This document shows, piece after piece, positions 1-64,000 of a DNA stretch of 64,000 nt. The position numbers and the translations under genes were made by a program. Numbering within the stretch: position 1 is the first letter of the stretch; every line of letters starts with the position of its first letter. This DNA comes from a virus (lineage: Duplodnaviria > Heunggongvirae > Uroviricota > Caudoviricetes): IMG/VR virus record IMGVR_UViG_3300025858_000011; one strand, 5' to 3'. The notes under the pieces were generated by a model. It saw only the letters and a program-made list of their open reading frames with translations. It searched no databases and was not told where the DNA came from.

Positions 1-618
1 TCTTTAAATGCATTTCTTAATGCATCCCGTCAGATATCCAATACACCCAAGGCATTTAATTTGAGTTCTACTGAAGAGGATGAACCCAAGTTTAATGCGG
101 CTGTATCAGAGATTAAGAAAAGGGTAACGATGGATAAGAATTATCGTGGAGTAACTTACTCTAATTACATCGAATCAGGAGTAAATCCGATGGCAAGACG
201 ATTGTCGCGGGAGAATATAAGTTTCGGAGAATTCACTGGAAAATCTTCTGATAAAGAGAAAAAGCAGATAATTGAAGATTATAATTCTGGTAAGATAAAG
301 CAACTTTTAATTTCTGGAGCAGGATCTGAGGGATTGGATCTAAAAGGAACTAAACTATTACAAGTCCTCGAGCCCCATTGGAATGATCCCAAGATTGATC
401 AGGTCATCGGCAGAGCAGTTCGTTATCAGTCACATGTAGATCTGCCGGAGAATGAGAGACATGTAGAAATTCAGAAGTTCATCGCACTTCCAAGAAAGCA
501 TGGGTTCTTTGTTAAAAAACGAGATACAGGTGCTGATGAATATTTATCGATGTTATCAAAACAAAAAAGTAATTTAAATAATGCATTTCTAAATGCACTA
601 CAAGAGGTAGGAAGCTAG
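1..618 (+). CDS. SF2 (SNF2/NPH-I-like) helicase, C-terminal HELICc part; 5'-truncated by the window edge
   Basis: Frame is open from base 1. Motifs SGAGSEGLDLKG, QVLEPHWN and DQVIGRAVRYQSH correspond to SF2 motifs V/VI. Confidence 0.85.
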   Translation, partial: SLNAFLNASRQISNTPKAFNLSSTEEDEPKFNAAVSEIKKRVTMDKNYRGVTYSNYIESGVNPMARRLSRENISFGEFTGKSSDKEKKQIIEDYNSGKIKQLLISGAGSEGLDLKGTKLLQVLEPHWNDPKIDQVIGRAVRYQSHVDLPENERHVEIQKFIALPRKHGFFVKKRDTGADEYLSMLSKQKSNLNNAFLNALQEVGS

Positions 619-1154
619 TGAAAAAATTAGTTTTGGCTCTATTGGCATTCTTGACATTTGCAGCATATACAGCGTATGCAGACGAATTATCAATTAAGGC
701 ACCCATCATCATCCCCAATGTAATACAACTTGCATGGTCGAGCAATACAGACGTAGTAGACGGATACATTGTTCATTTATTATATAATAATATTCACACA
801 ACGATGGTATCACAGACTGATACTATTTTTATTAAAGATCTTAGTGCTCTCTCTTCTCTTACAGATCCCACAAGAATTAGGATGTGGGTTACCGCATATA
901 ATAGCGTAGGGGAATCTGCTCCATCGGACACAGTATCATTTATATATGCCAACAATAGATTGTTGTTTGGGGACTGGGATAGAAATGGGAAGATCGACGG
1001 GATCGATATGACGATGTTTTGGCATTGTTATTGGAGAACATCTCCGGATCCACTATATAAATCAATATTTGATGCAGATCAAAATAAAAAGACGGATGCA
1101 ATTGATTACATGTACATCGGTAATAATTACGGTGAAAAATTAATAGAGGAATAA
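618..1154 (+). CDS. Secreted Fn3-like plus dockerin-like protein
   Basis: Signal peptide MKKLVLALLAFLTFAAYTAYA. Fn3 signature (LAWS..VDGYIVH..VTAYNSVGESAPSD). Duplicated Ca-loop GDWDRNGKIDGID / DADQNKKTDAID. Confidence 0.7.
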   Translation: MKKLVLALLAFLTFAAYTAYADELSIKAPIIIPNVIQLAWSSNTDVVDGYIVHLLYNNIHTTMVSQTDTIFIKDLSALSSLTDPTRIRMWVTAYNSVGESAPSDTVSFIYANNRLLFGDWDRNGKIDGIDMTMFWHCYWRTSPDPLYKSIFDADQNKKTDAIDYMYIGNNYGEKLIEE

Positions 1155-1157
1155 AGT

Positions 1158-1622
1158 ATGGCAGATGTAATGGTATTAAAGGTAGGTGATATTTTTAATG
1201 TAAAAGTATCAGTTGCAACTTCTGGAAATCAAATATTTCGTACAATAGCCTGCGGGGTTACTTGGCCAACTGCAATAGTGGATCCAGTACTAACTGGTGC
1301 CACCCCGGTCTTCGTAGATGGTAATTTATTTGCAGGTTTGGATTATGAAGTAAAGGTGACCAAGACAGGAGACGAGCTTGCTGTTCTAAAGGCTCTTAAG
1401 TCTGGAGCATCGGTATCTCAGACGGGAGACATCGTCATCGTTCAATTCGTTGCTACTAATGTAGGGGAAGGTGTTTTCACACTTACTGACCTGCAGGGCA
1501 TCGACATCGAAAATGATTTGCCAGTATTACGACCTATCGAGAGTGAGGGAGACGCTCCTATTAAAACTGAAACAACTACGTCAGCCGGATCAATAATCTT
1601 AAAAATTCAGGTGATTAGATGA
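1158..1622 (+). CDS. Cohesin-like domain protein
   Basis: VGDIFNVKVSV...GVTWP...DGNLF...SQTGDIVIVQFVATNVGEGVFTL matches the cohesin beta-sandwich pattern. No signal peptide. Confidence 0.6.
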   Translation: MADVMVLKVGDIFNVKVSVATSGNQIFRTIACGVTWPTAIVDPVLTGATPVFVDGNLFAGLDYEVKVTKTGDELAVLKALKSGASVSQTGDIVIVQFVATNVGEGVFTLTDLQGIDIENDLPVLRPIESEGDAPIKTETTTSAGSIILKIQVIR

Positions 1623-3913
1623 GACACATTATAGCAACTGCTATATTATTTGCGACAACTTTGTTTGCACAAAATATCGATGATTCTTTAATAGGGTCAT
1701 CACATGGCATCGTTAGTGGTGGAACGTTCACTGATGCCGGTTGGAAAACAAAATCGGTATTGGATTTTATTCAGTATAATGTTCCTACATCTTCGAATGG
1801 CGTAGTTGAGTTTGATGTGAAAGGCATCGAGGCATCTAACGTTGTTTTCCCTAATTGCGATGTGGACAAGTATGGTAATATAAATTGTGCCGAAGATAAT
1901 GTCCATTATCAGTTAATTAATTTTTGGGATAGAGATGATTCAACCGAATGGTGGGGAGTCAAACAATGGCATAATCCATATAAAATGTATATACAGATTT
2001 ATGGATACACATACGGTGACGTAGATAAGTGGCAACACATCGAGCATCGTCTTAATGTTTGTGCTTATTCCGGAGGTTATGAGGACGACCCGCATGCTTT
2101 TGGTAATCCACCTCTTTATGGTCCTTTTAATTGGAATAAAGACGTAGTATATCATTTTAAAATGACCTGGGGTATGGGACATTTTATACTTTACATGAAT
2201 GGATCTATGATCGTTGATAGGGATTATTCTTCCTTTGGTTGTGAGTATACTCCTCCTTATTTTTCTATAAGACTAGGGTCTGCAGTATTGGGTGGTATAA
2301 AGAGTGGGGGATTAAAGTGTCCCGTAGGAATTACATACTCTAATTTTAAATTTGTAGTTTCAAGTGACGTAGTGCCACCGTCTGTTATTGCGATGGAATA
2401 CACAAAGGAAGAACAAAAACTTTCTGTTACCGGTGACATATTAGTAACATTTAGTAAACCAATGTCACTAGAGTCTATCAGAACTGGTATCTCAATAGAA
2501 CCTGTGTTTCCTTACGTTCTTGAAATGAGTGGAAATACGATATGTGTTCGTAACATCGGGATACTACCAAACAATACTTCTTATAGGTTAATATTAAGTA
2601 GCACTATAAAAGATTTATCAGGTAATCTTCTTGATAAACCATATGTTTATAATTTTGTAACTAATGAGGCTTTTCCTAATATATTAAGTTTATATACATC
2701 ACATGACTTTCCAATACAGTTTCCTAATATTAACTATCTTACGAACTTTTCAGGTACGTTCACAAGTGGTGATAGAACTATCACTCTAGATGGTTTTTGG
2801 GATAATTATAAGATTGGCAAAGTGCGTTTCTCTCCGGATCGCGTAGGAACCTGGACTTATAATATAAATGGCATTACAGGAAGTTTTAATTGCATCGCTT
2901 CAGATTCAAAAGGATTTATCCATGTATCTGGAACAAAGTTTGTCCATAGCGATGGTACTAATTGGCCATGGCTGGGAGATACCTCCTGGAGACTTGCAAC
3001 GATGCAGTTTCCTTATAATGGAAGATTCAAAAACGTAGTAGATGTGAGAGCACAACAGGATTATACGGCCATTCAGTTCATTATTAACTCTTATATCAAT
3101 GGCCTCGGTTTCTGGAAAAATGAGGGCGGAACTTGTTTTGATGAATCTAATGGTGCAAAAAATTATGATGCGTTAAATCCGGAATATTTTCGTTGGTTGG
3201 ATCGTAGAGTAAATTATGCGGTAGAACATGGATTGGTTCCGGTAATGTTTCTTAGCTGGGCGCAGGAGTATGCTTTATATAGTGAGTCCCAATGGACTAA
3301 TTACGTAGAATATGTAGTTGGCCGGTATGCGGCTAAGAATGTAGTGTGGATAATTTGTGGGGAGTATAATGAACTTCCTAATGATTTTCCAGGAAGAACC
3401 GTAGCGGAATTTAATATTTGGGGTTCACTTATTAAGTCACGAGATCCTTATAACCATCCGATGTCAATGCATCCATCAGGACGTGGGTCAAGTGCTGAGT
3501 TTGCAGGATCTCAATGGATGAACTTCATCGGACAACAAACTCCTTACGCGGCAACAGCCATCGGTCAAGACATAGGATATGGGATCCCGGTTATAAATCT
3601 TGAACCGACCTATTTTTACCCAGATGAGTATGGATCTCCTACCACTACAGAACAAGTTAGACGGCAACTTTATGACATCGTTAAAGCGGGTGGATACTAT
3701 ACATCAGGATTTTATACTACTTACGCTCCAGATAAAGGTGGATATGATATCGTTGCTTTAGCATCTGAGCAGCATTGGGTAGCGGTACTAAACAAACTTA
3801 TTAAGGAGGGACGCGTCCCGACGACGTACGAGGAATACGTTGCTATATGCGACGAAGTACCAGTATCTCCGGCGTTGGTTCCTAATAAAGTAAAAGGATT
3901 GAGGATATTATAA
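1619..3913 (+). CDS. Secreted multidomain glycoside hydrolase-like protein (lectin-like N-terminus, Big_5 Ig, DUF5060, DUF4038 TIM barrel)
   Basis: Signal peptide. Big_5-like VTFSKPM..IKDLSGNLL..YNFVT; DUF5060-like DGFWD..KVRFSPDRVGTWTY; DUF4038-like FVHSDGTNWPWLGDTSW, NPEYFRWLDRRV, YVVGRYAAKNVVWIICGEY. Confidence 0.75.
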   Translation: MRHIIATAILFATTLFAQNIDDSLIGSSHGIVSGGTFTDAGWKTKSVLDFIQYNVPTSSNGVVEFDVKGIEASNVVFPNCDVDKYGNINCAEDNVHYQLINFWDRDDSTEWWGVKQWHNPYKMYIQIYGYTYGDVDKWQHIEHRLNVCAYSGGYEDDPHAFGNPPLYGPFNWNKDVVYHFKMTWGMGHFILYMNGSMIVDRDYSSFGCEYTPPYFSIRLGSAVLGGIKSGGLKCPVGITYSNFKFVVSSDVVPPSVIAMEYTKEEQKLSVTGDILVTFSKPMSLESIRTGISIEPVFPYVLEMSGNTICVRNIGILPNNTSYRLILSSTIKDLSGNLLDKPYVYNFVTNEAFPNILSLYTSHDFPIQFPNINYLTNFSGTFTSGDRTITLDGFWDNYKIGKVRFSPDRVGTWTYNINGITGSFNCIASDSKGFIHVSGTKFVHSDGTNWPWLGDTSWRLATMQFPYNGRFKNVVDVRAQQDYTAIQFIINSYINGLGFWKNEGGTCFDESNGAKNYDALNPEYFRWLDRRVNYAVEHGLVPVMFLSWAQEYALYSESQWTNYVEYVVGRYAAKNVVWIICGEYNELPNDFPGRTVAEFNIWGSLIKSRDPYNHPMSMHPSGRGSSAEFAGSQWMNFIGQQTPYAATAIGQDIGYGIPVINLEPTYFYPDEYGSPTTTEQVRRQLYDIVKAGGYYTSGFYTTYAPDKGGYDIVALASEQHWVAVLNKLIKEGRVPTTYEEYVAICDEVPVSPALVPNKVKGLRIL

Positions 3914-4209
3914 TGGGGAAATACTTTAATAAAACCGGCATCGAGAAAGCAGCCTGGCTTACTACGGCCATTAAAGCGGTAACTACCGGATTAAAGGCAT
4001 TAAAGTTTAGTAAAGTTGCACCGACAGTTGCAATGATTGCTGCTCCAATGGCTGCTGATGCAACATATCTTGCCACGCATGGCCCTGCCGCTGGAAATTT
4101 ACTTAAAGATTTCTCGCGTGTTAAATCAAAATTTCGTACTCCACAATTTCCTCTTGATTCCTTTTCAAGTGAAAGGGCAATGATTAATAGAGCAAATGAG
4201 GTTGTATAA
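3913..4209 (+). CDS. Small basic protein with KxA motif and hydrophobic segment; putative virion protein
   Basis: ORF track. IEKAA near the N-terminus followed by an Ala-rich amphipathic stretch. Confidence 0.5.
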   Translation: MGKYFNKTGIEKAAWLTTAIKAVTTGLKALKFSKVAPTVAMIAAPMAADATYLATHGPAAGNLLKDFSRVKSKFRTPQFPLDSFSSERAMINRANEVV

Positions 4210-4211
4210 CG

Positions 4212-4469
4212 ATGTGGAAAAATAATATTCCAACTAGTCAAGAAATTGATAGATTAGCAAAACAATGGTTGCACCGTACTCCTCCTACGGGAATACGCAA
4301 AGAAGTGTTAATTCCTTTCGAGAAGAGAGCTGCAAAAAAGAAACAATTGACTAAGGCAGACGTAATATATTATAATGTATTATTAGGAGTTAACCAATTA
4401 CGAAGATTTAAAAAGTACCAACCCGTAGCATCAATATTAACTGCGGGATTAAACACTTTTAATTATTGA
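4212..4469 (+). CDS. Hypothetical basic protein (EKRAA motif)
   Basis: ORF track; tightly packed with neighbours. Confidence 0.5.
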   Translation: MWKNNIPTSQEIDRLAKQWLHRTPPTGIRKEVLIPFEKRAAKKKQLTKADVIYYNVLLGVNQLRRFKKYQPVASILTAGLNTFNY

Positions 4470-4494
4470 CTTTTGTAATATATGTTCGTATATT
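4466..4494 (+). promoter_or_regulatory. sigma70-type promoter TTGACT-N17-TATATT
   Basis: Consensus hexamers with exact 17-nt spacing, upstream of the 4530 gene. Confidence 0.6.
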
Positions 4495-4529
4495 ATATGG
4501 CTAATTTAACAACTAACTGAGGTATTTAT

Positions 4530-4886
4530 ATGGCAGATCCAAAAAATCCAGTTCAAACTTTAGAGTTCCTGGAAGCAATGTTAAGAGCATGGAAATTGAA
4601 TGCAGAAATTATGGAAGACAAAAAGATTGATTTTAAAGATCTTCCTTACGTTTTTGGAGCAGCTCCTGTGCTATGGAAAGGTTTCGTTGGTCTAGACCAG
4701 ATTGATGATGAAATGCTAGTCATCGATGATGATGGTAGAGCCCTTATCTCCGCAAAGGTAGAAGAGTTCGTGGTTACTCCGACCAATGAAGAATTGGAAA
4801 TGGTAGTGGAAAATCTTATGAAACTGGTTCTACACATGGTAGAAGTTTCAGTTGAGACCATCGCTTATTTTAAGAAAAAAGAATAA
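4530..4886 (+). CDS. Hypothetical protein
   Basis: ORF with GAGG RBS; acidic and helical. Confidence 0.6.
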   Translation: MADPKNPVQTLEFLEAMLRAWKLNAEIMEDKKIDFKDLPYVFGAAPVLWKGFVGLDQIDDEMLVIDDDGRALISAKVEEFVVTPTNEELEMVVENLMKLVLHMVEVSVETIAYFKKKE

Positions 4887-4894
4887 TTAGAATA

Positions 4895-4912
4895 GCGCAC
4901 GTTCGCGTGCGC
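4895..4912 (+). other. Intergenic GC-rich UUCG hairpin
   Basis: gcgcacg-TTCG-cgtgcgc perfect stem with no U-tract. Confidence 0.5.
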
Positions 4913-4932
4913 GTTCTCAAAGAGAGGAAAGT

Positions 4933-5166
4933 ATGTATATAATTTTAACTCATAATGGAAAAAAAGATCAAACAGCGATGGCCGAACAAATAGCTGATAT
5001 GTTGGAAGATGACGGTCACACTATTCAACACGTGGTTGGTTCTAATGACGAAGAGATAACTTTATATACAGAAGATCAACAGGTCATCGGAAATTTTAGT
5101 AAGGTTCCTGATCCTGATACTTTAAGATTCTACGTGGACATCGCAGATGAAAACGAAAGTAATTAA
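4933..5166 (+). CDS. Hypothetical protein
   Basis: ORF with GAGG RBS. Confidence 0.55.
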   Translation: MYIILTHNGKKDQTAMAEQIADMLEDDGHTIQHVVGSNDEEITLYTEDQQVIGNFSKVPDPDTLRFYVDIADENESN

Positions 5167-5305
5167 GGTTCATAGACCCATCGGGGCGATGTGTCCTGTT
5201 TGTGGCAAAAATCTGGCTTTTTTTGAAAAAGCCACGATGTCCACTGGAAAACAACGTCGTATTTTAAAATGTATGAATCCAAAATGTAGGAGAGAAACTA
5301 GATAG
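5147..5305 (+). CDS. Small Zn-ribbon protein (52 aa, not in ORF track)
   Basis: MKTKVIKVHRPIGAMCPVCGKNLAFFEKATMSTGKQRRILKCMNPKCRRETR; its stop overlaps the next start (TAGTG). Confidence 0.6.
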   Translation: MKTKVIKVHRPIGAMCPVCGKNLAFFEKATMSTGKQRRILKCMNPKCRRETR

Positions 5306-6195
5306 TGAAAGTACCTTTTATTAAATACATCGAGACATTAGTCGTAGGTCGACTTGACCCGCGAGTAATTATGGAGGAGCTTGCTGCGGTAAACATCGAG
5401 TTTCCATTAATAGGAGTTTCCTACGTAGTAGATACTCTTCGAGAAATCAATCCGGAATATTTTGAACAAGTGGTTCCTCCGATGACTCCCCCAGTTCCGG
5501 ATTCAGTTTGGTTGAATGACATCGGCATCGAAAAAATGTATGGGTATAAATTTAATATTCAACTTCCGGCAGGGACATTGGGGATTGCAGGTGCTTTTAA
5601 AATTATAAATGATCCATTAATGTATAGATTGATAACCTCGATGGCATTGGCTAATATCACAGCTGAGGACATCGAATTAATTGTTAATGGAAAGTATAAT
5701 ATCGAGTATTCGTCGGATGACGTAGTATGTTTTCTTCATTACTTTTTTAATTTAAAGGATTGGACAATTCAGGATAAAACTTCCTATGCGATGTCAGTTA
5801 CAAAGCCGGAATTAAAGACTGCCTACAGTATAGCTCTTAAGGGAGATAAAGATTATTTATTATGGAAACTTGGAGCAGCCCCAGATAAGTCTTTTGATTC
5901 GATGCTTCGGGACATGATGGTGGATTCTTATTACAATTTTAAGGAACGTTCAAAAACAGACCCCGATCTTGCACAAAAGTGGGGGACGTTGGCAATTAAA
6001 CTAACTGATAGAATGGAAAAACTGGAGAAGGAAACGGCCGATAAAAAGGATATGTTTGCTGATATTCAGTTTCAAATTAGACGCGGACCCTCGGATTCCA
6101 GTGGAACCCCAGAGCCTACGCCAGGATCTACAGTTAGTATCAATTTTAATTTACCACATATTGAGGGATTGACAGATGAGTCAAGAACAGATTAG
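5305..6195 (+). CDS. Hypothetical helical protein; weak terminase small subunit candidate
   Basis: Helical core with a C-terminal beta-strand tail (STVSINFNLPHIEGL); function is inference only. Confidence 0.4.
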   Translation: MKVPFIKYIETLVVGRLDPRVIMEELAAVNIEFPLIGVSYVVDTLREINPEYFEQVVPPMTPPVPDSVWLNDIGIEKMYGYKFNIQLPAGTLGIAGAFKIINDPLMYRLITSMALANITAEDIELIVNGKYNIEYSSDDVVCFLHYFFNLKDWTIQDKTSYAMSVTKPELKTAYSIALKGDKDYLLWKLGAAPDKSFDSMLRDMMVDSYYNFKERSKTDPDLAQKWGTLAIKLTDRMEKLEKETADKKDMFADIQFQIRRGPSDSSGTPEPTPGSTVSINFNLPHIEGLTDESRTD

Positions 6196-6352
6196 TGCAG
6201 CAACCCGTTTATTAAAAAAACGATATTTAAGTCTTTTACATAAAATAGACACTACCCCGGAATCTATCGATATGGGGACTGCTCAAGATTTAGTAAAAAA
6301 AATAAAACTTCATTTAGAAGAAGCCAAATCTTTTAAGAACCAAAAAGTATGA
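6176..6352 (+). CDS. Hypothetical protein (58 aa, not in ORF track)
   Basis: MSQEQISAATRLLKKRY...KNQKV; fills the gap and abuts the next ATG. Confidence 0.5.
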   Translation: MSQEQISAATRLLKKRYLSLLHKIDTTPESIDMGTAQDLVKKIKLHLEEAKSFKNQKV

Positions 6353-7261
6353 ATGCCCAGTACACCAGTAAAAGCTAGACTGTTAAAAAAGGGGTTTGTT
6401 TTAAAAAGTGATTATAATGGAAGAAGTAAGAAAATAATAATTGCTGATAAGAACGGTTATTTATATACACCAACGGCCAATACTGCCCTTCAGTATCAGA
6501 TAGATACAATTGTAAGTGTACATAATGAGTTCTCAATAAGAAATGTAAGATTATGGCTTCGTTTAAATAAAATACCATTTCAACTTCTTAGTGGACAATA
6601 CAAAGGAGCTAAGGAAAAACTTACATTTAGGTGCCTGGTTTGTAATGAGACCTTTAATAGGTCCTGGGATAGTTTATATAACCATGATAATCATGGATGT
6701 CCGTATTGTTTAAGCAAACAAATAGGGGCCTTTAATAGTTTATTTTCATTATACCCTGATGTCGCAAAAGAGTGGTATCAACCAAAAAATGGTGATATTT
6801 CTCCCTGCATGGTGGCCCCAAAATCCGATAAGTATTTCTATTGGAAATGCCCCACGTGTTGTTCAGTTTATTACACTTCCCCCAAACATAGAGTCCTGGA
6901 TAAATCCGGATGTCCGATTTGTAACTCATCTAAGGGTGAAAAAAGGATCGCCGAATATTTACGGACTTATAATATTTTATATGAACCTCAAGCATGGTTC
7001 TCTGACCTCGTGGGTCTTAATGGTGGTAAACTTAGTTATGATTTCAGGATTGGTAAAGTGCTCATCGAATTTCAGGGACAATTTCATGATGGAAACGGTA
7101 GCCATTACGTAAAAAGAAATCTTGAAAAACAAAAAGTACATGATGAACTTAAGCGGAAGTACGCTGAGAAAAATGGTTATTTATTAGTAGAAATTTGGTA
7201 TCATCACTACGATGTTATCGAAGAAATTATGGATGATATAAGAATAAAATATTTGTCATGA
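6353..7261 (+). CDS. Putative free-standing homing endonuclease (zinc-ribbon repeats plus PD-(D/E)xK-like C-terminus)
   Basis: CxxC pairs; LYPDVAKEW..KNG..SP..V..KS.KYFYWKC (DUF4379-like); SKGEKRI..YDFRIG.VLIEFQGQFH. Confidence 0.7.
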   Translation: MPSTPVKARLLKKGFVLKSDYNGRSKKIIIADKNGYLYTPTANTALQYQIDTIVSVHNEFSIRNVRLWLRLNKIPFQLLSGQYKGAKEKLTFRCLVCNETFNRSWDSLYNHDNHGCPYCLSKQIGAFNSLFSLYPDVAKEWYQPKNGDISPCMVAPKSDKYFYWKCPTCCSVYYTSPKHRVLDKSGCPICNSSKGEKRIAEYLRTYNILYEPQAWFSDLVGLNGGKLSYDFRIGKVLIEFQGQFHDGNGSHYVKRNLEKQKVHDELKRKYAEKNGYLLVEIWYHHYDVIEEIMDDIRIKYLS

Positions 7262-7968
7262 TTACAATTTGTATGTCCTATTATAATAGGAAACCTCAAT
7301 TAAAAATAACTTTAGAATCTATTACTAAATCACAATTTGCTTCTGAAGTTTTTATTGTATTAGTAGACGACGCTTCTGATAAAGAACATCGTCTACTTGA
7401 TGAAGACATTCCTTTTCCACATAAGTTAGTTGTAATCAATAAAGAAGAAAAGACCTGGTGTAACCCATGCATCGCAAATAACATCGCGCTGCGCAACATT
7501 CCCGAGGAAACTGATGTAATACTACTTCAGAATCCTGAGAATATTCATGTGGGAGACATTATTGAGGTATGTACTGGCATAAAAGATAATGAGTACCATA
7601 TTTTTGCATGCTATTGTTTACAATATAATAGTTCATTAGACACTCCCCCAATAGATAGGGGTGGAGTCTCAAATAATTTAGAAGGTTGGATTTGTCATAC
7701 TAAATATAATAATAATATTTATAATTATGCTGTAGCACTCACTCCTACTACTTTAAAGACCATCGGGTATTTTGATGAAAAATTTGCTCATGGAATTTGT
7801 AGGGACGATGATGAATTTTCTGATAGAGTATATGCTAGTGGTACACATATAATTAGACATAATTCTCCATATGTAAAACATCAATTTCATCCCTGCATGT
7901 TTACGGAGAATTTTTATGAGTTATTTAAAATGAATGATGATATATTAAAATCAATTAGAAGAGCCTAA
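7258..7968 (+). CDS. Glycosyltransferase family 2
   Basis: ITICMSYYNR, LVDDAS, GICRDDDEF. Confidence 0.85.
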   Translation: MITICMSYYNRKPQLKITLESITKSQFASEVFIVLVDDASDKEHRLLDEDIPFPHKLVVINKEEKTWCNPCIANNIALRNIPEETDVILLQNPENIHVGDIIEVCTGIKDNEYHIFACYCLQYNSSLDTPPIDRGGVSNNLEGWICHTKYNNNIYNYAVALTPTTLKTIGYFDEKFAHGICRDDDEFSDRVYASGTHIIRHNSPYVKHQFHPCMFTENFYELFKMNDDILKSIRRA

Positions 7969-7969
7969 T

Positions 7970-8695
7970 ATGAAAATACCCATTGTAATGCCAACCTATA
8001 ATAGGCCTGAATTTCTACGTGTAGTAGTTGATCATTTGCGGGTTTGTGATAACATAGATAAGTTCAAAATTTATACTTCTGAAGAACCGGGATTTCCGGA
8101 AGTACAGAAAATTTTTAAAAGTATAGATTTTATGGAGATAGAACGGCATATAAATGACCGTAGACTGGATTGCAATAATAATGTATTACAGGCAATTAAC
8201 ATCGGTTTTTTAAATGCAGACTTCGTAGTAGTTCTTGAAGACGATGTTGTTCCTGCCAGGGACTTTTTAAATTTGTGTATATGGGCGGATGAGAACTTTA
8301 GAAATGATTCTAGCATCGGATGTGTAACTGGCTTTAGTTTATCAAGGGAAGAAAAGCCAGACCAGGAAGTAGCCGCGGACGTTCTTAAATGGCAGTATTT
8401 TTGGCCATGGGGTTGGGCTACCTGGAAGGATAGATGGGAACATCCCGATAATAAAGAAGCATCAGATATAAGTAAAACAGGAAGGAATATTCATTCCTGG
8501 GATATAAACTTTTCTAATGTATTTTTTTTAAAAAATGGTTTTCATAGTTTATTTCCCGTTATTCCCAGAACACGGAACATAGGAGTACATGGAAGATATG
8601 TTCCTTCTCAACTATGGCATGAACAAAACATGCAGACATTATTTTTTGCAGATGATGATGAAAATTATTTTAGAAGTGAATTCAAGTTAGTATGA
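7970..8695 (+). CDS. GT-A glycosyltransferase
   Basis: IVMPTYNRPE, VVLEDDVVP, WPWGWATWKDRW. Confidence 0.85.
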   Translation: MKIPIVMPTYNRPEFLRVVVDHLRVCDNIDKFKIYTSEEPGFPEVQKIFKSIDFMEIERHINDRRLDCNNNVLQAINIGFLNADFVVVLEDDVVPARDFLNLCIWADENFRNDSSIGCVTGFSLSREEKPDQEVAADVLKWQYFWPWGWATWKDRWEHPDNKEASDISKTGRNIHSWDINFSNVFFLKNGFHSLFPVIPRTRNIGVHGRYVPSQLWHEQNMQTLFFADDDENYFRSEFKLV

Positions 8696-9435
8696 TTACA
8701 ATTTGTATGTCGTACTATAATAGGAAACCTTTATTACTGAATACACTTATAAGTATTGCAAACTCGCAATATAAAAATGAGGTATTTATAATAATAGTGG
8801 ATGACGGTTCAAACGATGAACATCGTTTATTTGATGAAGATATTCCGTTTCCTCATAAACTTATTAATCTACGAAAAGAAGATAAATGGTGGAAAAATGC
8901 GGCGTATCCTAATAATATTGCTCTGCAAGCTATTCCAGAACAAACTGACGTAGTTTTGCTACAGAATCCAGAAAATTATCACGTCGGGGATGTTCTTGCA
9001 AAAACGTTGACTGTAAAAAACAGTGAGTACCTTGCATTTGCATGCTATTACATGTTGTCACACTCAAAATTAATTAGTCCATTATCATCCGTTACCCCTG
9101 CTGAATTTGATAAAGAGGGGTGGACATGTCACTCAAAATATAAACCCAATTTTTTAAACTATGCCTGTGCATTTACTCCTAGTACCTTATATAAAATCGG
9201 TTTGTTTGATAGTCGTTTTTATAATGGAGTTTGTTTTGACGATAATGAGTGGGTAGAAAGAATTAAACACATCGGTATCGATATGTTAATTTGTGATGAT
9301 CCATATGTTAAACATCAATTTCATGATAGGGTTCATGCGGACCAGTATTTACAATTAGAAGATATTAATCGGAAGGTATTACATGAAATTAGAACAAGTA
9401 ATAACTATAACTGGTATTCGACCGGACTTCATTAG
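8692..9435 (+). CDS. Glycosyltransferase family 2 (paralogue of 7258)
   Basis: MITICMSYYNRKP, IVDDGS, LLQNPEN, GVCFDDNEW. Confidence 0.85.
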   Translation: MITICMSYYNRKPLLLNTLISIANSQYKNEVFIIIVDDGSNDEHRLFDEDIPFPHKLINLRKEDKWWKNAAYPNNIALQAIPEQTDVVLLQNPENYHVGDVLAKTLTVKNSEYLAFACYYMLSHSKLISPLSSVTPAEFDKEGWTCHSKYKPNFLNYACAFTPSTLYKIGLFDSRFYNGVCFDDNEWVERIKHIGIDMLICDDPYVKHQFHDRVHADQYLQLEDINRKVLHEIRTSNNYNWYSTGLH

Positions 9436-10474
9436 AATGTCCGAAGTATTTAAAAAACTCGATGCTAATTTTGAACATGTAATGATTCATACGGGTCAAC
9501 ATTACAATACCGAGTTAAGCCAAGTATTTTTTGAAGATTTGGATATTCGTAAACCTGACTATACTCTTAGTACCGGCAAAGCCAGTGCCCATCAGTACGA
9601 ACAATTATCTTATCTATCAACTGAACTCCCTAGATTAATAAAGGAAAAAGGACTTCATCCTGACATGATTTTATTTCTTGGGGATTCTAATTCCGTATTA
9701 GCGTCGCTACCACTATTTAAGGAAGGATATCGCATCGGGCACATCGAGGGTGGAATGCGTTCGTATGATCGTCGTATGTTTGAAGAGGTTAATCGCGTAG
9801 TATGCGATTATGTATCTGATCAGGTTTTTGTTTATACTCCGTTATATAAAGAACGATTATTAAAAGAAAATAAACCCTCAGAGCAAATACACGTAGTGGG
9901 TAATACATTAGTAGAAGTTATACGTAGATTTTTTCCAATTGAATCTCGAGGAGTAAGAACAAAAGAATATATATTAGCAGATTTACATCGTAATGAAATT
10001 TTATCAGATCCAGCAAAGTTCTTATATTTATTAAAATTTCTTAGTATTTTAAGTAATGAATTTGGTCTTCCCGTAAAATTAGTAAAGTTTCCCAGAGCAG
10101 AAAAACTTATTAAAGACCATGATCTTTTAAATGGACTTGGCGGAATCGAATTGGTTGGACCATATGGATTTTTAGAGTACCTTGACTTACAGTATAATGC
10201 CGTAGGCGTAGTATCAGATAGTGGGTCATGCCAGGAAGAGTGCCCGCTAATTGGAGTACCCGTAGTTGTTCCAAGAGATTTTACAGAGCGCCCTGAGTCA
10301 GTGAATACTGGCTGTAGTTTACTAATCGGAGAGAATAAAACGTTCACGAGAATGATTAATAATACGATGCAGTTCTTTAGTAATTATAAAGTGGAAGATG
10401 TAGATATCGAATGGTTGGGAAATGGAACTACTTCACAGCAAATTATAAATATTCTAAATGAACAATATTCCTAA
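9383..10474 (+). CDS. wecB: UDP-N-acetylglucosamine 2-epimerase (non-hydrolysing)
   Basis: GIRPDFIRM, HTGQHY, LGDSNS, HIEGGMRSYD, EEVNR, SDSGSCQEE, RDFTERPE. Confidence 0.92.
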   Translation: MKLEQVITITGIRPDFIRMSEVFKKLDANFEHVMIHTGQHYNTELSQVFFEDLDIRKPDYTLSTGKASAHQYEQLSYLSTELPRLIKEKGLHPDMILFLGDSNSVLASLPLFKEGYRIGHIEGGMRSYDRRMFEEVNRVVCDYVSDQVFVYTPLYKERLLKENKPSEQIHVVGNTLVEVIRRFFPIESRGVRTKEYILADLHRNEILSDPAKFLYLLKFLSILSNEFGLPVKLVKFPRAEKLIKDHDLLNGLGGIELVGPYGFLEYLDLQYNAVGVVSDSGSCQEECPLIGVPVVVPRDFTERPESVNTGCSLLIGENKTFTRMINNTMQFFSNYKVEDVDIEWLGNGTTSQQIINILNEQYS

Positions 10475-11249
10475 GATAATACATTTTTACTGGGGAAGTA
10501 CTGTATTGCCATATTTACGGTATATGTCATTATACTCTTTTAAAAAGTTTAATCCTGATTGGGAAGTTCGATTATATATCCCAACTAAACTAGTAATTAG
10601 TAAATCTTGGAATGACCCATGGAATAAGACAGAATTGCATGCCGAGGATTACATGGACCGGGTAACTGACATTGCCACTGTACTTTCTTTTGATATGGAA
10701 TCCATTGGGTATAACAATGAGATTTCGGAAGTTATTAAGTCGGATATAGTTAGGTTATATTTATTATCTGAGATTGGTGGAGTGTGGTCTGATTTGGACA
10801 TTATATTTTTTAAACCGATATCCTTTGGAATACCAAATTTAGACTTTACAGCAATGTTTTGTAACCATGGGTTTCATAGCATAGGGTTTCTTGCTGGTGC
10901 ACTCGGTAATATAGCCTTTCAAGAATTATTTAGTAAAGTTAAGTCCTTTTATAATTATTCGCAGTATGAGGGGGCAGGGTCTTTATTTTATAATAAACAA
11001 GTTGTAATGAATTCTTTGGTGTATAATCTTCCGATGGAGGTTGTCTACCCGCAGGATTATAATTTTGCGGAGTCGATGGTTACTTCTCCAGCTTCTGAAA
11101 AACTTTCTTATATAAAAGAAAATACTATCGGCTGGCATTGGTACGCAGGAAATCCGGTATGTGGGGAATTTCAAAATGTTTGTACTGAGACTACTTATAA
11201 AAATTATAATAATATTATAACATACTTAATAGGAAAAGTTATAGAATGA
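10458..11249 (+). CDS. DXD glycosyltransferase (GT32/capsular polysaccharide synthesis-like)
   Basis: IPKIIHFYW, SDIVRLYLL, GGVWSDLD. Confidence 0.85.
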   Translation: MNNIPKIIHFYWGSTVLPYLRYMSLYSFKKFNPDWEVRLYIPTKLVISKSWNDPWNKTELHAEDYMDRVTDIATVLSFDMESIGYNNEISEVIKSDIVRLYLLSEIGGVWSDLDIIFFKPISFGIPNLDFTAMFCNHGFHSIGFLAGALGNIAFQELFSKVKSFYNYSQYEGAGSLFYNKQVVMNSLVYNLPMEVVYPQDYNFAESMVTSPASEKLSYIKENTIGWHWYAGNPVCGEFQNVCTETTYKNYNNIITYLIGKVIE

Positions 11250-12073
11250 TTTATCTAAATACAGAAATATTCAGTGGTTTAGGAGAAGATACTTTTTGGA
11301 CATGGTTTAAAAGAGAATTTTCAAAAGAAACCGAGTATGGAATGCCATCTGAATTTAATAAAGAAGACATTGTATTACAATACTCTTTACAGGGAGCATG
11401 CACGCATTCTAATACTATTGCATTATTATGGGAACTTTACCCAGAAATGAAAGTAATGCTGAACTCGTCTGAGTGGGATGAAATTATTTTAAAAATAAAT
11501 CAGTGTGCAAAAACGGCAAAAAAACTTACGATGCCAAGTTCTCTCATGGTTCCTTATTATGAAAACTTTGGTAAAATAGATATTTTGCCAATTGGTGTAG
11601 ATACTGATTTATTTATTCCGATGGATAAAGAATCTTTGAGACTTAAACACAATCTTCCACGAAATAAAAAAATTGGAATTTGGGCAGGAACTATGCACCC
11701 AATGAAGGGTATTGAAAACTTAGTAAGATACGCAAATGAGAATAAAGATATTTTTTGGATAATTATTTGGAAACATGAGCAAGAATTTAATTCCTCTTAT
11801 ATCGAAAATTCAATTAATTTTACTAATATTACACAACAACAAATATCAGAGTTAATGAGTTGTGCGGATTTTTATTTATCGTGCGGCGTACTTCGTCCAT
11901 TTTTTATGATTGAGTGGGAAGCGATGGCCTGCAATGTACCAATAGTTATATTAAATAACTTACAAAAAGATTTTATTCCATCTGATAACCCTAGAAATGA
12001 TGTTTTTAAATTAGGATGGGATAGAAAAACAGCAAAAGAAACATGGAGAAAATATATTTATGAGAATGGTTAA
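11246..12073 (+). CDS. GT-B glycosyltransferase (GT4-like)
   Basis: PIGVDTDLF, HPMKG, EWEAMACNVPIV. Confidence 0.8.
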   Translation: MIYLNTEIFSGLGEDTFWTWFKREFSKETEYGMPSEFNKEDIVLQYSLQGACTHSNTIALLWELYPEMKVMLNSSEWDEIILKINQCAKTAKKLTMPSSLMVPYYENFGKIDILPIGVDTDLFIPMDKESLRLKHNLPRNKKIGIWAGTMHPMKGIENLVRYANENKDIFWIIIWKHEQEFNSSYIENSINFTNITQQQISELMSCADFYLSCGVLRPFFMIEWEAMACNVPIVILNNLQKDFIPSDNPRNDVFKLGWDRKTAKETWRKYIYENG

Positions 12074-12497
12074 TATTGGTTGCGGACCTTATAAAATAGA
12101 TGGTTTTATAAATATTGACATAAATCCCTTACAAAATCCAGACATGATAAGGGATGTAAGAAGAGGTTTACCGTTTGATACTAGTTCTGTGGATAAACTT
12201 GTTGCTTCCCATATATTAGAACATTTAGATCCTGATAATTTTATCTGGGTAATGGGAGAAATTTATAGAGTATTAATCAGTGGCGGTGTATTACAAATTG
12301 AAGTTCCGCTTGGCATAACTGCATCAGTAGACCATAAAATGTTTTTTACAAAAGATAGTTTCGATATGTTTTTTAGGCCTGAAGCGAGTTTATATTACCA
12401 GACTGATTTTAGATGGGAATTTATTGATCAAAAAGAAAGCATTTGCGCGTCGGCGGGAATACCATTACTTAATATTTCTATGAGAGCCATAAAGTGA
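12060..12497 (+). CDS. Class I SAM-dependent methyltransferase
   Basis: VNIGCG, INIDI, SHILEHL, YRVLISGG. Confidence 0.85.
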   Translation: MRMVNIGCGPYKIDGFINIDINPLQNPDMIRDVRRGLPFDTSSVDKLVASHILEHLDPDNFIWVMGEIYRVLISGGVLQIEVPLGITASVDHKMFFTKDSFDMFFRPEASLYYQTDFRWEFIDQKESICASAGIPLLNISMRAIK

Positions 12498-13246
12498 TTT
12501 CCATAGTTTCTTTAATTTATAGATCTCCGATGTATGCTGATTCTATTTATAATACTGTGCATGAATACACAAATATAAAGGATGGCGAAATTGAATTTTT
12601 CTTTGTAGCTAATGACCCTACGGACATTTTGCTTGAACATCTGAAAATAAAAAAGTATCCTTATATATTAAACATCAATGAGCATAAAACAGAGGAAGAA
12701 CTATTTAAAGAAGGCATCGGTTGGCCAGAATATTTAAATAGAGTTTATAAGGGATGGAATTGCGCTATTAGAAACGCAAAGGATATTGTTGTCTTATTAA
12801 ATAGTGACATGATTTTATCTCCTGATTGGTTGGATAACTTACTAAAGTATTTAACAGAAAAAATTATTATATGCTCACAATTAATTGAAAGGAATCATGA
12901 AACGTATGGAGTTTTTCCAGGTGCAATTCATGGTGAATTTGGGGGTAATCCGGTAAATTTTAATAAAGATAAATTTTTAAAGACGTGCGCAATAGTAAAA
13001 AAAGATGTAATAGTCCCAGGAGGGGCGTATATGCCATGTATGTTTTATAAGAAAATTACTGATATTATTGGTTTTTATCCTGAGGGTAATTTACATGATG
13101 GCACCTCTTTTAATGTTATTAAACAATATGGGGACGAGGCTTTTTTTAAAAAAGCAAAAGTTTGTGGCATAGAGCATGTAACTGCAATGGATTCTATTTG
13201 TTATCATTTTAAAGAGGGCGAAAAAGAAGATAGTGGATGGAATTAG
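12494..13246 (+). CDS. Glycosyltransferase family 2-like
   Basis: WNCAIRNA, VLLNSDM, WLDNL, YGDEAFF. Confidence 0.75.
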   Translation: MISIVSLIYRSPMYADSIYNTVHEYTNIKDGEIEFFFVANDPTDILLEHLKIKKYPYILNINEHKTEEELFKEGIGWPEYLNRVYKGWNCAIRNAKDIVVLLNSDMILSPDWLDNLLKYLTEKIIICSQLIERNHETYGVFPGAIHGEFGGNPVNFNKDKFLKTCAIVKKDVIVPGGAYMPCMFYKKITDIIGFYPEGNLHDGTSFNVIKQYGDEAFFKKAKVCGIEHVTAMDSICYHFKEGEKEDSGWN

Positions 13247-13928
13247 TATAATAATACCATGTGACCGGGAACGTATTCCTTTATTACAAATAACACTAGA
13301 AAAATATCTAGAATTTGATATGCATAAGGTGGAAATCCTTATTGTAACAAGAACAATAGAGTCCATGGAGGAAATAATAGAAAATGAGTTACTTCCAATT
13401 AGATTGATAAAGTATAACGACGGCGGTCCATACTTTAATCCGGCTAGAGCTTTAAATCTTGGGGTATCAAGGGCGTATTATGATAATATTATTATAACAG
13501 GTCCGGAGGTAAAACCCATCACTAATATTATTGAGCAATTTAAATCTCTTCCTAAAGGAAATTATGTTTGTCAGGTTTTTGATTTAAACCAAGACGGATC
13601 TATTCGGCTATCTTTGGTTAATAAAAATTTTAGAGGAGATACTCCGGGATTTTGTTTTTTAGCGATGTATAGAAAAGAAGATATTATTGCTATTAACGGA
13701 TGGGATGAGCAATTTTGTGATGGAAAGGCATATGAAGATGAGGACTTTGGAAAACGTTGGGTACGTGCCGGTATTCCATTTGAAGTAAGAGAGGATATTC
13801 AGGCAAACCATCAATGGCATTTAAGAAACGATGTTAAGAAAGGATTAGAAATAAATAAAAAAATAATGGATCAGCATGATAGTTGCGGTCTTATAAGAGC
13901 AGAAAGGGGTTTTAATTTATATGAGTAA
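13233..13928 (+). CDS. GT2/GT7-C-like glycosyltransferase
   Basis: FNPARALNLG, INGWDEQF, YEDEDF, HQWH. Confidence 0.8.
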   Translation: MDGISIIIPCDRERIPLLQITLEKYLEFDMHKVEILIVTRTIESMEEIIENELLPIRLIKYNDGGPYFNPARALNLGVSRAYYDNIIITGPEVKPITNIIEQFKSLPKGNYVCQVFDLNQDGSIRLSLVNKNFRGDTPGFCFLAMYRKEDIIAINGWDEQFCDGKAYEDEDFGKRWVRAGIPFEVREDIQANHQWHLRNDVKKGLEINKKIMDQHDSCGLIRAERGFNLYE

Positions 13929-14871
13929 AGATAATATGAATGTATTAGTAGTAGGTGGCGCAGGATACGTAGGAGGAGCAGTAACTTCTCTTTTAAATGA
14001 TACTGATAATAATATAAGAGTTTACGATAATCTTTTGTATGAAGAAACTTATCGTAAGCCAATTGATTTTATTTATGGGGATGTACGGGATCACGAAAAG
14101 CTCTTAACTCAATTAAATTGGGCGGATACCGTAATATGGTTAGCGGCCCTTGTGGGCGATGGAGCTTGCCAGATAAATTCACAATTGGCTAAAGAAATAA
14201 ATACAGACTCAATAGGGTTCTTAGCAGAGAATTTTAATGGAAGAATTATATTTCCAAGTACTTGCAGTGTATATGGAGCGCAAGATGCAGTTCTTGATGA
14301 GGTTTCTGGCGCTTCTCCATTGTCGGTATATGCACAAACTAAATTAGATGCGGAAAAATTACTTGATTCGAGTAACGCAATTATTTTTAGACTTGGAACA
14401 CTTTTTGGAGTGGGAGATCTTTTTTCTAGAATTCGTCTTGACCTAGTAGTTAATACATTAACAGTAAAGGCATTCGTAGATGGCAAAATTAGTGTGTTTG
14501 GAGGAGATCAGTTTCGCCCATTGCTACATGTTTCTGATGTTGCGGGAGAAATGGTAAAAAATATTAATACTACACATACGGGAATTTTTAATCTACATCG
14601 GCAAAATGTAAGAATTAGAGACTTAGCATATCAGATTAGAAACCATTATCCGAATGTGGTCATCAAAGAAACTGATTTGCCTTTTCAAGATACTAGAAAT
14701 TATAGAGTATCAAGTGAAAAAGCTGTTAGTAATTTAGGGTTTACTCCAAAGTATTCGATCGATTATGGAATTGATCAATTGAAGGAACTTATAGAGACAC
14801 GTCGTATAAAAAATACTAATAGCGACCGATACTCTAATTACAATTTTTTAAAAACCAATGGAGTTGCATAA
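13921..14871 (+). CDS. NAD-dependent nucleotide-sugar epimerase/dehydratase (extended SDR)
   Basis: GGAGYVG, STCSVYG, YAQTK, RPLLHVSD. Confidence 0.9.
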   Translation: MSKDNMNVLVVGGAGYVGGAVTSLLNDTDNNIRVYDNLLYEETYRKPIDFIYGDVRDHEKLLTQLNWADTVIWLAALVGDGACQINSQLAKEINTDSIGFLAENFNGRIIFPSTCSVYGAQDAVLDEVSGASPLSVYAQTKLDAEKLLDSSNAIIFRLGTLFGVGDLFSRIRLDLVVNTLTVKAFVDGKISVFGGDQFRPLLHVSDVAGEMVKNINTTHTGIFNLHRQNVRIRDLAYQIRNHYPNVVIKETDLPFQDTRNYRVSSEKAVSNLGFTPKYSIDYGIDQLKELIETRRIKNTNSDRYSNYNFLKTNGVA

Positions 14872-15316
14872 TATGTATAATGGGCCCACTTTAATAAAAG
14901 GAGCGACGGCGGTAGATGACCGCGGTATTATTAAATTTGTAAATGATTTTAATTTTGACGGAGTAAAAAGATTTTACATCGTTAAAAATCACATAGCGGG
15001 ATTAGTTAGAGCCTGGCATGGACATAAAAATGAAGCAAAATATGTTTACGCCATCGCTGGATCGGCAATTTTTGGAACGGTAAAAATTGATAACTGGGAA
15101 AATCCTAATAAGGACCTGGTTCCTAATAGAGTAATATTAAGTTCCGAAACTCCGATGGTATATTATGTGCCAGCTGGTTACGCCAATGGCTGGGAATCTC
15201 TAACACCAGAAGCTACTCTTGTATTTTATTCAACAGCAACATTAGAGGAAAGTAAATTAGACGATTATCGGTATGATAGTCATTATTGGGATATTTGGAG
15301 TGTAGAACAAAGATGA
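14858..15316 (+). CDS. dTDP-4-dehydrorhamnose 3,5-epimerase-like cupin
   Basis: DDRG, VRAWHGH, VPAGYANG (RmlC/FdtA-like). Confidence 0.8.
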   Translation: MELHNMYNGPTLIKGATAVDDRGIIKFVNDFNFDGVKRFYIVKNHIAGLVRAWHGHKNEAKYVYAIAGSAIFGTVKIDNWENPNKDLVPNRVILSSETPMVYYVPAGYANGWESLTPEATLVFYSTATLEESKLDDYRYDSHYWDIWSVEQR

Positions 15317-16098
15317 AAATATTAATATTAGGCTCACGTGGAATGCTTGGATCTGTAATGGCGATGTACTTATCAAGACATCATGATGTATCGGGATTTA
15401 CACGGGAAGACTTTGATCCAGTAGTGGATTCAATTGAAATTATATCAGGATGTGACGTAGTAATAAATTGCATCGGTGTCATTAAACCTACAATTGATAA
15501 ATATTCAGTTGAAGATGTAATAAAAATAAATTCCATATTTCCAAAAAATCTTGCAAATTTTTGTGAAAGTAACAATGTTAGATGTTTCCATGTTACAACA
15601 GACTGTGTTTATTCAGGGAGCATCGGGAACTATAACGAACGAAGTGTCATCGATGCTGAAGATCTGTATGGTTTGTCAAAGGCTGCGGGAGAGCCATTGA
15701 ATGCAATGGTATTACGCACGTCAATTATTGGTGAAGAACAGGGTACTCAGAGATCATTATTGGAGTGGGTTAAGGCACATCGGGACCAAACTATAAATGG
15801 GTATACTAATCATTTTTGGAATGGAGTTACCACTCTAATGTTTGCCGACATAGTTGGACAAATTCTACGAAGAGATTTATATAGTCATGGAATTTTTCAT
15901 ATTCATTCCAGAGAGACTGTAAATAAATATGAATTAGTGTCAATGATTGCTGCCGTTTATAATCTAAACATAGTAGTGCAACCTGTAGAGGCTCCTAAGG
16001 CATGTAATCGGACATTGACTAATGTTACAAGACTAAATGATATGTTGAATATTTTGCCGATGGAAGAGCAACTTATACAATTAATTGTTGATTTATAA
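15313..16098 (+). CDS. rmlD: dTDP-4-dehydrorhamnose reductase-like SDR
   Basis: Likely start MKILILGSRGMLG at 15313 (ATGA overlap). Motifs TTDCVYSG, YGLSK, LRTSIIG. Confidence 0.8.
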   Translation: MKILILGSRGMLGSVMAMYLSRHHDVSGFTREDFDPVVDSIEIISGCDVVINCIGVIKPTIDKYSVEDVIKINSIFPKNLANFCESNNVRCFHVTTDCVYSGSIGNYNERSVIDAEDLYGLSKAAGEPLNAMVLRTSIIGEEQGTQRSLLEWVKAHRDQTINGYTNHFWNGVTTLMFADIVGQILRRDLYSHGIFHIHSRETVNKYELVSMIAAVYNLNIVVQPVEAPKACNRTLTNVTRLNDMLNILPMEEQLIQLIVDL

Positions 16099-16116
16099 TA
16101 TTATATTTCATATATT
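16088..16116 (+). promoter_or_regulatory. sigma70-type promoter TTGATT-N17-TATATT
   Basis: Same architecture as the four other late-side promoters. Confidence 0.45.
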
Positions 16117-16136
16117 TAAATAAAAAGGAGATACAT

Positions 16137-17300
16137 GTGAGTATATTAGACCCAATTCAAACACAATTATGTGTAGATGTCTGGGATGAAAAAATGCATC
16201 TTAGACCAGAAGTACGTAAACAGATTATAGATGGTGCAACTGCAATAGTTGGAAAAAATAATCTATTAGGTCTTTTTGTAATTGGTACAATAACTGGATA
16301 TCAATATACTGAGACTTCGGACATCGATGTTAATGTTTCTGTATTAAATATTGATGATAAGATGAGAGAGAAATCTATCAATGATAGTGGTCTTATTGCT
16401 GCATATAGCGGACGGCATCCTATAAATTTTAATTTAAAACAGAATTCCGGAAATGACGAAATGTGGCAGGATGCTACATTTGGAATTTATAATGTACTGC
16501 GTGACGACTGGACTAACTTACCGCCTGGTCCGGACGCTTATAGAGATCCGATGATAAAATATAAATTGGAAATAGATTATGCCAGAATTATTGCTAATGA
16601 ATTTAATTCTCGCATCGAGAGATTTAAAAAACACATAGCCACGTTAACTAAGATTAAGAGATTTAAATGGACAATTCCCTTTTTGGGACAATGGTTTTAT
16701 AATCATAAGAATTCCCAGGTTAAACAGGAACTCATCGAACTGGCACAAATGGTCCATGGTCTCGAGAGCGATAGAAAGTTTGCCTATTATTGGGGATGGG
16801 GCGCACCAAGAGAAGATTTTAGAAACATCGTTTATAAGTATCTCGAACATTCCCCTAATGGTAAATTTTTTGAATTACTGGAAAAAGTTGATGTTCCTAC
16901 GGAATTAAGTTTTGGACCAACTAAGAAAGAACTTAAGACAGTTGAACATCCTGGAGAAGTCGTTAAGGCTGGGGAATTTACAGCGACACCGGATGAGTAT
17001 CACGAGCAGGAACAATTAAGAAGAGAAGACACAATTAATAGATCTGATATTCCTGCCCCACTCATTGGAGGGGGTCTTGGATTAGCGGTAGGTGCTCTCT
17101 TTGCAAAGAAAAAAAGATTAGGAAAGGCTTTAAAAGAAGTGGCAAATACAACTGCAATTGGGGCATTGGGCTTTGGTGCGGCTGATCAATTAATAAAAAG
17201 AAAGGCAACAAAAGAACTAGCATCTCCTGATACATTGCGTAAAGATTATAGTAAGTACCAAGAAATGGCTAGACATATTTTAATTAATCAAACACAATAA
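16137..17300 (+). CDS. Pol-beta superfamily nucleotidyltransferase with a basic/hydrophobic C-terminal tail
   Basis: GTITGYQYTETSDIDVNV (hG[GS]..DxD motif); YNVLRDDW; C-terminal LIGGGLGLAVGALF. Confidence 0.7.
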   Translation: MSILDPIQTQLCVDVWDEKMHLRPEVRKQIIDGATAIVGKNNLLGLFVIGTITGYQYTETSDIDVNVSVLNIDDKMREKSINDSGLIAAYSGRHPINFNLKQNSGNDEMWQDATFGIYNVLRDDWTNLPPGPDAYRDPMIKYKLEIDYARIIANEFNSRIERFKKHIATLTKIKRFKWTIPFLGQWFYNHKNSQVKQELIELAQMVHGLESDRKFAYYWGWGAPREDFRNIVYKYLEHSPNGKFFELLEKVDVPTELSFGPTKKELKTVEHPGEVVKAGEFTATPDEYHEQEQLRREDTINRSDIPAPLIGGGLGLAVGALFAKKKRLGKALKEVANTTAIGALGFGAADQLIKRKATKELASPDTLRKDYSKYQEMARHILINQTQ

Positions 17301-17522
17301 ATGAGTAAGTGTAACGGCGTAGGAATTAAATTATATCCTGGAGAATCAATCGATTCTGCTTTAAGAAGATATAAAACACAATTGGAAAGATCTGGTATAT
17401 TGGATATAATGCAGAGAAAGGAATATTATTTAAAACCATCCGCGGCCAAAAAGGCTAAGAAGGCATTAAGAAGAAAAGAAAAAGAGTACGTAGACAATAC
17501 GGAAGAGTTTTATAATGAGTAA
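17301..17522 (+). CDS. rpsU: Phage-encoded ribosomal protein bS21
   Basis: GESIDSALRRYK..GILD.MQRKEYYLKPSAAKK. Confidence 0.9.
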   Translation: MSKCNGVGIKLYPGESIDSALRRYKTQLERSGILDIMQRKEYYLKPSAAKKAKKALRRKEKEYVDNTEEFYNE

Positions 17523-20268
17523 GATTGTTTCATTATCAAGAAGTCAATTTGCGGAATCATTTTTATGGCTAAATGGTAGAAAATTAAGCCTGGATTATTA
17601 TCCGCATATGAGGCAAATATATGATTCTGAGGCGAGAGAGTCTGTATTAATGTTCTCCCGTCAGTGTGTATTAAACTCACAAAGAATTGATTTATCAGAT
17701 GGTAGCTCAAAATTGGCAGAGGATTTGCAACCGGGAGATGCCATAATAGGTTTTGATGTTGATACGTATAAAAATGTGGTAGATGTAGTAGAAAATGTAT
17801 GGGACAATGGGGTAGCTCCTATTTATCACATTATCACTAGGACCGGAAGAGAAGTATTCGTTACAGATAATCATCCTTTTCGTAAAGTAGATTCTTGGTG
17901 TGAAGCTAAGAATTTACAAGAGGGGGACTTAATTGCAGTATCTAGAGATAATTCTTGCTCGCTACAAACAGAACAAACGGTAGAAAATTGGAAGTACATT
18001 GTTGCTGCGTATTTATTAGCAGAAGGGGCCATCAGTAATAATTCATTGGGATTTACTTCTGGTAATAAAATATTGGTGAGTGAGTTAGAAACTGCTTTAA
18101 AGCAGTTAGATGATAGATTAGTAGTAAAAGCATTACCAGAAAAATATAAGTATCAATACAGATTAAACGGGATTGGTGTTGGAAAGCCTAATCCATTAAA
18201 GACTTGGTTAATAAAAGAAAAGATGTTTGGGAAAACTTCCGCTTACAAAGAACACCCATCTTTTATCTGGAAATTAACTGGGGAACAAATTAAAGATTAT
18301 TTAAGAATTTGGTGGGATACAGACGGGTACTGGAGTTTACATAAGAATGGTACTAACTACATTGGTATTGGATTAATATCATTTCCTCTTGTTAAGGGTA
18401 TTCAAACTTTACTTCTAAAGTTGGGGATACACTCTGTAATAAGAAGTAAATATCAACCTAAGATTTATAATGGGACAGATAAGAAAGTATATGTGTTAAC
18501 TATTGAAGGACAAGATAGTATTAGATGTTTTTATGATAATATTTTAACTTATAAACGCCCAGAGACTTTAGTATTACGGAAAGAGACTCATAACAGATTG
18601 GTTATCGATAAATTTTTTGTAGATAATCTTTTGTCTAGTTTAAAAAATAAAAAGAATCCAATATTATATAGATCCAGCTCAAGTAAGAGTTATGCATTTG
18701 AGAAAATTAAAAGAATTTATAATGAACGAAATATTCCAGAATTAAAAAAAATAATTGATTCAGATATTTATTTTGATAAAGTTATGTCTGTGGAATATAT
18801 TGGTGATTTACCTTCTACGGGGATTGAAATAAAAAATACTCATACTTTTCAGATAGACCATTTAATTTCAAAAAATACTTCGAAAAGTACATCAATTGCT
18901 AATATAATGATCACAAATTCAGCGATGATTCCTGGATATAAATCATTATATGTGTCACCAACTGTAGATCAGACAAAGATTTTTTCTCATGATAGAGTAA
19001 CTCCAGTAATTGAGTCTAGTCCATTTATTAAGAATTATTTTATAAATTCGTCATTAGTGCAAAACGTGTTTATGAAGCAGTTTTTAAATGGAAGTTCATT
19101 ATATTTGCGCTACGCATTACTTACCGCGGATAGACTCCGCGGAATGAGCACTGATCATAATTTATTTGATGAAGTTCAGGATATGCGCTTGGACCTGATT
19201 CCTATTATACAGGAATCAATGTCAAGATCGATGTATAAACGCACTTTATATTCTGGAACTCCAAAGAGAACACAAGGAACATTGGCAAGTTTATGGAAGC
19301 GTTCTAATAAGGGCGAGTATGTAATTAAATGTGTATCATGTAATTTTTGGAATATATTAGGTGAATCAAACATCGGCCCCATCGGACCAATTTGTACTAA
19401 GTGCGGAAGGCATCTTGATATAAAAATTGGACAGTGGGTATCTACATACTCACTATCACAAGAACCTGATCTTCAAGGTTATCGTGTGTGCCTATTGCAT
19501 TTTTCTGGAGCCCCATGGGTAGATTGGAAGCGGGATGTATTAGAAAAACAAAAACACTTTAGTCGTGCTTATTTTGCAAATGAAGTCCTGGCCCTAGAGC
19601 ACGATGAGGGAGCGTCTCCAGTAACGATGGATGATATTCGTGCCTGTTGCGACCCAAATCTTGTAATGACTGAAGAACCCTCAGCACTTGATAGATCCTA
19701 TACAAATGTAATGGGCATCGACTACGGCCCAGTAAACTCGGAGAATTCTTATACAGTACTTGTGTGTTTGCAACTTCGTGGAGACGTAGTTCACGTTGTT
19801 TATGCTAAACGATTTATGGGGAAAGAGGCAGATTTTTCTTTTATTCATAAGGAAGTTCCTAGATTGATGGATAAATGGAATTGCTCACAACTTGCCGCAG
19901 ATTATGGCATGGGAGAGGCTTCTAATTCTGAAATTAGATCCAAGATAGGATTTCAAAAAGTAATTGCTTTTCAACATCTGCATGCGCAGAAAGAGAAAGT
20001 AAAATGGAATCCAAAGATGCCCGCGTACACTCTTAATAGAAATCAAATACTAGGAGAATTTTTTACACGAGTAAAAAAGAAAAAGATTCTTTTTCCTCGG
20101 TTTGAGGATTTTGAAACATTTGGCGTAGATATGATGAATGTTCAAATGAAATTTGATGAAGAAAGAAACAGCATGTCATATATAAACATCGGGGCCGATG
20201 ATTTTGTGCATGCGACTACTTATGCATTAACTGCACTAGAATTATTTCATGGAATAGGCGGAATTTAA
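17515..20268 (+). CDS. terL: Terminase large subunit (intein-containing)
   Basis: Spliced Walker A FSRQ|TSKST; Walker B LFDEVQD; SGTPK; CxxC..CxxC zinc finger; RuvC-like GIDYG and DDFVHA. Confidence 0.88.
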   Translation: MSKIVSLSRSQFAESFLWLNGRKLSLDYYPHMRQIYDSEARESVLMFSRQCVLNSQRIDLSDGSSKLAEDLQPGDAIIGFDVDTYKNVVDVVENVWDNGVAPIYHIITRTGREVFVTDNHPFRKVDSWCEAKNLQEGDLIAVSRDNSCSLQTEQTVENWKYIVAAYLLAEGAISNNSLGFTSGNKILVSELETALKQLDDRLVVKALPEKYKYQYRLNGIGVGKPNPLKTWLIKEKMFGKTSAYKEHPSFIWKLTGEQIKDYLRIWWDTDGYWSLHKNGTNYIGIGLISFPLVKGIQTLLLKLGIHSVIRSKYQPKIYNGTDKKVYVLTIEGQDSIRCFYDNILTYKRPETLVLRKETHNRLVIDKFFVDNLLSSLKNKKNPILYRSSSSKSYAFEKIKRIYNERNIPELKKIIDSDIYFDKVMSVEYIGDLPSTGIEIKNTHTFQIDHLISKNTSKSTSIANIMITNSAMIPGYKSLYVSPTVDQTKIFSHDRVTPVIESSPFIKNYFINSSLVQNVFMKQFLNGSSLYLRYALLTADRLRGMSTDHNLFDEVQDMRLDLIPIIQESMSRSMYKRTLYSGTPKRTQGTLASLWKRSNKGEYVIKCVSCNFWNILGESNIGPIGPICTKCGRHLDIKIGQWVSTYSLSQEPDLQGYRVCLLHFSGAPWVDWKRDVLEKQKHFSRAYFANEVLALEHDEGASPVTMDDIRACCDPNLVMTEEPSALDRSYTNVMGIDYGPVNSENSYTVLVCLQLRGDVVHVVYAKRFMGKEADFSFIHKEVPRLMDKWNCSQLAADYGMGEASNSEIRSKIGFQKVIAFQHLHAQKEKVKWNPKMPAYTLNRNQILGEFFTRVKKKKILFPRFEDFETFGVDMMNVQMKFDEERNSMSYINIGADDFVHATTYALTALELFHGIGGI
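17665..18876 (+). mobile_element. Intein with LAGLIDADG endonuclease in TerL (404 aa)
   Basis: Starts CVLNSQRI; TDNHPF block B; AAYLLAEG and IWWDTDG blocks; ends ISKN; +1 residue Thr. Confidence 0.9.
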
Positions 20269-20276
20269 AAAAACCC

Positions 20277-20305
20277 TTGACAAGTATAACAATATAAGCT
20301 AAATT
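20277..20305 (+). promoter_or_regulatory. sigma70-type promoter TTGACA-N17-TAAATT; probably yields a leaderless mRNA
   Basis: ATG of the 20311 gene lies 5 nt after the -10 box and has no SD. Confidence 0.6.
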
Positions 20306-20310
20306 AAATT

Positions 20311-21552
20311 ATGGCTAATAATCTTGATTTAGATGTTTTAGGAAAAAATATTTCTGATGAATTTGTACGAAATGGTATTCCCATGACTACATCTCTTACT
20401 AAAGTTGCCAGTGAAAACGGACTTAATAAACATCAGATTTCTAGAGTTGCAGAGGTTGCTAATGTGGAGGCATACTTAACATTGATTAAAACCGCTTCTA
20501 ATAAATACATCGAATTTCCGGTTGCTGATCCACTTGCCGTATCGGCAGAGTTATCAAAAACTGCCGATGCTTACGATACATCGGATTATGAAAAATGTCC
20601 AGAGTCAAGTACTAGCGCTGAATCTTTATTTGCTGCGTATGAGGAGTTAAATAAAACTGCTTCAATTTGGTCCAGTCCAATAGTGCATGATGGAACTACA
20701 TATCAGATTAAATTGACTAATGAGGCATTGGACATCGCATTAGAGAAGGTAGCAACCAATGTAAAGATTCAGAAATTAAAAGAACTTTCTTTAATTAAAG
20801 AAGCCGACGGTAGAGCATCTTTTAATTATAAAGGTAAAAATTGGAATTTAGTTATAAATGATAAAACAGTAGAGATACTAAAGAGTGCATCATTTACTGA
20901 CTCAAAGTTTAAAAAATTAGCAAGTCTTGGACTTGTGATTGACTCTCACGATTACATCCCCACGCAAGAATCAGACTTTCGTAAAGTAGCCCAGGTACGC
21001 GAAGGAGAAATCAAAAATCTTAGAAATAATTTACAAGAACAATCAAGTGCTCTTTTGGGGGACATCGGGGATTTATATTATTTCGTTAAACAGGCAAGTT
21101 TATCAGGAGAACTTCCTAAAAACGTAGTTGGAATTATCAAGGTTGCATCAGCAAATGTCTATGACCTGGTAGCAGAACCTGTTTTATCTAAGTTACAAAG
21201 TGAAGCACCACATTTAGATTATGATTCTTCTTCCGAAAAATTAGTAAATTCAGAATCAGAACTTTTCAAACTTGCTAGAAAAATTGAATCCAAAGTAGAA
21301 ACTATTGAAACAATAAAAAATAACCTTGGCGATCTTGAGAGAAAGTATGCAGAATTTACAAAATTAAAAAGACTACCTGATATGATCACCAAGACAGCGA
21401 TGTCTCAAATTAGTGCTACTCCGGTAGTAGCCGCATTTGTGGCCGGGGGGTTAATGGGACATTACGTTGGAAAAAATAAAGGAAAGTATGAACAAGGTCA
21501 GGTCTTACAAAAGGCGTTATTAAAAAATAATGTAGATAAACTAGGAGTGTAA
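20311..21552 (+). CDS. KxA-motif-rich putative head/internal protein
   Basis: About 11 K-x-A motifs (TKVAS, IKTAS, SKTAD, NKTAS, EKVAT...); hydrophobic Gly-rich C-terminus; lies in the head module. Confidence 0.55.
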   Translation: MANNLDLDVLGKNISDEFVRNGIPMTTSLTKVASENGLNKHQISRVAEVANVEAYLTLIKTASNKYIEFPVADPLAVSAELSKTADAYDTSDYEKCPESSTSAESLFAAYEELNKTASIWSSPIVHDGTTYQIKLTNEALDIALEKVATNVKIQKLKELSLIKEADGRASFNYKGKNWNLVINDKTVEILKSASFTDSKFKKLASLGLVIDSHDYIPTQESDFRKVAQVREGEIKNLRNNLQEQSSALLGDIGDLYYFVKQASLSGELPKNVVGIIKVASANVYDLVAEPVLSKLQSEAPHLDYDSSSEKLVNSESELFKLARKIESKVETIETIKNNLGDLERKYAEFTKLKRLPDMITKTAMSQISATPVVAAFVAGGLMGHYVGKNKGKYEQGQVLQKALLKNNVDKLGV

Positions 21553-21554
21553 TA

Positions 21555-22223
21555 ATGAAATATATTTACAAATATGCAGCTAATGGATATCGGGAACTTG
21601 GCGATCTGGCAACATCAGCTTCAGGTGGAGGACTTAAGACAATGTTTAAGGAAATGTCTCCTGCTGCAAAAATTACATTGTTTTCTGCGCTAGTTGCCCC
21701 CTTTGCGGCACAAGCAGCAAATTCTTTTGTTGAGGGAGTAAGGAACTATCTTACTAGAAAATCAATTGCAGCAAAGGATCCAATATATTATCAGAGAATG
21801 CTAAAGGCACATCCACAGTTAGTGGAGGCTGACCCCGAGCAAGTTGCTGCTATTTGGTCATCATTATATTATCATGCTCCAAATTTAGCGGAAGACCCAA
21901 TTGCGGCTGGTGCATTTGTTCGTCAAATTTTACAAAAAGGACTAATGGATGACTATGGTGGTCCGTCAGTTGATACTTATGGAACACTAACTCAAATTGA
22001 TGAACGGCTGTCCAGACATCCTGGAAGAATGAAGCAAGACAATAAAGAGAATGTGCAGCATAATACACAACTTCTTTCATCAATTTTTGCAAAACGCGTT
22101 ATGGATCCCAATATCCAAGAAATAATGAATAATCCAGAATTACAAGGCAATGTTTCGGAATCAAAAAAGATAGTCTTGGATTATTTAAAACACCATGGTA
22201 TGTTGCAAAGTTGGTTAAAGTAA
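21555..22223 (+). CDS. Putative head/internal protein
   Basis: IYKYAA at the N-terminus, followed by a hydrophobic helix; lies between TerL and the protease. Confidence 0.5.
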   Translation: MKYIYKYAANGYRELGDLATSASGGGLKTMFKEMSPAAKITLFSALVAPFAAQAANSFVEGVRNYLTRKSIAAKDPIYYQRMLKAHPQLVEADPEQVAAIWSSLYYHAPNLAEDPIAAGAFVRQILQKGLMDDYGGPSVDTYGTLTQIDERLSRHPGRMKQDNKENVQHNTQLLSSIFAKRVMDPNIQEIMNNPELQGNVSESKKIVLDYLKHHGMLQSWLK

Positions 22224-22226
22224 GAA

Positions 22227-25100
22227 TTGATAAAGTATATCGATTACATATATGGTGATTCAAGTTCTTCCGTATTGGAATTAGTTCATCCTGGGGCTCT
22301 TATAAAGACTGCAGAATATTCTTCAGAAATTGTGGAGTTTATTAAACGATTACTTCCTAAGGATGGGGTAACCTATGCTTTAATGAATGCCCTATCAGCA
22401 GGAGAATATTATGGATCTAATCGTAATGGGGATTATTTTCCAGAAGATGCTTTAATTAAGCACCATCATACATTTCAGGAAATGGGCCATGTTTATGAAC
22501 ATCATGTAAATAAGGACCCGGCTCGAGCATATGGAACCGTGCCCTTTTCATTTTATAATCCATCGATGCATCGCGTGGAACTTATTGTTGAAATTGAAAA
22601 TAATAAAGCTAGACCCATCATTGATAGATTAGAGAAGGGAGAGTTACCAGCTGTTAGCATGGGCACCAGGGTTCCTTATGATGTCTGTTTATCCACTGAA
22701 ACATTATTATATAATGAAAATGGATTGGGCACTCTTGCAGAAATAGAAGTAGGAGACAAAGTTTTTACTCATATGGGAACTTTAGAAACTGTTGAAGCCA
22801 CTAGTGAAAGAGTACTAAGTTCTTATATTAAAATTTCTATATTTGGTGATTATTATAAGTTATCAGGTAGTCATGAACATCCTATGCAAATTGTTAGAAA
22901 AGAACAATTCGTTGAAGGTACTAAAAATGTTATTAGAAGATCATCTTTAAAAGACGAACCATTATTAGAATGGGTAAAATTAGATTCTTTAAGAGTTGGG
23001 GATTACTTAGTTTTTAAAAAAACTATAGAATCCGGAAACGACATTAGTACTGCAATGGCGCGAATTTTAGGATATTATTTATCAGAAGGATTTATAATTA
23101 AACAAGGGACTAGAAGAGACAAGAAAGGACCAATAAAAAATATGGGTGTAGGGTTCTCTTTTAATATTAATGAGAAAGAGACCTTTGTAAAGGATTTAAC
23201 TAATTGTCTTGATGAGGAAGAGTTTTCATATAAATTATATGAAAATATTGAAAAACATGAATTAAGGGTATCAGTTTATTCTAAAGAATTAGCTAGCATT
23301 TTGTTAGAACTTGGTCAAGAATATTCTAAAACAAAGTCAATTCATCCTAAAATATTTTCAATGAGTAACGATATAAAATTTCATGTTCTTGGAAGTGCTA
23401 TTAATGGAGATGGCTCTCAAAATCACAACTCTCATTGTGGTACAATAAGATATAATTCTGTATCAGAGTCATTGGCTAGGGGTATCAGGCGACTTTGTTT
23501 TGAATTAGGAATACCAGCTTCTATTAATAAAAGAAAACAAAAGACTTCTTTTGGTGAACCAGTAATGTACACAGTACATATACCAAGCAGTAGTTCCGAG
23601 TTGTTATCAGAATATTCTGAGAAAATTATTACTTATAATACTAGAGGCGGCTCAAGAATCTTTGCTTTTGCAGATTTTATGTTAATACCTATAACAGGTG
23701 TAAAAGAAATTGATGACTTTTTACTTGTAAAAAATTTACAAGTAAAAAATGATGAATCTTATCAAGTTTTAGATTATGTATCTCATAATTGTTCCATCTG
23801 CGGGCATAAAGCAAAGACCCGGGCGGAGTATTGCGATCATTTGCTTAATAGTATGAATCGGATATTAGCAGATGGAAAGAAGGTTTATGCAATAAATCTT
23901 GAACCAAAATTTTTTGATATAAGTTTTGTCACAATCCCTGCAGACAGAACTGCAGGAGTAATCAGTAGAATTTTATTGGAATCAAATAAAAAAGCAAATT
24001 ATACATGTGATACAGTTCCAATGGAAAAACTATTAGAGAAAACAGCTGCCTGGGAGTCAGTGGCATCAATTGATAAGGAAGTCACTGGAAAGATTGAGGC
24101 AGTTTCTGAAGATCCTAAGAAGTTAATAATTTCATCTCAGAAGAGATTATCTCAGGAACAAATTGAAAAACTTTCTGAGTATCCGATTGAGGGTGTATTA
24201 TCAACTTTATCTGCACTACGGATTATGCCGATGCGGGATGATTTTCAAAAATTGGCTTTATATAGCTTAGGTTATAAAAAAGAAGCTGATGAACTAGAAA
24301 AATTGGGATATGTTTTTAGTATAAATGGCGATGAACCAGAAGTTGAACTAAAAAATATATCCATTGAAAACTATAATGAAAAAATTGCTGGGATATTAGG
24401 AGATGATATACTTTATATGGCAAATACTAAGCCATTAATTATATCAAGAATTCTAGTTAAAGAGGCAATGTATAATGAAGGTCAACAAAACTCATATGTA
24501 AATCCGGCCAGATTATACACAGGAAAAACAATAGAGCCACCCCTATTACAAAAGATTTTAGTTGGACAAAAAGAAGAACCGGTTATGAGTCCGGTCAGGA
24601 ATCCTGCTTTGGCATTAGGAGCCTTAGGCGCGTTATATGTTGGTACTGTAAAATATCAAAATAAACCTAATATGGGCCAATTTAAATCTCTTATATTAAA
24701 GTATCCGTGGATAGCACCTATATTTTTAGCTACAGTTGGTGGAATACTTTCAACAAATGCACAAGAGGCACATTACAAAAATAGTCCTCTATTTGCAGAA
24801 CAATTTTCCAAAACAGCATCAGCACTTGATAAGTACCTAAGAAATATTATAATTGCTGTTCCACCGAGTTATTATTTTTCATATAAAGCGGAAGAAAAAG
24901 CTCGGCGTGGTGTACCAATTACAGGAGTGGAGAACTTTATAAGAAAGCATCCATTACTTGTTGGAGTTGCAGGTGGCCTCGGTGCTACAAAGTTATTAGG
25001 TAAGATTACACCACAATTAACAAAGGTCTCTTCTGTGGTAGCAAGATTAGACAATGAAAGCTTGGATGTATTATTTAATGAATTAACCAAGGAGGATTAA
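22227..25100 (+). CDS. Prohead (capsid maturation) protease with intein and long C-terminal extension
   Basis: HVYEHH, AVSMG (candidate catalytic Ser), spliced VPYDV|CSICG..YCDHL, FFDISFVTIPAD (HK97/assemblin-like); upstream of scaffolds and MCP. Confidence 0.75.
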   Translation: MIKYIDYIYGDSSSSVLELVHPGALIKTAEYSSEIVEFIKRLLPKDGVTYALMNALSAGEYYGSNRNGDYFPEDALIKHHHTFQEMGHVYEHHVNKDPARAYGTVPFSFYNPSMHRVELIVEIENNKARPIIDRLEKGELPAVSMGTRVPYDVCLSTETLLYNENGLGTLAEIEVGDKVFTHMGTLETVEATSERVLSSYIKISIFGDYYKLSGSHEHPMQIVRKEQFVEGTKNVIRRSSLKDEPLLEWVKLDSLRVGDYLVFKKTIESGNDISTAMARILGYYLSEGFIIKQGTRRDKKGPIKNMGVGFSFNINEKETFVKDLTNCLDEEEFSYKLYENIEKHELRVSVYSKELASILLELGQEYSKTKSIHPKIFSMSNDIKFHVLGSAINGDGSQNHNSHCGTIRYNSVSESLARGIRRLCFELGIPASINKRKQKTSFGEPVMYTVHIPSSSSELLSEYSEKIITYNTRGGSRIFAFADFMLIPITGVKEIDDFLLVKNLQVKNDESYQVLDYVSHNCSICGHKAKTRAEYCDHLLNSMNRILADGKKVYAINLEPKFFDISFVTIPADRTAGVISRILLESNKKANYTCDTVPMEKLLEKTAAWESVASIDKEVTGKIEAVSEDPKKLIISSQKRLSQEQIEKLSEYPIEGVLSTLSALRIMPMRDDFQKLALYSLGYKKEADELEKLGYVFSINGDEPEVELKNISIENYNEKIAGILGDDILYMANTKPLIISRILVKEAMYNEGQQNSYVNPARLYTGKTIEPPLLQKILVGQKEEPVMSPVRNPALALGALGALYVGTVKYQNKPNMGQFKSLILKYPWIAPIFLATVGGILSTNAQEAHYKNSPLFAEQFSKTASALDKYLRNIIIAVPPSYYFSYKAEEKARRGVPITGVENFIRKHPLLVGVAGGLGATKLLGKITPQLTKVSSVVARLDNESLDVLFNELTKED
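22686..23789 (+). mobile_element. Intein with LAGLIDADG endonuclease in the prohead protease (368 aa)
   Basis: Starts CLSTETLL; SHEHPM block B; ILGYYLSEG and LGSAINGDG blocks; ends VSHN; +1 residue Cys. Confidence 0.92.
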
Positions 25101-25105
25101 GAAAA

Positions 25106-25639
25106 ATGGGACTAAGTGTAGACCAAATTTTGGCTTCTTTAGAAAGTGAAAAGACAGCTGAAGATATTTTTGCAACTAGTTTAGTTGCGGAATCGGCTGA
25201 AAAGACTGCTCAAGAAGAACCAGAAGAAGTACCAGAGGTCGAGACTGAGGAAACTCCAGAAGAGGATCCTACAGAAGAGACTGAAGTAGAAGAACCAGAA
25301 GCGGAAGAAGCGGAAGAAATAGAAGAACCAGAAGAAAAAGAAGCCGCAGCAAAATGTGCTCCAGCACCAAAAAAGAAGGTCGCTGTAGAAAAGAAAGCTG
25401 AAGAGGAAGTAACGGAAAAAGTGGCAGAATCTGACGATTTTCAAAAATTAGCTGAGGATCTGGATGCTCAAGGTAGAATTATGGCTCATGGTTTCTTCGA
25501 TGAACTTGTAAAACTTTCAGAAATTGAAGTACCTGAGGTTGCTGAGCAAGAAGAAAAAACTGCTGAGGTTGAAGCAGAAGATGAGGGAACTAAAATTTTA
25601 ATGAATTTGTATAATCGTTATCATGGAGGTAACAACTAA
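25106..25639 (+). CDS. Acidic scaffold-like protein with KxAE repeats
   Basis: Very Glu-rich; EKTAE, EKTAQ, EKEAA, EKVAE; GGAGG RBS. Confidence 0.65.
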   Translation: MGLSVDQILASLESEKTAEDIFATSLVAESAEKTAQEEPEEVPEVETEETPEEDPTEETEVEEPEAEEAEEIEEPEEKEAAAKCAPAPKKKVAVEKKAEEEVTEKVAESDDFQKLAEDLDAQGRIMAHGFFDELVKLSEIEVPEVAEQEEKTAEVEAEDEGTKILMNLYNRYHGGNN

Positions 25640-25641
25640 TA

Positions 25642-25929
25642 ATGGAAAAATTAATTGACGTTTACGGCGAATTGGTAAAAGAAGCCGAAGTAAAAGTAGC
25701 TGAAGAAAAAGTAGCAGAACTTGCAAAGTATGCAGAAGCCGCTGATACTCTATTAGCTGCAGAATACGGTGATGATTATAATGCAGAAGATGTAGAAAAG
25801 TTGGCATCTATGATGTACGAGCATGATATGGGCATCGTTCCGCAAGAAACAGAAAAAGTAGCTGAGTTACAGGAAGCCGGCCGTATCATGGCAAGAGCTT
25901 TCATCGAAGAACTACAAGCAGCTCAATAA
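25642..25929 (+). CDS. Acidic scaffold-like protein, partly paralogous to 25106
   Basis: Shares GRIMAxxFxxEL and KVAE repeats. Confidence 0.6.
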   Translation: MEKLIDVYGELVKEAEVKVAEEKVAELAKYAEAADTLLAAEYGDDYNAEDVEKLASMMYEHDMGIVPQETEKVAELQEAGRIMARAFIEELQAAQ

Positions 25930-25945
25930 TTTTTAGGAGTAATCA

Positions 25946-26269
25946 ATGAGTTCCGAGTTAAGAAAAGAAGCAGCAGCTGTTATACGTTCTCTTAAAGAAG
26001 AGAACATGCAGCTTAAGGAGGATTATAATAGAATAAAAGTTGCTACTGATTTGACATTTAAGATGTATAAGTCTGGCAATGTATCTGCGGAAAACTTGGA
26101 ATCTTTATTAGATAGTTTGCTTGGAAAGACAAATCAGGAATTGGAGGTTTTTGAAAAAGCGGCAGAACTTCATATTACATCCGATGTTTTACGTTTTGGA
26201 AGAATTAGTGACCGTCCTGATCTAGATGGGTTAGACCCCATCACCCGCCTCTTATTAGAGGATTATTAA
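25946..26269 (+). CDS. Head assembly/scaffold-like coiled-coil protein
   Basis: LRKEAA, IKVAT, EKAAE; lies in the head module. Confidence 0.55.
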   Translation: MSSELRKEAAAVIRSLKEENMQLKEDYNRIKVATDLTFKMYKSGNVSAENLESLLDSLLGKTNQELEVFEKAAELHITSDVLRFGRISDRPDLDGLDPITRLLLEDY

Positions 26270-26293
26270 CAATTAACTGGAGGAAAAGCGTAA

Positions 26294-26731
26294 ATGCTTA
26301 GAATTCTTACTAATCTGAATCTGCTTAACCGTCAAGATTTTCTGGCGACAGCCGGTTTGATCGCGTCAGGATACACCGGAACATGGGTATCAAAGATTGC
26401 AGCTGACTATATCGATCTTCCCGGAACCGCAGGCGATTCCTGCATAGGAACCGTTTGGACAGAATCAAATCGTGATGGTACTGTAGGTTGGACTCCTGAT
26501 GTATCTGATACCGGTAAACTGACTGTAGTTTTCGGTAGATTTAGAGCCCTTACAGATCAATTCACTGCTACTCCCGCCATCGGTGAAGCATTGAAAGTTG
26601 GAACAGATGGAAAATTAGCAACCGCCACTCTTGGTGGTACTGACAGAGTCGTTGGCTATTGCACAAAGGCAAGTCATACTATCGAGCATCTTGGTAGAAA
26701 TCACACAGTTATTGAATACGTAACTGCATAA
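26294..26731 (+). CDS. Capsid decoration/cement protein
   Basis: Directly upstream of the MCP; beta-rich with IGEALKVGTDGKL..VVGYC. Confidence 0.65.
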   Translation: MLRILTNLNLLNRQDFLATAGLIASGYTGTWVSKIAADYIDLPGTAGDSCIGTVWTESNRDGTVGWTPDVSDTGKLTVVFGRFRALTDQFTATPAIGEALKVGTDGKLATATLGGTDRVVGYCTKASHTIEHLGRNHTVIEYVTA

Positions 26732-26746
26732 CGGAGGAGTATATTA

Positions 26747-27640
26747 ATGGATAATTTATCTGCTAGCACATTGAACGAGCTTTTCGTTCAAAAGCTGAAT
26801 ACTCCCGAGGGCATCGACAAGGTAGCTCAAGAGGGTTCGGCGTTTGTAAGACAAAAACTGCGTGAAATTTCTTTCGCAAGAAAGGTAATGCAACCACAGT
26901 ATGTAACAAAGGCTGATCTACAAAGATCAGTTAATCATGATGGACTAGTCAAGATCGTTGACATCGAGCCAGATTCCAAGGCTATGACTGTTAACTTCCG
27001 TGGCGAGCCCGATTTTAACTACGTAGAAGGTGAGAGATTTGAAATTCCTTTCTTCATGATTTCGTCAGAAGATTTTCAGAAGACAGAGGAAGAATTACTT
27101 GCCTACGAAATGCCCCTTACAGAAGTAATTGAGAAGAACTCTGTATTGGATATTCAAAAAATAGAAGATACGTCCTTTTTAGTTCAAGTAGACGCTGCTA
27201 TCGCAACTGAAGCTTCAGCACAAACTGGAACTTACGACACCGATGGTACCGTAAAAAAGAGCGATTTCAAAAAGTTATTCGACGTATTGGACGGAAACGA
27301 ACTGCGTGCCGAGACACTTCTTATGGATTCGAAGATGTTCAATCGTTTGATTCTTTATGATGATGACGTATTGGGATCATTGACCGGTGAAGTGGTTGTA
27401 AACGGTTACACATATGCAACTCTTTTCGGACGTAAACTGATTGTATCAAACAAAGTTTCTTTGCTTGATGGAAAGATTTACGCCTTTACATCACAGGATT
27501 TCATGGGTCAGTTCCTGATCCTTAATGATACAAAGTTCTGGATTGAAAAGAAAAAGAATATTATCACTTTTGCAGCTTATGAGTCAGTCGGTATGGGAAT
27601 TGGTAACACCAAATCTTGTGCAAAGATTACTCTTAGCTAA
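26747..27640 (+). CDS. Major capsid protein (compact HK97-fold, 297 aa)
   Basis: Strong GGAGG RBS; follows protease, scaffolds and decoration gene; followed by a terminator; HK97-like C-terminal strands (TLFGRKLIVS..ESVGMGIGN). Confidence 0.75.
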   Translation: MDNLSASTLNELFVQKLNTPEGIDKVAQEGSAFVRQKLREISFARKVMQPQYVTKADLQRSVNHDGLVKIVDIEPDSKAMTVNFRGEPDFNYVEGERFEIPFFMISSEDFQKTEEELLAYEMPLTEVIEKNSVLDIQKIEDTSFLVQVDAAIATEASAQTGTYDTDGTVKKSDFKKLFDVLDGNELRAETLLMDSKMFNRLILYDDDVLGSLTGEVVVNGYTYATLFGRKLIVSNKVSLLDGKIYAFTSQDFMGQFLILNDTKFWIEKKKNIITFAAYESVGMGIGNTKSCAKITLS

Positions 27641-27661
27641 TATCGAGTAATATTTAAAATT

Positions 27662-27695
27662 AAAGGAGACAGCTATGTGGCTGCCTCCTTTTTTT
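27662..27695 (+). terminator. Rho-independent terminator after the MCP
   Basis: aaaggagacagc-tatgtg-gctgcctcc followed by a T run. Confidence 0.8.
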
Positions 27696-27704
27696 ATTTA
27701 TACA

Positions 27705-27733
27705 TTGACTGAGACCTAAATTTTTAGTATATT
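27705..27733 (+). promoter_or_regulatory. sigma70-type promoter TTGACT-N17-TATATT
   Basis: Immediately after the MCP terminator, upstream of the neck genes. Confidence 0.65.
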
Positions 27734-27774
27734 AAAGTAATAATTACAATAATAATATAAAATGGACAGAAACT

Positions 27775-28260
27775 ATGCCACCAACAAATGAAGATTTGAC
27801 TTCTGATATTATATCTGCTACTCACCAATTATACGTAGATAGACTAAGAAAATATCTTGGGGATACTGCGGAGTTAAATACCCTATCCGGGGCGGAAGAG
27901 TGCTCGGATATTTTTCTTTATCACTGTCTTCAAGATGCCCTGGATGAATTTAATTTTGAGTTTATTCCTGAAACTACATATACAATAACTAATATTCCAT
28001 CTTGGAATGTATTAAAATTTGGTGCAGTTATCCAGGTATTAATCGGTAAAGGAATTTTATCTGCCAGAAATACACTTTCTTATAGTGATGCTGGTGGAGT
28101 CACAGTGCAAGATTATGATACATACGGACGATATATTAATTATTATAATATATTGATTAATAAATACATGAGATCCGCACAGAGTATGAAAGTAAATGCA
28201 AATATAGACTCATGTTATGGTGGAGTATCTTCAGAATATAGTGACATCGGTACATTATAA
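27775..28260 (+). CDS. Head-tail adaptor (neck) protein, putative
   Basis: Position after the MCP; helical fold; SYSDAGGVTV. Confidence 0.55.
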   Translation: MPPTNEDLTSDIISATHQLYVDRLRKYLGDTAELNTLSGAEECSDIFLYHCLQDALDEFNFEFIPETTYTITNIPSWNVLKFGAVIQVLIGKGILSARNTLSYSDAGGVTVQDYDTYGRYINYYNILINKYMRSAQSMKVNANIDSCYGGVSSEYSDIGTL

Positions 28261-29054
28261 TGTTAATACTAACAACCTTAAATGTTGATGCCTATAGTGT
28301 TGATAATCTTGTATTGTCTTGGGAGTATTCTTCAACAACTGAATCTCTATCTGATTATGAAATAGATATATACAGGTCTGAGGCTCCGATTTCCGGGAAT
28401 ACCATCGAGGGGTATACTCACATTGCATCCGGAATTTCAGCAGAGTCAATCAGTTACGTAGACACAACAATATCTGGGTATTATCATTATAATAGAGATT
28501 GGTATTACAAGCTTGTTTTTACAAACGTAGACACAGATGAAAGCGCAATTACTCCAGGTACTCCTGCCTATTTAAATAAGGCTGGAACAGTAGATAGAAT
28601 ATATCTCGAGATCCTTAGACGAAAAAATCTTGTATTAGCAAAAAAAGTAGGAAGGACATACTATCTTCTTAAACGGTATACAAGGGGTACACATTGCCCA
28701 GATTGTTGGGATGACATCATGATGAGAGTAACTCAGTCTGAGTGCCTTACTTGCAAGGGCACAGGATGGGTGTCAGGTTATTTTAACCCAATTGAGTTCA
28801 TCGGAGAAACTAATACGGCTCCGAAGTTTGCTGAGATTACGATGTTTGGGGATTTTATGCCAAGTGATGCTGTTTTATTTGTTACAAATTTTCCTCAATT
28901 TAAAGTAAAAGACATTGTCGTAGATGATAATAATAAACGTTGGATGGTTCAGGATGTTCGTACAGTAGAAAAATTAGGAAAGATATTAGAACAGCGGGTT
29001 CACATCGCGTTAATAATGGAAGACGATCAGATTTATGAAATTAACATATACTGA
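28260..29054 (+). CDS. Head-closure/neck protein with Fn3-like N-terminus and Zn finger
   Basis: LSWEY..YEIDIYRSE..YVD..YYKL (Fn3-like); CPDC..CLTCKGTG; KDIVVDD..RWMVQDV. Confidence 0.55.
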   Translation: MLILTTLNVDAYSVDNLVLSWEYSSTTESLSDYEIDIYRSEAPISGNTIEGYTHIASGISAESISYVDTTISGYYHYNRDWYYKLVFTNVDTDESAITPGTPAYLNKAGTVDRIYLEILRRKNLVLAKKVGRTYYLLKRYTRGTHCPDCWDDIMMRVTQSECLTCKGTGWVSGYFNPIEFIGETNTAPKFAEITMFGDFMPSDAVLFVTNFPQFKVKDIVVDDNNKRWMVQDVRTVEKLGKILEQRVHIALIMEDDQIYEINIY

Positions 29055-32000
29055 GACAACATTAGGAATACCTCCTAAGAGCCCAAGTGCTGGTCAATTT
29101 TGGTATGATGAACAAAATAAAGTTGCTGGAGTTTGGGATGAGTATGAGCGTAGATGGGTAAAATTCTCTGTCATCGAACATGATCATGATGGAGCATACG
29201 CTCGGGGTGGTTTTACACATCTATCCAAGCGTGGCATCATCGTTAATAAGGAAGATAAGTACTTAAATAAAATTCTTTCTAATATAAGAGACGCTTCCTC
29301 AACAAATCCTTATACAGTATTTTTAGGTCCTGGGGAATATTTAATTTCCGGGTTAATAACTGTTCCCGACTATGTTAACATAGTAGGAACTGATAAGGAT
29401 CACTCTGTGTTTTATTCTAATAATACCAATGTATCAACAATGTTTGAGTTGGGAGTGGATTCCACTCTTTCAAATCTTACTATAAACCACTACGGTACTT
29501 TTGCGGGAACTGCAGATTTAATTTGTCCTACGGCAGCAAGTACATATGTTACTTTAGAAAATCTAAATATTAATGTAGATTTTACATCAAATTCAGATGT
29601 AGTTGTGGATCTTATAACATATTCAGGGACCCACATTGATATCATAGGGTGTACTTTTAATAATTCTGAGGATGCTAACTCTGGAACTGCAATATCAATC
29701 GGAAATCAATTTTCTGATGTCTTAATATTAAATAATATATTTAGATATTTTGGTGAAGGCATCGTAGACACCAGTTCTGCTGCCGATAATAAAATTATTA
29801 CAAAAAATTATTTTTATAATTGTGAAATTGCAGTTTTAGCGGCCGATACTTGCTTGTATATTCGAACGAATAACAATATTTGTGAGGATTGTACTCATGA
29901 CTATGTATGTACTAGCGTAGGTACAACTTGGAGTACCAGACTTGACGTAGGAACATGGGAATTAGATGCATCTACAATTGTTGATTCGGTAATTTATGTA
30001 GACACCATCGGTGCAATTAAAGATAGAATATTATTCATCGATGACGTTACTATTAGTGGAGTATTAACTATTCCCGTAGGAGCTGGCCTTGATTATGTGT
30101 TTAGATCTGATGCAAGCGGCGTAGGAAGTTGGGAACCTCTTACTGCTGCAGCCCCGTTACATTGGAATGGACTTGCCCTAGACATCGGTGGCTTAAGTTC
30201 ATATGGTAATGAGGGGCAGGTAATTGCAGTAGCCGCTGGAGGGACATCATTGGAATGGACTACTCCAGCCGTTGGGGTATCGCTAACTTTTAGTGAGCCA
30301 CTAATAAAGGACATCGGGAACGACGTTAGTATTGGTGGACTCGATGGTTATGGAATTCCTGGCCAGGCAATGCGTGTTGCGGCTGGAGGAACATCGCTTG
30401 AGTGGTTTGATGTTATAACTTCCGGAATAACAACTTCACCGGGAGGGTCAGATACACAAATTCAGTATAATGACGGTGGTATATTTGCCGGGGATTCAAA
30501 ATTAACATGGACAAAGGGTACGTCATTGTTAGCAGTAAATGGGTCCTTAGGCATTACTACGTCGTCCATTCCTATAACGACATATGATGGTGTTAATCCT
30601 GTACATTATATCGGTTACGCGGGAACTAATGGAGATTATTTATCTTTTCCGCGTGGTGCAACGATCGGGGCTAATATTGATTTTTGGAATTATAGATCGA
30701 TTGGCACTGGAACTGCATACCAATTAAGGATAGCCACTAAACCTTCTGGTAATACCTGGACAGATAGACTAACATTCTCTGGAAATGTGGATATCGCTAC
30801 TGTAAAGGTTACTAATGCATATTTGGAAACTGATAATAGTGTTGGGATAAATATGGCTCCCGTATCAACGGTTTCGTTAGTTGTCGATGCGGCTTCGACA
30901 GACAATTGGGTACGCGTAGCAAACTTTTTAAATAGTTCTCAGCAAACAGGTGAGATGACCGCTCTTGGATTTGGAGTAACAGACTCTGCACATAATATTG
31001 CAGGACTTGCTTTCAAATATGTAGGAGCAGGAAGTACTAGTAATGAAATTTGGTTACAATTTCATTCCGGATCTTATCTGGGGATGTCTTCTAATGGTGC
31101 ATTAACTATGTATTCTTTAGCAAGATCAGCTAATAGTTTAGTTTTAAATACAGATGGAGATTTAACCACTTTAGGAGATATTGATACTCAAACATCTGTA
31201 TATAAATTAAATAATACACTGGGAATTTCCGGACAGGTTATGGCTGTAAATGGGGGAGGTACCGCATTAGAGTGGGTTACTATAAGTGGAGGCACCGGCA
31301 CTACAACATTAGACAAAATTATTGATATTGATTCAGACACATACGTTGACACTGCTTCTAATATTCTTCAGTTTAACGCTGGTGGCCAAGATGTAACTAC
31401 GATGTCAAGTGCCCTTGTAACTGTAAAAAAAGATTTGGATTTGATAACAAAAGTTATTAAATTAAATGGTGCATTTGGGACAGATGGACAGGTATTAGCA
31501 GTTAATTCTGCTGAAACGGAATTAGAATGGGTAACTATTTCTGGGGGCGGTGTTACAACATTAGATAAGATTGTCGATGCTGATGGAGACACCAAGGTAT
31601 TAACAGAAATAACTCCGGATGATGATTGTGTTAGAATATACGCTGCTGGGGTGGAAGTGGCTGCTGCCGCGTCAACAAAATTTCAGGTAATAAAAACTCT
31701 AGATGTATCAAGTAATGTAATTCAACTTAATAATACTTTTGGAACACCCGGGCAGGTAATGGCCGTGGACGATGCAGGAACTGCATTAGAATGGACGACT
31801 ATTTCTGGGGGGTCTTCTCCAAGTTCTGGAAATATTACAATTTCAGGACAAAATGGAGTGGTAGTTACTAATACTGTAGTAGGCGATACAACCAACTACG
31901 TAGTTTCATTATCCGGTGTTTTTTTTTCTTTAAATTTTGATTGTACGTTAGATTATTCCCCAGATGTTTATATAAAAGTAATTGATGATGTAGATTTTGT

Positions 32001-32097
32001 TATATTAGGGAGTGGCATAATTAGTTGTATGGGAGACGTTGCAGATATAGTTAGTGGTATTGATACAGTAATCACAAGTTCTTATAGTTGGTCGTAG
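29035..32097 (+). CDS. Tail fibre/spike-like protein with beta-helix and internal repeats
   Basis: GQFWYD repeat; NPYTVFLGPGEY (pectin lyase-like start); five GQxxxVxxxxTxLEW repeats. Confidence 0.7.
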   Translation: MKLTYTETTLGIPPKSPSAGQFWYDEQNKVAGVWDEYERRWVKFSVIEHDHDGAYARGGFTHLSKRGIIVNKEDKYLNKILSNIRDASSTNPYTVFLGPGEYLISGLITVPDYVNIVGTDKDHSVFYSNNTNVSTMFELGVDSTLSNLTINHYGTFAGTADLICPTAASTYVTLENLNINVDFTSNSDVVVDLITYSGTHIDIIGCTFNNSEDANSGTAISIGNQFSDVLILNNIFRYFGEGIVDTSSAADNKIITKNYFYNCEIAVLAADTCLYIRTNNNICEDCTHDYVCTSVGTTWSTRLDVGTWELDASTIVDSVIYVDTIGAIKDRILFIDDVTISGVLTIPVGAGLDYVFRSDASGVGSWEPLTAAAPLHWNGLALDIGGLSSYGNEGQVIAVAAGGTSLEWTTPAVGVSLTFSEPLIKDIGNDVSIGGLDGYGIPGQAMRVAAGGTSLEWFDVITSGITTSPGGSDTQIQYNDGGIFAGDSKLTWTKGTSLLAVNGSLGITTSSIPITTYDGVNPVHYIGYAGTNGDYLSFPRGATIGANIDFWNYRSIGTGTAYQLRIATKPSGNTWTDRLTFSGNVDIATVKVTNAYLETDNSVGINMAPVSTVSLVVDAASTDNWVRVANFLNSSQQTGEMTALGFGVTDSAHNIAGLAFKYVGAGSTSNEIWLQFHSGSYLGMSSNGALTMYSLARSANSLVLNTDGDLTTLGDIDTQTSVYKLNNTLGISGQVMAVNGGGTALEWVTISGGTGTTTLDKIIDIDSDTYVDTASNILQFNAGGQDVTTMSSALVTVKKDLDLITKVIKLNGAFGTDGQVLAVNSAETELEWVTISGGGVTTLDKIVDADGDTKVLTEITPDDDCVRIYAAGVEVAAAASTKFQVIKTLDVSSNVIQLNNTFGTPGQVMAVDDAGTALEWTTISGGSSPSSGNITISGQNGVVVTNTVVGDTTNYVVSLSGVFFSLNFDCTLDYSPDVYIKVIDDVDFVILGSGIISCMGDVADIVSGIDTVITSSYSWS

Positions 32098-32104
32098 GAG
32101 GTAA

Positions 32105-33277
32105 ATGTTAACAAGTCATAATATAGAAACACAGGTATCCATAGAAAACTATGATAAAAATGGTAATTTAAAAAATATAGTTAAGTTACCTTCAGCAACT
32201 GCCGCAGTTTCGGGAGAAATAGAATGTGTAATAAAAAATTCTGATGGTACAATTGCTAGCGTGCATGCTTATCCAATGCGCAGCCTTGTTAAGAATTTTT
32301 TTGCATTTTTAAGTTCTGCAATTGGGGGACCTACTCCTACTACGCAAACAACTTCAGGAGGCGTGCGTAATGATTCATATGATACAGTTCACATGTTGGA
32401 AACAGGAGCAACTTATGGTCAGTCTCTTTATGGGGTTATGGTGGGTACCGGAGGAGCAACTGCTGTAACCCCAACGCAGTATGCATTAGTTACCCCCGTT
32501 GCTCATGGTACTGGCGCGGGACAGTTGGAATATTTTCCAACTCAAACTTCAAGGGTAGTTGCTGAATCTACAGATTATAGCATGTATGCTTATAGAACAT
32601 TTACTAATTCTTCTGCAGGATCAATTACAGTTAGCGAGGTTGGCTTATATGTTAAAACATATAATTATGTATTTTATTATATGATTGCCAGAGATACTGT
32701 GGATTACGCCGGTAATTTAATAAATTTAGTAGTTGGTGTAGGTCAAACGCTTACTGTTCTTTATAAATTTAAAATTTATGAAAATTCTGGATTAACAAAT
32801 AATTTTGCTAATGCCCTTCATTATAATTTTATAGAACCACAAACTTGCTCATTTGTTGATACACTTGGGTCTCTTAGAGAGACTAGTTCTATTCTTAGCA
32901 ATGACATGCCATTTACAACTACTGCTGTGTTGTTAAGTACCTATGGACTTGTTGTAGGATCGGGGTCTTCTGCAATGAACATAGATTCACATTGTCTTGA
33001 TTCTAAGATATCAACAGGCACCTCTGCTGGAAATCTTTATTATGGGAATCCATATGTTAATGGGGCAATATCTACTGCAACATATTCTGTAGTAAGATTC
33101 GGAAGATCTTTTACAAATTTTACTGTTGACGATGTTATTTTTAATGAATTTGCCTGGTATGGAGCTGGAAATGTTAGCAATCAACGTTGTATGATGGGAA
33201 GATGGCTAAGTGGCGGCATTACATTATCAGAATTAGAATCATCACAAATTAATATTTCAATTATTGGTTATGCATAA
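32105..33277 (+). CDS. Tail-associated protein, paralogue 1 of 6 (two tail-collar-like domains)
   Basis: GVMVGTG..HGTGAGQLEY, RTFTNSSAGSITVSEVGLY, MIARD; repeated in the second half. Confidence 0.6.
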   Translation: MLTSHNIETQVSIENYDKNGNLKNIVKLPSATAAVSGEIECVIKNSDGTIASVHAYPMRSLVKNFFAFLSSAIGGPTPTTQTTSGGVRNDSYDTVHMLETGATYGQSLYGVMVGTGGATAVTPTQYALVTPVAHGTGAGQLEYFPTQTSRVVAESTDYSMYAYRTFTNSSAGSITVSEVGLYVKTYNYVFYYMIARDTVDYAGNLINLVVGVGQTLTVLYKFKIYENSGLTNNFANALHYNFIEPQTCSFVDTLGSLRETSSILSNDMPFTTTAVLLSTYGLVVGSGSSAMNIDSHCLDSKISTGTSAGNLYYGNPYVNGAISTATYSVVRFGRSFTNFTVDDVIFNEFAWYGAGNVSNQRCMMGRWLSGGITLSELESSQINISIIGYA

Positions 33278-34403
33278 TTTAAAAGTTGATATTTCAGCCA
33301 CTGTATATTTTCCTGGAAAAAGTTTTAAAGAGTATACTTTTTTATCTACTGACACAGTAGACGGAGAGTATTACTTTACTAATGAATATGGGGTTCCCGA
33401 ACAAAGAAGGCCAACTAGAAGTTTTGTAAGGAATTTTATGGGGTGTCTCGTAGGTTGTTTTAATAACGCAATAATAGCTGGGGATGTAAAAAATACATCT
33501 GGTACAAATGTTTCGTCAGCAACTCCATATCTAGATGTACAAGGTCCAGCTACTGATGCAACTGAGGGGTTAGTGGTGGGAACGGATAATGGGACTACTT
33601 TGCCACTTGCAGCTACTAATAATGCGATGGGAGCAAAAATTGCACATGGCACCAGTGCTGGACAATTAGCATATGGTAACACTGTAATTGTGCCCCCTGC
33701 TGTGTCTGGGTCCAACTATGTATTAGCTGTTACCAGAAAATTTACAAACTCAACCGCTGGTGATATCACAATACAGGAAGTTGGAATGTTATCAGATGTA
33801 GGGGGCTCCAATTCAACATTAGTTGCCAGGGACATCGGAGTTGGAAAAACTATTGCAGCCGGGGCTAACTCAACTTTAACTTACAATACGATAACATCAA
33901 ATACTTCGGGATTTACTAAAAATTTTTTAAAAATATTATCTTCTCAATATAATGCTAATGCGGCAGTAAATCTGGTACTTATTGATGGGACGACTGCGAG
34001 TCCATCTTCTCCATCAGCCGCACTTATGATGGGATCATCTTATTTTACTTCAATACCTAAAGTAGGCATTGTTGTCGGAACTGGAAATGGTGCAGAAAAC
34101 TGGGATGATTATGCTCTTGGTACATACATCGAAGAGGGTGGAGACTCTGGACAGTTAGTACAAGGATTTAATGCTACCTTTCCGGTAACTATTGCTGGGA
34201 GTGTTACTACATCTATTTTAAAGAGATGGTTTTTTAATGACTCAGGTAGTACAATAACAATTAATGAATTGGGCATTTATGGGTATAACACTGCTACGGC
34301 CGGAAAACAAGTAATGTTTTTTAGGAGATTATTGAGTTCTCCTATAAGTTTAAGTACTGGATCCGCGGTATTGATTTCCGTAACTTTTTCAGTAACAACT
34401 TGA
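33264..34403 (+). CDS. Tail-associated protein, paralogue 2 of 6
   Basis: Same duplicated motif set (RKFTNSTAGDITIQEVG; FFNDSGSTITINELGIY). Confidence 0.6.
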   Translation: MVMHNLKVDISATVYFPGKSFKEYTFLSTDTVDGEYYFTNEYGVPEQRRPTRSFVRNFMGCLVGCFNNAIIAGDVKNTSGTNVSSATPYLDVQGPATDATEGLVVGTDNGTTLPLAATNNAMGAKIAHGTSAGQLAYGNTVIVPPAVSGSNYVLAVTRKFTNSTAGDITIQEVGMLSDVGGSNSTLVARDIGVGKTIAAGANSTLTYNTITSNTSGFTKNFLKILSSQYNANAAVNLVLIDGTTASPSSPSAALMMGSSYFTSIPKVGIVVGTGNGAENWDDYALGTYIEEGGDSGQLVQGFNATFPVTIAGSVTTSILKRWFFNDSGSTITINELGIYGYNTATAGKQVMFFRRLLSSPISLSTGSAVLISVTFSVTT

Positions 34404-34433
34404 TTTTAATTCAAAAAAGGAATATATTAAATT

Positions 34434-35612
34434 ATGTTAATAGCACATGGAGAACAATTAGTAGTTAAGGCAGAGGTCTTTGATAGAAATGGAAATTTTT
34501 CTCGTTCTATATTTGCCAATAATACCGCAAGTCCACAACCACACGAAATTGAGTTGATACATCGTAACGTCAATGGTGATATTATAAATACTAAATCGAT
34601 TCCATTTAGAAGTTTCACAGCAAATTGGGCAATATTTCAATATCAAAATTGGTCTAATGCGGCATTTGCTTATTTAAACACTGCTGGGGCATCTGGGACA
34701 TCCCATTTATCGGAGGTGTATATTGATTGCCCTTATAACAATGATAATGGCGGAATACAGGTGGGTCGTTCATCAAGCTCTCCCACTGTGTCAGATTATG
34801 GGTTAACAACAAAAATTGCTAATGGTGTAACTACTAATCAATTAGATTATTCAGCAACTGTATTTGAGGCTCCGACTTATGTTGCTCCATATTATTCCAT
34901 GACCATAAGAAGAGTTTTTACAAATTATAGTGGTGCTAATGTAACTGTTAGAGAAACAGGAATAGTTGGAAATACAAGTAGTACATTTGTCACAACAGCT
35001 GGATATTTATTGGCGCATGATACAGTGGATTATAATGGAGATGCCATTAATTTAATAATAGGCCATGAACAATCTTTTGAAGTAAAGTATAAATTTAGGT
35101 ATGATATAAGTTCGGGCTTTACAAGTAATTATTTAAAATATTTATACGCTTGGATGGACACAGGAAATAAAAATTATGATTTAATTATGACAAATGGAGC
35201 AGTCACTGCAAATCCAAGCGTTCAAGCTAAATGTGGGGGGTATGTCTTAACGACTGCAGGAACATACGGAACAAATACAACTGGAATTGTTGTAGGAAAA
35301 GGAACAGCTGTTGCACAGTATACTGATTTTCAAATGGATGATACAATATCTCATGGATCTACAACAGGAAAACTTTTATATGGAGGTCAAGAATATAATG
35401 TTCCTGTAGTTGATGCCACTGGTACGTATTATTCATTAAAACGGGCATTTGTAAATGATTCCGCTGTAGCTGTGGATATAACAGAAGCTGGTATAATTGG
35501 AACTGATGAAGGTGCACAAAATATATTACATACACATATAAATTTTACAGGATTGACACTGCAACCAACTGAATCAGTAAGAATAATTTTTACATTTAGG
35601 ACCGATGTCTAA
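34434..35612 (+). CDS. Tail-associated protein, paralogue 3 of 6
   Basis: RVFTNYSGANVTVRETG; RAFVNDSAVAVDITEAGI. Confidence 0.6.
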   Translation: MLIAHGEQLVVKAEVFDRNGNFSRSIFANNTASPQPHEIELIHRNVNGDIINTKSIPFRSFTANWAIFQYQNWSNAAFAYLNTAGASGTSHLSEVYIDCPYNNDNGGIQVGRSSSSPTVSDYGLTTKIANGVTTNQLDYSATVFEAPTYVAPYYSMTIRRVFTNYSGANVTVRETGIVGNTSSTFVTTAGYLLAHDTVDYNGDAINLIIGHEQSFEVKYKFRYDISSGFTSNYLKYLYAWMDTGNKNYDLIMTNGAVTANPSVQAKCGGYVLTTAGTYGTNTTGIVVGKGTAVAQYTDFQMDDTISHGSTTGKLLYGGQEYNVPVVDATGTYYSLKRAFVNDSAVAVDITEAGIIGTDEGAQNILHTHINFTGLTLQPTESVRIIFTFRTDV

Positions 35613-36750
35613 TATAGCAATAATAGCCACAGCAATAACTCGTGACAAAGATGGAAATCTTTTAAAAGAAATTAATTTCCCAATTAAGGAAAATGAGGCT
35701 TATGTTACTAGAAGTCTCATTGATGGCGCTGGGAATATAATTGCTACTGAAAAAAATCCAATGCGAAGTTTTGTATATAATTTTACAAAATTTTTATATG
35801 GGGCAATGACCGGAGAATCTCAAACATTTATTTATACTAGTGGTGCTGACGGCGTAGTACACCCTAAATATATAGATGTAGTAACTGTGGATACCACTAA
35901 TGCCAATCATGGCATTTGGGTTGGAGAAGATGACGGGGATGCCGTACCGTTATCTCCTGATAATTTTACTTTAGGAGATCGTATTTTACATGGAGAATCG
36001 ACGGGAGAACTTTCTCATGATTCTGGAACAGTCAGCGATAGCACATTAGATGTACAAAAATATTATGTAAGATTGGGTAGACGTATTAATAATTATACTG
36101 CAGCCGTTATTGAGGTAAAAGAAATTGGAATTGTTGGATTAGGTAGCGATGCAAAATATATTTTATATATTAGAGATCTTTTTGATGATACTGGGTCCCC
36201 TTTGTTAAAAGAAATTCCAATTAATAATTCATTATATATTACATACGATTTTTATATTGTGAAAGATTCTGGGTACACAAAAAATATTGTAAAAATATTA
36301 GAAGCACTTTTTTCAGCGGATAAAGATGTTGCTCTTTTAGACATCGACGGTACAGAAATAACCGCTGCCTCAACCGATGTTATTAATGAAATGTTATTAT
36401 GTAATGTAGCATCGGGAGAAGACAATTACGGTATCGTAATTGGTAATGGAGTTGGTGACACTGATTTTGATTCATTGGGGCTTATATCAAAAATTTTGAA
36501 TGGAGATTTATTATATGGTGACATGGTTTTAACCGCCCCCTCCCATCAAAGTGGACAACAACAATTTAAACTTAGTAGAGTTTTTACTAATAATACAGGT
36601 AGTACAATATCCACTTCAGAGATTGCTTTATATGGAAAAGGATCTGGAGTTGGGCATCGGGCATGTTTTGCACGTATTGACACAATTGGTGTTCCTGTAG
36701 TAGCTGGAGGTACAGTTGAAATTATTTTTACGATAAGGACATTGATATGA
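35605..36750 (+). CDS. Tail-associated protein, paralogue 4 of 6
   Basis: RRINNYTAAVIEVKEIG; RVFTNNTGSTISTSEIALY. Confidence 0.6.
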   Translation: MSNIAIIATAITRDKDGNLLKEINFPIKENEAYVTRSLIDGAGNIIATEKNPMRSFVYNFTKFLYGAMTGESQTFIYTSGADGVVHPKYIDVVTVDTTNANHGIWVGEDDGDAVPLSPDNFTLGDRILHGESTGELSHDSGTVSDSTLDVQKYYVRLGRRINNYTAAVIEVKEIGIVGLGSDAKYILYIRDLFDDTGSPLLKEIPINNSLYITYDFYIVKDSGYTKNIVKILEALFSADKDVALLDIDGTEITAASTDVINEMLLCNVASGEDNYGIVIGNGVGDTDFDSLGLISKILNGDLLYGDMVLTAPSHQSGQQQFKLSRVFTNNTGSTISTSEIALYGKGSGVGHRACFARIDTIGVPVVAGGTVEIIFTIRTLI

Positions 36751-37937
36751 AAAAGGAAGCAATGTTTAATTTAAGTACTATCACTGAAATTTATGATAAA
36801 GACGGAAATTTAAAAGATACAGTTAGTACTGCAGGGCCAAATATCTGCAATATGGTGGAGATAGTTCATAATGATTCTTCAGGAAAATTATTAGAAATTA
36901 TAAATTTTCCAATGAAAAGTTTTACTTATAATTGGTGTAAATGGTTATATTGTGCACTTAGTCGGTTTAATTCTGCGATGGTGTACACGTCAGGAGCACC
37001 AATATCTGGTTCTTTTATACCCAGTTTTTGTGCAGTTGGTGCAAATTTTTCAGATGATACATTTGGTATTGTAGTTGGATCCGACGAAGGTTCATTTTAT
37101 CCGATGGATGAAGATAATTATTGTATCGGAACACAATTATATAATGGTGTTGATTCTAATGAATTAATTTATCATGAGACATATGTAAAACCGTTATACA
37201 CTTCTGGTGATGAGTATGTCTTGGAAATATCTCGAGTATTTACTAATGAAAATTCTTCAGCTGTTACAATAAAAGAAATTGGATTATACGCTAATATCTC
37301 TGGAAATTTGTGTATAATTAGAGATATCAAAAATGAAAATAATGAGGATATAAGTGTAACACTTGCGCAAAATGAATCTGTAGAAATAAGATACAAAATT
37401 AAAATAACTCAATATTCAGGATTTACAAAAAACTTTTTATCTGGACTTCGTGGATATTTTAATTATTTTAATTATTATAATGTTTCAGATTCTATTAGTA
37501 GTGCTGATACTGTAGTAGTTGATACTACAAATACTTCACAAACGACAGATGCATTATTGACTTTGGAATGTGACGCCCCTATATACGAGGATGACTATGG
37601 TATTGTGGTAGGATCAGGGATAAACAGCATTGATTGGGACTCAACTCAATTGGCCGCAAGAATTCTTAATGGGGATACTATTGATACATTAAAATATTTT
37701 ATAACAGAGTTTACATATAATAAGAATTCTGATGATAATTCCTTATATGAATGCCATATTAAAAGATCATTTGTTAATGATTATTCAGAGGATATTACAA
37801 TAACTGAAGCAGGTATTTATGGCGTAGGGGAGTCTTATAATAGAATAATGACTATGGGCGTAGTGTACCCCAGCGGTATAACCTTATCTGAACATGAATC
37901 AATGCGAGTTAACTTTATAATTCAAACAGGGCTATAA
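36747..37937 (+). CDS. Tail-associated protein, paralogue 5 of 6
   Basis: RVFTNENSSAVTIKEIGLY; RSFVNDYSEDITITEAGIY. Confidence 0.6.
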   Translation: MKKEAMFNLSTITEIYDKDGNLKDTVSTAGPNICNMVEIVHNDSSGKLLEIINFPMKSFTYNWCKWLYCALSRFNSAMVYTSGAPISGSFIPSFCAVGANFSDDTFGIVVGSDEGSFYPMDEDNYCIGTQLYNGVDSNELIYHETYVKPLYTSGDEYVLEISRVFTNENSSAVTIKEIGLYANISGNLCIIRDIKNENNEDISVTLAQNESVEIRYKIKITQYSGFTKNFLSGLRGYFNYFNYYNVSDSISSADTVVVDTTNTSQTTDALLTLECDAPIYEDDYGIVVGSGINSIDWDSTQLAARILNGDTIDTLKYFITEFTYNKNSDDNSLYECHIKRSFVNDYSEDITITEAGIYGVGESYNRIMTMGVVYPSGITLSEHESMRVNFIIQTGL

Positions 37938-39094
37938 TGGATTTAAGAGCAAAAGTTATAATAGAAAAAGCAGAACGTACTCTTGAGATTTTTCGAGAAC
38001 CAATGTATAATGGCACTCTTTCTGTGAAAGTAACAGAAAAAGATATAGTTATTAGTGATCAGCAGTATCCTTTTGATTCGTATTGTTACCAATTTATTTC
38101 AGCGCTATACTCAACATTATCAGGTGATCCAAGTATTATTAGAGATACTAACGGAGACCTAGGATATTATACTTTCGATAAAGAAGACATGTCTATAGCT
38201 AAGTATAGTATTACTAGTCCATATGATTATGATGCACGTGGGATAGTTGTTGGATCAGACGATGGTACTGGAGAACCACATGCAATTACCAATTACAGAT
38301 TAGGTACATTAGTTCAGAATGGGGCAACTTCTGGGAAATTAACTTATGATAAGTACACAACACGAAAATTAGTTAGTCAAGAGGGTGATAATATTGTATT
38401 AGAACTAAGTAGAAGATTTCTTAATGAGTCCGGGGGAGCTATTGATATAAAAGAGATTGGCATTTATGCAACTCTTATTTATCAAGCATGCATCGTTCGA
38501 GATATTTTACCAAGCACAATTACACTTTCTCCAGGACAAACTTTAACAGTTACTTATAAAATATTAATGTCTGAAGTTTTGGGATTTACAAAAAATTTAG
38601 TTACTGTATTATCAGCAACGTCTTGTGAATATTTCTTAGATGAGTCCTCTGAATATTTAAAATTTTTGGATGGTACTACTGAGGTAATTCATACTATTAA
38701 TGTCGTTGGTAACCCTAAAATTAATTATACTAATTATCCCAAACTTTGGGCATCATACGGCGATGATGGGTATGGAATGCAAATTGGCAACGGAAATTCA
38801 ACAGAAAGTGGGGATAGTTATTGTCTAGACTCACAAATTATGCAGGGCGCAGTGGAGTATCATCGTCATCATTTTACTGGAGTAGTAGTTGGGGCAACAA
38901 CAGCTACTTGTGAATTTTCTAGACTGTTTAGTAATCATACTACAGAAGATATTACATTTAGTGAAGTTGCATTAGTTGGATATGGTAAAGGAACAACGAA
39001 GGGTTTAATGTTATTTAGAAGTGTTATAACTCCTGTTACTATACATCCAGAAGAAACAGTTAAAATTAGAATTCAATTTGAGGGATCAATATAA
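37937..39094 (+). CDS. Tail-associated protein, paralogue 6 of 6
   Basis: RRFLNESGGAIDIKEIGIY; RLFSNHTTEDITFSEVAL. Confidence 0.6.
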   Translation: MDLRAKVIIEKAERTLEIFREPMYNGTLSVKVTEKDIVISDQQYPFDSYCYQFISALYSTLSGDPSIIRDTNGDLGYYTFDKEDMSIAKYSITSPYDYDARGIVVGSDDGTGEPHAITNYRLGTLVQNGATSGKLTYDKYTTRKLVSQEGDNIVLELSRRFLNESGGAIDIKEIGIYATLIYQACIVRDILPSTITLSPGQTLTVTYKILMSEVLGFTKNLVTVLSATSCEYFLDESSEYLKFLDGTTEVIHTINVVGNPKINYTNYPKLWASYGDDGYGMQIGNGNSTESGDSYCLDSQIMQGAVEYHRHHFTGVVVGATTATCEFSRLFSNHTTEDITFSEVALVGYGKGTTKGLMLFRSVITPVTIHPEETVKIRIQFEGSI

Positions 39095-39412
39095 ATGGCA
39101 CATTTACCAAATTTATCAAGAAGAAATAATGTGGTTGAACATATTACAATTACAACTACTGATGCAACTGCCAAATCTGGAAACTTTGGAGCAGCATTGG
39201 GCGCTTGTAGTAGTCTGGATGTAGTTATTCAAAATTTATCCGGTGTTGCATGTTATATTACATTCGGAGTTACCGGGGCTACTGCAACCACTGGTTCTTT
39301 ATATTTAGCAGCAAATGGGTCGGTATCACTATCGAATGTAACATTTTTATATTATTCAGTATTGCGAGCGTCCACTGATGTGACTGTAGTAGTTACTGGA
39401 ATTGGGGGTTAG
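39095..39412 (+). CDS. Small beta-rich structural protein
   Basis: VVIQNLSGVACYITFG..GSLYLAANGSVSL. Confidence 0.55.
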   Translation: MAHLPNLSRRNNVVEHITITTTDATAKSGNFGAALGACSSLDVVIQNLSGVACYITFGVTGATATTGSLYLAANGSVSLSNVTFLYYSVLRASTDVTVVVTGIGG

Positions 39413-39419
39413 ATTTCTA

Positions 39420-39448
39420 TTGACTTTGTTTGGATTAAACATTATAAT
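39420..39448 (+). promoter_or_regulatory. sigma70-type promoter TTGACT-N17-TATAAT
   Basis: Near-perfect consensus; ATG at 39454 lies 5 nt downstream of the -10 box. Confidence 0.7.
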
Positions 39449-39453
39449 TAAGT

Positions 39454-39615
39454 ATGATGTTAACTCCAATACATAAAGACCAACTTCAACAAAAATTAAA
39501 GCAAGATATAAAAGATAGTGCCATAAAACATATTGAAGAAAAGGCCGAAGTTAAAGATGAGTCTCCTCAAACTTTAGAGAATTTTATATACGGAAATGTC
39601 ATTATCAACCAATAA
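39454..39615 (+). CDS. Small hypothetical protein (53 aa, not in ORF track), probably leaderless
   Basis: MMLTPIHKDQLQQKLKQ...GNVIINQ; overlaps the start of the 39596 gene. Confidence 0.45.
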   Translation: MMLTPIHKDQLQQKLKQDIKDSAIKHIEEKAEVKDESPQTLENFIYGNVIINQ

Positions 39616-40495
39616 TATAAGTTTAGCAATAAAATATATCTTTCTTAATTTTGCACAAAGTTATTTTGAAAAAGGCACAAATAGATATATTTGGTCTGCG
39701 GACCCAGTTGCTTCTGGAATTATTATAGCCGATAAATTCTCCGTAGATTTAGGTATTGCGGTTAAACGTCCGGCTATATTATTATCACGAGGAGCGGCAG
39801 GATGGACTAATTCAGTTAGAGGACAGTACGGATTTTTAAATCCGCATCGCGTAGGTCCTTTAAAATTTGGAACATTAATTCCTGCAATAACCGATGATAG
39901 GGTTAGGGCCCAAGAAATTACAGATTTATATAGTGGGTCTGTTACATTTAATGTTGTGTCTAAACAGGGCGTAGAGGCAGAAGATATAGCAAATAAGTTA
40001 TTTAGTGCAATTACAGCACATAAACAAGATTTTCATAGCATAGGAATATTTCGATTTAATTCTATGTCAATCAGCGAGGAACGTATTTTACGGTACCGGG
40101 CTGATTTTGAATTGGTAGGAGTATCAATTGATATTTCATTTTTGATACAGTACAGTTTAGCAGCATCAGATAGTTTATATAACTGCAGATGCTGGTTAGA
40201 TGAAGATGAACAGTTTGAGGGCATACATTATGATGTTATAAATAATGGTACTCAAATTGAATTTTATACTGCCCCGGATGCCAGTGAAGTGGTTACTTTA
40301 ACGTATGTTGATGCAGTTACTTTAGCTACGCATGAGCAAGTTGTACTTGGCGTAGGGGACGGGACTACCACAGTTTTTACAATTCCCAGTGGTGGGGCAG
40401 TTTATGGTTATTACAAAATATTTGAAGGTATGCTTGTTACCCTCACAAACACTGAAGATGATTCTGAACAAGACGTTCAAGTTGGAGAAATATAA
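39596..40495 (+). CDS. Tail completion/terminator-like protein
   Basis: RPAILLSRG, VTFNVVSKQGVEAEDIA; C-terminal GVGDGTTTVFTI; upstream of the sheath. Confidence 0.55.
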   Translation: MSLSTNNISLAIKYIFLNFAQSYFEKGTNRYIWSADPVASGIIIADKFSVDLGIAVKRPAILLSRGAAGWTNSVRGQYGFLNPHRVGPLKFGTLIPAITDDRVRAQEITDLYSGSVTFNVVSKQGVEAEDIANKLFSAITAHKQDFHSIGIFRFNSMSISEERILRYRADFELVGVSIDISFLIQYSLAASDSLYNCRCWLDEDEQFEGIHYDVINNGTQIEFYTAPDASEVVTLTYVDAVTLATHEQVVLGVGDGTTTVFTIPSGGAVYGYYKIFEGMLVTLTNTEDDSEQDVQVGEI

Positions 40496-41292
40496 TGATT
40501 CCTGAGATACTAAATACAATTAGAAAAACATTAGGGGCAACGACAACTGGACGATTATTGTCTGAAACGAAAAATCTTTATAGGACGAAAGGTCTACAGG
40601 ATGCTTTAGGAAATCTACAAAAACATCAGACAGTTGGAAGAATAATTGCAAAAGGGCAGCAGTCTTTTGCAACTGATTTAGCAAAACAGACAGAAGGAAC
40701 TAATATCGTAGGTAGACTTGCTAGAGCAGGTCTTGGAAATTTTGCTGCAACGGCTAAGGTGATTTCAAAAGATGTTCCTGGATCTGGAGCAAAAGCTCCG
40801 TTAATTGCAGGAAAAAATTTATTTAATTTATTTGGACAACATCTTCGTGCAGCAACAAAGGTAACTAAAGATGTAAAAGACCTTGATCTAAAATTATTAA
40901 TGAAGAACAGGGGAGGTTACTATTACAAAGGAAAAAAGGTTCAAGGAGTATCCACTTTATCTGGAGAATCTTCCAGATCGGTATTAGATGAAATGATTGC
41001 AAAACGAGTAAATCCTGGAACTCCTGGTTTTAATAGAAAATTAGTAATGGAGGCATCCGCCCCCGGGAAAGCTTGGGGAGTTGCAACAAGTGCTCCAGCT
41101 TTCGGTGCTATGGTTATGCTACAAGATAAGCAGGATCCTTTACCAAAAAGAATAGGGAAAGGCGCTTTAGAGGCAACAGCCTGGACGGTTGCTCCAGGAT
41201 TTACGATGGCCGGCCAAGCAGGTGCCGGTATTATTAATTATGTAAAGAATAAGAAAAAATTAATGGAGGGTAGTAATAATGGCCTATACTAA
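40495..41292 (+). CDS. Basic protein with Gly/Ala-rich hydrophobic C-terminus; putative virion/ejection protein
   Basis: Lys/Arg-rich; WGVATSAPAFGAMV and GALEATAWTVAPG segments. Confidence 0.45.
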   Translation: MIPEILNTIRKTLGATTTGRLLSETKNLYRTKGLQDALGNLQKHQTVGRIIAKGQQSFATDLAKQTEGTNIVGRLARAGLGNFAATAKVISKDVPGSGAKAPLIAGKNLFNLFGQHLRAATKVTKDVKDLDLKLLMKNRGGYYYKGKKVQGVSTLSGESSRSVLDEMIAKRVNPGTPGFNRKLVMEASAPGKAWGVATSAPAFGAMVMLQDKQDPLPKRIGKGALEATAWTVAPGFTMAGQAGAGIINYVKNKKKLMEGSNNGLY

Positions 41293-42880
41293 GCCTGGAG
41301 TAGAAATAACCCAAGAGCAAAGAAGCCAAACTCCAGTTTTCATAACACCAGAATTAAATGCAGTAGTGGTTGGTAAAGGGTATCATTGGCAAGATCCGAT
41401 GTTAGATGAATCGTTGTTAGATACAGATATCGCAAGTTTTGATGGAACAGAAGTAACATTTCATCTTAGTGGTATCAACAGTACCAATTATAATGTATCA
41501 GGTGAAGAAAGTTTGGTAATTATTGATTTGGTGCAGTCCGCCGATACAATTTACCATTTACAATATGGAACTGATTTTACAGTAAGCAATAATCAGGTGA
41601 CAATTCTAGCTGATGGTACCTTTACTGGACCAGATGCCACTATCCGCGTAGGATACCGGGCAGATCAACCGGATTCAGAAGGTTTCAAGCAAATGTCATC
41701 AATTTCAGATATTAAGACACTAATTGGAGACCCAGTATCTTGGAATCCACTTGCATATGGAGCGATGGTTGCACAACAGCAATTCAGTAGAGCAATTTAT
41801 ACCTACGGATTGGATGAAGAGGCCACTGCTGATTATACTGAAGCTTTTTCTGCTTTAGAAATGCAAGAAGTATATGCAATTGCTTGTATGTCACATAATA
41901 GTACAATTGTGGCAACTGCAGTCGCCCATGCAAATGATATGTCACTTGCAACAAATAAAAAAGAACGCATTGTCATTTGTAATCGGGTAATTCCGAGTTG
42001 GACAGGGGTTCCGCATGCTGAAACCACTGCAAATAAATTGACTACTGCAGAAGCAGTAAGAGATTATGGTGCAACATATCAAGAGAAAAGACTTTTTCTG
42101 ACATTTCCTGATTGGGGATATGTTGAAGAAAAACGACATATTAGTACTATTAAGAAATCTTGGGTAAAAGAAAGTTTTAATAGCACACTTGGGACAGTAT
42201 TTACTACAAATACAGATGATTCATATTATTATTGTAAATTTGCGATGGATATGAAAGTAGGAAGTACACGCTATAAGAAGGGAGAAAGTATTGATGATAC
42301 AAAATGGCAAGCATTGGTAGATGAGGGATATAGCGAATTGACAGTATTGTCACCGGTTCCTGGATTTTATTATGATGCTGCAGTAGTTGGTCAGGTAATT
42401 GGAAAACGACCGGAACAGCCATTAACTAATGTTCCTATTTCTGGAATAGATAGAACATACGGATCTTGGGATTACTTTACTGAATCACAATTGAATACAA
42501 TTGCTGAGGGCGGCTATTATATAATGACACAGTCATCTACCACTTCTCCAGTTGTATCTCGTCATCAAATGAGTACTAATGTTCTTAGCATTGCTAAGAG
42601 AGAACTTAGCATTACTACTGCAATTGATTACACAGCTAAGTTTATTAGAAAAGTAATGAATCCCTACGTTGGAAGATATATAATCAATGACAAATTTTTA
42701 TCAATGGTTGATTCGACCTTGTCAGGAATTGGTGCAGTTCTAATTGTCGCTGGAGCTTTGGATGATTATAAGGTAGTATCAGTGGAGCAGAATCAAACAA
42801 ATCCTGACTCAATCGATGTAGAAATTGATATTCTTCCATTATATCCTGTAAATTATATCAGAATTACGTTAGTATTCTAA
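41279..42880 (+). CDS. Contractile tail sheath protein
   Basis: MAYTKPGVEITQE N-terminus; KERIVI; C-terminal DSIDVEIDILPLYPVNYIRITL. Confidence 0.88.
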   Translation: MAYTKPGVEITQEQRSQTPVFITPELNAVVVGKGYHWQDPMLDESLLDTDIASFDGTEVTFHLSGINSTNYNVSGEESLVIIDLVQSADTIYHLQYGTDFTVSNNQVTILADGTFTGPDATIRVGYRADQPDSEGFKQMSSISDIKTLIGDPVSWNPLAYGAMVAQQQFSRAIYTYGLDEEATADYTEAFSALEMQEVYAIACMSHNSTIVATAVAHANDMSLATNKKERIVICNRVIPSWTGVPHAETTANKLTTAEAVRDYGATYQEKRLFLTFPDWGYVEEKRHISTIKKSWVKESFNSTLGTVFTTNTDDSYYYCKFAMDMKVGSTRYKKGESIDDTKWQALVDEGYSELTVLSPVPGFYYDAAVVGQVIGKRPEQPLTNVPISGIDRTYGSWDYFTESQLNTIAEGGYYIMTQSSTTSPVVSRHQMSTNVLSIAKRELSITTAIDYTAKFIRKVMNPYVGRYIINDKFLSMVDSTLSGIGAVLIVAGALDDYKVVSVEQNQTNPDSIDVEIDILPLYPVNYIRITLVF

Positions 42881-42890
42881 GGAGGAATAT

Positions 42891-43631
42891 ATGGCTATAA
42901 ATAACAAATTTACGAGAAAATATTCTGACTGGGTAGGAAGTTGGAAAGACAAGAATGTGCACGATTTAAACAGCACATATGATTTTGTTTCATCAGAAAG
43001 TACATTGTTAGTTTCTGGGCCCCCAGAGTATGTACTTCCTGTTTCTACAGGGGTTGGCCCAGCAGTTAGTGATGATGAATTAATTCCTATCGGATTGGTT
43101 CAATCGGCAACTATTCAGCAACGGAAGTCAATTCAACAATTAAATGAAATTGGTTCTCGCCAGTTATTCACTATACCTGGAAGAACTACTGCGACAGCGT
43201 CAGTGCAGAGAATTCTTTTTGATGGCCCATCATTGTTATTTGCGATGTCGGCATTTTATAAGAATGGAAGTACTGATACTATCTTAATACCGGATGTAGA
43301 TAGAACTACAGAGGGAGATCCATCAGATCCATATCCAACATCTCTTACAGCGTCAACTAACTATTCTTATATGGGAGAATACTCTCAAGGAGGAAAGGAT
43401 AAGGATTTAGGAGCATTTTGGGGAAATTTGGGATCAGCAGTTTTTAATAAACCGATGGGCTTAGGATTTATATTCTTGGACACTGAGTCACAGTTTTACG
43501 GTGGTTTATATTTAGAAAAATGTTTTATTGTGTCTTATAACATCGGTGTCTCATCACAGCAAACTATTCTTTTAGAACAAGTACAGATCGCAGTCACCAG
43601 AGTACGGCCTATTAAAGTGGGTGCGGCTTAA
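42891..43631 (+). CDS. Tail tube protein
   Basis: Follows the sheath; IGLVQSATIQQ..LNEIGS..IPGRT; GLYLEKCFIVSY. Confidence 0.75.
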   Translation: MAINNKFTRKYSDWVGSWKDKNVHDLNSTYDFVSSESTLLVSGPPEYVLPVSTGVGPAVSDDELIPIGLVQSATIQQRKSIQQLNEIGSRQLFTIPGRTTATASVQRILFDGPSLLFAMSAFYKNGSTDTILIPDVDRTTEGDPSDPYPTSLTASTNYSYMGEYSQGGKDKDLGAFWGNLGSAVFNKPMGLGFIFLDTESQFYGGLYLEKCFIVSYNIGVSSQQTILLEQVQIAVTRVRPIKVGAA

Positions 43632-43640
43632 TATTAATGT

Positions 43641-43671
43641 AAAAAAAGGGGACCGGTTGGCCCCCTTTTTT
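43641..43671. terminator. Bidirectional rho-independent terminator between the convergent late and early blocks
   Basis: A7-ggggacc-gg-ttggccccc-T6. Confidence 0.85.
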
Positions 43672-43672
43672 A

Positions 43673-44020
43673 TTACTTACCCCATTTCCCGCTAAGTACA
43701 ATTCTTGCAATTATACCATAAACTGAGGCATCAAGATACGCATCTTCGATGGATTCATTTTGTGGTTGTCTTTGTTTCTTGTTAAGTAAATGTAGTAACC
43801 GTTGAATTTTATCGTTGATTCGTATGTTAATGGCACCTAAACTAAAAATAACATCTTCTTCAGTTTGTAGGGCCGTTCCCATCGCTATATTTCCTGGACC
43901 GTAATCCATTTGTTTCTTGCAGAAAGTCTCATAATTTATATTTGACAATCTTTTAAATTCCGTAGTTGTTTCTGGGAAGTGTTCTTCACAGTATGCTACT
44001 GGATCAGTAACTTTTTCCAT
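43673..44020 (-). CDS. DUF1599-like nucleotide-modification-associated protein
   Basis: KKQMDYG..NI; RINDKIQRL; ESIEDAYLD.SVYGIIA. Confidence 0.75.
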   Translation of the reverse strand: MEKVTDPVAYCEEHFPETTTEFKRLSNINYETFCKKQMDYGPGNIAMGTALQTEEDVIFSLGAINIRINDKIQRLLHLLNKKQRQPQNESIEDAYLDASVYGIIARIVLSGKWGK

Positions 44021-44032
44021 GTAATAATATGA

Positions 44033-44176
44033 TTAATGAATCCAATGTGGCCCGATAACAGCATCTACCGACATTGGCACAGATGGGGCATAATAATTGA
44101 AGGCAGCTTCCATTTGAGTCTGGACAATGCTTTTCATTTGTTCTGCTTGATCTTTGTGAACTTCTACTAGTACTTC
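44033..44176 (-). CDS. polA: DNA polymerase A exon 3 (47 aa)
   Basis: EVLVEVHKDQAEQ...VDAVIGPHWIH completes motif C (VIHD|E). Confidence 0.88.
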   Translation of the reverse strand, partial: EVLVEVHKDQAEQMKSIVQTQMEAAFNYYAPSVPMSVDAVIGPHWIH

Positions 44177-44970
44177 CATTTATGTTACATCCTAATCGAA
44201 TCCATTAAGATTCTTTAAGTTTCCCTAAAGATCGGACTATATCATAGGCCCTGCGGCCTTCAAGATCTTTCGGCATATCTTTATACCTACTCGCTATTTT
44301 TGCGATAGTCTCTGGGGATGGTATTTTATAAGAATAAGCATGGTTTGAAAATTTTGTAAGGATTTGTGCTATTATCGGGGTGTTATACACCTTAAATTGT
44401 ATTATGTACCCTCGGGCCCCATGTGTTTTATGAACTGTTCCATTAATATTAAAATGCACATTTAAATATTTACAGAATTTGTTAGCGAAAGATTTTTCAT
44501 AATATTTACCAACACATAACTCATAATACAATAATGTTTTATGAAATGAACCGTTATCAAATATAAGTAGTGCAAGGCCAAGTTCGGATAAATCTCCGAT
44601 TTCTTTGCAAATTTCCCAAAAGTCTAAAAGTTTTAATTTATCTAATTCTTTTGACTTTCCTACTGTAAATTCATATAGTATATTTTTTTTATTTTGCGAA
44701 CTCCATATTTTGGATTTTTGCATCGTTGTTATGAGGGTCCATTTATATTCTAAGTATGATTTTACATATCCACCAAACTTTATTCTTAAAGTTCTTTTTT
44801 GTCGCATCCAGTAACAATCTCCTAGATATGAACTAAGAACTACTTGTTTTTCTATTTCTGTCATTACCAGTCCTGCTGATTGCCCAATTCTATAAGTTTT
44901 TACACTATGGTATTATAGACTCTAAGGGGTTTCCAGCATTTAATCTTGATTTAAGCACGACATTTCAAAT
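44177..44970 (-). ncRNA. Group I intron 2 in polA
   Basis: P1 exon CACGAU pairs with IGS GUCGUG (U.G at the splice site); AAUGCUGGAAA, GGGCAAUCAGCAG, CAGAGACUA and GAUAUAGUCC core elements; terminal G; splicing restores HD|E. Confidence 0.92.
44205..44864 (-). CDS. Intron-encoded LAGLIDADG endonuclease (possibly degenerate)
   Basis: VLSSYLGDCY and LALLIFDNGS half-motifs; ORF starts just after the Q element and overlaps the 3' core. Confidence 0.75.
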   Translation of the reverse strand: MTEIEKQVVLSSYLGDCYWMRQKRTLRIKFGGYVKSYLEYKWTLITTMQKSKIWSSQNKKNILYEFTVGKSKELDKLKLLDFWEICKEIGDLSELGLALLIFDNGSFHKTLLYYELCVGKYYEKSFANKFCKYLNVHFNINGTVHKTHGARGYIIQFKVYNTPIIAQILTKFSNHAYSYKIPSPETIAKIASRYKDMPKDLEGRRAYDIVRSLGKLKES

Positions 44971-45330
44971 ATCGTGAATTACATTTACTAGTTTTGCTTT
45001 TATACTTTCATTATTGATACTATTACGTATTCTTAATAAAGAAAGTTTTGTGGTAGAAGCTCCACCTCCCTGGAAAGGAAGATTTTTTGCTATATTGATA
45101 GCGTGTCCTGCCGCTTTGGGATTATCCCAATCAAAGTCAGACAAGTCACGACGTCTTCCGTCGATTGGTGAAAATGCATATTTATTAATTTTTGCATTTT
45201 CGGATAAATTATTTAGTAATTTTTTAATTGCAGGAAATAATCTAAAATATGTAGCTAATAATTCCTTAGCTTCATCCAAACTAATTCCCAGTTGCCTTGC
45301 TAACTTCATGGCTCCCATGCCATATATAAT
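44971..45330 (-). CDS. polA: DNA polymerase A exon 2 (120 aa)
   Basis: IIYGMGAMKLARQLGIS...AKNLPFQGGGA...VNVIHD. Confidence 0.9.
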
Positions 45331-45884
45331 CAGTACTCCTTGATTTTCATCAAGGGCTGGAGTACCCCTTTGTGTATTTTCCTGTAATGGGATTTCTGTG
45401 GCAATGATGCTTTTGATGACATTTTTTACAAAGAATCTCTAAATTAGTAATTTCATTATTAGTTCTATTTTTGTCATAATGATGAACTAATAAATTCTTT
45501 GTGGAATCACAACGATTACATTTTTTATCGTAGTGTGCAAAAGCTTTTCTTTGAAAGTATCCTATTCCATTTTTGTACATAGGATTATTTTCTTCACTCT
45601 GGTTTCCACCAGAACCTACTCCTGGATTTTTTATTTTTCCAGTTTTTACAGCCCACTCATAAGAATTTTTCTATTTCTACAAGTTATGCTGCAGTAAGTG
45701 CTATTCTGATATTTAGCAATAGGAATATCATTTCCACAGTATATACACACCCGCTGTCTACTCTCTACACCTTTCTTATTCCTAAGACTTGGCTCGGGAT
45801 TACCATCAACAATCTGTATTGCAGACCTTGTTAAGGTTTCCCCGACTTTAACGGATTTTACTTCGGCATTATTGCTATTCATTT
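45331..45884 (-). ncRNA. Group I intron 1 in polA
   Basis: 8-bp P1 ACUUCGGU/GCCGAAGU with U.G; P10 AUAAU/AUUAU; GGGGAAACC, GGUAAUCCCGAGCCAAG; P7 GAGUA/UACUC; GAAA-capped P9; terminal G; splicing restores NFG|IIYG. Confidence 0.92.
45350..45882 (-). pseudogene. Intron-encoded HNH endonuclease split by a -1 frameshift (ORFs 45646-45882 and 45350-45580)
   Basis: Zn finger CIYCG..YCSITC, then in the -1 frame NSYEWAVKTGKIKNPGVGSGGNQSEENNPMYKNG..CNRC..VHHYDKNRTNN..LCKKCHQKHH. Confidence 0.7.
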
Positions 45885-47186
45885 ACCGAAGTTGATTGAT
45901 TTAACAGGATTTCTATATTTAATATCCATTTCTTTATTTCGCGAACCGTCTGCATTAAAAAATTTTTCATATGGAATATTATATATAAAACTGCCTGTAT
46001 AACAATGCAAATCTAAATTTTTTTCAAGAGCCTCTATGAATCTTGGTTCTCGAGATAAGTGTGCCAATAGTCTAAGTTCTTGCTGACTAAAGTCTGCACT
46101 TATAATTCTCCAATCTGGATCTTGGGCCTGAAATGGAGTTCGATACGCTTGTTGTTTAGGGATATTATTCATATTAGGATTACGACTTGCAAATCTTCCT
46201 GAGTCAGCTCCTAATTGCATAAAATCAGAATGAATCCTATCAGTTACTGGGTGTACATTTTCGTTTATAAATGTTTCACCGTAAGTTGATATTTTTTTCA
46301 CGGCTCTGCGATACTCCAGTAAATCTTTAATTACTGGGTATTCTTCTTCATGCATTGAGAGTGCAGCATCAGCAGTAGAAGTAATTTTCATTTTGCAAAT
46401 TTTTTCTAATATAGGACTTATCTGCTTAGGAGAATTATAGTTTATTGAAAGACTCCCAAATAAATCCTTTTCACAAAATGGATTAAAATGCGTATCTAAC
46501 TTAACTCTAATTGTTTGTGCTTCAGTTTCAGCGAGACCTTGAAGAGCTAACCATGATTGTTTATTAATAAAAATCCCGTTATACTCAAGATCACCAGTTG
46601 CAACCAATGTACCAAATTCAAGGGCTGCTAAGTTTTGCATACTTCTTGAACTTAAAAGTGAATCTAATTTATTATATAATGGAATAAGGAATTCTACATC
46701 TTGTGCGGCGTAGTTTATTTGCTCTTCTGAAAAATCTTGTCCATATTTCATGTCAGCAAATGAAGTTGTTATCGCCTTATTCACATTAGTATAAAGATAC
46801 TTTTCCAGTACGGCATCCAAATTAAATCGTACTTTAGACTTTCCTTGGTTTAAAAGTTGCTCTGCGAGCATCGTATCTTTCCAAGTGTCCAGATCAATTC
46901 CGTAATGGCCTTTAATCATTTCATAATCAAATTTGGCATTATGTCCAATAAGGGTGCAGCCAGTATTTTTAAGAAATTTTAAAAGATCTTTAATTTTATT
47001 TTGTAGAAGAAAACAATTAAATACAAATTGATCATTCTCATCTCCAATTTGTATTAGTAATACATTTCCTTCGTGAGGGTCTAATGTATTTGTTTCAGTG
47101 TCGAACGCCCATAGTTTTTGGCGTTCAAGCATAATTAGTGCTTGATCAAATTTTGTGGATGTGCATATATAATGTACATTTTTCAT
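45885..47186 (-). CDS. polA: DNA polymerase A exon 1 (3'-5' exonuclease plus motifs A/B); spliced product about 601 aa
   Basis: AFDTET, HNAKFD, YAAQDV, GRFASRNPNMNNIP, ADFSQQELRLLAH, KSINFG. Confidence 0.92.
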
Positions 47187-47980
47187 AGATATGAGCGCAG
47201 TTTTGCACTCCGGTGTTTTAATTGAAGACGTCCAAGAGCTCGTTTTTTTATTTGCCTGATACGCTCTCTGGTAAGTCCTAATTCATCTCCGATGTCTTTT
47301 AAAGTATATGCCCTGGGATATCCAATGCCATAATACATTTTAAGAATCTGTTTGTCTCTGTCAGGAAATCCTTTTAAAGATGTTTCAAATTCTAATAAAA
47401 AATCTTCGGTTGTATTTTCGGGGGATAATGTGGATTCAGCGGGAACAATCTCATCCAGAGTTTTATCATTTTCTGTCTGGGGTTTATTGAGATCTATCAT
47501 TGTGTAACTATATTGTTTATCTATTAATATTTCCGGGTTTTCCAGAAATATCTCAAGTTCATTAGTGCTTGGTTCTCTTCCGAGTTGTTCTATTAATTCT
47601 TCACGGGCTTTATCTATTTTAGCAACATTGGCAATTTTATTTAGTGGAATTCTTATACTCTTGGCATTTTCATGAATTGCATTCAAAATTGATTGACGAA
47701 TCCACCATACTGCATACGATATAAATTTTACATTTCTGTCTAAATCAAATCTGTCTAATGCTTTTAATAATCCTAAGTTCCCTTCGGATATTAAATCATC
47801 TAATAGAAGCCCTTGCCCCTGGTACGATTTTGCGATGCTTACAACAAATTTTAAATTACAATTTATTATACTGTCATATGCGCGCCTATCTCCAGTTTTT
47901 GCTTTGGCTATAGTTTCTCTTTCTTTTCCTCGTTCCAGGGGTTGGAACCTATCTAACTCTTTAAAGTATTCATCAAGCAT
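47183..47980 (-). CDS. sigma70-family RNA polymerase sigma factor (regions 2-4)
   Basis: NLKFVVSIAK.Y, DLISEGNLGL, FISYAVWWIRQ, TLKDIG..LGLTRERIRQI. Confidence 0.92.
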   Translation of the reverse strand: MLDEYFKELDRFQPLERGKERETIAKAKTGDRRAYDSIINCNLKFVVSIAKSYQGQGLLLDDLISEGNLGLLKALDRFDLDRNVKFISYAVWWIRQSILNAIHENAKSIRIPLNKIANVAKIDKAREELIEQLGREPSTNELEIFLENPEILIDKQYSYTMIDLNKPQTENDKTLDEIVPAESTLSPENTTEDFLLEFETSLKGFPDRDKQILKMYYGIGYPRAYTLKDIGDELGLTRERIRQIKKRALGRLQLKHRSAKLRSYL

Positions 47981-47990
47981 GTTATGTCCT

Positions 47991-48557
47991 CTATAATTTC
48001 ATTAACTTTAGTATGGGAATCACATCGACTAATGAATTTATAAATGACCCAGTCCAATTTGTATTCCAAGGCCTAGCATAGCAAAATGCTGTTCTTTTAT
48101 GGTTAACCCATGACGTAAGATTTCCGCATTCGTCATCAATTAATATGTCACCTTGGTATAAATACTTATCACAATATCCGATAAAAGCTAAATTGGTTGT
48201 TAAGAAGTTATTTCTATGCAACCACTGTATTGTAAGTAATTTTAAAATGTAAGTTGGTTGAGAAGACACTATGGTTAGTGTATGCCCATCTGCGTCACAA
48301 TAATTTTTCAGACAAGAAAACTCATAAGCTGCTGTTGGGTATGGAGCACTATCTAAAAATACTTCTTCTACCTTATCAACAAAAATAAAATTTCTTATAT
48401 AGTCTTTATCGGCAGGATACCCTAGAAAGATATCGCGGCTGTCTTTAATTAAATGAATCTCTTCCCCTGAAAATTGAGGATGATACTTAATAAAAACTTC
48501 TGCGCATCTTTCCGTAAATGGTCGTAAGACCCCGTCTACATCAAGGCAAATTATCAA
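47991..48557 (-). CDS. HAD-family 5'(3')-deoxyribonucleotidase
   Basis: LDVDGVL; DILIDD; RPWN. Confidence 0.8.
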   Translation of the reverse strand: MIICLDVDGVLRPFTERCAEVFIKYHPQFSGEEIHLIKDSRDIFLGYPADKDYIRNFIFVDKVEEVFLDSAPYPTAAYEFSCLKNYCDADGHTLTIVSSQPTYILKLLTIQWLHRNNFLTTNLAFIGYCDKYLYQGDILIDDECGNLTSWVNHKRTAFCYARPWNTNWTGSFINSLVDVIPILKLMKL

Positions 48558-49246
48558 ATGTCAATTATCCTATATGAATTCTTATTTTTACAAAAATTTC
48601 CCAGTCCGATCACATTATTATTTATGTAGTTTACATGATGATGTCCATGAATTACAAGTTTTGGATTAGCAATGGCAAGCACCTTATTTAAAAGAGCAAG
48701 TCCCTCTTCGTGTTCTTTAAAGTTTGGAAGGACTCCAGTAGGTGCAGCATGTAATAAAGCAATATCTATCTTTTTTCCAACAACATTATTAGTAGTGTAC
48801 ATTAGATCTTCTTCTGTAAAAAATCTTTTAGATCTGTTTCTTAAAGAAAAATTTGATAATGTTGATTGTACTGGGGAATAAATTCCTCCAAAACCTAAAA
48901 TATTTATATCCTTTATATTCACTACTGTACCATTATAGATGTATATAAATCCTAAATCTCTAAATTCCTGTTTTTCGATAAATGAGTAATCGTCGTGATT
49001 TCCCTTAACAAAATATACAGATTTATTAAGTTTTTTCAAAGCATTATTTTTTAATTTATAAATAAATGACTTTATTAATTTTGGACTATGTTTAATAGCC
49101 ATTGTATCTTGATTTGCTATATTTAGATCTGAATACAGTCCCAGGTCGCCTACTTGTAAAACTATGTCTACGTCTGTATTATTAACGAGGTTTACAAAAG
49201 CACTATAATGGGTATGCACATCCCCTATTATTAAAATTCTAGTCAT
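48554..49246 (-). CDS. Calcineurin-like metallophosphoesterase
   Basis: GDVH, GDLG, GNHD, HGHHH. Confidence 0.88.
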   Translation of the reverse strand: MTRILIIGDVHTHYSAFVNLVNNTDVDIVLQVGDLGLYSDLNIANQDTMAIKHSPKLIKSFIYKLKNNALKKLNKSVYFVKGNHDDYSFIEKQEFRDLGFIYIYNGTVVNIKDINILGFGGIYSPVQSTLSNFSLRNRSKRFFTEEDLMYTTNNVVGKKIDIALLHAAPTGVLPNFKEHEEGLALLNKVLAIANPKLVIHGHHHVNYINNNVIGLGNFCKNKNSYRIIDI

Positions 49247-49649
49247 GGGGAAACTCTTTTATTTTATTTATAGTTAGTATGTCATCTATTTTTTGCATAG
49301 CAGTACTTCTAGCTTTTTCGGTAAATCCCCATGGAGCATCCGGGCCTCCAATGGCCAAAGATCCTTGTATGGTATCATGTATTACCATAAGATTTGCGGC
49401 ATTTAATCCGTTAGAGGGAAGATCTTCGATGAACACAAATCTCGGTACTATTGTTAAATCATCTGCTGGTACGTCTTCAAAAAAGTTACTTTCTGGACGA
49501 ACATAAAGTTGAGGTGTTTCCCCCAAATGTTTATATAATACTCCAGCAATAAAATCCCCTTTTTTATCAGCTAAAAAAATATTAGCCAATACTTCAAATT
49601 CTCCGCCTTTAAAGTGTTTATATTTTCCCAACCTTGCCATATGTATCAT
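49239..49649 (-). CDS. DUF1653-like domain protein
   Basis: GKYKHFKGGEFEV..VLYK..LYVRP..F. Confidence 0.7.
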   Translation of the reverse strand: MIHMARLGKYKHFKGGEFEVLANIFLADKKGDFIAGVLYKHLGETPQLYVRPESNFFEDVPADDLTIVPRFVFIEDLPSNGLNAANLMVIHDTIQGSLAIGGPDAPWGFTEKARSTAMQKIDDILTINKIKEFPHD

Positions 49650-49851
49650 CTCCTAATTTAATTATTTCTCCCAAGGATAACCGTTCACAAATAGAACAGC
49701 CCTCAGGTCGTAATTTTTGTTGGCATTCGTCTGGATTATCCCAATTATGAAAAATGGTATCCCATTTTTCCTGGGTTACATCCAGATCTGTTTGAATATT
49801 TTTTATTTCATTAAAGTCTTTTGACTCTCTTGGATGATTTTCTTTACTCAT
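49618..49851 (-). CDS. Hypothetical protein (CxxC)
   Basis: Coupled to the E1 gene by overlap. Confidence 0.5.
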   Translation of the reverse strand: MSKENHPRESKDFNEIKNIQTDLDVTQEKWDTIFHNWDNPDECQQKLRPEGCSICERLSLGEIIKLGDDTYGKVGKI

Positions 49852-50438
49852 ACCATCAACCTCAAGTTTGGACGGTTATAATCTCCTCTAATCCAATTTA
49901 ATAGAAGTTGAGAACCAATTGCTGCAATTATTTTATTACCTTGCTGGATTAATCCTGCACTCAATTCAAATTCTAATTGACAGCTTCCGGATCCCGTATC
50001 TTCCTTGGGAAGAGTTTCAACCATGTGCTCATATGTATTATCTTTATGTTTTACATAATATGCAATAGATCTTCCTTCACTACGAAGGTCAAGCCAATAA
50101 ATTTCCGGCATAGTCTCAAGGTATTTAAATAAATCTAATCTAAATTGTTTATTATCAACTGCACTAACTATGCAATTATATTGTGCCAGTTCTGACACAT
50201 CTATTACTTTGTGAGAAACTCCCAAAAAACCATACTTACTTGAAATGCACTCTACTTTATAATCCATGATATCAACTTTATCAAATTTTTGATATCTTAG
50301 ATTTTTATCTTCAACGATGTCATCGTCGAAAAATGTAAAACCAATATTTGAAAATTGATTAAATTTTTGTAGTTCATATAAATTAAAGGCAAGATAACTT
50401 CCAATTCCACCAGCTCCAACAATTGCTACTTTTTTCAT
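49848..50438 (-). CDS. ThiF/E1-like adenylating enzyme
   Basis: VGAGGIGS, DDDIVEDKNLRYQ, VSAVDN, DLRSEG, candidate active Cys in GSGSCQ. Confidence 0.88.
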   Translation of the reverse strand: MKKVAIVGAGGIGSYLAFNLYELQKFNQFSNIGFTFFDDDIVEDKNLRYQKFDKVDIMDYKVECISSKYGFLGVSHKVIDVSELAQYNCIVSAVDNKQFRLDLFKYLETMPEIYWLDLRSEGRSIAYYVKHKDNTYEHMVETLPKEDTGSGSCQLEFELSAGLIQQGNKIIAAIGSQLLLNWIRGDYNRPNLRLMV

Positions 50439-50902
50439 TTTCCTTCCACCTCTAAATGTGCAGGTTCATATCTAACAATATCATCTGAATAGTATGTATT
50501 TATTTCTTTATATAATGGGGAGTAAATTACATAGATTCCTCTATAATTTGCACCAATTATATCTGTTGACGACGGTCTTGCAATATTTCTTGGATGAGTA
50601 TGAAATATCAGTACCAATTCATCTGTCATAGTATCGTCAAATAATTTAGTTTTTGATATTACTTTGAAAAGCTCATTTGGGTCCGGAATGTAATCAGTGT
50701 CCGCGTGTACATCAAATAGTTTTGCTATTTCTTTGTATTTTGGATCTCTAACTACATTTTTTATTTTTGTAATTTGTAAACATATAAAAGTTTCTTTATT
50801 AATTACTCCGGTTCCGACCGCTATCACCTCATCATAAAGGCTATCATCCCCGTACTTTATTAACCCATGCAATAATTCTTTTCGTATTTTTAATGTTTTC
50901 AT
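50435..50902 (-). CDS. JAB/MPN metallopeptidase (deubiquitinase-like)
   Basis: DEV upstream Glu; FHTHPRNIARPSSTD fits HxHx7Sx2D. Confidence 0.85.
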   Translation of the reverse strand: MKTLKIRKELLHGLIKYGDDSLYDEVIAVGTGVINKETFICLQITKIKNVVRDPKYKEIAKLFDVHADTDYIPDPNELFKVISKTKLFDDTMTDELVLIFHTHPRNIARPSSTDIIGANYRGIYVIYSPLYKEINTYYSDDIVRYEPAHLEVEGK

Positions 50903-50908
50903 AATAAT

Positions 50909-50930
50909 AAGGGCAGGTTTCCCTGCCCTT
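50909..50930 (-). terminator. GAAA-capped hairpin between the Ubl and JAB genes
   Basis: aagggcagg-gaaa-cctgccctt (9 bp) with only a weak U-rich tail. Confidence 0.45.
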
Positions 50931-50937
50931 CCTAAAT

Positions 50938-51165
50938 TTAATTTCCACCAACAAGTCCGTTTGTTAACACTAGGTCTTGGGCAGCCGCCAAATCTTCAAT
51001 TGTAATGTCGTTTGGTGACTTGAATTCATTATTAATATATAACCACTTTCCGTTCTTAGTGGCTTCAGTAATATGCTCCAGTGCCTCATCCAGATCAAAA
51101 TCGTAATCTGTATGACCTTGACTTGAAACTTCTTTTATGTGAACTCTTATTGTATGATCTATCAT
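50938..51165 (-). CDS. Ubiquitin-like (ThiS/MoaD beta-grasp) protein ending GG-N
   Basis: 75 aa; WLYINNEF..DLVLTNGLVGG-N matches the beta-grasp C-terminal pattern; adjacent to JAB and E1. Confidence 0.75.
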   Translation of the reverse strand: MIDHTIRVHIKEVSSQGHTDYDFDLDEALEHITEATKNGKWLYINNEFKSPNDITIEDLAAAQDLVLTNGLVGGN

Positions 51166-53333
51166 CTTAATGTATGTATTTGGTTTGCGAGCATTGAGTC
51201 ATTATGTAATGCATAGACTCTGTTTACGACTTTATCCATTCCTACTTGGGCTGCTGATTTGTCTACGATGCAGACATACTGCCCGCTAGGATATCGATAA
51301 ACGCCATTCTTTTTTTCTGGATTATCTACATCTACTTCTAGAATATAAGTATCCAGTTTACCCTTAATTAAATAGCCATGATAGGTATGTCCCGTGTCCA
51401 CACGGTGATCCCCTACGCTTATTTTAAATCTTTCCTCTGTATCCTTTAATAATTTTTGACTTTTTTCAACTGCTGTAATAAATTCTTTTGCAGCTGCGTC
51501 AACCAATGCCCTAATTTGATCAAATCCTACACCATCTAGAACTTTGGGGTTCATAAAAACATTTAAGACATCCACAAGATCTCTTGAATTATGAAGTTCA
51601 ATAATTTTATGTGTGTCTCTAACTTTGAATTTATTACCCTCAATTACTAGATAATTTATATTTTTGGAACGGACCAATGGCAATTTCATATTAATAGTAC
51701 AATCATTAAATTCATCTCTAACATTCATTGATACCCCTCTTTGCAAATACTTATGTATTTTCAAAGAGCACTTTGAGACTTCAGAGAGAAAATAATTATA
51801 ATCTTTTTGAGTTGTAAAACATAATGCGCGTTCGAGACATTCATATACTTCTTCAAAATTAATTCTAATATCATTAATATATGTTAAGGTATTCATTGCC
51901 CCGGTAGAACTTTTTATTTTTGATCTAACTACTTTGAATGATACATCCCCGATTGTCCCCTCAGCGGATTCATCTCTTTTTTCTACTTTTTTAACGACAT
52001 CTTTTAAAAATGTAGCGAACACACTATCAAAAGTAACAGTGTCAATGTTTATATATCTTGCTACAGTAGTCAAAATATTATACACCCAATTTTCGTCTAT
52101 ATCAGGACTGGAGATTGTTAATAATTGTTTCTCGTATGTGATTCCAGATTTTTTAAAAACGATACCATTTATATTCAGAAATTTATCAGGGAGTTTAACA
52201 TGTTCAAGTCTTGCTTCTAACTTTTTATTGAGTTCTTCCTGATCTTTTCGCTCTGATTGTTGTCTTTCCATCTTTTGTTGATAACGTTTTATTATTATAC
52301 CAATATCAGTGTTAGTGACAATTAATGGAAGTGCGGTTTCTGGTGTAATTTTGGTAAGATCGTCAATTACTTCTTTTGTTGGGAAAACGGGTGTGGCATC
52401 TGCATAGGCAATTATTCCTAATAAAGACATATCGGAGATATAAATAGATGTAAAAAATCTTCCTACGTCAATATAATCATAGCACCTATTTTCATGATTA
52501 ACAGCTTTAATAAAAAAATGAGTGCCAAAATAAGACGAACCTATACTCGGCCTGCCGGGATCATGCATAAATGTTGAAAGAGAATATCTTATGTTATTTA
52601 CTTCTACAACATCGGTAATACAACATAATGCATAATTTTTTCCCATTGCTGAAGTTACTTTTAATAAACTGTCATTTTGTAAAAATGAGTATTTAGCAGT
52701 GGGAAATAATAGTTTGAAAAAAGAAGAAAATGCTGCTCTGTTCTCTGAGTAACATTGATAACGATCAGGTTCAAAGAGTTCATTTCCCAATTCTAATATA
52801 ACCGCACGCAATGCTACTATAAACGCTTTAACGTTTTTAAATTTACGAGAAGGTCCTAAATTTCTGACTATTTTTGATAGTACATTTGCATTTAAATATA
52901 AATCAAAAAATGTTGAAATAATTTTTAATAAGTCAAGATCAGCATCGGTTATTTTTTCTATAAGCGCTATATTAATAGCCGAGTAACTTGTTCCACGCGC
53001 AAAATAGTACCCAGTATACTTTTTAGGAAGACGCCTGTAAAATGAGTCTTCTATACTAACTACTACATTTGGATTTACTTTACGTAATTTGAAGAAGGAA
53101 ACATTATTGGCATCATATCCATAACCAGTAGTTCCTCCACTTTTAGTGGCAATTGTATCATTACTTTTTATAACAGCAACTAAAGAACCTGTAGTTGAAG
53201 TCTCTTTGAAATTTTCTCCAGACTCTTTTTTGAATTTATCAGGGTGGGTTGCCAAATGGCTAAGTTGTTCTTCTGTGAAATCAAGATTGTAAATTTTATT
53301 TAATGCGGGGAATATGTTTATGTTGCATCTCAT
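51162..53333 (-). CDS. Large hypothetical protein coupled to the Ubl gene
   Basis: 723 aa; ATGA overlap with the Ubl start; coiled coil mid-protein; C-terminal YVCIVD. Confidence 0.6.
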   Translation of the reverse strand: MRCNINIFPALNKIYNLDFTEEQLSHLATHPDKFKKESGENFKETSTTGSLVAVIKSNDTIATKSGGTTGYGYDANNVSFFKLRKVNPNVVVSIEDSFYRRLPKKYTGYYFARGTSYSAINIALIEKITDADLDLLKIISTFFDLYLNANVLSKIVRNLGPSRKFKNVKAFIVALRAVILELGNELFEPDRYQCYSENRAAFSSFFKLLFPTAKYSFLQNDSLLKVTSAMGKNYALCCITDVVEVNNIRYSLSTFMHDPGRPSIGSSYFGTHFFIKAVNHENRCYDYIDVGRFFTSIYISDMSLLGIIAYADATPVFPTKEVIDDLTKITPETALPLIVTNTDIGIIIKRYQQKMERQQSERKDQEELNKKLEARLEHVKLPDKFLNINGIVFKKSGITYEKQLLTISSPDIDENWVYNILTTVARYINIDTVTFDSVFATFLKDVVKKVEKRDESAEGTIGDVSFKVVRSKIKSSTGAMNTLTYINDIRINFEEVYECLERALCFTTQKDYNYFLSEVSKCSLKIHKYLQRGVSMNVRDEFNDCTINMKLPLVRSKNINYLVIEGNKFKVRDTHKIIELHNSRDLVDVLNVFMNPKVLDGVGFDQIRALVDAAAKEFITAVEKSQKLLKDTEERFKISVGDHRVDTGHTYHGYLIKGKLDTYILEVDVDNPEKKNGVYRYPSGQYVCIVDKSAAQVGMDKVVNRVYALHNDSMLANQIHTLR

Positions 53334-53712
53334 TGTCAGTTTCCTGGTCTATAAATTTACATGCTACAAGTACAAGATAATCTTTTTTATCTGGATAGAC
53401 CTGTACCTCCGTATGTAAAAAATCTTTTAATTGTTTTTTATCGTAAAACTGCATTAACTTACCAAGTGGACTCCCTGAAGTTATTGTATCAGTATCTGCA
53501 GTCGCCAAAAATAATCCCTTTATAGGATTTTGACTTGTTCTATTAACCCAAACATCCGAGATAACAAATTCTCGGTTATTTTGATCATTAACAAAAAATG
53601 TAACTTTATTTAGAGTTATTCCCTTATTAGGAATTGTAACTGGTATGCTTTTTATATCATTAACAGTAACTACTCTTAGTTTACTTAATTTAAAATTTAA
53701 GTAATCCTCCAT
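53296..53712 (-). CDS. Hypothetical protein
   Basis: ORF with GGAGG RBS. Confidence 0.55.
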   Translation of the reverse strand: MEDYLNFKLSKLRVVTVNDIKSIPVTIPNKGITLNKVTFFVNDQNNREFVISDVWVNRTSQNPIKGLFLATADTDTITSGSPLGKLMQFYDKKQLKDFLHTEVQVYPDKKDYLVLVACKFIDQETDNEMQHKHIPRIK

Positions 53713-53736
53713 AATATGTTGTCGGTTTATGTTTGT

Positions 53737-56700
53737 CTATCCGCATTTGCTTCCGCATTTGCATGATTTGCACCCTTCTTGAAATTTGAACTCTTCTCCA
53801 CAAATGGAACAAACTTGGGAAGTAATATTTTCAGCGGGTTTCTTTTTTTCTTTCTTTTCTGAAGAGGCCATTGACTCTTCTCTAAGATCTAATTCTCTAG
53901 TAAGTGCTTTTGCAATAGCGTCAACAGGAGATTGTGATAGTTTTCCCTTATACCAGGTAGGAAGAAAACTTATTCCTTTTATGGTATCTATTAGCTCCAG
54001 AATATCCGCACTGTATACTCGTATAGACGTAGATAATAATCTACAAATAGCATTTATATACCCTGATATATCAGACCCGGATTTTCCGAATGATCCAAAC
54101 ACTTCTACGATTCTTCCTCTATTTTGAAGAATCTCTCTCACGGTTGTGTAATCTTCTGGCGATAACTCTTTATTTATTGTTAAGTACATATTGCCATTAG
54201 CAGCAGGTACTTTTTCAGTATAACCATAATATCTATCGGGGCGCTCTTTTAATAATGTGTCTGGAACGACATAGTTCTTATTAGATTTAGAGGTATCCTC
54301 AGAATTTAAAACCTGAAGATCTCTGGACCCATCCCGATATACAGTAAATGCTTTAATAACATTTGTTTTATGTGCATATAGCAACGCTCGTTCTATGTCT
54401 TTTTCCGTAGCATTATTGGGAAGGTTTATAGTCTTGCTAATACCATTCTCAATGTATTTTTGCCAGTATTCCAAATGCTTTAAATGCCATAGGTACGGCA
54501 CATCATTTGCCTTTACGAAGTAATCCGGTAAAGTTTCTACTTTATTATTTTTTAGATATTCCTCGGCGATCAAATTATATACTACGTGATCTCCGGTCTC
54601 ATCTTTTCGATAAGTTATGTAATCAAAATTAGGCTCAATTCCGGAAGAGCACCCGGCGATCATACTGACAGTGCCTGTAGGTTGGATCGAGGATACAGCC
54701 ATATTACGGCGAGAGAACCCTATGGCACAACCTTTTTCTTTTCCAAGTTCGATGGAGTAGTCATTTAGCACTTGCATCATAAAAGAACCGATGTCATCTA
54801 TTAAAGCTAATGCCTTATCAGAATCATATCTGGTTTCCATTAGAATCAATAGGTCTGCCCATCCCATTAAACCAACGCCTACGTTACGAAACGATCGCGC
54901 TACTTCATTAATACTATCCAATCCATAGTCTGCCGCGTCGATACTATTGTCACCAAATCTTAATGCAATCTCGAGTTGTTCTTTAAACTTATCAAAATCA
55001 AACGTTTTAGTGGTTACATTAAAAAATTTGGTCAAGTTTACACTAACAAGATTACAAACACCCTTGTCTATTAAAGCTTGTTCACCACAATTATGGACAA
55101 CGACCCCGTTACTCATATTATAATGCTTTGTCGTTTTGAAATCCCATACTTCTTGTGGCTCTACTACAGACTCAATGTTCTCTACTTTTAATGAAATTTG
55201 GTATGGTTTACAAAAAGATTTAATTTTATTATTTTTGTAATAAGATAAAAATCCTATTTTTTCTTTAAATTTTATTGCATTACGAGGAGCAATTTGTAAG
55301 TTATAACTAACTTTACTGGTATAATCCCCATTAACCCAACTTATCAGTGTTGATTTATTTGTGTTAATCCAAGATTTAATACCAAAGGCACTTAAGATTA
55401 TCTGTATTTGTTGAACTAGTTTTTTTGAGGTACTTTTTAATGATATTTGACTATTAAAATTAACGCTCCCGTTAGCCTCATATAGACCGATAAGAAATGA
55501 CCGTAGTAGATCTTTATTGGCTTTAAAATAAGAGTCCGATAAAATTCTGTCATACGTATGTTTTTCTAAAAAGTCAATATTAAACGGAAGATCTTGTTTA
55601 TTAATATAGAAATTACCACATTTTTCATCTTTAAATCCAAATTGATGTAAAAGTAAGGTGATTTCACGTTCTTTTTCTCTTGTTAATTTAACAGAAACGC
55701 CTTGTTTCTTCCCAGTTAAAAATCCATCGCCAAATAAAAATCCTTGTAAAACATTCTCGTATGAAATAGGTTTGGTGACTTCCCAGTCTCCAAGTCCCCA
55801 TGCAATTTTCTTTTTATAAGAATCTTTTGCTTCAATAAATGTGCCATCTTCTAACATAAGTTTGTGGTCAGGAGTAACAACTATTTCATGACCCGCATTA
55901 GTAGTTAATTTAATACATGGCTTTGTCCCAGTTTTCCAAGAAGTCCACAATGTCCCGGATTGCTCTGAAATTGAGAGTAGATGATTTTTATCAAATAATA
56001 TACTATCTTTATGTAGGCAGGGATTGGTGGAAATTAAAACTGTTCCTTTTGGATGGGGAGTGTCCCGATTTACGATGTCTTTAAAAATAACACCGGGCTC
56101 TCCGTTCATCCAGGAATTATCTATTATTTTGTTCCAAATTTCTTTGGCCTTTACTGTAGCATAAACTTTAATTGGCTTTCCCGCTTCTTTCCACCCATCG
56201 AAGTCTCCATCCCATTCCTCGTTATAAGCAGGATATTTTTTATAATCGGGAAACCATAGGTCAATATCCTTATCGTCAGCAACGGCAGTAAAAAATTCTT
56301 TAGTAACTAATACGGACACATTAAAATGTGTAAGATCTTGCTCAGTTTGTTTACAAGTTATAAAGTTTAATATATCTGGATGACGGTAGTCAAACGTCGC
56401 CATCATTGCTCCCGCCCGAAGTCCGCCTTGCCGGATAGTTTCTCCGATGGCTAGGTCATATATTTTCATAAATGAAACTGGACCTGAGGCTTTTCCGCCA
56501 ACCTGCCGTACGATTTCTCCCCTTGGCCTAAGAGTGGAAAAATTAAAACCAGTGTTGTGAATTACTATGAAAGCATTGCCGTTGAACGCGATATAATTAT
56601 TATTAGTTTTTACAGTAAAATCATAAAGAATTTCATCACATTCGCCAATATTTACTGATTTCACTATTTCTAATCGTGCGGCATAACAGTCAGCTTTTGG

Positions 56701-57951
56701 TAGTCTTGAATTCTTTACAGTAGGAAACAAGCGATTCCAGCCTGTAGCATAAGTTAGTTCATACATGATAGACTTGTCTTTACTTCTTTTTGGCAATCTT
56801 TCTCTTATATGACTTTTAACTCCCATCAAGGCAATCCATTTTTGTAATTGGTAAATAAAACCTTTGTCCGCCATTGAAATTGAAGTTTTATTTGTACTAA
56901 TGTAGCCCTCTGCATCTAAAACTCCCGCAATAAAAGCAGAAAGGGATGGAATATCTTTAAACTTATCTAAAATAAATTTACCCTCATCAAAAAAAGACAA
57001 TACTTTATTAAAAAAGATTCTTAACTCTTGATTTGTGTTACCATGTTCTGTATTTTTTGAACTACTAAAAGTTAAAATATAACAGTTCTCCCTAGGGTCT
57101 TTATACATTTTTACATTAGTGCCATACTGAGAAAATACTTTATTTACACGGTCTAATATCTCTGTTTTCTGGTCAAAGAATCTTAGTCTGTCATCGCCTG
57201 TCAAAGTTTTTCCAATGTTGCCATCACCAATAAGATACCCTAATAACCAGCTAAACAAAGAATCTGAGTCTTTTAATAATCCATGATAGGGATTTATAGT
57301 AGTTACTTGATCATTGGGCTGTAGTTCATCCGCTCTTTTTTCAATAATCTTCCCATCTTTATTTACCAAAAAAGGATGCCAAGCAGATGTTTTAATTTTT
57401 CCAGACTCAAATTGGATGATACGAACATCTGATTGTTTTACATTAAATTTCCATAAATGTGTAATGTTGTCAGATTCAAAACATTTCATAGTTTGATTAT
57501 ATGAAATAGTTGTATAGCCAGTTATAGGCACTGGTGTATCAAATTCGGTAATAGCACTAAATTCAGGAATATTCTTAATTAAATTAATTCCTAATTCTTG
57601 GGTATAAATAGGAGTGTTTCCATCTATACAACCACCACCCATGCTTTGGGTTATTACTCCATCACGCAGCGTATTAAAAATAGATTCCTTACTGTCATAG
57701 GGTTGTAATACAAAACAGGCGGCCAACATCTTATTAGAAGTTCCCGCGTTTTTTAAAGTGGGAGAATTGGGAACAATATATAAATTTGAGATACTATTAT
57801 TAAACTTAGTTTCCCAATATTTTTGTAATTCAGGGGTTTTTTCAGATTTAGCGACGCAACTGCTCACTCTCTTACATAAAGTTTTCCAAGTTTCTCCTTC
57901 ATGGTAATAGCGGAGCGCCAATACGCGCTCAGCAGATTCGTTTAATGGCAT
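53737..57951 (-). CDS. nrdJ: Class II (B12-dependent) ribonucleotide reductase with two inteins
   Basis: PNSPTL.NAG..LAACF; GG|TGFNFS; TNP|CGEQ; GVGLMG; SIQPTGT; SSGIEP; ISKTIN; C-terminal TSCPD-like domain and Zn ribbon. Likely start MPLN at 57951. Confidence 0.92.
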   Translation of the reverse strand: MPLNESAERVLALRYYHEGETWKTLCKRVSSCVAKSEKTPELQKYWETKFNNSISNLYIVPNSPTLKNAGTSNKMLAACFVLQPYDSKESIFNTLRDGVITQSMGGGCIDGNTPIYTQELGINLIKNIPEFSAITEFDTPVPITGYTTISYNQTMKCFESDNITHLWKFNVKQSDVRIIQFESGKIKTSAWHPFLVNKDGKIIEKRADELQPNDQVTTINPYHGLLKDSDSLFSWLLGYLIGDGNIGKTLTGDDRLRFFDQKTEILDRVNKVFSQYGTNVKMYKDPRENCYILTFSSSKNTEHGNTNQELRIFFNKVLSFFDEGKFILDKFKDIPSLSAFIAGVLDAEGYISTNKTSISMADKGFIYQLQKWIALMGVKSHIRERLPKRSKDKSIMYELTYATGWNRLFPTVKNSRLPKADCYAARLEIVKSVNIGECDEILYDFTVKTNNNYIAFNGNAFIVIHNTGFNFSTLRPRGEIVRQVGGKASGPVSFMKIYDLAIGETIRQGGLRAGAMMATFDYRHPDILNFITCKQTEQDLTHFNVSVLVTKEFFTAVADDKDIDLWFPDYKKYPAYNEEWDGDFDGWKEAGKPIKVYATVKAKEIWNKIIDNSWMNGEPGVIFKDIVNRDTPHPKGTVLISTNPCLHKDSILFDKNHLLSISEQSGTLWTSWKTGTKPCIKLTTNAGHEIVVTPDHKLMLEDGTFIEAKDSYKKKIAWGLGDWEVTKPISYENVLQGFLFGDGFLTGKKQGVSVKLTREKEREITLLLHQFGFKDEKCGNFYINKQDLPFNIDFLEKHTYDRILSDSYFKANKDLLRSFLIGLYEANGSVNFNSQISLKSTSKKLVQQIQIILSAFGIKSWINTNKSTLISWVNGDYTSKVSYNLQIAPRNAIKFKEKIGFLSYYKNNKIKSFCKPYQISLKVENIESVVEPQEVWDFKTTKHYNMSNGVVVHNCGEQALIDKGVCNLVSVNLTKFFNVTTKTFDFDKFKEQLEIALRFGDNSIDAADYGLDSINEVARSFRNVGVGLMGWADLLILMETRYDSDKALALIDDIGSFMMQVLNDYSIELGKEKGCAIGFSRRNMAVSSIQPTGTVSMIAGCSSGIEPNFDYITYRKDETGDHVVYNLIAEEYLKNNKVETLPDYFVKANDVPYLWHLKHLEYWQKYIENGISKTINLPNNATEKDIERALLYAHKTNVIKAFTVYRDGSRDLQVLNSEDTSKSNKNYVVPDTLLKERPDRYYGYTEKVPAANGNMYLTINKELSPEDYTTVREILQNRGRIVEVFGSFGKSGSDISGYINAICRLLSTSIRVYSADILELIDTIKGISFLPTWYKGKLSQSPVDAIAKALTRELDLREESMASSEKKEKKKPAENITSQVCSICGEEFKFQEGCKSCKCGSKCG
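55090..56019 (-). mobile_element. RNR intein 2 (310 aa) inserted at the catalytic NPCGE
   Basis: CLHKDS...TPDHK...GFLFGDG...LYEANG...VVHN|C. Confidence 0.92.
56554..57630 (-). mobile_element. RNR intein 1 (359 aa)
   Basis: CIDGNT...SAWHPF...GYLIGDG...GVLDAEG...VIHN|T. Confidence 0.92.
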
Positions 57952-58409
57952 TATAATTCCTCTGTTATATTCTTGGCATCCGATTCCCCAAGGCAACTTG
58001 TACCTCTTTCAGTATCTACTGGTAGTAAATCTACAAATTCTGGTTTAATATCTAATATAGGATAAAATACCATTTGTCCAAATTTTTGTCCAGCTTCAAT
58101 AGTTAATGGGTAATCTCCAGTATTTCCTACGATTGCAAAAACTTCTCCTCGATACCCTGAATCAATGGGGGTACCTTTGTGAATTAAAGTGGTATTAGTA
58201 TGCAAACTACTACGACCCTCTATTCTGGCAAAGTACCCCTCCGGTATAGCCATGCTAAATCCCAAGGAGATCGCGCGTACTTGTCCTCTTCCCGGGATAT
58301 TAACTCTTTTTATAGAAAAGATGTCCCATCCGGCGTCTCCTGCGTATGCCTTTTCAGGAAGTTTTGCGTCTTTTTGTAGTTTCTGGAACTTTACTTGTAA
58401 TGCTTTCAT
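57951..58409 (-). CDS. dut: Trimeric dUTPase
   Basis: DAGWDI, GRSS, IDSGYRGE, ERG..CLG.S. Confidence 0.92.
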   Translation of the reverse strand: MKALQVKFQKLQKDAKLPEKAYAGDAGWDIFSIKRVNIPGRGQVRAISLGFSMAIPEGYFARIEGRSSLHTNTTLIHKGTPIDSGYRGEVFAIVGNTGDYPLTIEAGQKFGQMVFYPILDIKPEFVDLLPVDTERGTSCLGESDAKNITEEL

Positions 58410-58638
58410 TTTTAGTAACTGGTTTAATAATAAAAATAACTTCGATGTTTGAAATTGGTATAATCATCGTTGCCGGTATATATTGTTCTTGTAAAGTCTT
58501 GTCTATTATTGCAGGGGGGTCTACTATAAGAGTTTCTCCTATAATTTCCCGAACTTGTCCGATACCTGTTGCAAAATTTGCAATAATTTGAATAAGGTCA
58601 CCATCATTTATGATGAGTCTGGTGTCACTTACATTCAT
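58354..58638 (-). CDS. Hypothetical protein
   Basis: Fills the gap between recU and dut on the coding strand. Confidence 0.45.
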   Translation of the reverse strand: MNVSDTRLIINDGDLIQIIANFATGIGQVREIIGETLIVDPPAIIDKTLQEQYIPATMIIPISNIEVIFIIKPVTKNESITSKVPETTKRRKTS

Positions 58639-59095
58639 ATAATTTAATGATTTGTTCTAAATAATTATCTATATCAATTAACCATTTAATATCAAATTCT
58701 GATATTGGAATAGATTTTCTTGATTCAGTTTCATTATATTTTCGTATTAAGGATACCGGAGTACAAAATGCCTTATCCGGATAAATGGTAACAAATTGAA
58801 TTAGAAAAAAAGCGATACCTCCCAGTTTTTCTACAAGGTCAAGATATGTAAATTGATGTTGTTTTATATTTGACAGCGGAAAACTGGTTGTGCTATGTGT
58901 TTCTTTTGCGTCGAAGGCAAGAAATCTTCCACCTGATATTAATCCTGCAAAATCTACAGTTGACTCTTTGGGGATTACTCCTTTATTAGTTAAAATAAGT
59001 GGAGTCGGTATTTGTAATATAAGTCCAATTCCTTTTTGTCTACTTTGTAAATTTACCCTATTAGCTCGTTTTTCTAAATCTTTGCCCTTCATCAT
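58625..59095 (-). CDS. recU: RecU-like Holliday junction resolvase
   Basis: STVDFAG..GRFLAFDAKET..SFPLSNIKQHQ..YL..GGIAFFLI. Confidence 0.88.
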   Translation of the reverse strand: MMKGKDLEKRANRVNLQSRQKGIGLILQIPTPLILTNKGVIPKESTVDFAGLISGGRFLAFDAKETHSTTSFPLSNIKQHQFTYLDLVEKLGGIAFFLIQFVTIYPDKAFCTPVSLIRKYNETESRKSIPISEFDIKWLIDIDNYLEQIIKLYECK

Positions 59096-59475
59096 ACTGC
59101 ATAAAATCTGATTACATTGTCATTATCTGCAATAAACTTTGTTAAAGGACCCTCAATGACTTTTTCCCAGATATTAAATCTATTAGCTAATCCGGAACCA
59201 ATTTTACTAATTAGGAATTGTTTATCAGGATTATGTTTTACCAAGTTTTGTAAAGCCAACATTTCAATTTCAAATATTTTTGTATAATCACTTGGCTTAA
59301 AATAAGCGTCATCAGTATTATTCGGTTTACGCTTAGTAATAAATCCGTATGTTTGCGGATTGTCTCGTAACGCAGCTGCACCACCATAACCGATGCGTAG
59401 TTGGTTATCTCCAAATACAAAAATATAATCTGGATGTACATTTAAAAAATGTTCTGTACAAATATAATCTGTCAT
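59092..59475 (-). CDS. Conserved phage protein (Macro-like FVFGDN..GGAA family)
   Basis: IFVFGDNQLRIGYGGAA; ISKIGSGLA; start MTDY with ATGA overlap. Confidence 0.55.
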   Translation of the reverse strand: MTDYICTEHFLNVHPDYIFVFGDNQLRIGYGGAAALRDNPQTYGFITKRKPNNTDDAYFKPSDYTKIFEIEMLALQNLVKHNPDKQFLISKIGSGLANRFNIWEKVIEGPLTKFIADNDNVIRFYAV

Positions 59476-61097
59476 ATTAATAACATGTCCCATTGTTGTT
59501 TAATTCTTTTTGGGTCAACTAACTTTGTTATAAGTTTTCCTCCAAGAATTGCCTGTTCTTTCCAATATTTATAATTTTCTTTTACCTCTTTCATACGCTC
59601 TTTTAATTGTTCCTCGTCCGGAACAAAGTCATTTCCGATATTTACAGAAGAGGTCGGATCTCCGGAAAATTGTGCTTTTCTAACTTCGGCAGTTTCCACC
59701 CATAATATTCCTGGTATATCTAGTAAGTCAAGGTGTGCAGTATTTTTACTTAATATTACTGGAGTTCCTTGCATTAATGCCTGACGTGGGGTAATACTAT
59801 ATGATTCTCCACTAGACACGAAAACATAACAATTAAGTGCTGACCACCATTTTGCGTAGTCCTCATTTTTTAAAGTTTCATTTTTTAATTCTATGTTTTC
59901 AGGATTTACTAATATTTCTTTTTTGACTACGTTAAGCATTTCCGGAGTATTAACAAACTCTCTAGAATGAATTTGTAGTTTAATTTTTTCTGTTTTTATA
60001 TCATTAAATGCACGAATTATCATGTCTACATTTTTTCTGGACCACAGTCCTCCAGAGTATCCATACACAAAATTCTCAGTATCTCCTAGTGCAGGAGTTG
60101 AGTAATAATTTGCAATATGTTCCACACAATGCACATGTTTATTAGGAAGTTTAGCTGCGATGAGATTTTTTAACCAGGAATTAGTTACAATGATGTGATC
60201 AACGCATTCTAGGATTTCTTTAATTTGCGAGATGTCATCACTTTCCCACATTAAATAAAAATAAATAGTGGCATTGTAAGTATTTTTCATCATAGTTAAT
60301 AACTTTTTATCTTCCCATAATTCTTGTTCAGTTAATCCTAATCCACCTACATGTATAAAAGCACAATTCTTAAACTTTTCTCCTTGAATAACGTGTATAT
60401 TTTCATTAGAAAAATAAAAATTCATCCACTTAAAATCTTTGTCATACTTGGGTAATGCTAGTGCAGCTACGTCTAGTTCTCTATTTAAAAAAGAAAAATG
60501 CCCGTTATATCTATTTGTTTGTCTATTAAAAGATACTTCCTTATAATCATAGATAACATTTTCATAGATATTCGGAAGATGAGCTCCAAGGCCGTCCTCT
60601 TTATTATAGAATCCGTGCATTATTACAGGGGTGTTCCGTGTTTGAGGCTCAGGACGTAAATTATGTAATAAATATTTTGGCTGTGACACCTGTAGTCTTA
60701 AATCAAATAATTTTTTAAATGAAAACGTGGAAATATCAATGTTAAGTTGATCGGCTTTTTCCTCTGGAGTCATTATTGCGGATGTTAAAAAAGATGATAT
60801 TGAAAATTTATTACTTCTTGGAAAGATACCTAATATTAAATCTTTTGTATTTTCTTTAGTCAGTTTTCCATAAAAAGAGGTAACGATATTAAATGTCATT
60901 TCGTTAGTTCCTTTTAAAAAAGTAATTTCTGGAAGAAAGTGATGAATCACCATATTATCCTTATTTGTTAAAGTAGCTATGGCTGCAAACATCCCCATGC
61001 TAGTATAAGAAAATTGAATTTGATATATGGAAAAGACATCTATTCCCGTACTTTCGAATTTAAATATTTTTTGGTTTTCTGAACTTTGATATTCCAT
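59472..61097 (-). CDS. Two-domain protein with C-terminal GT-B (GT4-like) glycosyltransferase
   Basis: YLMWES, RKNVDMIIRAF, FVSSGESYSITPRQALMQGTPVI. Confidence 0.75.
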   Translation of the reverse strand: MEYQSSENQKIFKFESTGIDVFSIYQIQFSYTSMGMFAAIATLTNKDNMVIHHFLPEITFLKGTNEMTFNIVTSFYGKLTKENTKDLILGIFPRSNKFSISSFLTSAIMTPEEKADQLNIDISTFSFKKLFDLRLQVSQPKYLLHNLRPEPQTRNTPVIMHGFYNKEDGLGAHLPNIYENVIYDYKEVSFNRQTNRYNGHFSFLNRELDVAALALPKYDKDFKWMNFYFSNENIHVIQGEKFKNCAFIHVGGLGLTEQELWEDKKLLTMMKNTYNATIYFYLMWESDDISQIKEILECVDHIIVTNSWLKNLIAAKLPNKHVHCVEHIANYYSTPALGDTENFVYGYSGGLWSRKNVDMIIRAFNDIKTEKIKLQIHSREFVNTPEMLNVVKKEILVNPENIELKNETLKNEDYAKWWSALNCYVFVSSGESYSITPRQALMQGTPVILSKNTAHLDLLDIPGILWVETAEVRKAQFSGDPTSSVNIGNDFVPDEEQLKERMKEVKENYKYWKEQAILGGKLITKLVDPKRIKQQWDMLLI

Positions 61098-61116
61098 GTT
61101 ATTATATGATTATGGA

Positions 61117-61148
61117 TTTAGCGAGGGAAGAAATTCTCCCTCGCTAAA
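61117..61148 (-). terminator. Perfect 12-bp hairpin after the SSB-like gene
   Basis: tttagcgaggga...tccctcgctaaa. Confidence 0.65.
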
Positions 61149-61161
61149 TAATATTACGATC

Positions 61162-61605
61162 TTATTTTAAGAAATCAGGAACCTCAGCTTCTTCTTCTAC
61201 TAAGCCTTGGTATTCTCCCCAATTTTTTAGTTCATTTTTGGGTTTACCGTTAGGAGTTGTTCCTGGTTCGGTATAGGCGGATACTAATGCATTTTCCATT
61301 TTAAATGCAATTTCTTGCGGGAGAATGCTGTCGTCTTCCAGAATATCAGGAAGATGTGCCTTATTTAAAAACGTCACTAAGAATGGAAGGGATTTTTCAC
61401 CCAAGTTAAAATTGCTCCAAAGTTTTCTATTTTTGTATGGACCATTGGCCACAACAAAGGTAACAGCAATCATTTCAGAGCCTGTAGAGGTTGGCTTTAC
61501 TTCTGCCGCTTCTACAATTAAATTATATCTATCTGCGGGTAAAGCCTCAAAGGAAGTTTTCTTAGAGTCTTCTGCCGCTTTCTTCATATTTACTGGGTTA
61601 CTCAT
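61162..61605 (-). CDS. DUF669-like single-stranded DNA-binding protein
   Basis: FEALPADRY...STGSEMI.VTF..GPYKNRKLW.NF; acidic C-tail. Confidence 0.75.
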   Translation of the reverse strand: MSNPVNMKKAAEDSKKTSFEALPADRYNLIVEAAEVKPTSTGSEMIAVTFVVANGPYKNRKLWSNFNLGEKSLPFLVTFLNKAHLPDILEDDSILPQEIAFKMENALVSAYTEPGTTPNGKPKNELKNWGEYQGLVEEEAEVPDFLK

Positions 61606-62537
61606 TATTTATTTTGGTTTGATTCGGATAATTCAGAAATTAATAATTGTGCTTCGTCTTCTTTTAAGTCTAATACGCTATCAACCATGTAGTCTTCACG
61701 TAATTTTGACTTCAGTTCGTCTGTGTTTGTTTTAGATAGAATTTCTATTTTCTTGATAGAGTCTGCACCGATTCCTGCTGTCTTTATTTCTTTACCACCA
61801 TAAATAACAGTTATCGGCCGATCTTTACTATTTAGATTTTGTTGTTGACGTAATACAACTGGCTCGCGTTCTAATTCCTCGATACCGATATAATTACAGA
61901 AATTCGTATAAGAGAATTCAAACCATTCATTGAGAGGAAGTTTATTAGTTCTGTCTTTCTTAGCGAAAGCCAGTCTTTTGTCTCCTTCAATTTTTAGTTC
62001 CAACACAACATCAAACATAAATGGAAGTTGTTTAGGACCGTCTGCATCAGTGCCTAATATCTTCATGAAATCATCTTTATCCCCTACACTGTAAAGTAAC
62101 TTACTTGGAGCGGTACAAATAACATTCATATCAAGTGCTATTAGTTTACTGACGATTGACTTTAGTTCTCCCTTGATGTACTTATAATCAAGGGGTTGTA
62201 AAGAATAGTCGCTTTTTCCTGTTTTCAGTCTTTGTTGCTTTAGACGTTTATCAACAATTGCATCATATAATGATGTAAAGGGATCTACGACAAAAGTTTT
62301 AAACCCGTTAGGGTCTGCTAAAAGTTCATCTAATGCCTTATGTACTTTCTCAGGGTCAGCAGTTTGAATACGAAAAAAGTCAAAGTGTTCACCGTAGTGA
62401 TCTGTTCCTTTTTCTGTATCGATAATTGCAACACTAGGAAAATGGAGTGCGGTTATTGTTTTGCCCGTACCCGTATCTCCGTAAACGTACATCTTTAGGC
62501 GTGATGCCTTTTTTTCAGCTTTAACAAATAAACTCAT
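61605..62537 (-). CDS. AAA_24/Sak4-like ATPase (recombinase)
   Basis: YGDTGTGKT, IDTEKG, VVDPFT, FMFDVV. Confidence 0.82.
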   Translation of the reverse strand: MSLFVKAEKKASRLKMYVYGDTGTGKTITALHFPSVAIIDTEKGTDHYGEHFDFFRIQTADPEKVHKALDELLADPNGFKTFVVDPFTSLYDAIVDKRLKQQRLKTGKSDYSLQPLDYKYIKGELKSIVSKLIALDMNVICTAPSKLLYSVGDKDDFMKILGTDADGPKQLPFMFDVVLELKIEGDKRLAFAKKDRTNKLPLNEWFEFSYTNFCNYIGIEELEREPVVLRQQQNLNSKDRPITVIYGGKEIKTAGIGADSIKKIEILSKTNTDELKSKLREDYMVDSVLDLKEDEAQLLISELSESNQNK

Positions 62538-62552
62538 TTGTTTTTATTTGGT

Positions 62553-63203
62553 TTATTTTATAATGGTGTATTCTCTTACTATCTTAAAAATTTGTAAAGT
62601 TGCTTTTACATCGCGCAGACAATATTTTTGAATTTCATCAATACGTCCATCCGCATATGCTTGTGCCACATCTTTGGCTTTTATTTCTCCTTCCTTAGGG
62701 GAAGGAATTCCTAAATGGTCACATGCTAAATGCAGTGTACACGATCTAAATTTATCCCAATCTGATAGAACTTGTTTAACATCAAAATGAGGAAATCGTT
62801 GAAATCTACGAGTATCAATGAATGTTTTATTAGTAACTTTAATACCATGTTTCATTGATCTTGCTAAAATAAATGGAACATCGAACTCTAATCCATTATA
62901 AGATACAAATGTACCTCGAAAGTCAGAGATGCGTTTCCAAAATTTTTGTAAGATTTCTTTTTCAGTTCCTATTATTGCTAATGATTTAAATTCTCCAGAT
63001 CCATCTTCACCACCTAATCCAATGCAAATTATTTCACCAAAGTAAGGACTGGTTCCCATTAGAAGTCTTTTGGCTTCCTCTACGTCTTCGCTATCAGATC
63101 TTTTCGCGAGATAATTATCTAATTTTCTTGATAATTCTTCATTTTGAATATTTGATAACGGTGCGATTTGAGGTACCGTTTCTATGTCAAATGACATTTC
63201 CAT
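62553..63203 (-). CDS. PolB-type stand-alone 3'-5' exonuclease
   Basis: FDIET, YNGLEFDVPFI, HFDV, YCLRDV. Confidence 0.88.
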   Translation of the reverse strand: MEMSFDIETVPQIAPLSNIQNEELSRKLDNYLAKRSDSEDVEEAKRLLMGTSPYFGEIICIGLGGEDGSGEFKSLAIIGTEKEILQKFWKRISDFRGTFVSYNGLEFDVPFILARSMKHGIKVTNKTFIDTRRFQRFPHFDVKQVLSDWDKFRSCTLHLACDHLGIPSPKEGEIKAKDVAQAYADGRIDEIQKYCLRDVKATLQIFKIVREYTIIK

Positions 63204-63236
63204 ATTAGTTTTGGTTATATAATATACAAAACTTTT

Positions 63237-63989
63237 TTATAACTCCAAAGGAGTTTCTAGTGGAGCACAGAAAAATTTATTAATAAAGTTTGGGAAAGTT
63301 TGTTTTACATACTCAGCAACCTTTTCTGTTGAATTAGTTCTAACTGAAAGATGTCCCAATACTATCCAACTTACTTTATTTATGTCAATGACTTCATTAA
63401 TGAAGTCCATTGTTTGTCTGTTACTTAAATGACCCCATGGTCCGGCTATTCTTCCTTTTAAATAAGAATCATAATCCGGATACTCTTCAAGCATAGCGTC
63501 ATCATAATCTGTTTCTAAAACATAACCATCACAACCAACTAATGCAAGTTTCATTAATTTTGTAAAACTTCCGGTATCAGTAAGAAACCCTAATTTTTTT
63601 CCGTTTATTTTATCAGTCACTACAAAACCAAGACTTGCTTTAGAATCATGTCTTGTGCTAAATGGTTCAATTTTAAATCCTTCAGTTTCTATGACGTCTC
63701 CCCCTGAAATAAATTGGAGGTCACATCCATTAAAATAATCTGGTTTATGGTCATAACATAGTTTTGAAACATAAACAGGAGAAAAAGTTTTCCTGCCTAA
63801 AACTCCGACCCCGCTAACATGGTCTACGTGTTCGTGTGATATTAATACAGCATCTGGTTTAATTGTAATAGAAGTAGCAGCAATTAATTTTTTATAACTT
63901 ACCCCTACGTCTATTAGTATTTGAGATGCAGTGTTATATATTAATGTTGCATTTCCAGCACTACTGCTAAACAATGGGTGCACTATCAT
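63237..63989 (-). CDS. Metallo-beta-lactamase-fold hydrolase (YycJ-like nuclease)
   Basis: SSSAGNA, SHEHVDHV, TDTG, GHLSN, GHLS. Confidence 0.88.
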   Translation of the reverse strand: MIVHPLFSSSAGNATLIYNTASQILIDVGVSYKKLIAATSITIKPDAVLISHEHVDHVSGVGVLGRKTFSPVYVSKLCYDHKPDYFNGCDLQFISGGDVIETEGFKIEPFSTRHDSKASLGFVVTDKINGKKLGFLTDTGSFTKLMKLALVGCDGYVLETDYDDAMLEEYPDYDSYLKGRIAGPWGHLSNRQTMDFINEVIDINKVSWIVLGHLSVRTNSTEKVAEYVKQTFPNFINKFFCAPLETPLEL

Positions 63990-64000
63990 TTACAGGAACA

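What the first reader, a model, noticed from the sequence alone, without database searches (positions are those of the whole stretch)
20311..27640. Pervasive K-x-A motif confined to head-module proteins: candidate maturation-cleavage code
Seen: hydrophobic/E-x-K-x-A-[S/E/A] recurs about 11 times in 20311 and about 7 times in 25106. It also recurs in 25642, 25946 and the protease itself (LIKTAE, LEKTAA, LVKEAM, FSKTAS). It occurs once near the N-termini of the decoration protein (SKIAA), MCP (DKVAQE), 21555 (YKYAA) and 3913 (EKAA). I saw essentially none in the six tail paralogues or the tube. Known: T4 and phiKZ-type prohead proteases cut short repeated motifs in scaffold and internal proteins. 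Inference: K-x-A is this lineage's Lys-anchored cleavage site. An alternative is a Lys modification site, for example for the Ubl system.
Basis: partly seen in the sequence, partly recalled or inferred. Interest (0 to 1): 0.72.

Follow-up and report, generated by a model that had tools for sequence, protein, structure and literature searches.

The report
Lys-x-Ala head-protease cleavage code
The head-assembly proteins of this uncultured 204-kb phage and its relatives carry far too many copies of a six-residue signal (hydrophobic-x-Lys-x-Ala-Ser/Glu), which most likely marks where the phage's herpesvirus-like head protease cuts them, although no cut has been measured.

Summary
In the window, K-x-A occurs 40 times against 10.9 expected in five head-internal proteins: 20311, the protease exteins, 25106, 25642 and 25946. 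No other ORF is enriched. The pattern recurs in 79 related viral contigs and in the cultured phages Arash, D69 and G. Among 1,548 gapped dipeptides, K.A is by far the most enriched (z = 23). R.A, K.S and K.G are not enriched.

The signal is compact, spanning positions -2 to +3. It sits at telling places:
- residue ~25 of 56 of 60 capsid proteins;
- an invariant K/A island in the variable N-terminus of the protease;
- just behind the protease domain;
- 15-28 residues before the conserved C-terminal tail of the scaffold;
- the end of short N-terminal leaders on unrelated proteins.

The protease has the T4 gp21/herpes assemblin fold. The best reading is a prohead-protease recognition code, probably cut after Ala. 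It is unproven: no termini have been mapped, and AF2 places many sites in helices. The Ubl alternative is disfavoured. The decoration-protein site is chance. The sparse sites in the tail paralogues match what chance predicts.

This scan reached the same reading on other genomes. I found no published description.

The parts
20311..21552 (+). 413-aa head-internal protein, homologue of Salmonella phage Arash gp220. It has 14 K-x-A sites, 13 of them with a hydrophobic residue at -2. It carries a conserved helical N-domain, a roughly 100-aa insertion with 6 extra sites, and a Gly-rich hydrophobic, basic C-terminus.
21555..22223 (+). 222-aa small hydrophobic head-module protein with one N-terminal site (IYKYAA, nt 21570-21578). 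Relatives often have an N-terminal K-x-A, at varying positions.
22227..25100 (+). Prohead protease precursor: an assemblin-fold catalytic domain with a Cys-rich insertion, followed by a long C-terminal extension. It has 8 K-x-A sites, all in the exteins.
22686..23789 (+). LAGLIDADG intein inside the protease (aa 154-521), with no K-x-A site. It must splice out for the protease to work.
22305..22313 (+). Protease N-terminal site (LIKTAE, K27). The corresponding K and A are invariant in 17 of 17 diverse homologues, within an otherwise variable N-terminus. AF2 predicts a beta-strand here in a homologue.
24039..24047 (+). Site just behind the catalytic domain (LLEKTAAW, K605). It is the candidate self-release site. 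Arash, D69 and G have matching sites (VLEKVA, VLQKVA, ILEKVA).
25106..25639 (+). 177-aa acidic scaffold-like protein with 9 K-x-A sites.
25556..25564 (+). Last scaffold site (EEKTAE, K151), 24 residues before the C-terminus and just upstream of the conserved tail (consensus I-L-x-N-L-Y-N-x-Y/F). A site 15-28 residues from the end is present in 14 of 16 family members.
25642..25929 (+). 95-aa helical head protein with 6 sites. It shares the GRIMA-type element with 25106.
25946..26269 (+). 107-aa head protein with 3 sites (0.5 expected). Its family has observed/expected 3.7.
26747..27640 (+). HK97-fold major capsid protein, 297 aa. Its only K-x-A is the N-terminal one. The bodies of related capsid proteins are depleted of the motif.
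26819..26827 (+). Capsid N-terminal site (GIDKVAQE; K25, A27). K and A are invariant in alignment A4, and the site is present in 56 of 60 unique relatives. The predicted mature start is Q28 if the cut follows Ala.

Best explanation
The hexapeptide [L/M/I/F]-[E/V/T]-K-x-A-[E/S/A] is the recognition motif of this phage lineage's prohead protease, a divergent serine protease with the T4 gp21/herpesvirus assemblin fold.

Proposed mechanism (inferred, not shown):
- After the intein splices out, the protease is co-assembled into the prohead.
- It binds the motif as an extended strand. The hydrophobic residue, Lys and Ala alternate, so they would face the enzyme as P5, P3 and P1.
- It cuts, probably after Ala.

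Expected consequences:
- About 27 residues are trimmed from the capsid protein and from the protease itself.
- The catalytic domain is freed from its C-terminal extension.
- The scaffold is detached from its conserved C-terminal tail and, together with the 20311-type internal protein, chopped into short peptides.
- Short N-terminal leaders are removed from proteins loaded into the head.

Shown here: the enrichment, its specificity, its conservation, its placement and the protease fold. Inferred: the cutting itself and the exact scissile bond.
For: 1. Enrichment.
- Window: 40 sites vs 10.9 expected in five head-internal proteins, and none elsewhere.
- Families across 79 related contigs have observed/expected of 2.1-3.9.
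- On 30 non-redundant loci, K.A ranks first of 1,548 gapped dipeptides (496 vs 184, z 23). The next-ranked pairs are parts of the same motif.
- K.A is the top gap-1 pair in 16 of 22 loci taken singly.

2. Specific recognition.
- R.A 0.88, K.S 0.74 and K.G 0.77 are not enriched.
- Information content is confined to positions -2 to +3. Pro is excluded there, and there is no heptad echo.

3. Placement.
- Residue ~25 in 56 of 60 capsid proteins, whose bodies hold 30 sites vs 80 expected.
- K28 and A30 are invariant in 17 of 17 protease N-termini, which are otherwise variable.
- A site directly behind the protease domain in the window phage, Arash, D69 and G.
- A site 15-28 residues from the scaffold C-terminus, before a conserved tail, in 14 of 16 members.
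- Leaders of 12-13 residues on unrelated proteins end in F-x-K-L-A, and similarity stops there.

4. Turnover with kept density in the 20311 family. The median is 10 sites per protein, and only 17% lie in columns shared by at least 70% of members.

5. The protease.
- Invariant His and Ser about 51 residues apart.
- AF2 model with pLDDT 76.
- Best structural match T4 gp21, Z 9.7; herpes assemblins Z 7-8.6.
- Sub-threshold Peptidase_S78/HK97 hits around the Ser.

6. Precedent. gp245 of SPN3US cuts after A-x-E in many head proteins (PMC10052503). T4 gp21 cuts after L/I-x-E, including capsid-targeting leaders (established knowledge).
Against: - No mature N-terminus or cleavage product is known for any member of the lineage. 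The Arash virion proteome paper does not analyse processing, and its coverage values cannot discriminate.
- AF2 places most sites of the 20311 protein in helices. Two sit inside a very confident N-terminal domain (K31, K60). That is not the exposed linker context one would expect.
- The capsid residues in front of the site are themselves well conserved.
- Phage G's capsid protein lacks the Lys at this position.
- The depletion in capsid bodies rests on related sequences, so its p-value is inflated. Depletion over all mature proteins is only mild (105 vs 133).
- The scissile bond is inferred only from analogy and from where leader conservation ends.
Confidence: 0.68

Rival explanations
1. The motif is a docking or targeting peptide that is not cut. 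It would bind the scaffold core, the protease or the capsid interior and recruit proteins into the prohead, like an encapsulin cargo-loading peptide.
For: - The motif ends N-terminal leaders on unrelated proteins.
- It is compact and residue-specific.
- AF2 predicts a beta-strand for the protease's own N-terminal copy.
- Many copies lie in predicted helices rather than linkers.
Against: - 9-14 copies per scaffold or internal protein, with positional turnover, is more than docking needs.
- Copies flank domain boundaries: behind the protease domain and before the scaffold tail. That fits release sites.
- In T4 the targeting leader is also the cut site, so docking and cutting are not exclusive.
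Confidence: 0.17
2. The motif is a by-product of helical, coiled-coil scaffold sequence rich in Leu, Glu, Lys and Ala (a favoured heptad such as L-E-K-V-A-E-E), or of internal repeats. It has no recognition role.
For: - The proteins are Glu/Lys/Ala/Leu-rich and predicted helical.
- Position +1 is often V/T/L/I, so -2 and +1 could be heptad a and d positions.
- Arash and D69 scaffolds contain repeated units that include the motif.
Against: - Shuffles that keep composition give 3-6 times fewer sites.
- Arg does not substitute for Lys, nor Ser or Gly for Ala.
- There is no information beyond -2 to +3 and no i+7 echo.
- Other Lys- and Ala-rich ORFs of the window are not enriched: 40495 has 1 vs 3.2, and 3913 has 2 vs 1.7.
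- The motif is invariant in non-helical, variable N-termini of the protease and at leader ends.
Confidence: 0.08
3. The Lys is a modification site, for example for conjugation by the phage's ubiquitin-like system or another Lys-directed enzyme.
For:
- The motif is Lys-centred with a hydrophobic residue upstream, loosely like the SUMO consensus. That resemblance is from my own knowledge.
Against: - The E1 gene has no match in Vibrio phage D69, in phage G or in the 100%-complete relative behind L058. Arash gives only a weak partial hit.
- D69, G, Arash and L058 all show the enrichment.
- The invariant Ala two residues on, and the placement at domain boundaries, are not explained.
Confidence: 0.03

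Closest known systems
Phage T4 prohead protease gp21 (PDB 5JBL, MEROPS S77) with its L/I-x-E cleavage motif and the capsid-targeting leaders of the internal proteins
   Same: - Best structural match of the protease model: Z 9.7, rmsd 3.0 over 128 residues.
- A short P3-x-P1-type motif repeated in scaffold and internal proteins, and near the N-termini of the capsid protein and the protease.
- Short N-terminal leaders on unrelated proteins that end in the motif.
   Different: - The motif is Lys-x-Ala, not Leu/Ile-x-Glu.
- No sequence-level membership.
- The protease has a Cys-rich insertion, a roughly 370-aa C-terminal extension and here an intein.
- Cutting is not demonstrated.
phiKZ gp175 / SPN3US gp245 prohead proteases (MEROPS S80), which cut after A-x-E (PMC10052503)
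   Same: A giant-phage head protease that processes many head proteins at one short motif with a free middle position. Several candidate sites lie within propeptides.
   Different: - Different specificity: P1 Glu there, probably Ala here.
- Different phage lineage, and no detectable sequence relation.
- Those sites were mapped by mass spectrometry. These were not.
Herpesvirus assemblin and its protease-scaffold precursor (MEROPS S21), with release and maturation sites (V/L/I)-x-A|S
   Same: - Fold matches at Z 7-8.6.
- The protease is fused to a long C-terminal extension, with a site right behind the catalytic domain.
- The scaffold has a site 15-28 residues from its C-terminus, in front of a conserved tail. 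This resembles the maturation site about 25 residues from the end of the herpes scaffold (established knowledge).
- Ala followed often by Ser at the presumed cut.
   Different: - P3 is Lys, not a hydrophobic residue.
- There are many more sites per protein.
- The scaffold is a separate gene.
- The catalytic residues beyond His and Ser are not identified.
HK97 gp4 family prohead proteases (Pfam Peptidase_S78, TIGR01543)
   Same: - Weak similarity around the Ser motif: E 0.007 and 0.022, both below the curated cut-offs.
- The same gene position, upstream of scaffold and capsid genes.
   Different: - Fails the curated score thresholds.
- HK97 has no separate scaffold and no known K-x-A code.

Membership tests
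Assemblin-fold prohead serine proteases (T4 gp21 / herpes assemblin / HK97 gp4 type) | Characteristic fold of the catalytic domain | tested here: met
   AF2 model of an intein-free homologue (pLDDT 76). T4 gp21 5jbl gives Z 9.7, rmsd 3.0, 128 residues aligned. Herpes proteases give Z 7-8.6. Unrelated folds start at Z 4.6. Foldseek's top rows are the same families.
Assemblin-fold prohead serine proteases (T4 gp21 / herpes assemblin / HK97 gp4 type) | Conserved His followed by the nucleophile Ser about 50-70 residues later | tested here: met
   H94 and S145 (S-M-G) are invariant in 17 diverse homologues. Both are present in the window protein: HHVNKD and VSMG. Their catalytic role is inferred.
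Assemblin-fold prohead serine proteases (T4 gp21 / herpes assemblin / HK97 gp4 type) | Sequence membership in a curated family (Peptidase_S78 / TIGR01543) | tested here: not met
   Only sub-threshold hits: 15.4 bits vs cut-off 21, and 16.5 vs 59. The window protein itself matches only the LAGLIDADG intein in Pfam. This is a divergent, uncurated family.
Assemblin-fold prohead serine proteases (T4 gp21 / herpes assemblin / HK97 gp4 type) | Demonstrated proteolysis of head proteins | not testable with these tools
   No biochemical or proteomic data on termini for any relative. The Arash paper has none.
T4-type cleavage code with capsid-targeting leaders | One short motif over-represented in scaffold and internal head proteins and present near the N-termini of capsid protein and protease | tested here: met
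T4-type cleavage code with capsid-targeting leaders | Short shared N-terminal leaders on unrelated proteins that end in the motif | tested here: met
   Three leaders in this genome (C1:159883, 164465, 38967) and three more in a relative end in F-x-K-L/V-A. The sequences diverge immediately after. The sample is small.
T4-type cleavage code with capsid-targeting leaders | Motif identity L/I-x-E with cut after Glu | tested here: not met
   The motif is hydrophobic-x-K-x-A. It works like the T4 code but is not the same code.
Herpesvirus-type release/maturation site layout | Site directly behind the catalytic domain, and site about 25 residues before the scaffold C-terminus | tested here: met
   A K-x-A lies behind the protease domain in the window phage, Arash, D69 and G. 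A site lies 15-28 residues from the scaffold end in 14 of 16 members. Use of these sites is inferred.
Herpesvirus-type release/maturation site layout | Cut between Ala (P1) and Ser (P1') | tested here: inconclusive
   Position +3 is Glu 27%, Ser 22%, Ala 12%. Leader conservation ends at Ala. No termini have been mapped.
Ubl/SUMO-like Lys conjugation consensus | Motif depends on a co-encoded conjugation system | tested here: not met
   No E1 homologue is found in D69, phage G or the complete relative behind L058. All three keep the enrichment.

The most novel reading that the evidence does not exclude
The hexapeptide is a portable 'load and cut' code read by one uncurated assemblin-fold protease family. 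That family is shared by phage G-like megaphages, Arash-like phages and cluster C mycobacteriophages. The code would first dock scaffold, internal proteins and leader-tagged cargo to the protease by strand pairing, and would then be cut after Ala. On this reading, Ala at P1 (as in herpesvirus assemblins) may be an old specificity of the shared phage/herpes protease lineage, and packaged proteomes could be predicted from sequence.
Probability: 0.3. Interest if true: 0.7.

Novelty: new variant of a known kind. Interest (0 to 1): 0.5.

Why it matters
Prohead proteases with a simple repeated cut motif are known for T4 (L/I-x-E) and phiKZ-type phages (A-x-E). Those motifs made it possible to predict which proteins are loaded into the head and what their mature forms are. 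A third code, Lys-x-Ala, would do the same for a large and mostly uncultured clade. That clade includes phage G, the largest cultured phage, and apparently the roughly 200 sequenced cluster C mycobacteriophages.

If confirmed, the code would:
- identify propeptides, scaffold release sites and leader-tagged cargo directly from sequence;
- give a handle for loading foreign proteins into these capsids;
- add a data point on how specificity evolved in the protease fold shared with herpesviruses.

It is testable now in cultured relatives.

Tried and rejected
- Complex prediction: protease domain (alignment A2, residues 40-220) with the capsid N-terminus (A4). The tool returned 'no answer' (score 0.00, controls not run). 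This is evidence neither for nor against.
- Literature: searches for a K-x-A prohead-protease motif, for phage G or Arash processing, and for Bxz1 capsid processing found nothing relevant. The phage G capsid paper (PMC7316594) is not held. The phage G multi-omics paper has no held supplements.
- Arash proteome coverage (capsid 86.6%): the uncovered residues can be explained by short tryptic peptides alone, so it is uninformative (and my own count).
- PDB: the only relative is phage G gp27 (6wkk, 6.1 Å). It gives no information on the mature N-terminus of K-x-A-bearing capsids.
- Exact DNA pattern for the full leader: no match. A looser pattern found few matches.
- Gene splits in L005/L006 as natural 'pre-cut' forms: the boundaries were not informative.
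- PHROG and Pfam searches on the K-x-A-rich ORFs outside the window gave no family. The 746-aa protein shows no significant similarity to Arash gp218 or the phage G portal.
- Motif avoidance in all mature structural proteins was considered as support. The effect is only mild (z -2.4), so I do not lean on it.
Full report
**What the window is.** The window is part of a 204,271-bp phage contig (G000:C1:91261-155260, minus strand) with about 35% G+C. The + strand carries a head module:
- a gpA-type large terminase with an intein (17515-20268);
- a 413-aa protein with no family match (20311-21552);
- a small hydrophobic protein (21555-22223);
- a prohead protease interrupted by a LAGLIDADG intein (22227-25100; intein 22686-23789);
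- an acidic scaffold-like protein (25106-25639);
- two small helical proteins (25642-25929 and 25946-26269);
- a decoration protein (26294-26731);
- an HK97-fold major capsid protein (26747-27640; phrog_2522, NF042927 below cut-off).

The nearest cultured relatives are distant: Salmonella phage Arash and Vibrio phages D69/D181/D148 (capsid about 30% identical) and Bacillus phage G (20%).

- 20311 has 14 K-x-A vs 3.6 expected;
- 25106 has 9 vs 1.7;
- 25642 has 6 vs 1.3;
- 25946 has 3 vs 0.5;
- the protease has 8 vs 4.4.

All eight protease sites lie in the exteins (8 vs 3.7) and none in the 368-aa intein. Pooled, that is 40 sites vs 10.9 expected. None of about 65 other ORFs is enriched. That includes other Lys- and Ala-rich ones: 40495 has 1 vs 3.2, and 3913 has 2 vs 1.7.

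The decoration-protein site is unique to this phage, in a family that is otherwise depleted (6 vs 18). The tail paralogues have about the number chance predicts (4 vs about 5), because they are Lys-poor.

**Replication in relatives.**
- Arash: gp220 has 10 sites, the protease gp222 has 7, gp223 has 8, gp225 has 7, and there is a capsid N-terminal site.
- D69: 11, 8, 10 and 6 sites in the equivalent genes. Phage G: gp19 (protease) has 8 and gp21 has 7.
- A scan of IMG/VR with a capsid alignment returned 79 loci at 31-81% capsid identity. Enriched ORFs lie upstream of the capsid gene in nearly all loci that include that region, and almost never downstream.
- By family, observed/expected is 3.0 (20311 type, 320 vs 107), 2.1 (protease, 449 vs 212), 3.3, 3.9 and 3.7.
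- An unbiased scan of all 1,548 testable gapped dipeptides on 30 non-redundant loci puts K.A first by a wide margin (496 vs 184, z 23). It is followed by L.K, M.K, K..E, K..S, KT, L...A and EK, which are pieces of the same motif.

**Anatomy of the motif.** The logo is [E/D]-[E/D/G]-[L/M/I/F]-[E/V/T]-K-[V/T/L/Q/E]-A-[E/S/A].
- Information content is confined to positions -2 to +3.
- Pro is excluded from exactly that stretch, and Gly from -2, -1 and +1.
- There is no signal at heptad distances.
- Lys and Ala are not replaceable by like residues: R.A 0.88, K.S 0.74, K.G 0.77 against K.A 2.7.
- The hydrophobic residue, Lys and Ala are spaced i, i+2, i+4. That is the pattern of one face of an extended strand.

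A compact, residue-specific, strand-like hexapeptide argues for recognition by a protein. It argues against a by-product of helical, Glu/Lys/Ala-rich sequence.

**Where the sites sit.**
- Capsid protein. K25-V-A27 is the only site in the window's capsid protein. The same position carries the motif in 56 of 60 unique relatives. The rest of the capsid proteins hold 30 sites against 80 expected (related sequences, so the significance is overstated). K and A are invariant in alignment A4. Phage G has Ala in place of the Lys.
- Protease N-terminus. In 17 homologues at 38-57% identity, the first 55 residues are hardly alignable except for an invariant K28 and A30. AF2 predicts a short beta-strand there.
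- Behind the catalytic domain. The window has LLEKTAAW. Arash, D69 and G have V/I-L-x-K-V-A.
- Scaffold. 14 of 16 family members have a site 15-28 residues from the C-terminus, directly before a conserved tail (I-L-x-N-L-Y-N-x-Y/F). In the window it is 24 residues from the end.
- Leaders. I found three in this genome and three in a relative, on unrelated proteins. All end in F-x-K-L/V-A, and similarity stops at the Ala.
- Turnover. In the 20311 family the number of sites is kept (median 10, range 3-14), but only 17% lie in columns shared by at least 70% of members. Conserved E-K-x-A-S islands stand in otherwise gap-rich linkers.

**The enzyme.** The protease family has invariant His and Ser (S-M-G) 51 residues apart and a Cys-rich insertion. 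The AF2 model of an intein-free homologue (pLDDT 76) matches T4 gp21 best (Z 9.7, rmsd 3.0, 128 residues), then herpesvirus assemblins (Z 7-8.6). Unrelated folds start at Z 4.6. Curated profiles see it only below threshold (Peptidase_S78 E 0.022; TIGR01543 E 0.007). It is therefore a divergent, uncurated branch of the assemblin-fold prohead proteases. The window's copy needs intein splicing to be active.

**Most likely mechanism.** By analogy with T4 gp21 (L/I-x-E|), phiKZ/SPN3US (A-x-E|; PMC10052503) and herpes assemblin ((V/L/I)-x-A|S), all of which read P3-x-P1, I take Lys as P3 and Ala as P1. The hydrophobic residue would be P5 and Ser/Glu/Ala would be P1'. The end of leader conservation at Ala fits this. 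Given cleavage, I put about 70% on a cut after Ala and 30% on a cut after Lys. The mature capsid protein would then start at Gln28.

**Alternatives.**
- Ubl-linked Lys modification is disfavoured. The E1 gene of the cassette at 49848-51165 has no match in D69, phage G or the complete relative behind L058, and all three show the enrichment.
- A purely structural or compositional origin is disfavoured by the residue specificity and the compact footprint.
- A non-cleaved docking motif is not excluded. It may well coexist with cleavage, as in T4.

**What weakens the case.** No terminus has been mapped in any relative. AF2 puts most sites of the 20311 protein in helices, two of them inside a very confident N-terminal domain. 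The capsid residues upstream of the site are conserved.

**Comparison and novelty.** The system works like the T4 and phiKZ cleavage codes and has the layout of herpesvirus release and maturation sites, but the motif differs from all three. I found no paper describing it. This scan has reached the same reading independently on at least eight other genomes, so it is not new to the scan. The protease family also occurs in about 209 cluster C mycobacteriophages, Rhodococcus phage E3, Gordonia phages and Xanthomonas jumbo phages. In phage Alice gp90, K.A is again the top gap-1 pair (19 vs 8.8), with [K/R]-T-A-[A/G/S] sites. That offers easy experimental models.

**Verdict.** The cleavage-code reading is the best explanation (about 0.68) but unproven. 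It is a new variant of a known kind and of moderate interest.

Noticed in passing
G000:C1:167902-170142 (minus strand; L083:8903-11143), about 12.6-14.9 kb before the window's start: 746-aa protein with 22 K-x-A sites against 5.8 expected and an N-terminal T-I-E-K-Q-A. It has no PHROG or Pfam family and no significant similarity to Arash gp218 or the phage G portal. It may be a further large substrate or internal head protein, or a divergent portal.
   Followed up: partly
G000:C1:59873-60946 (L084:874-1947, minus strand) and C1:11452-12186: Two more K-x-A-enriched ORFs far from the head module: 357 aa with 10 vs 3.1 expected (weak DUF6582 hit), and 244 aa with 6 vs 1.3. They are candidate packaged proteins.
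   Followed up: partly
L096 (Mycobacterium phage Alice 42678-47213, gp90) and L097 (Rhodococcus phage E3 gp77): The same protease family is present in about 209 cluster C mycobacteriophages, Gordonia and Rhodococcus phages and Xanthomonas jumbo phages. In Alice gp90, K.A is the top gap-1 dipeptide (19 vs 8.8), and sites look like [K/R]-T-A-[A/G/S]. The Alice capsid protein gp92 is homologous to phage G gp27 (E 2e-28) and has about 33 extra N-terminal residues.
   Followed up: partly
window 25445-25520 and 25855-25926: Both 25106 and 25642 contain a conserved helical element of about 20 residues (G-R-I-M-A-x-x-F-x-x-E-L) preceded by a K-x-A site. In relatives (L010, L027) a K-x-A also follows it, so it looks like a module bracketed by sites.
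   Followed up: partly
L006:4165-7143 and L005:5292-7784: The closest relatives carry inteins at other positions of the protease gene. One sits directly after S-M-G. In L006 a second appears to lie between G-E-F-F-G and S-N-R-N-G-D-Y. The window's intein sits at V-P-Y-D-V|C-S-I-C-G. This suggests repeated independent intein invasion of this protease.
   Followed up: no
window 20653-20985 (aa 115-225 of the 20311 protein): The window's copy has a roughly 100-residue insertion absent from all 27 aligned relatives. The insertion carries 6 additional K-x-A sites and is modelled with low confidence.
   Followed up: partly
L055 (IMGVR_UViG_3300035698_014892): In this relative's protease homologue, the only head-internal family member detected there, R.A (7 vs 2.1) rather than K.A is the top gap-1 dipeptide. 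This may be an Arg-using variant of the code.
   Followed up: no
window 21391-21552, 22227-25100 C-terminal part, and 21555-22223: Gly/Ala-rich hydrophobic segments follow K-x-A sites at the C-termini of the 20311 protein and the protease, and within 21555. Their role (membrane anchoring of proheads, or released peptides) is open.
   Followed up: no
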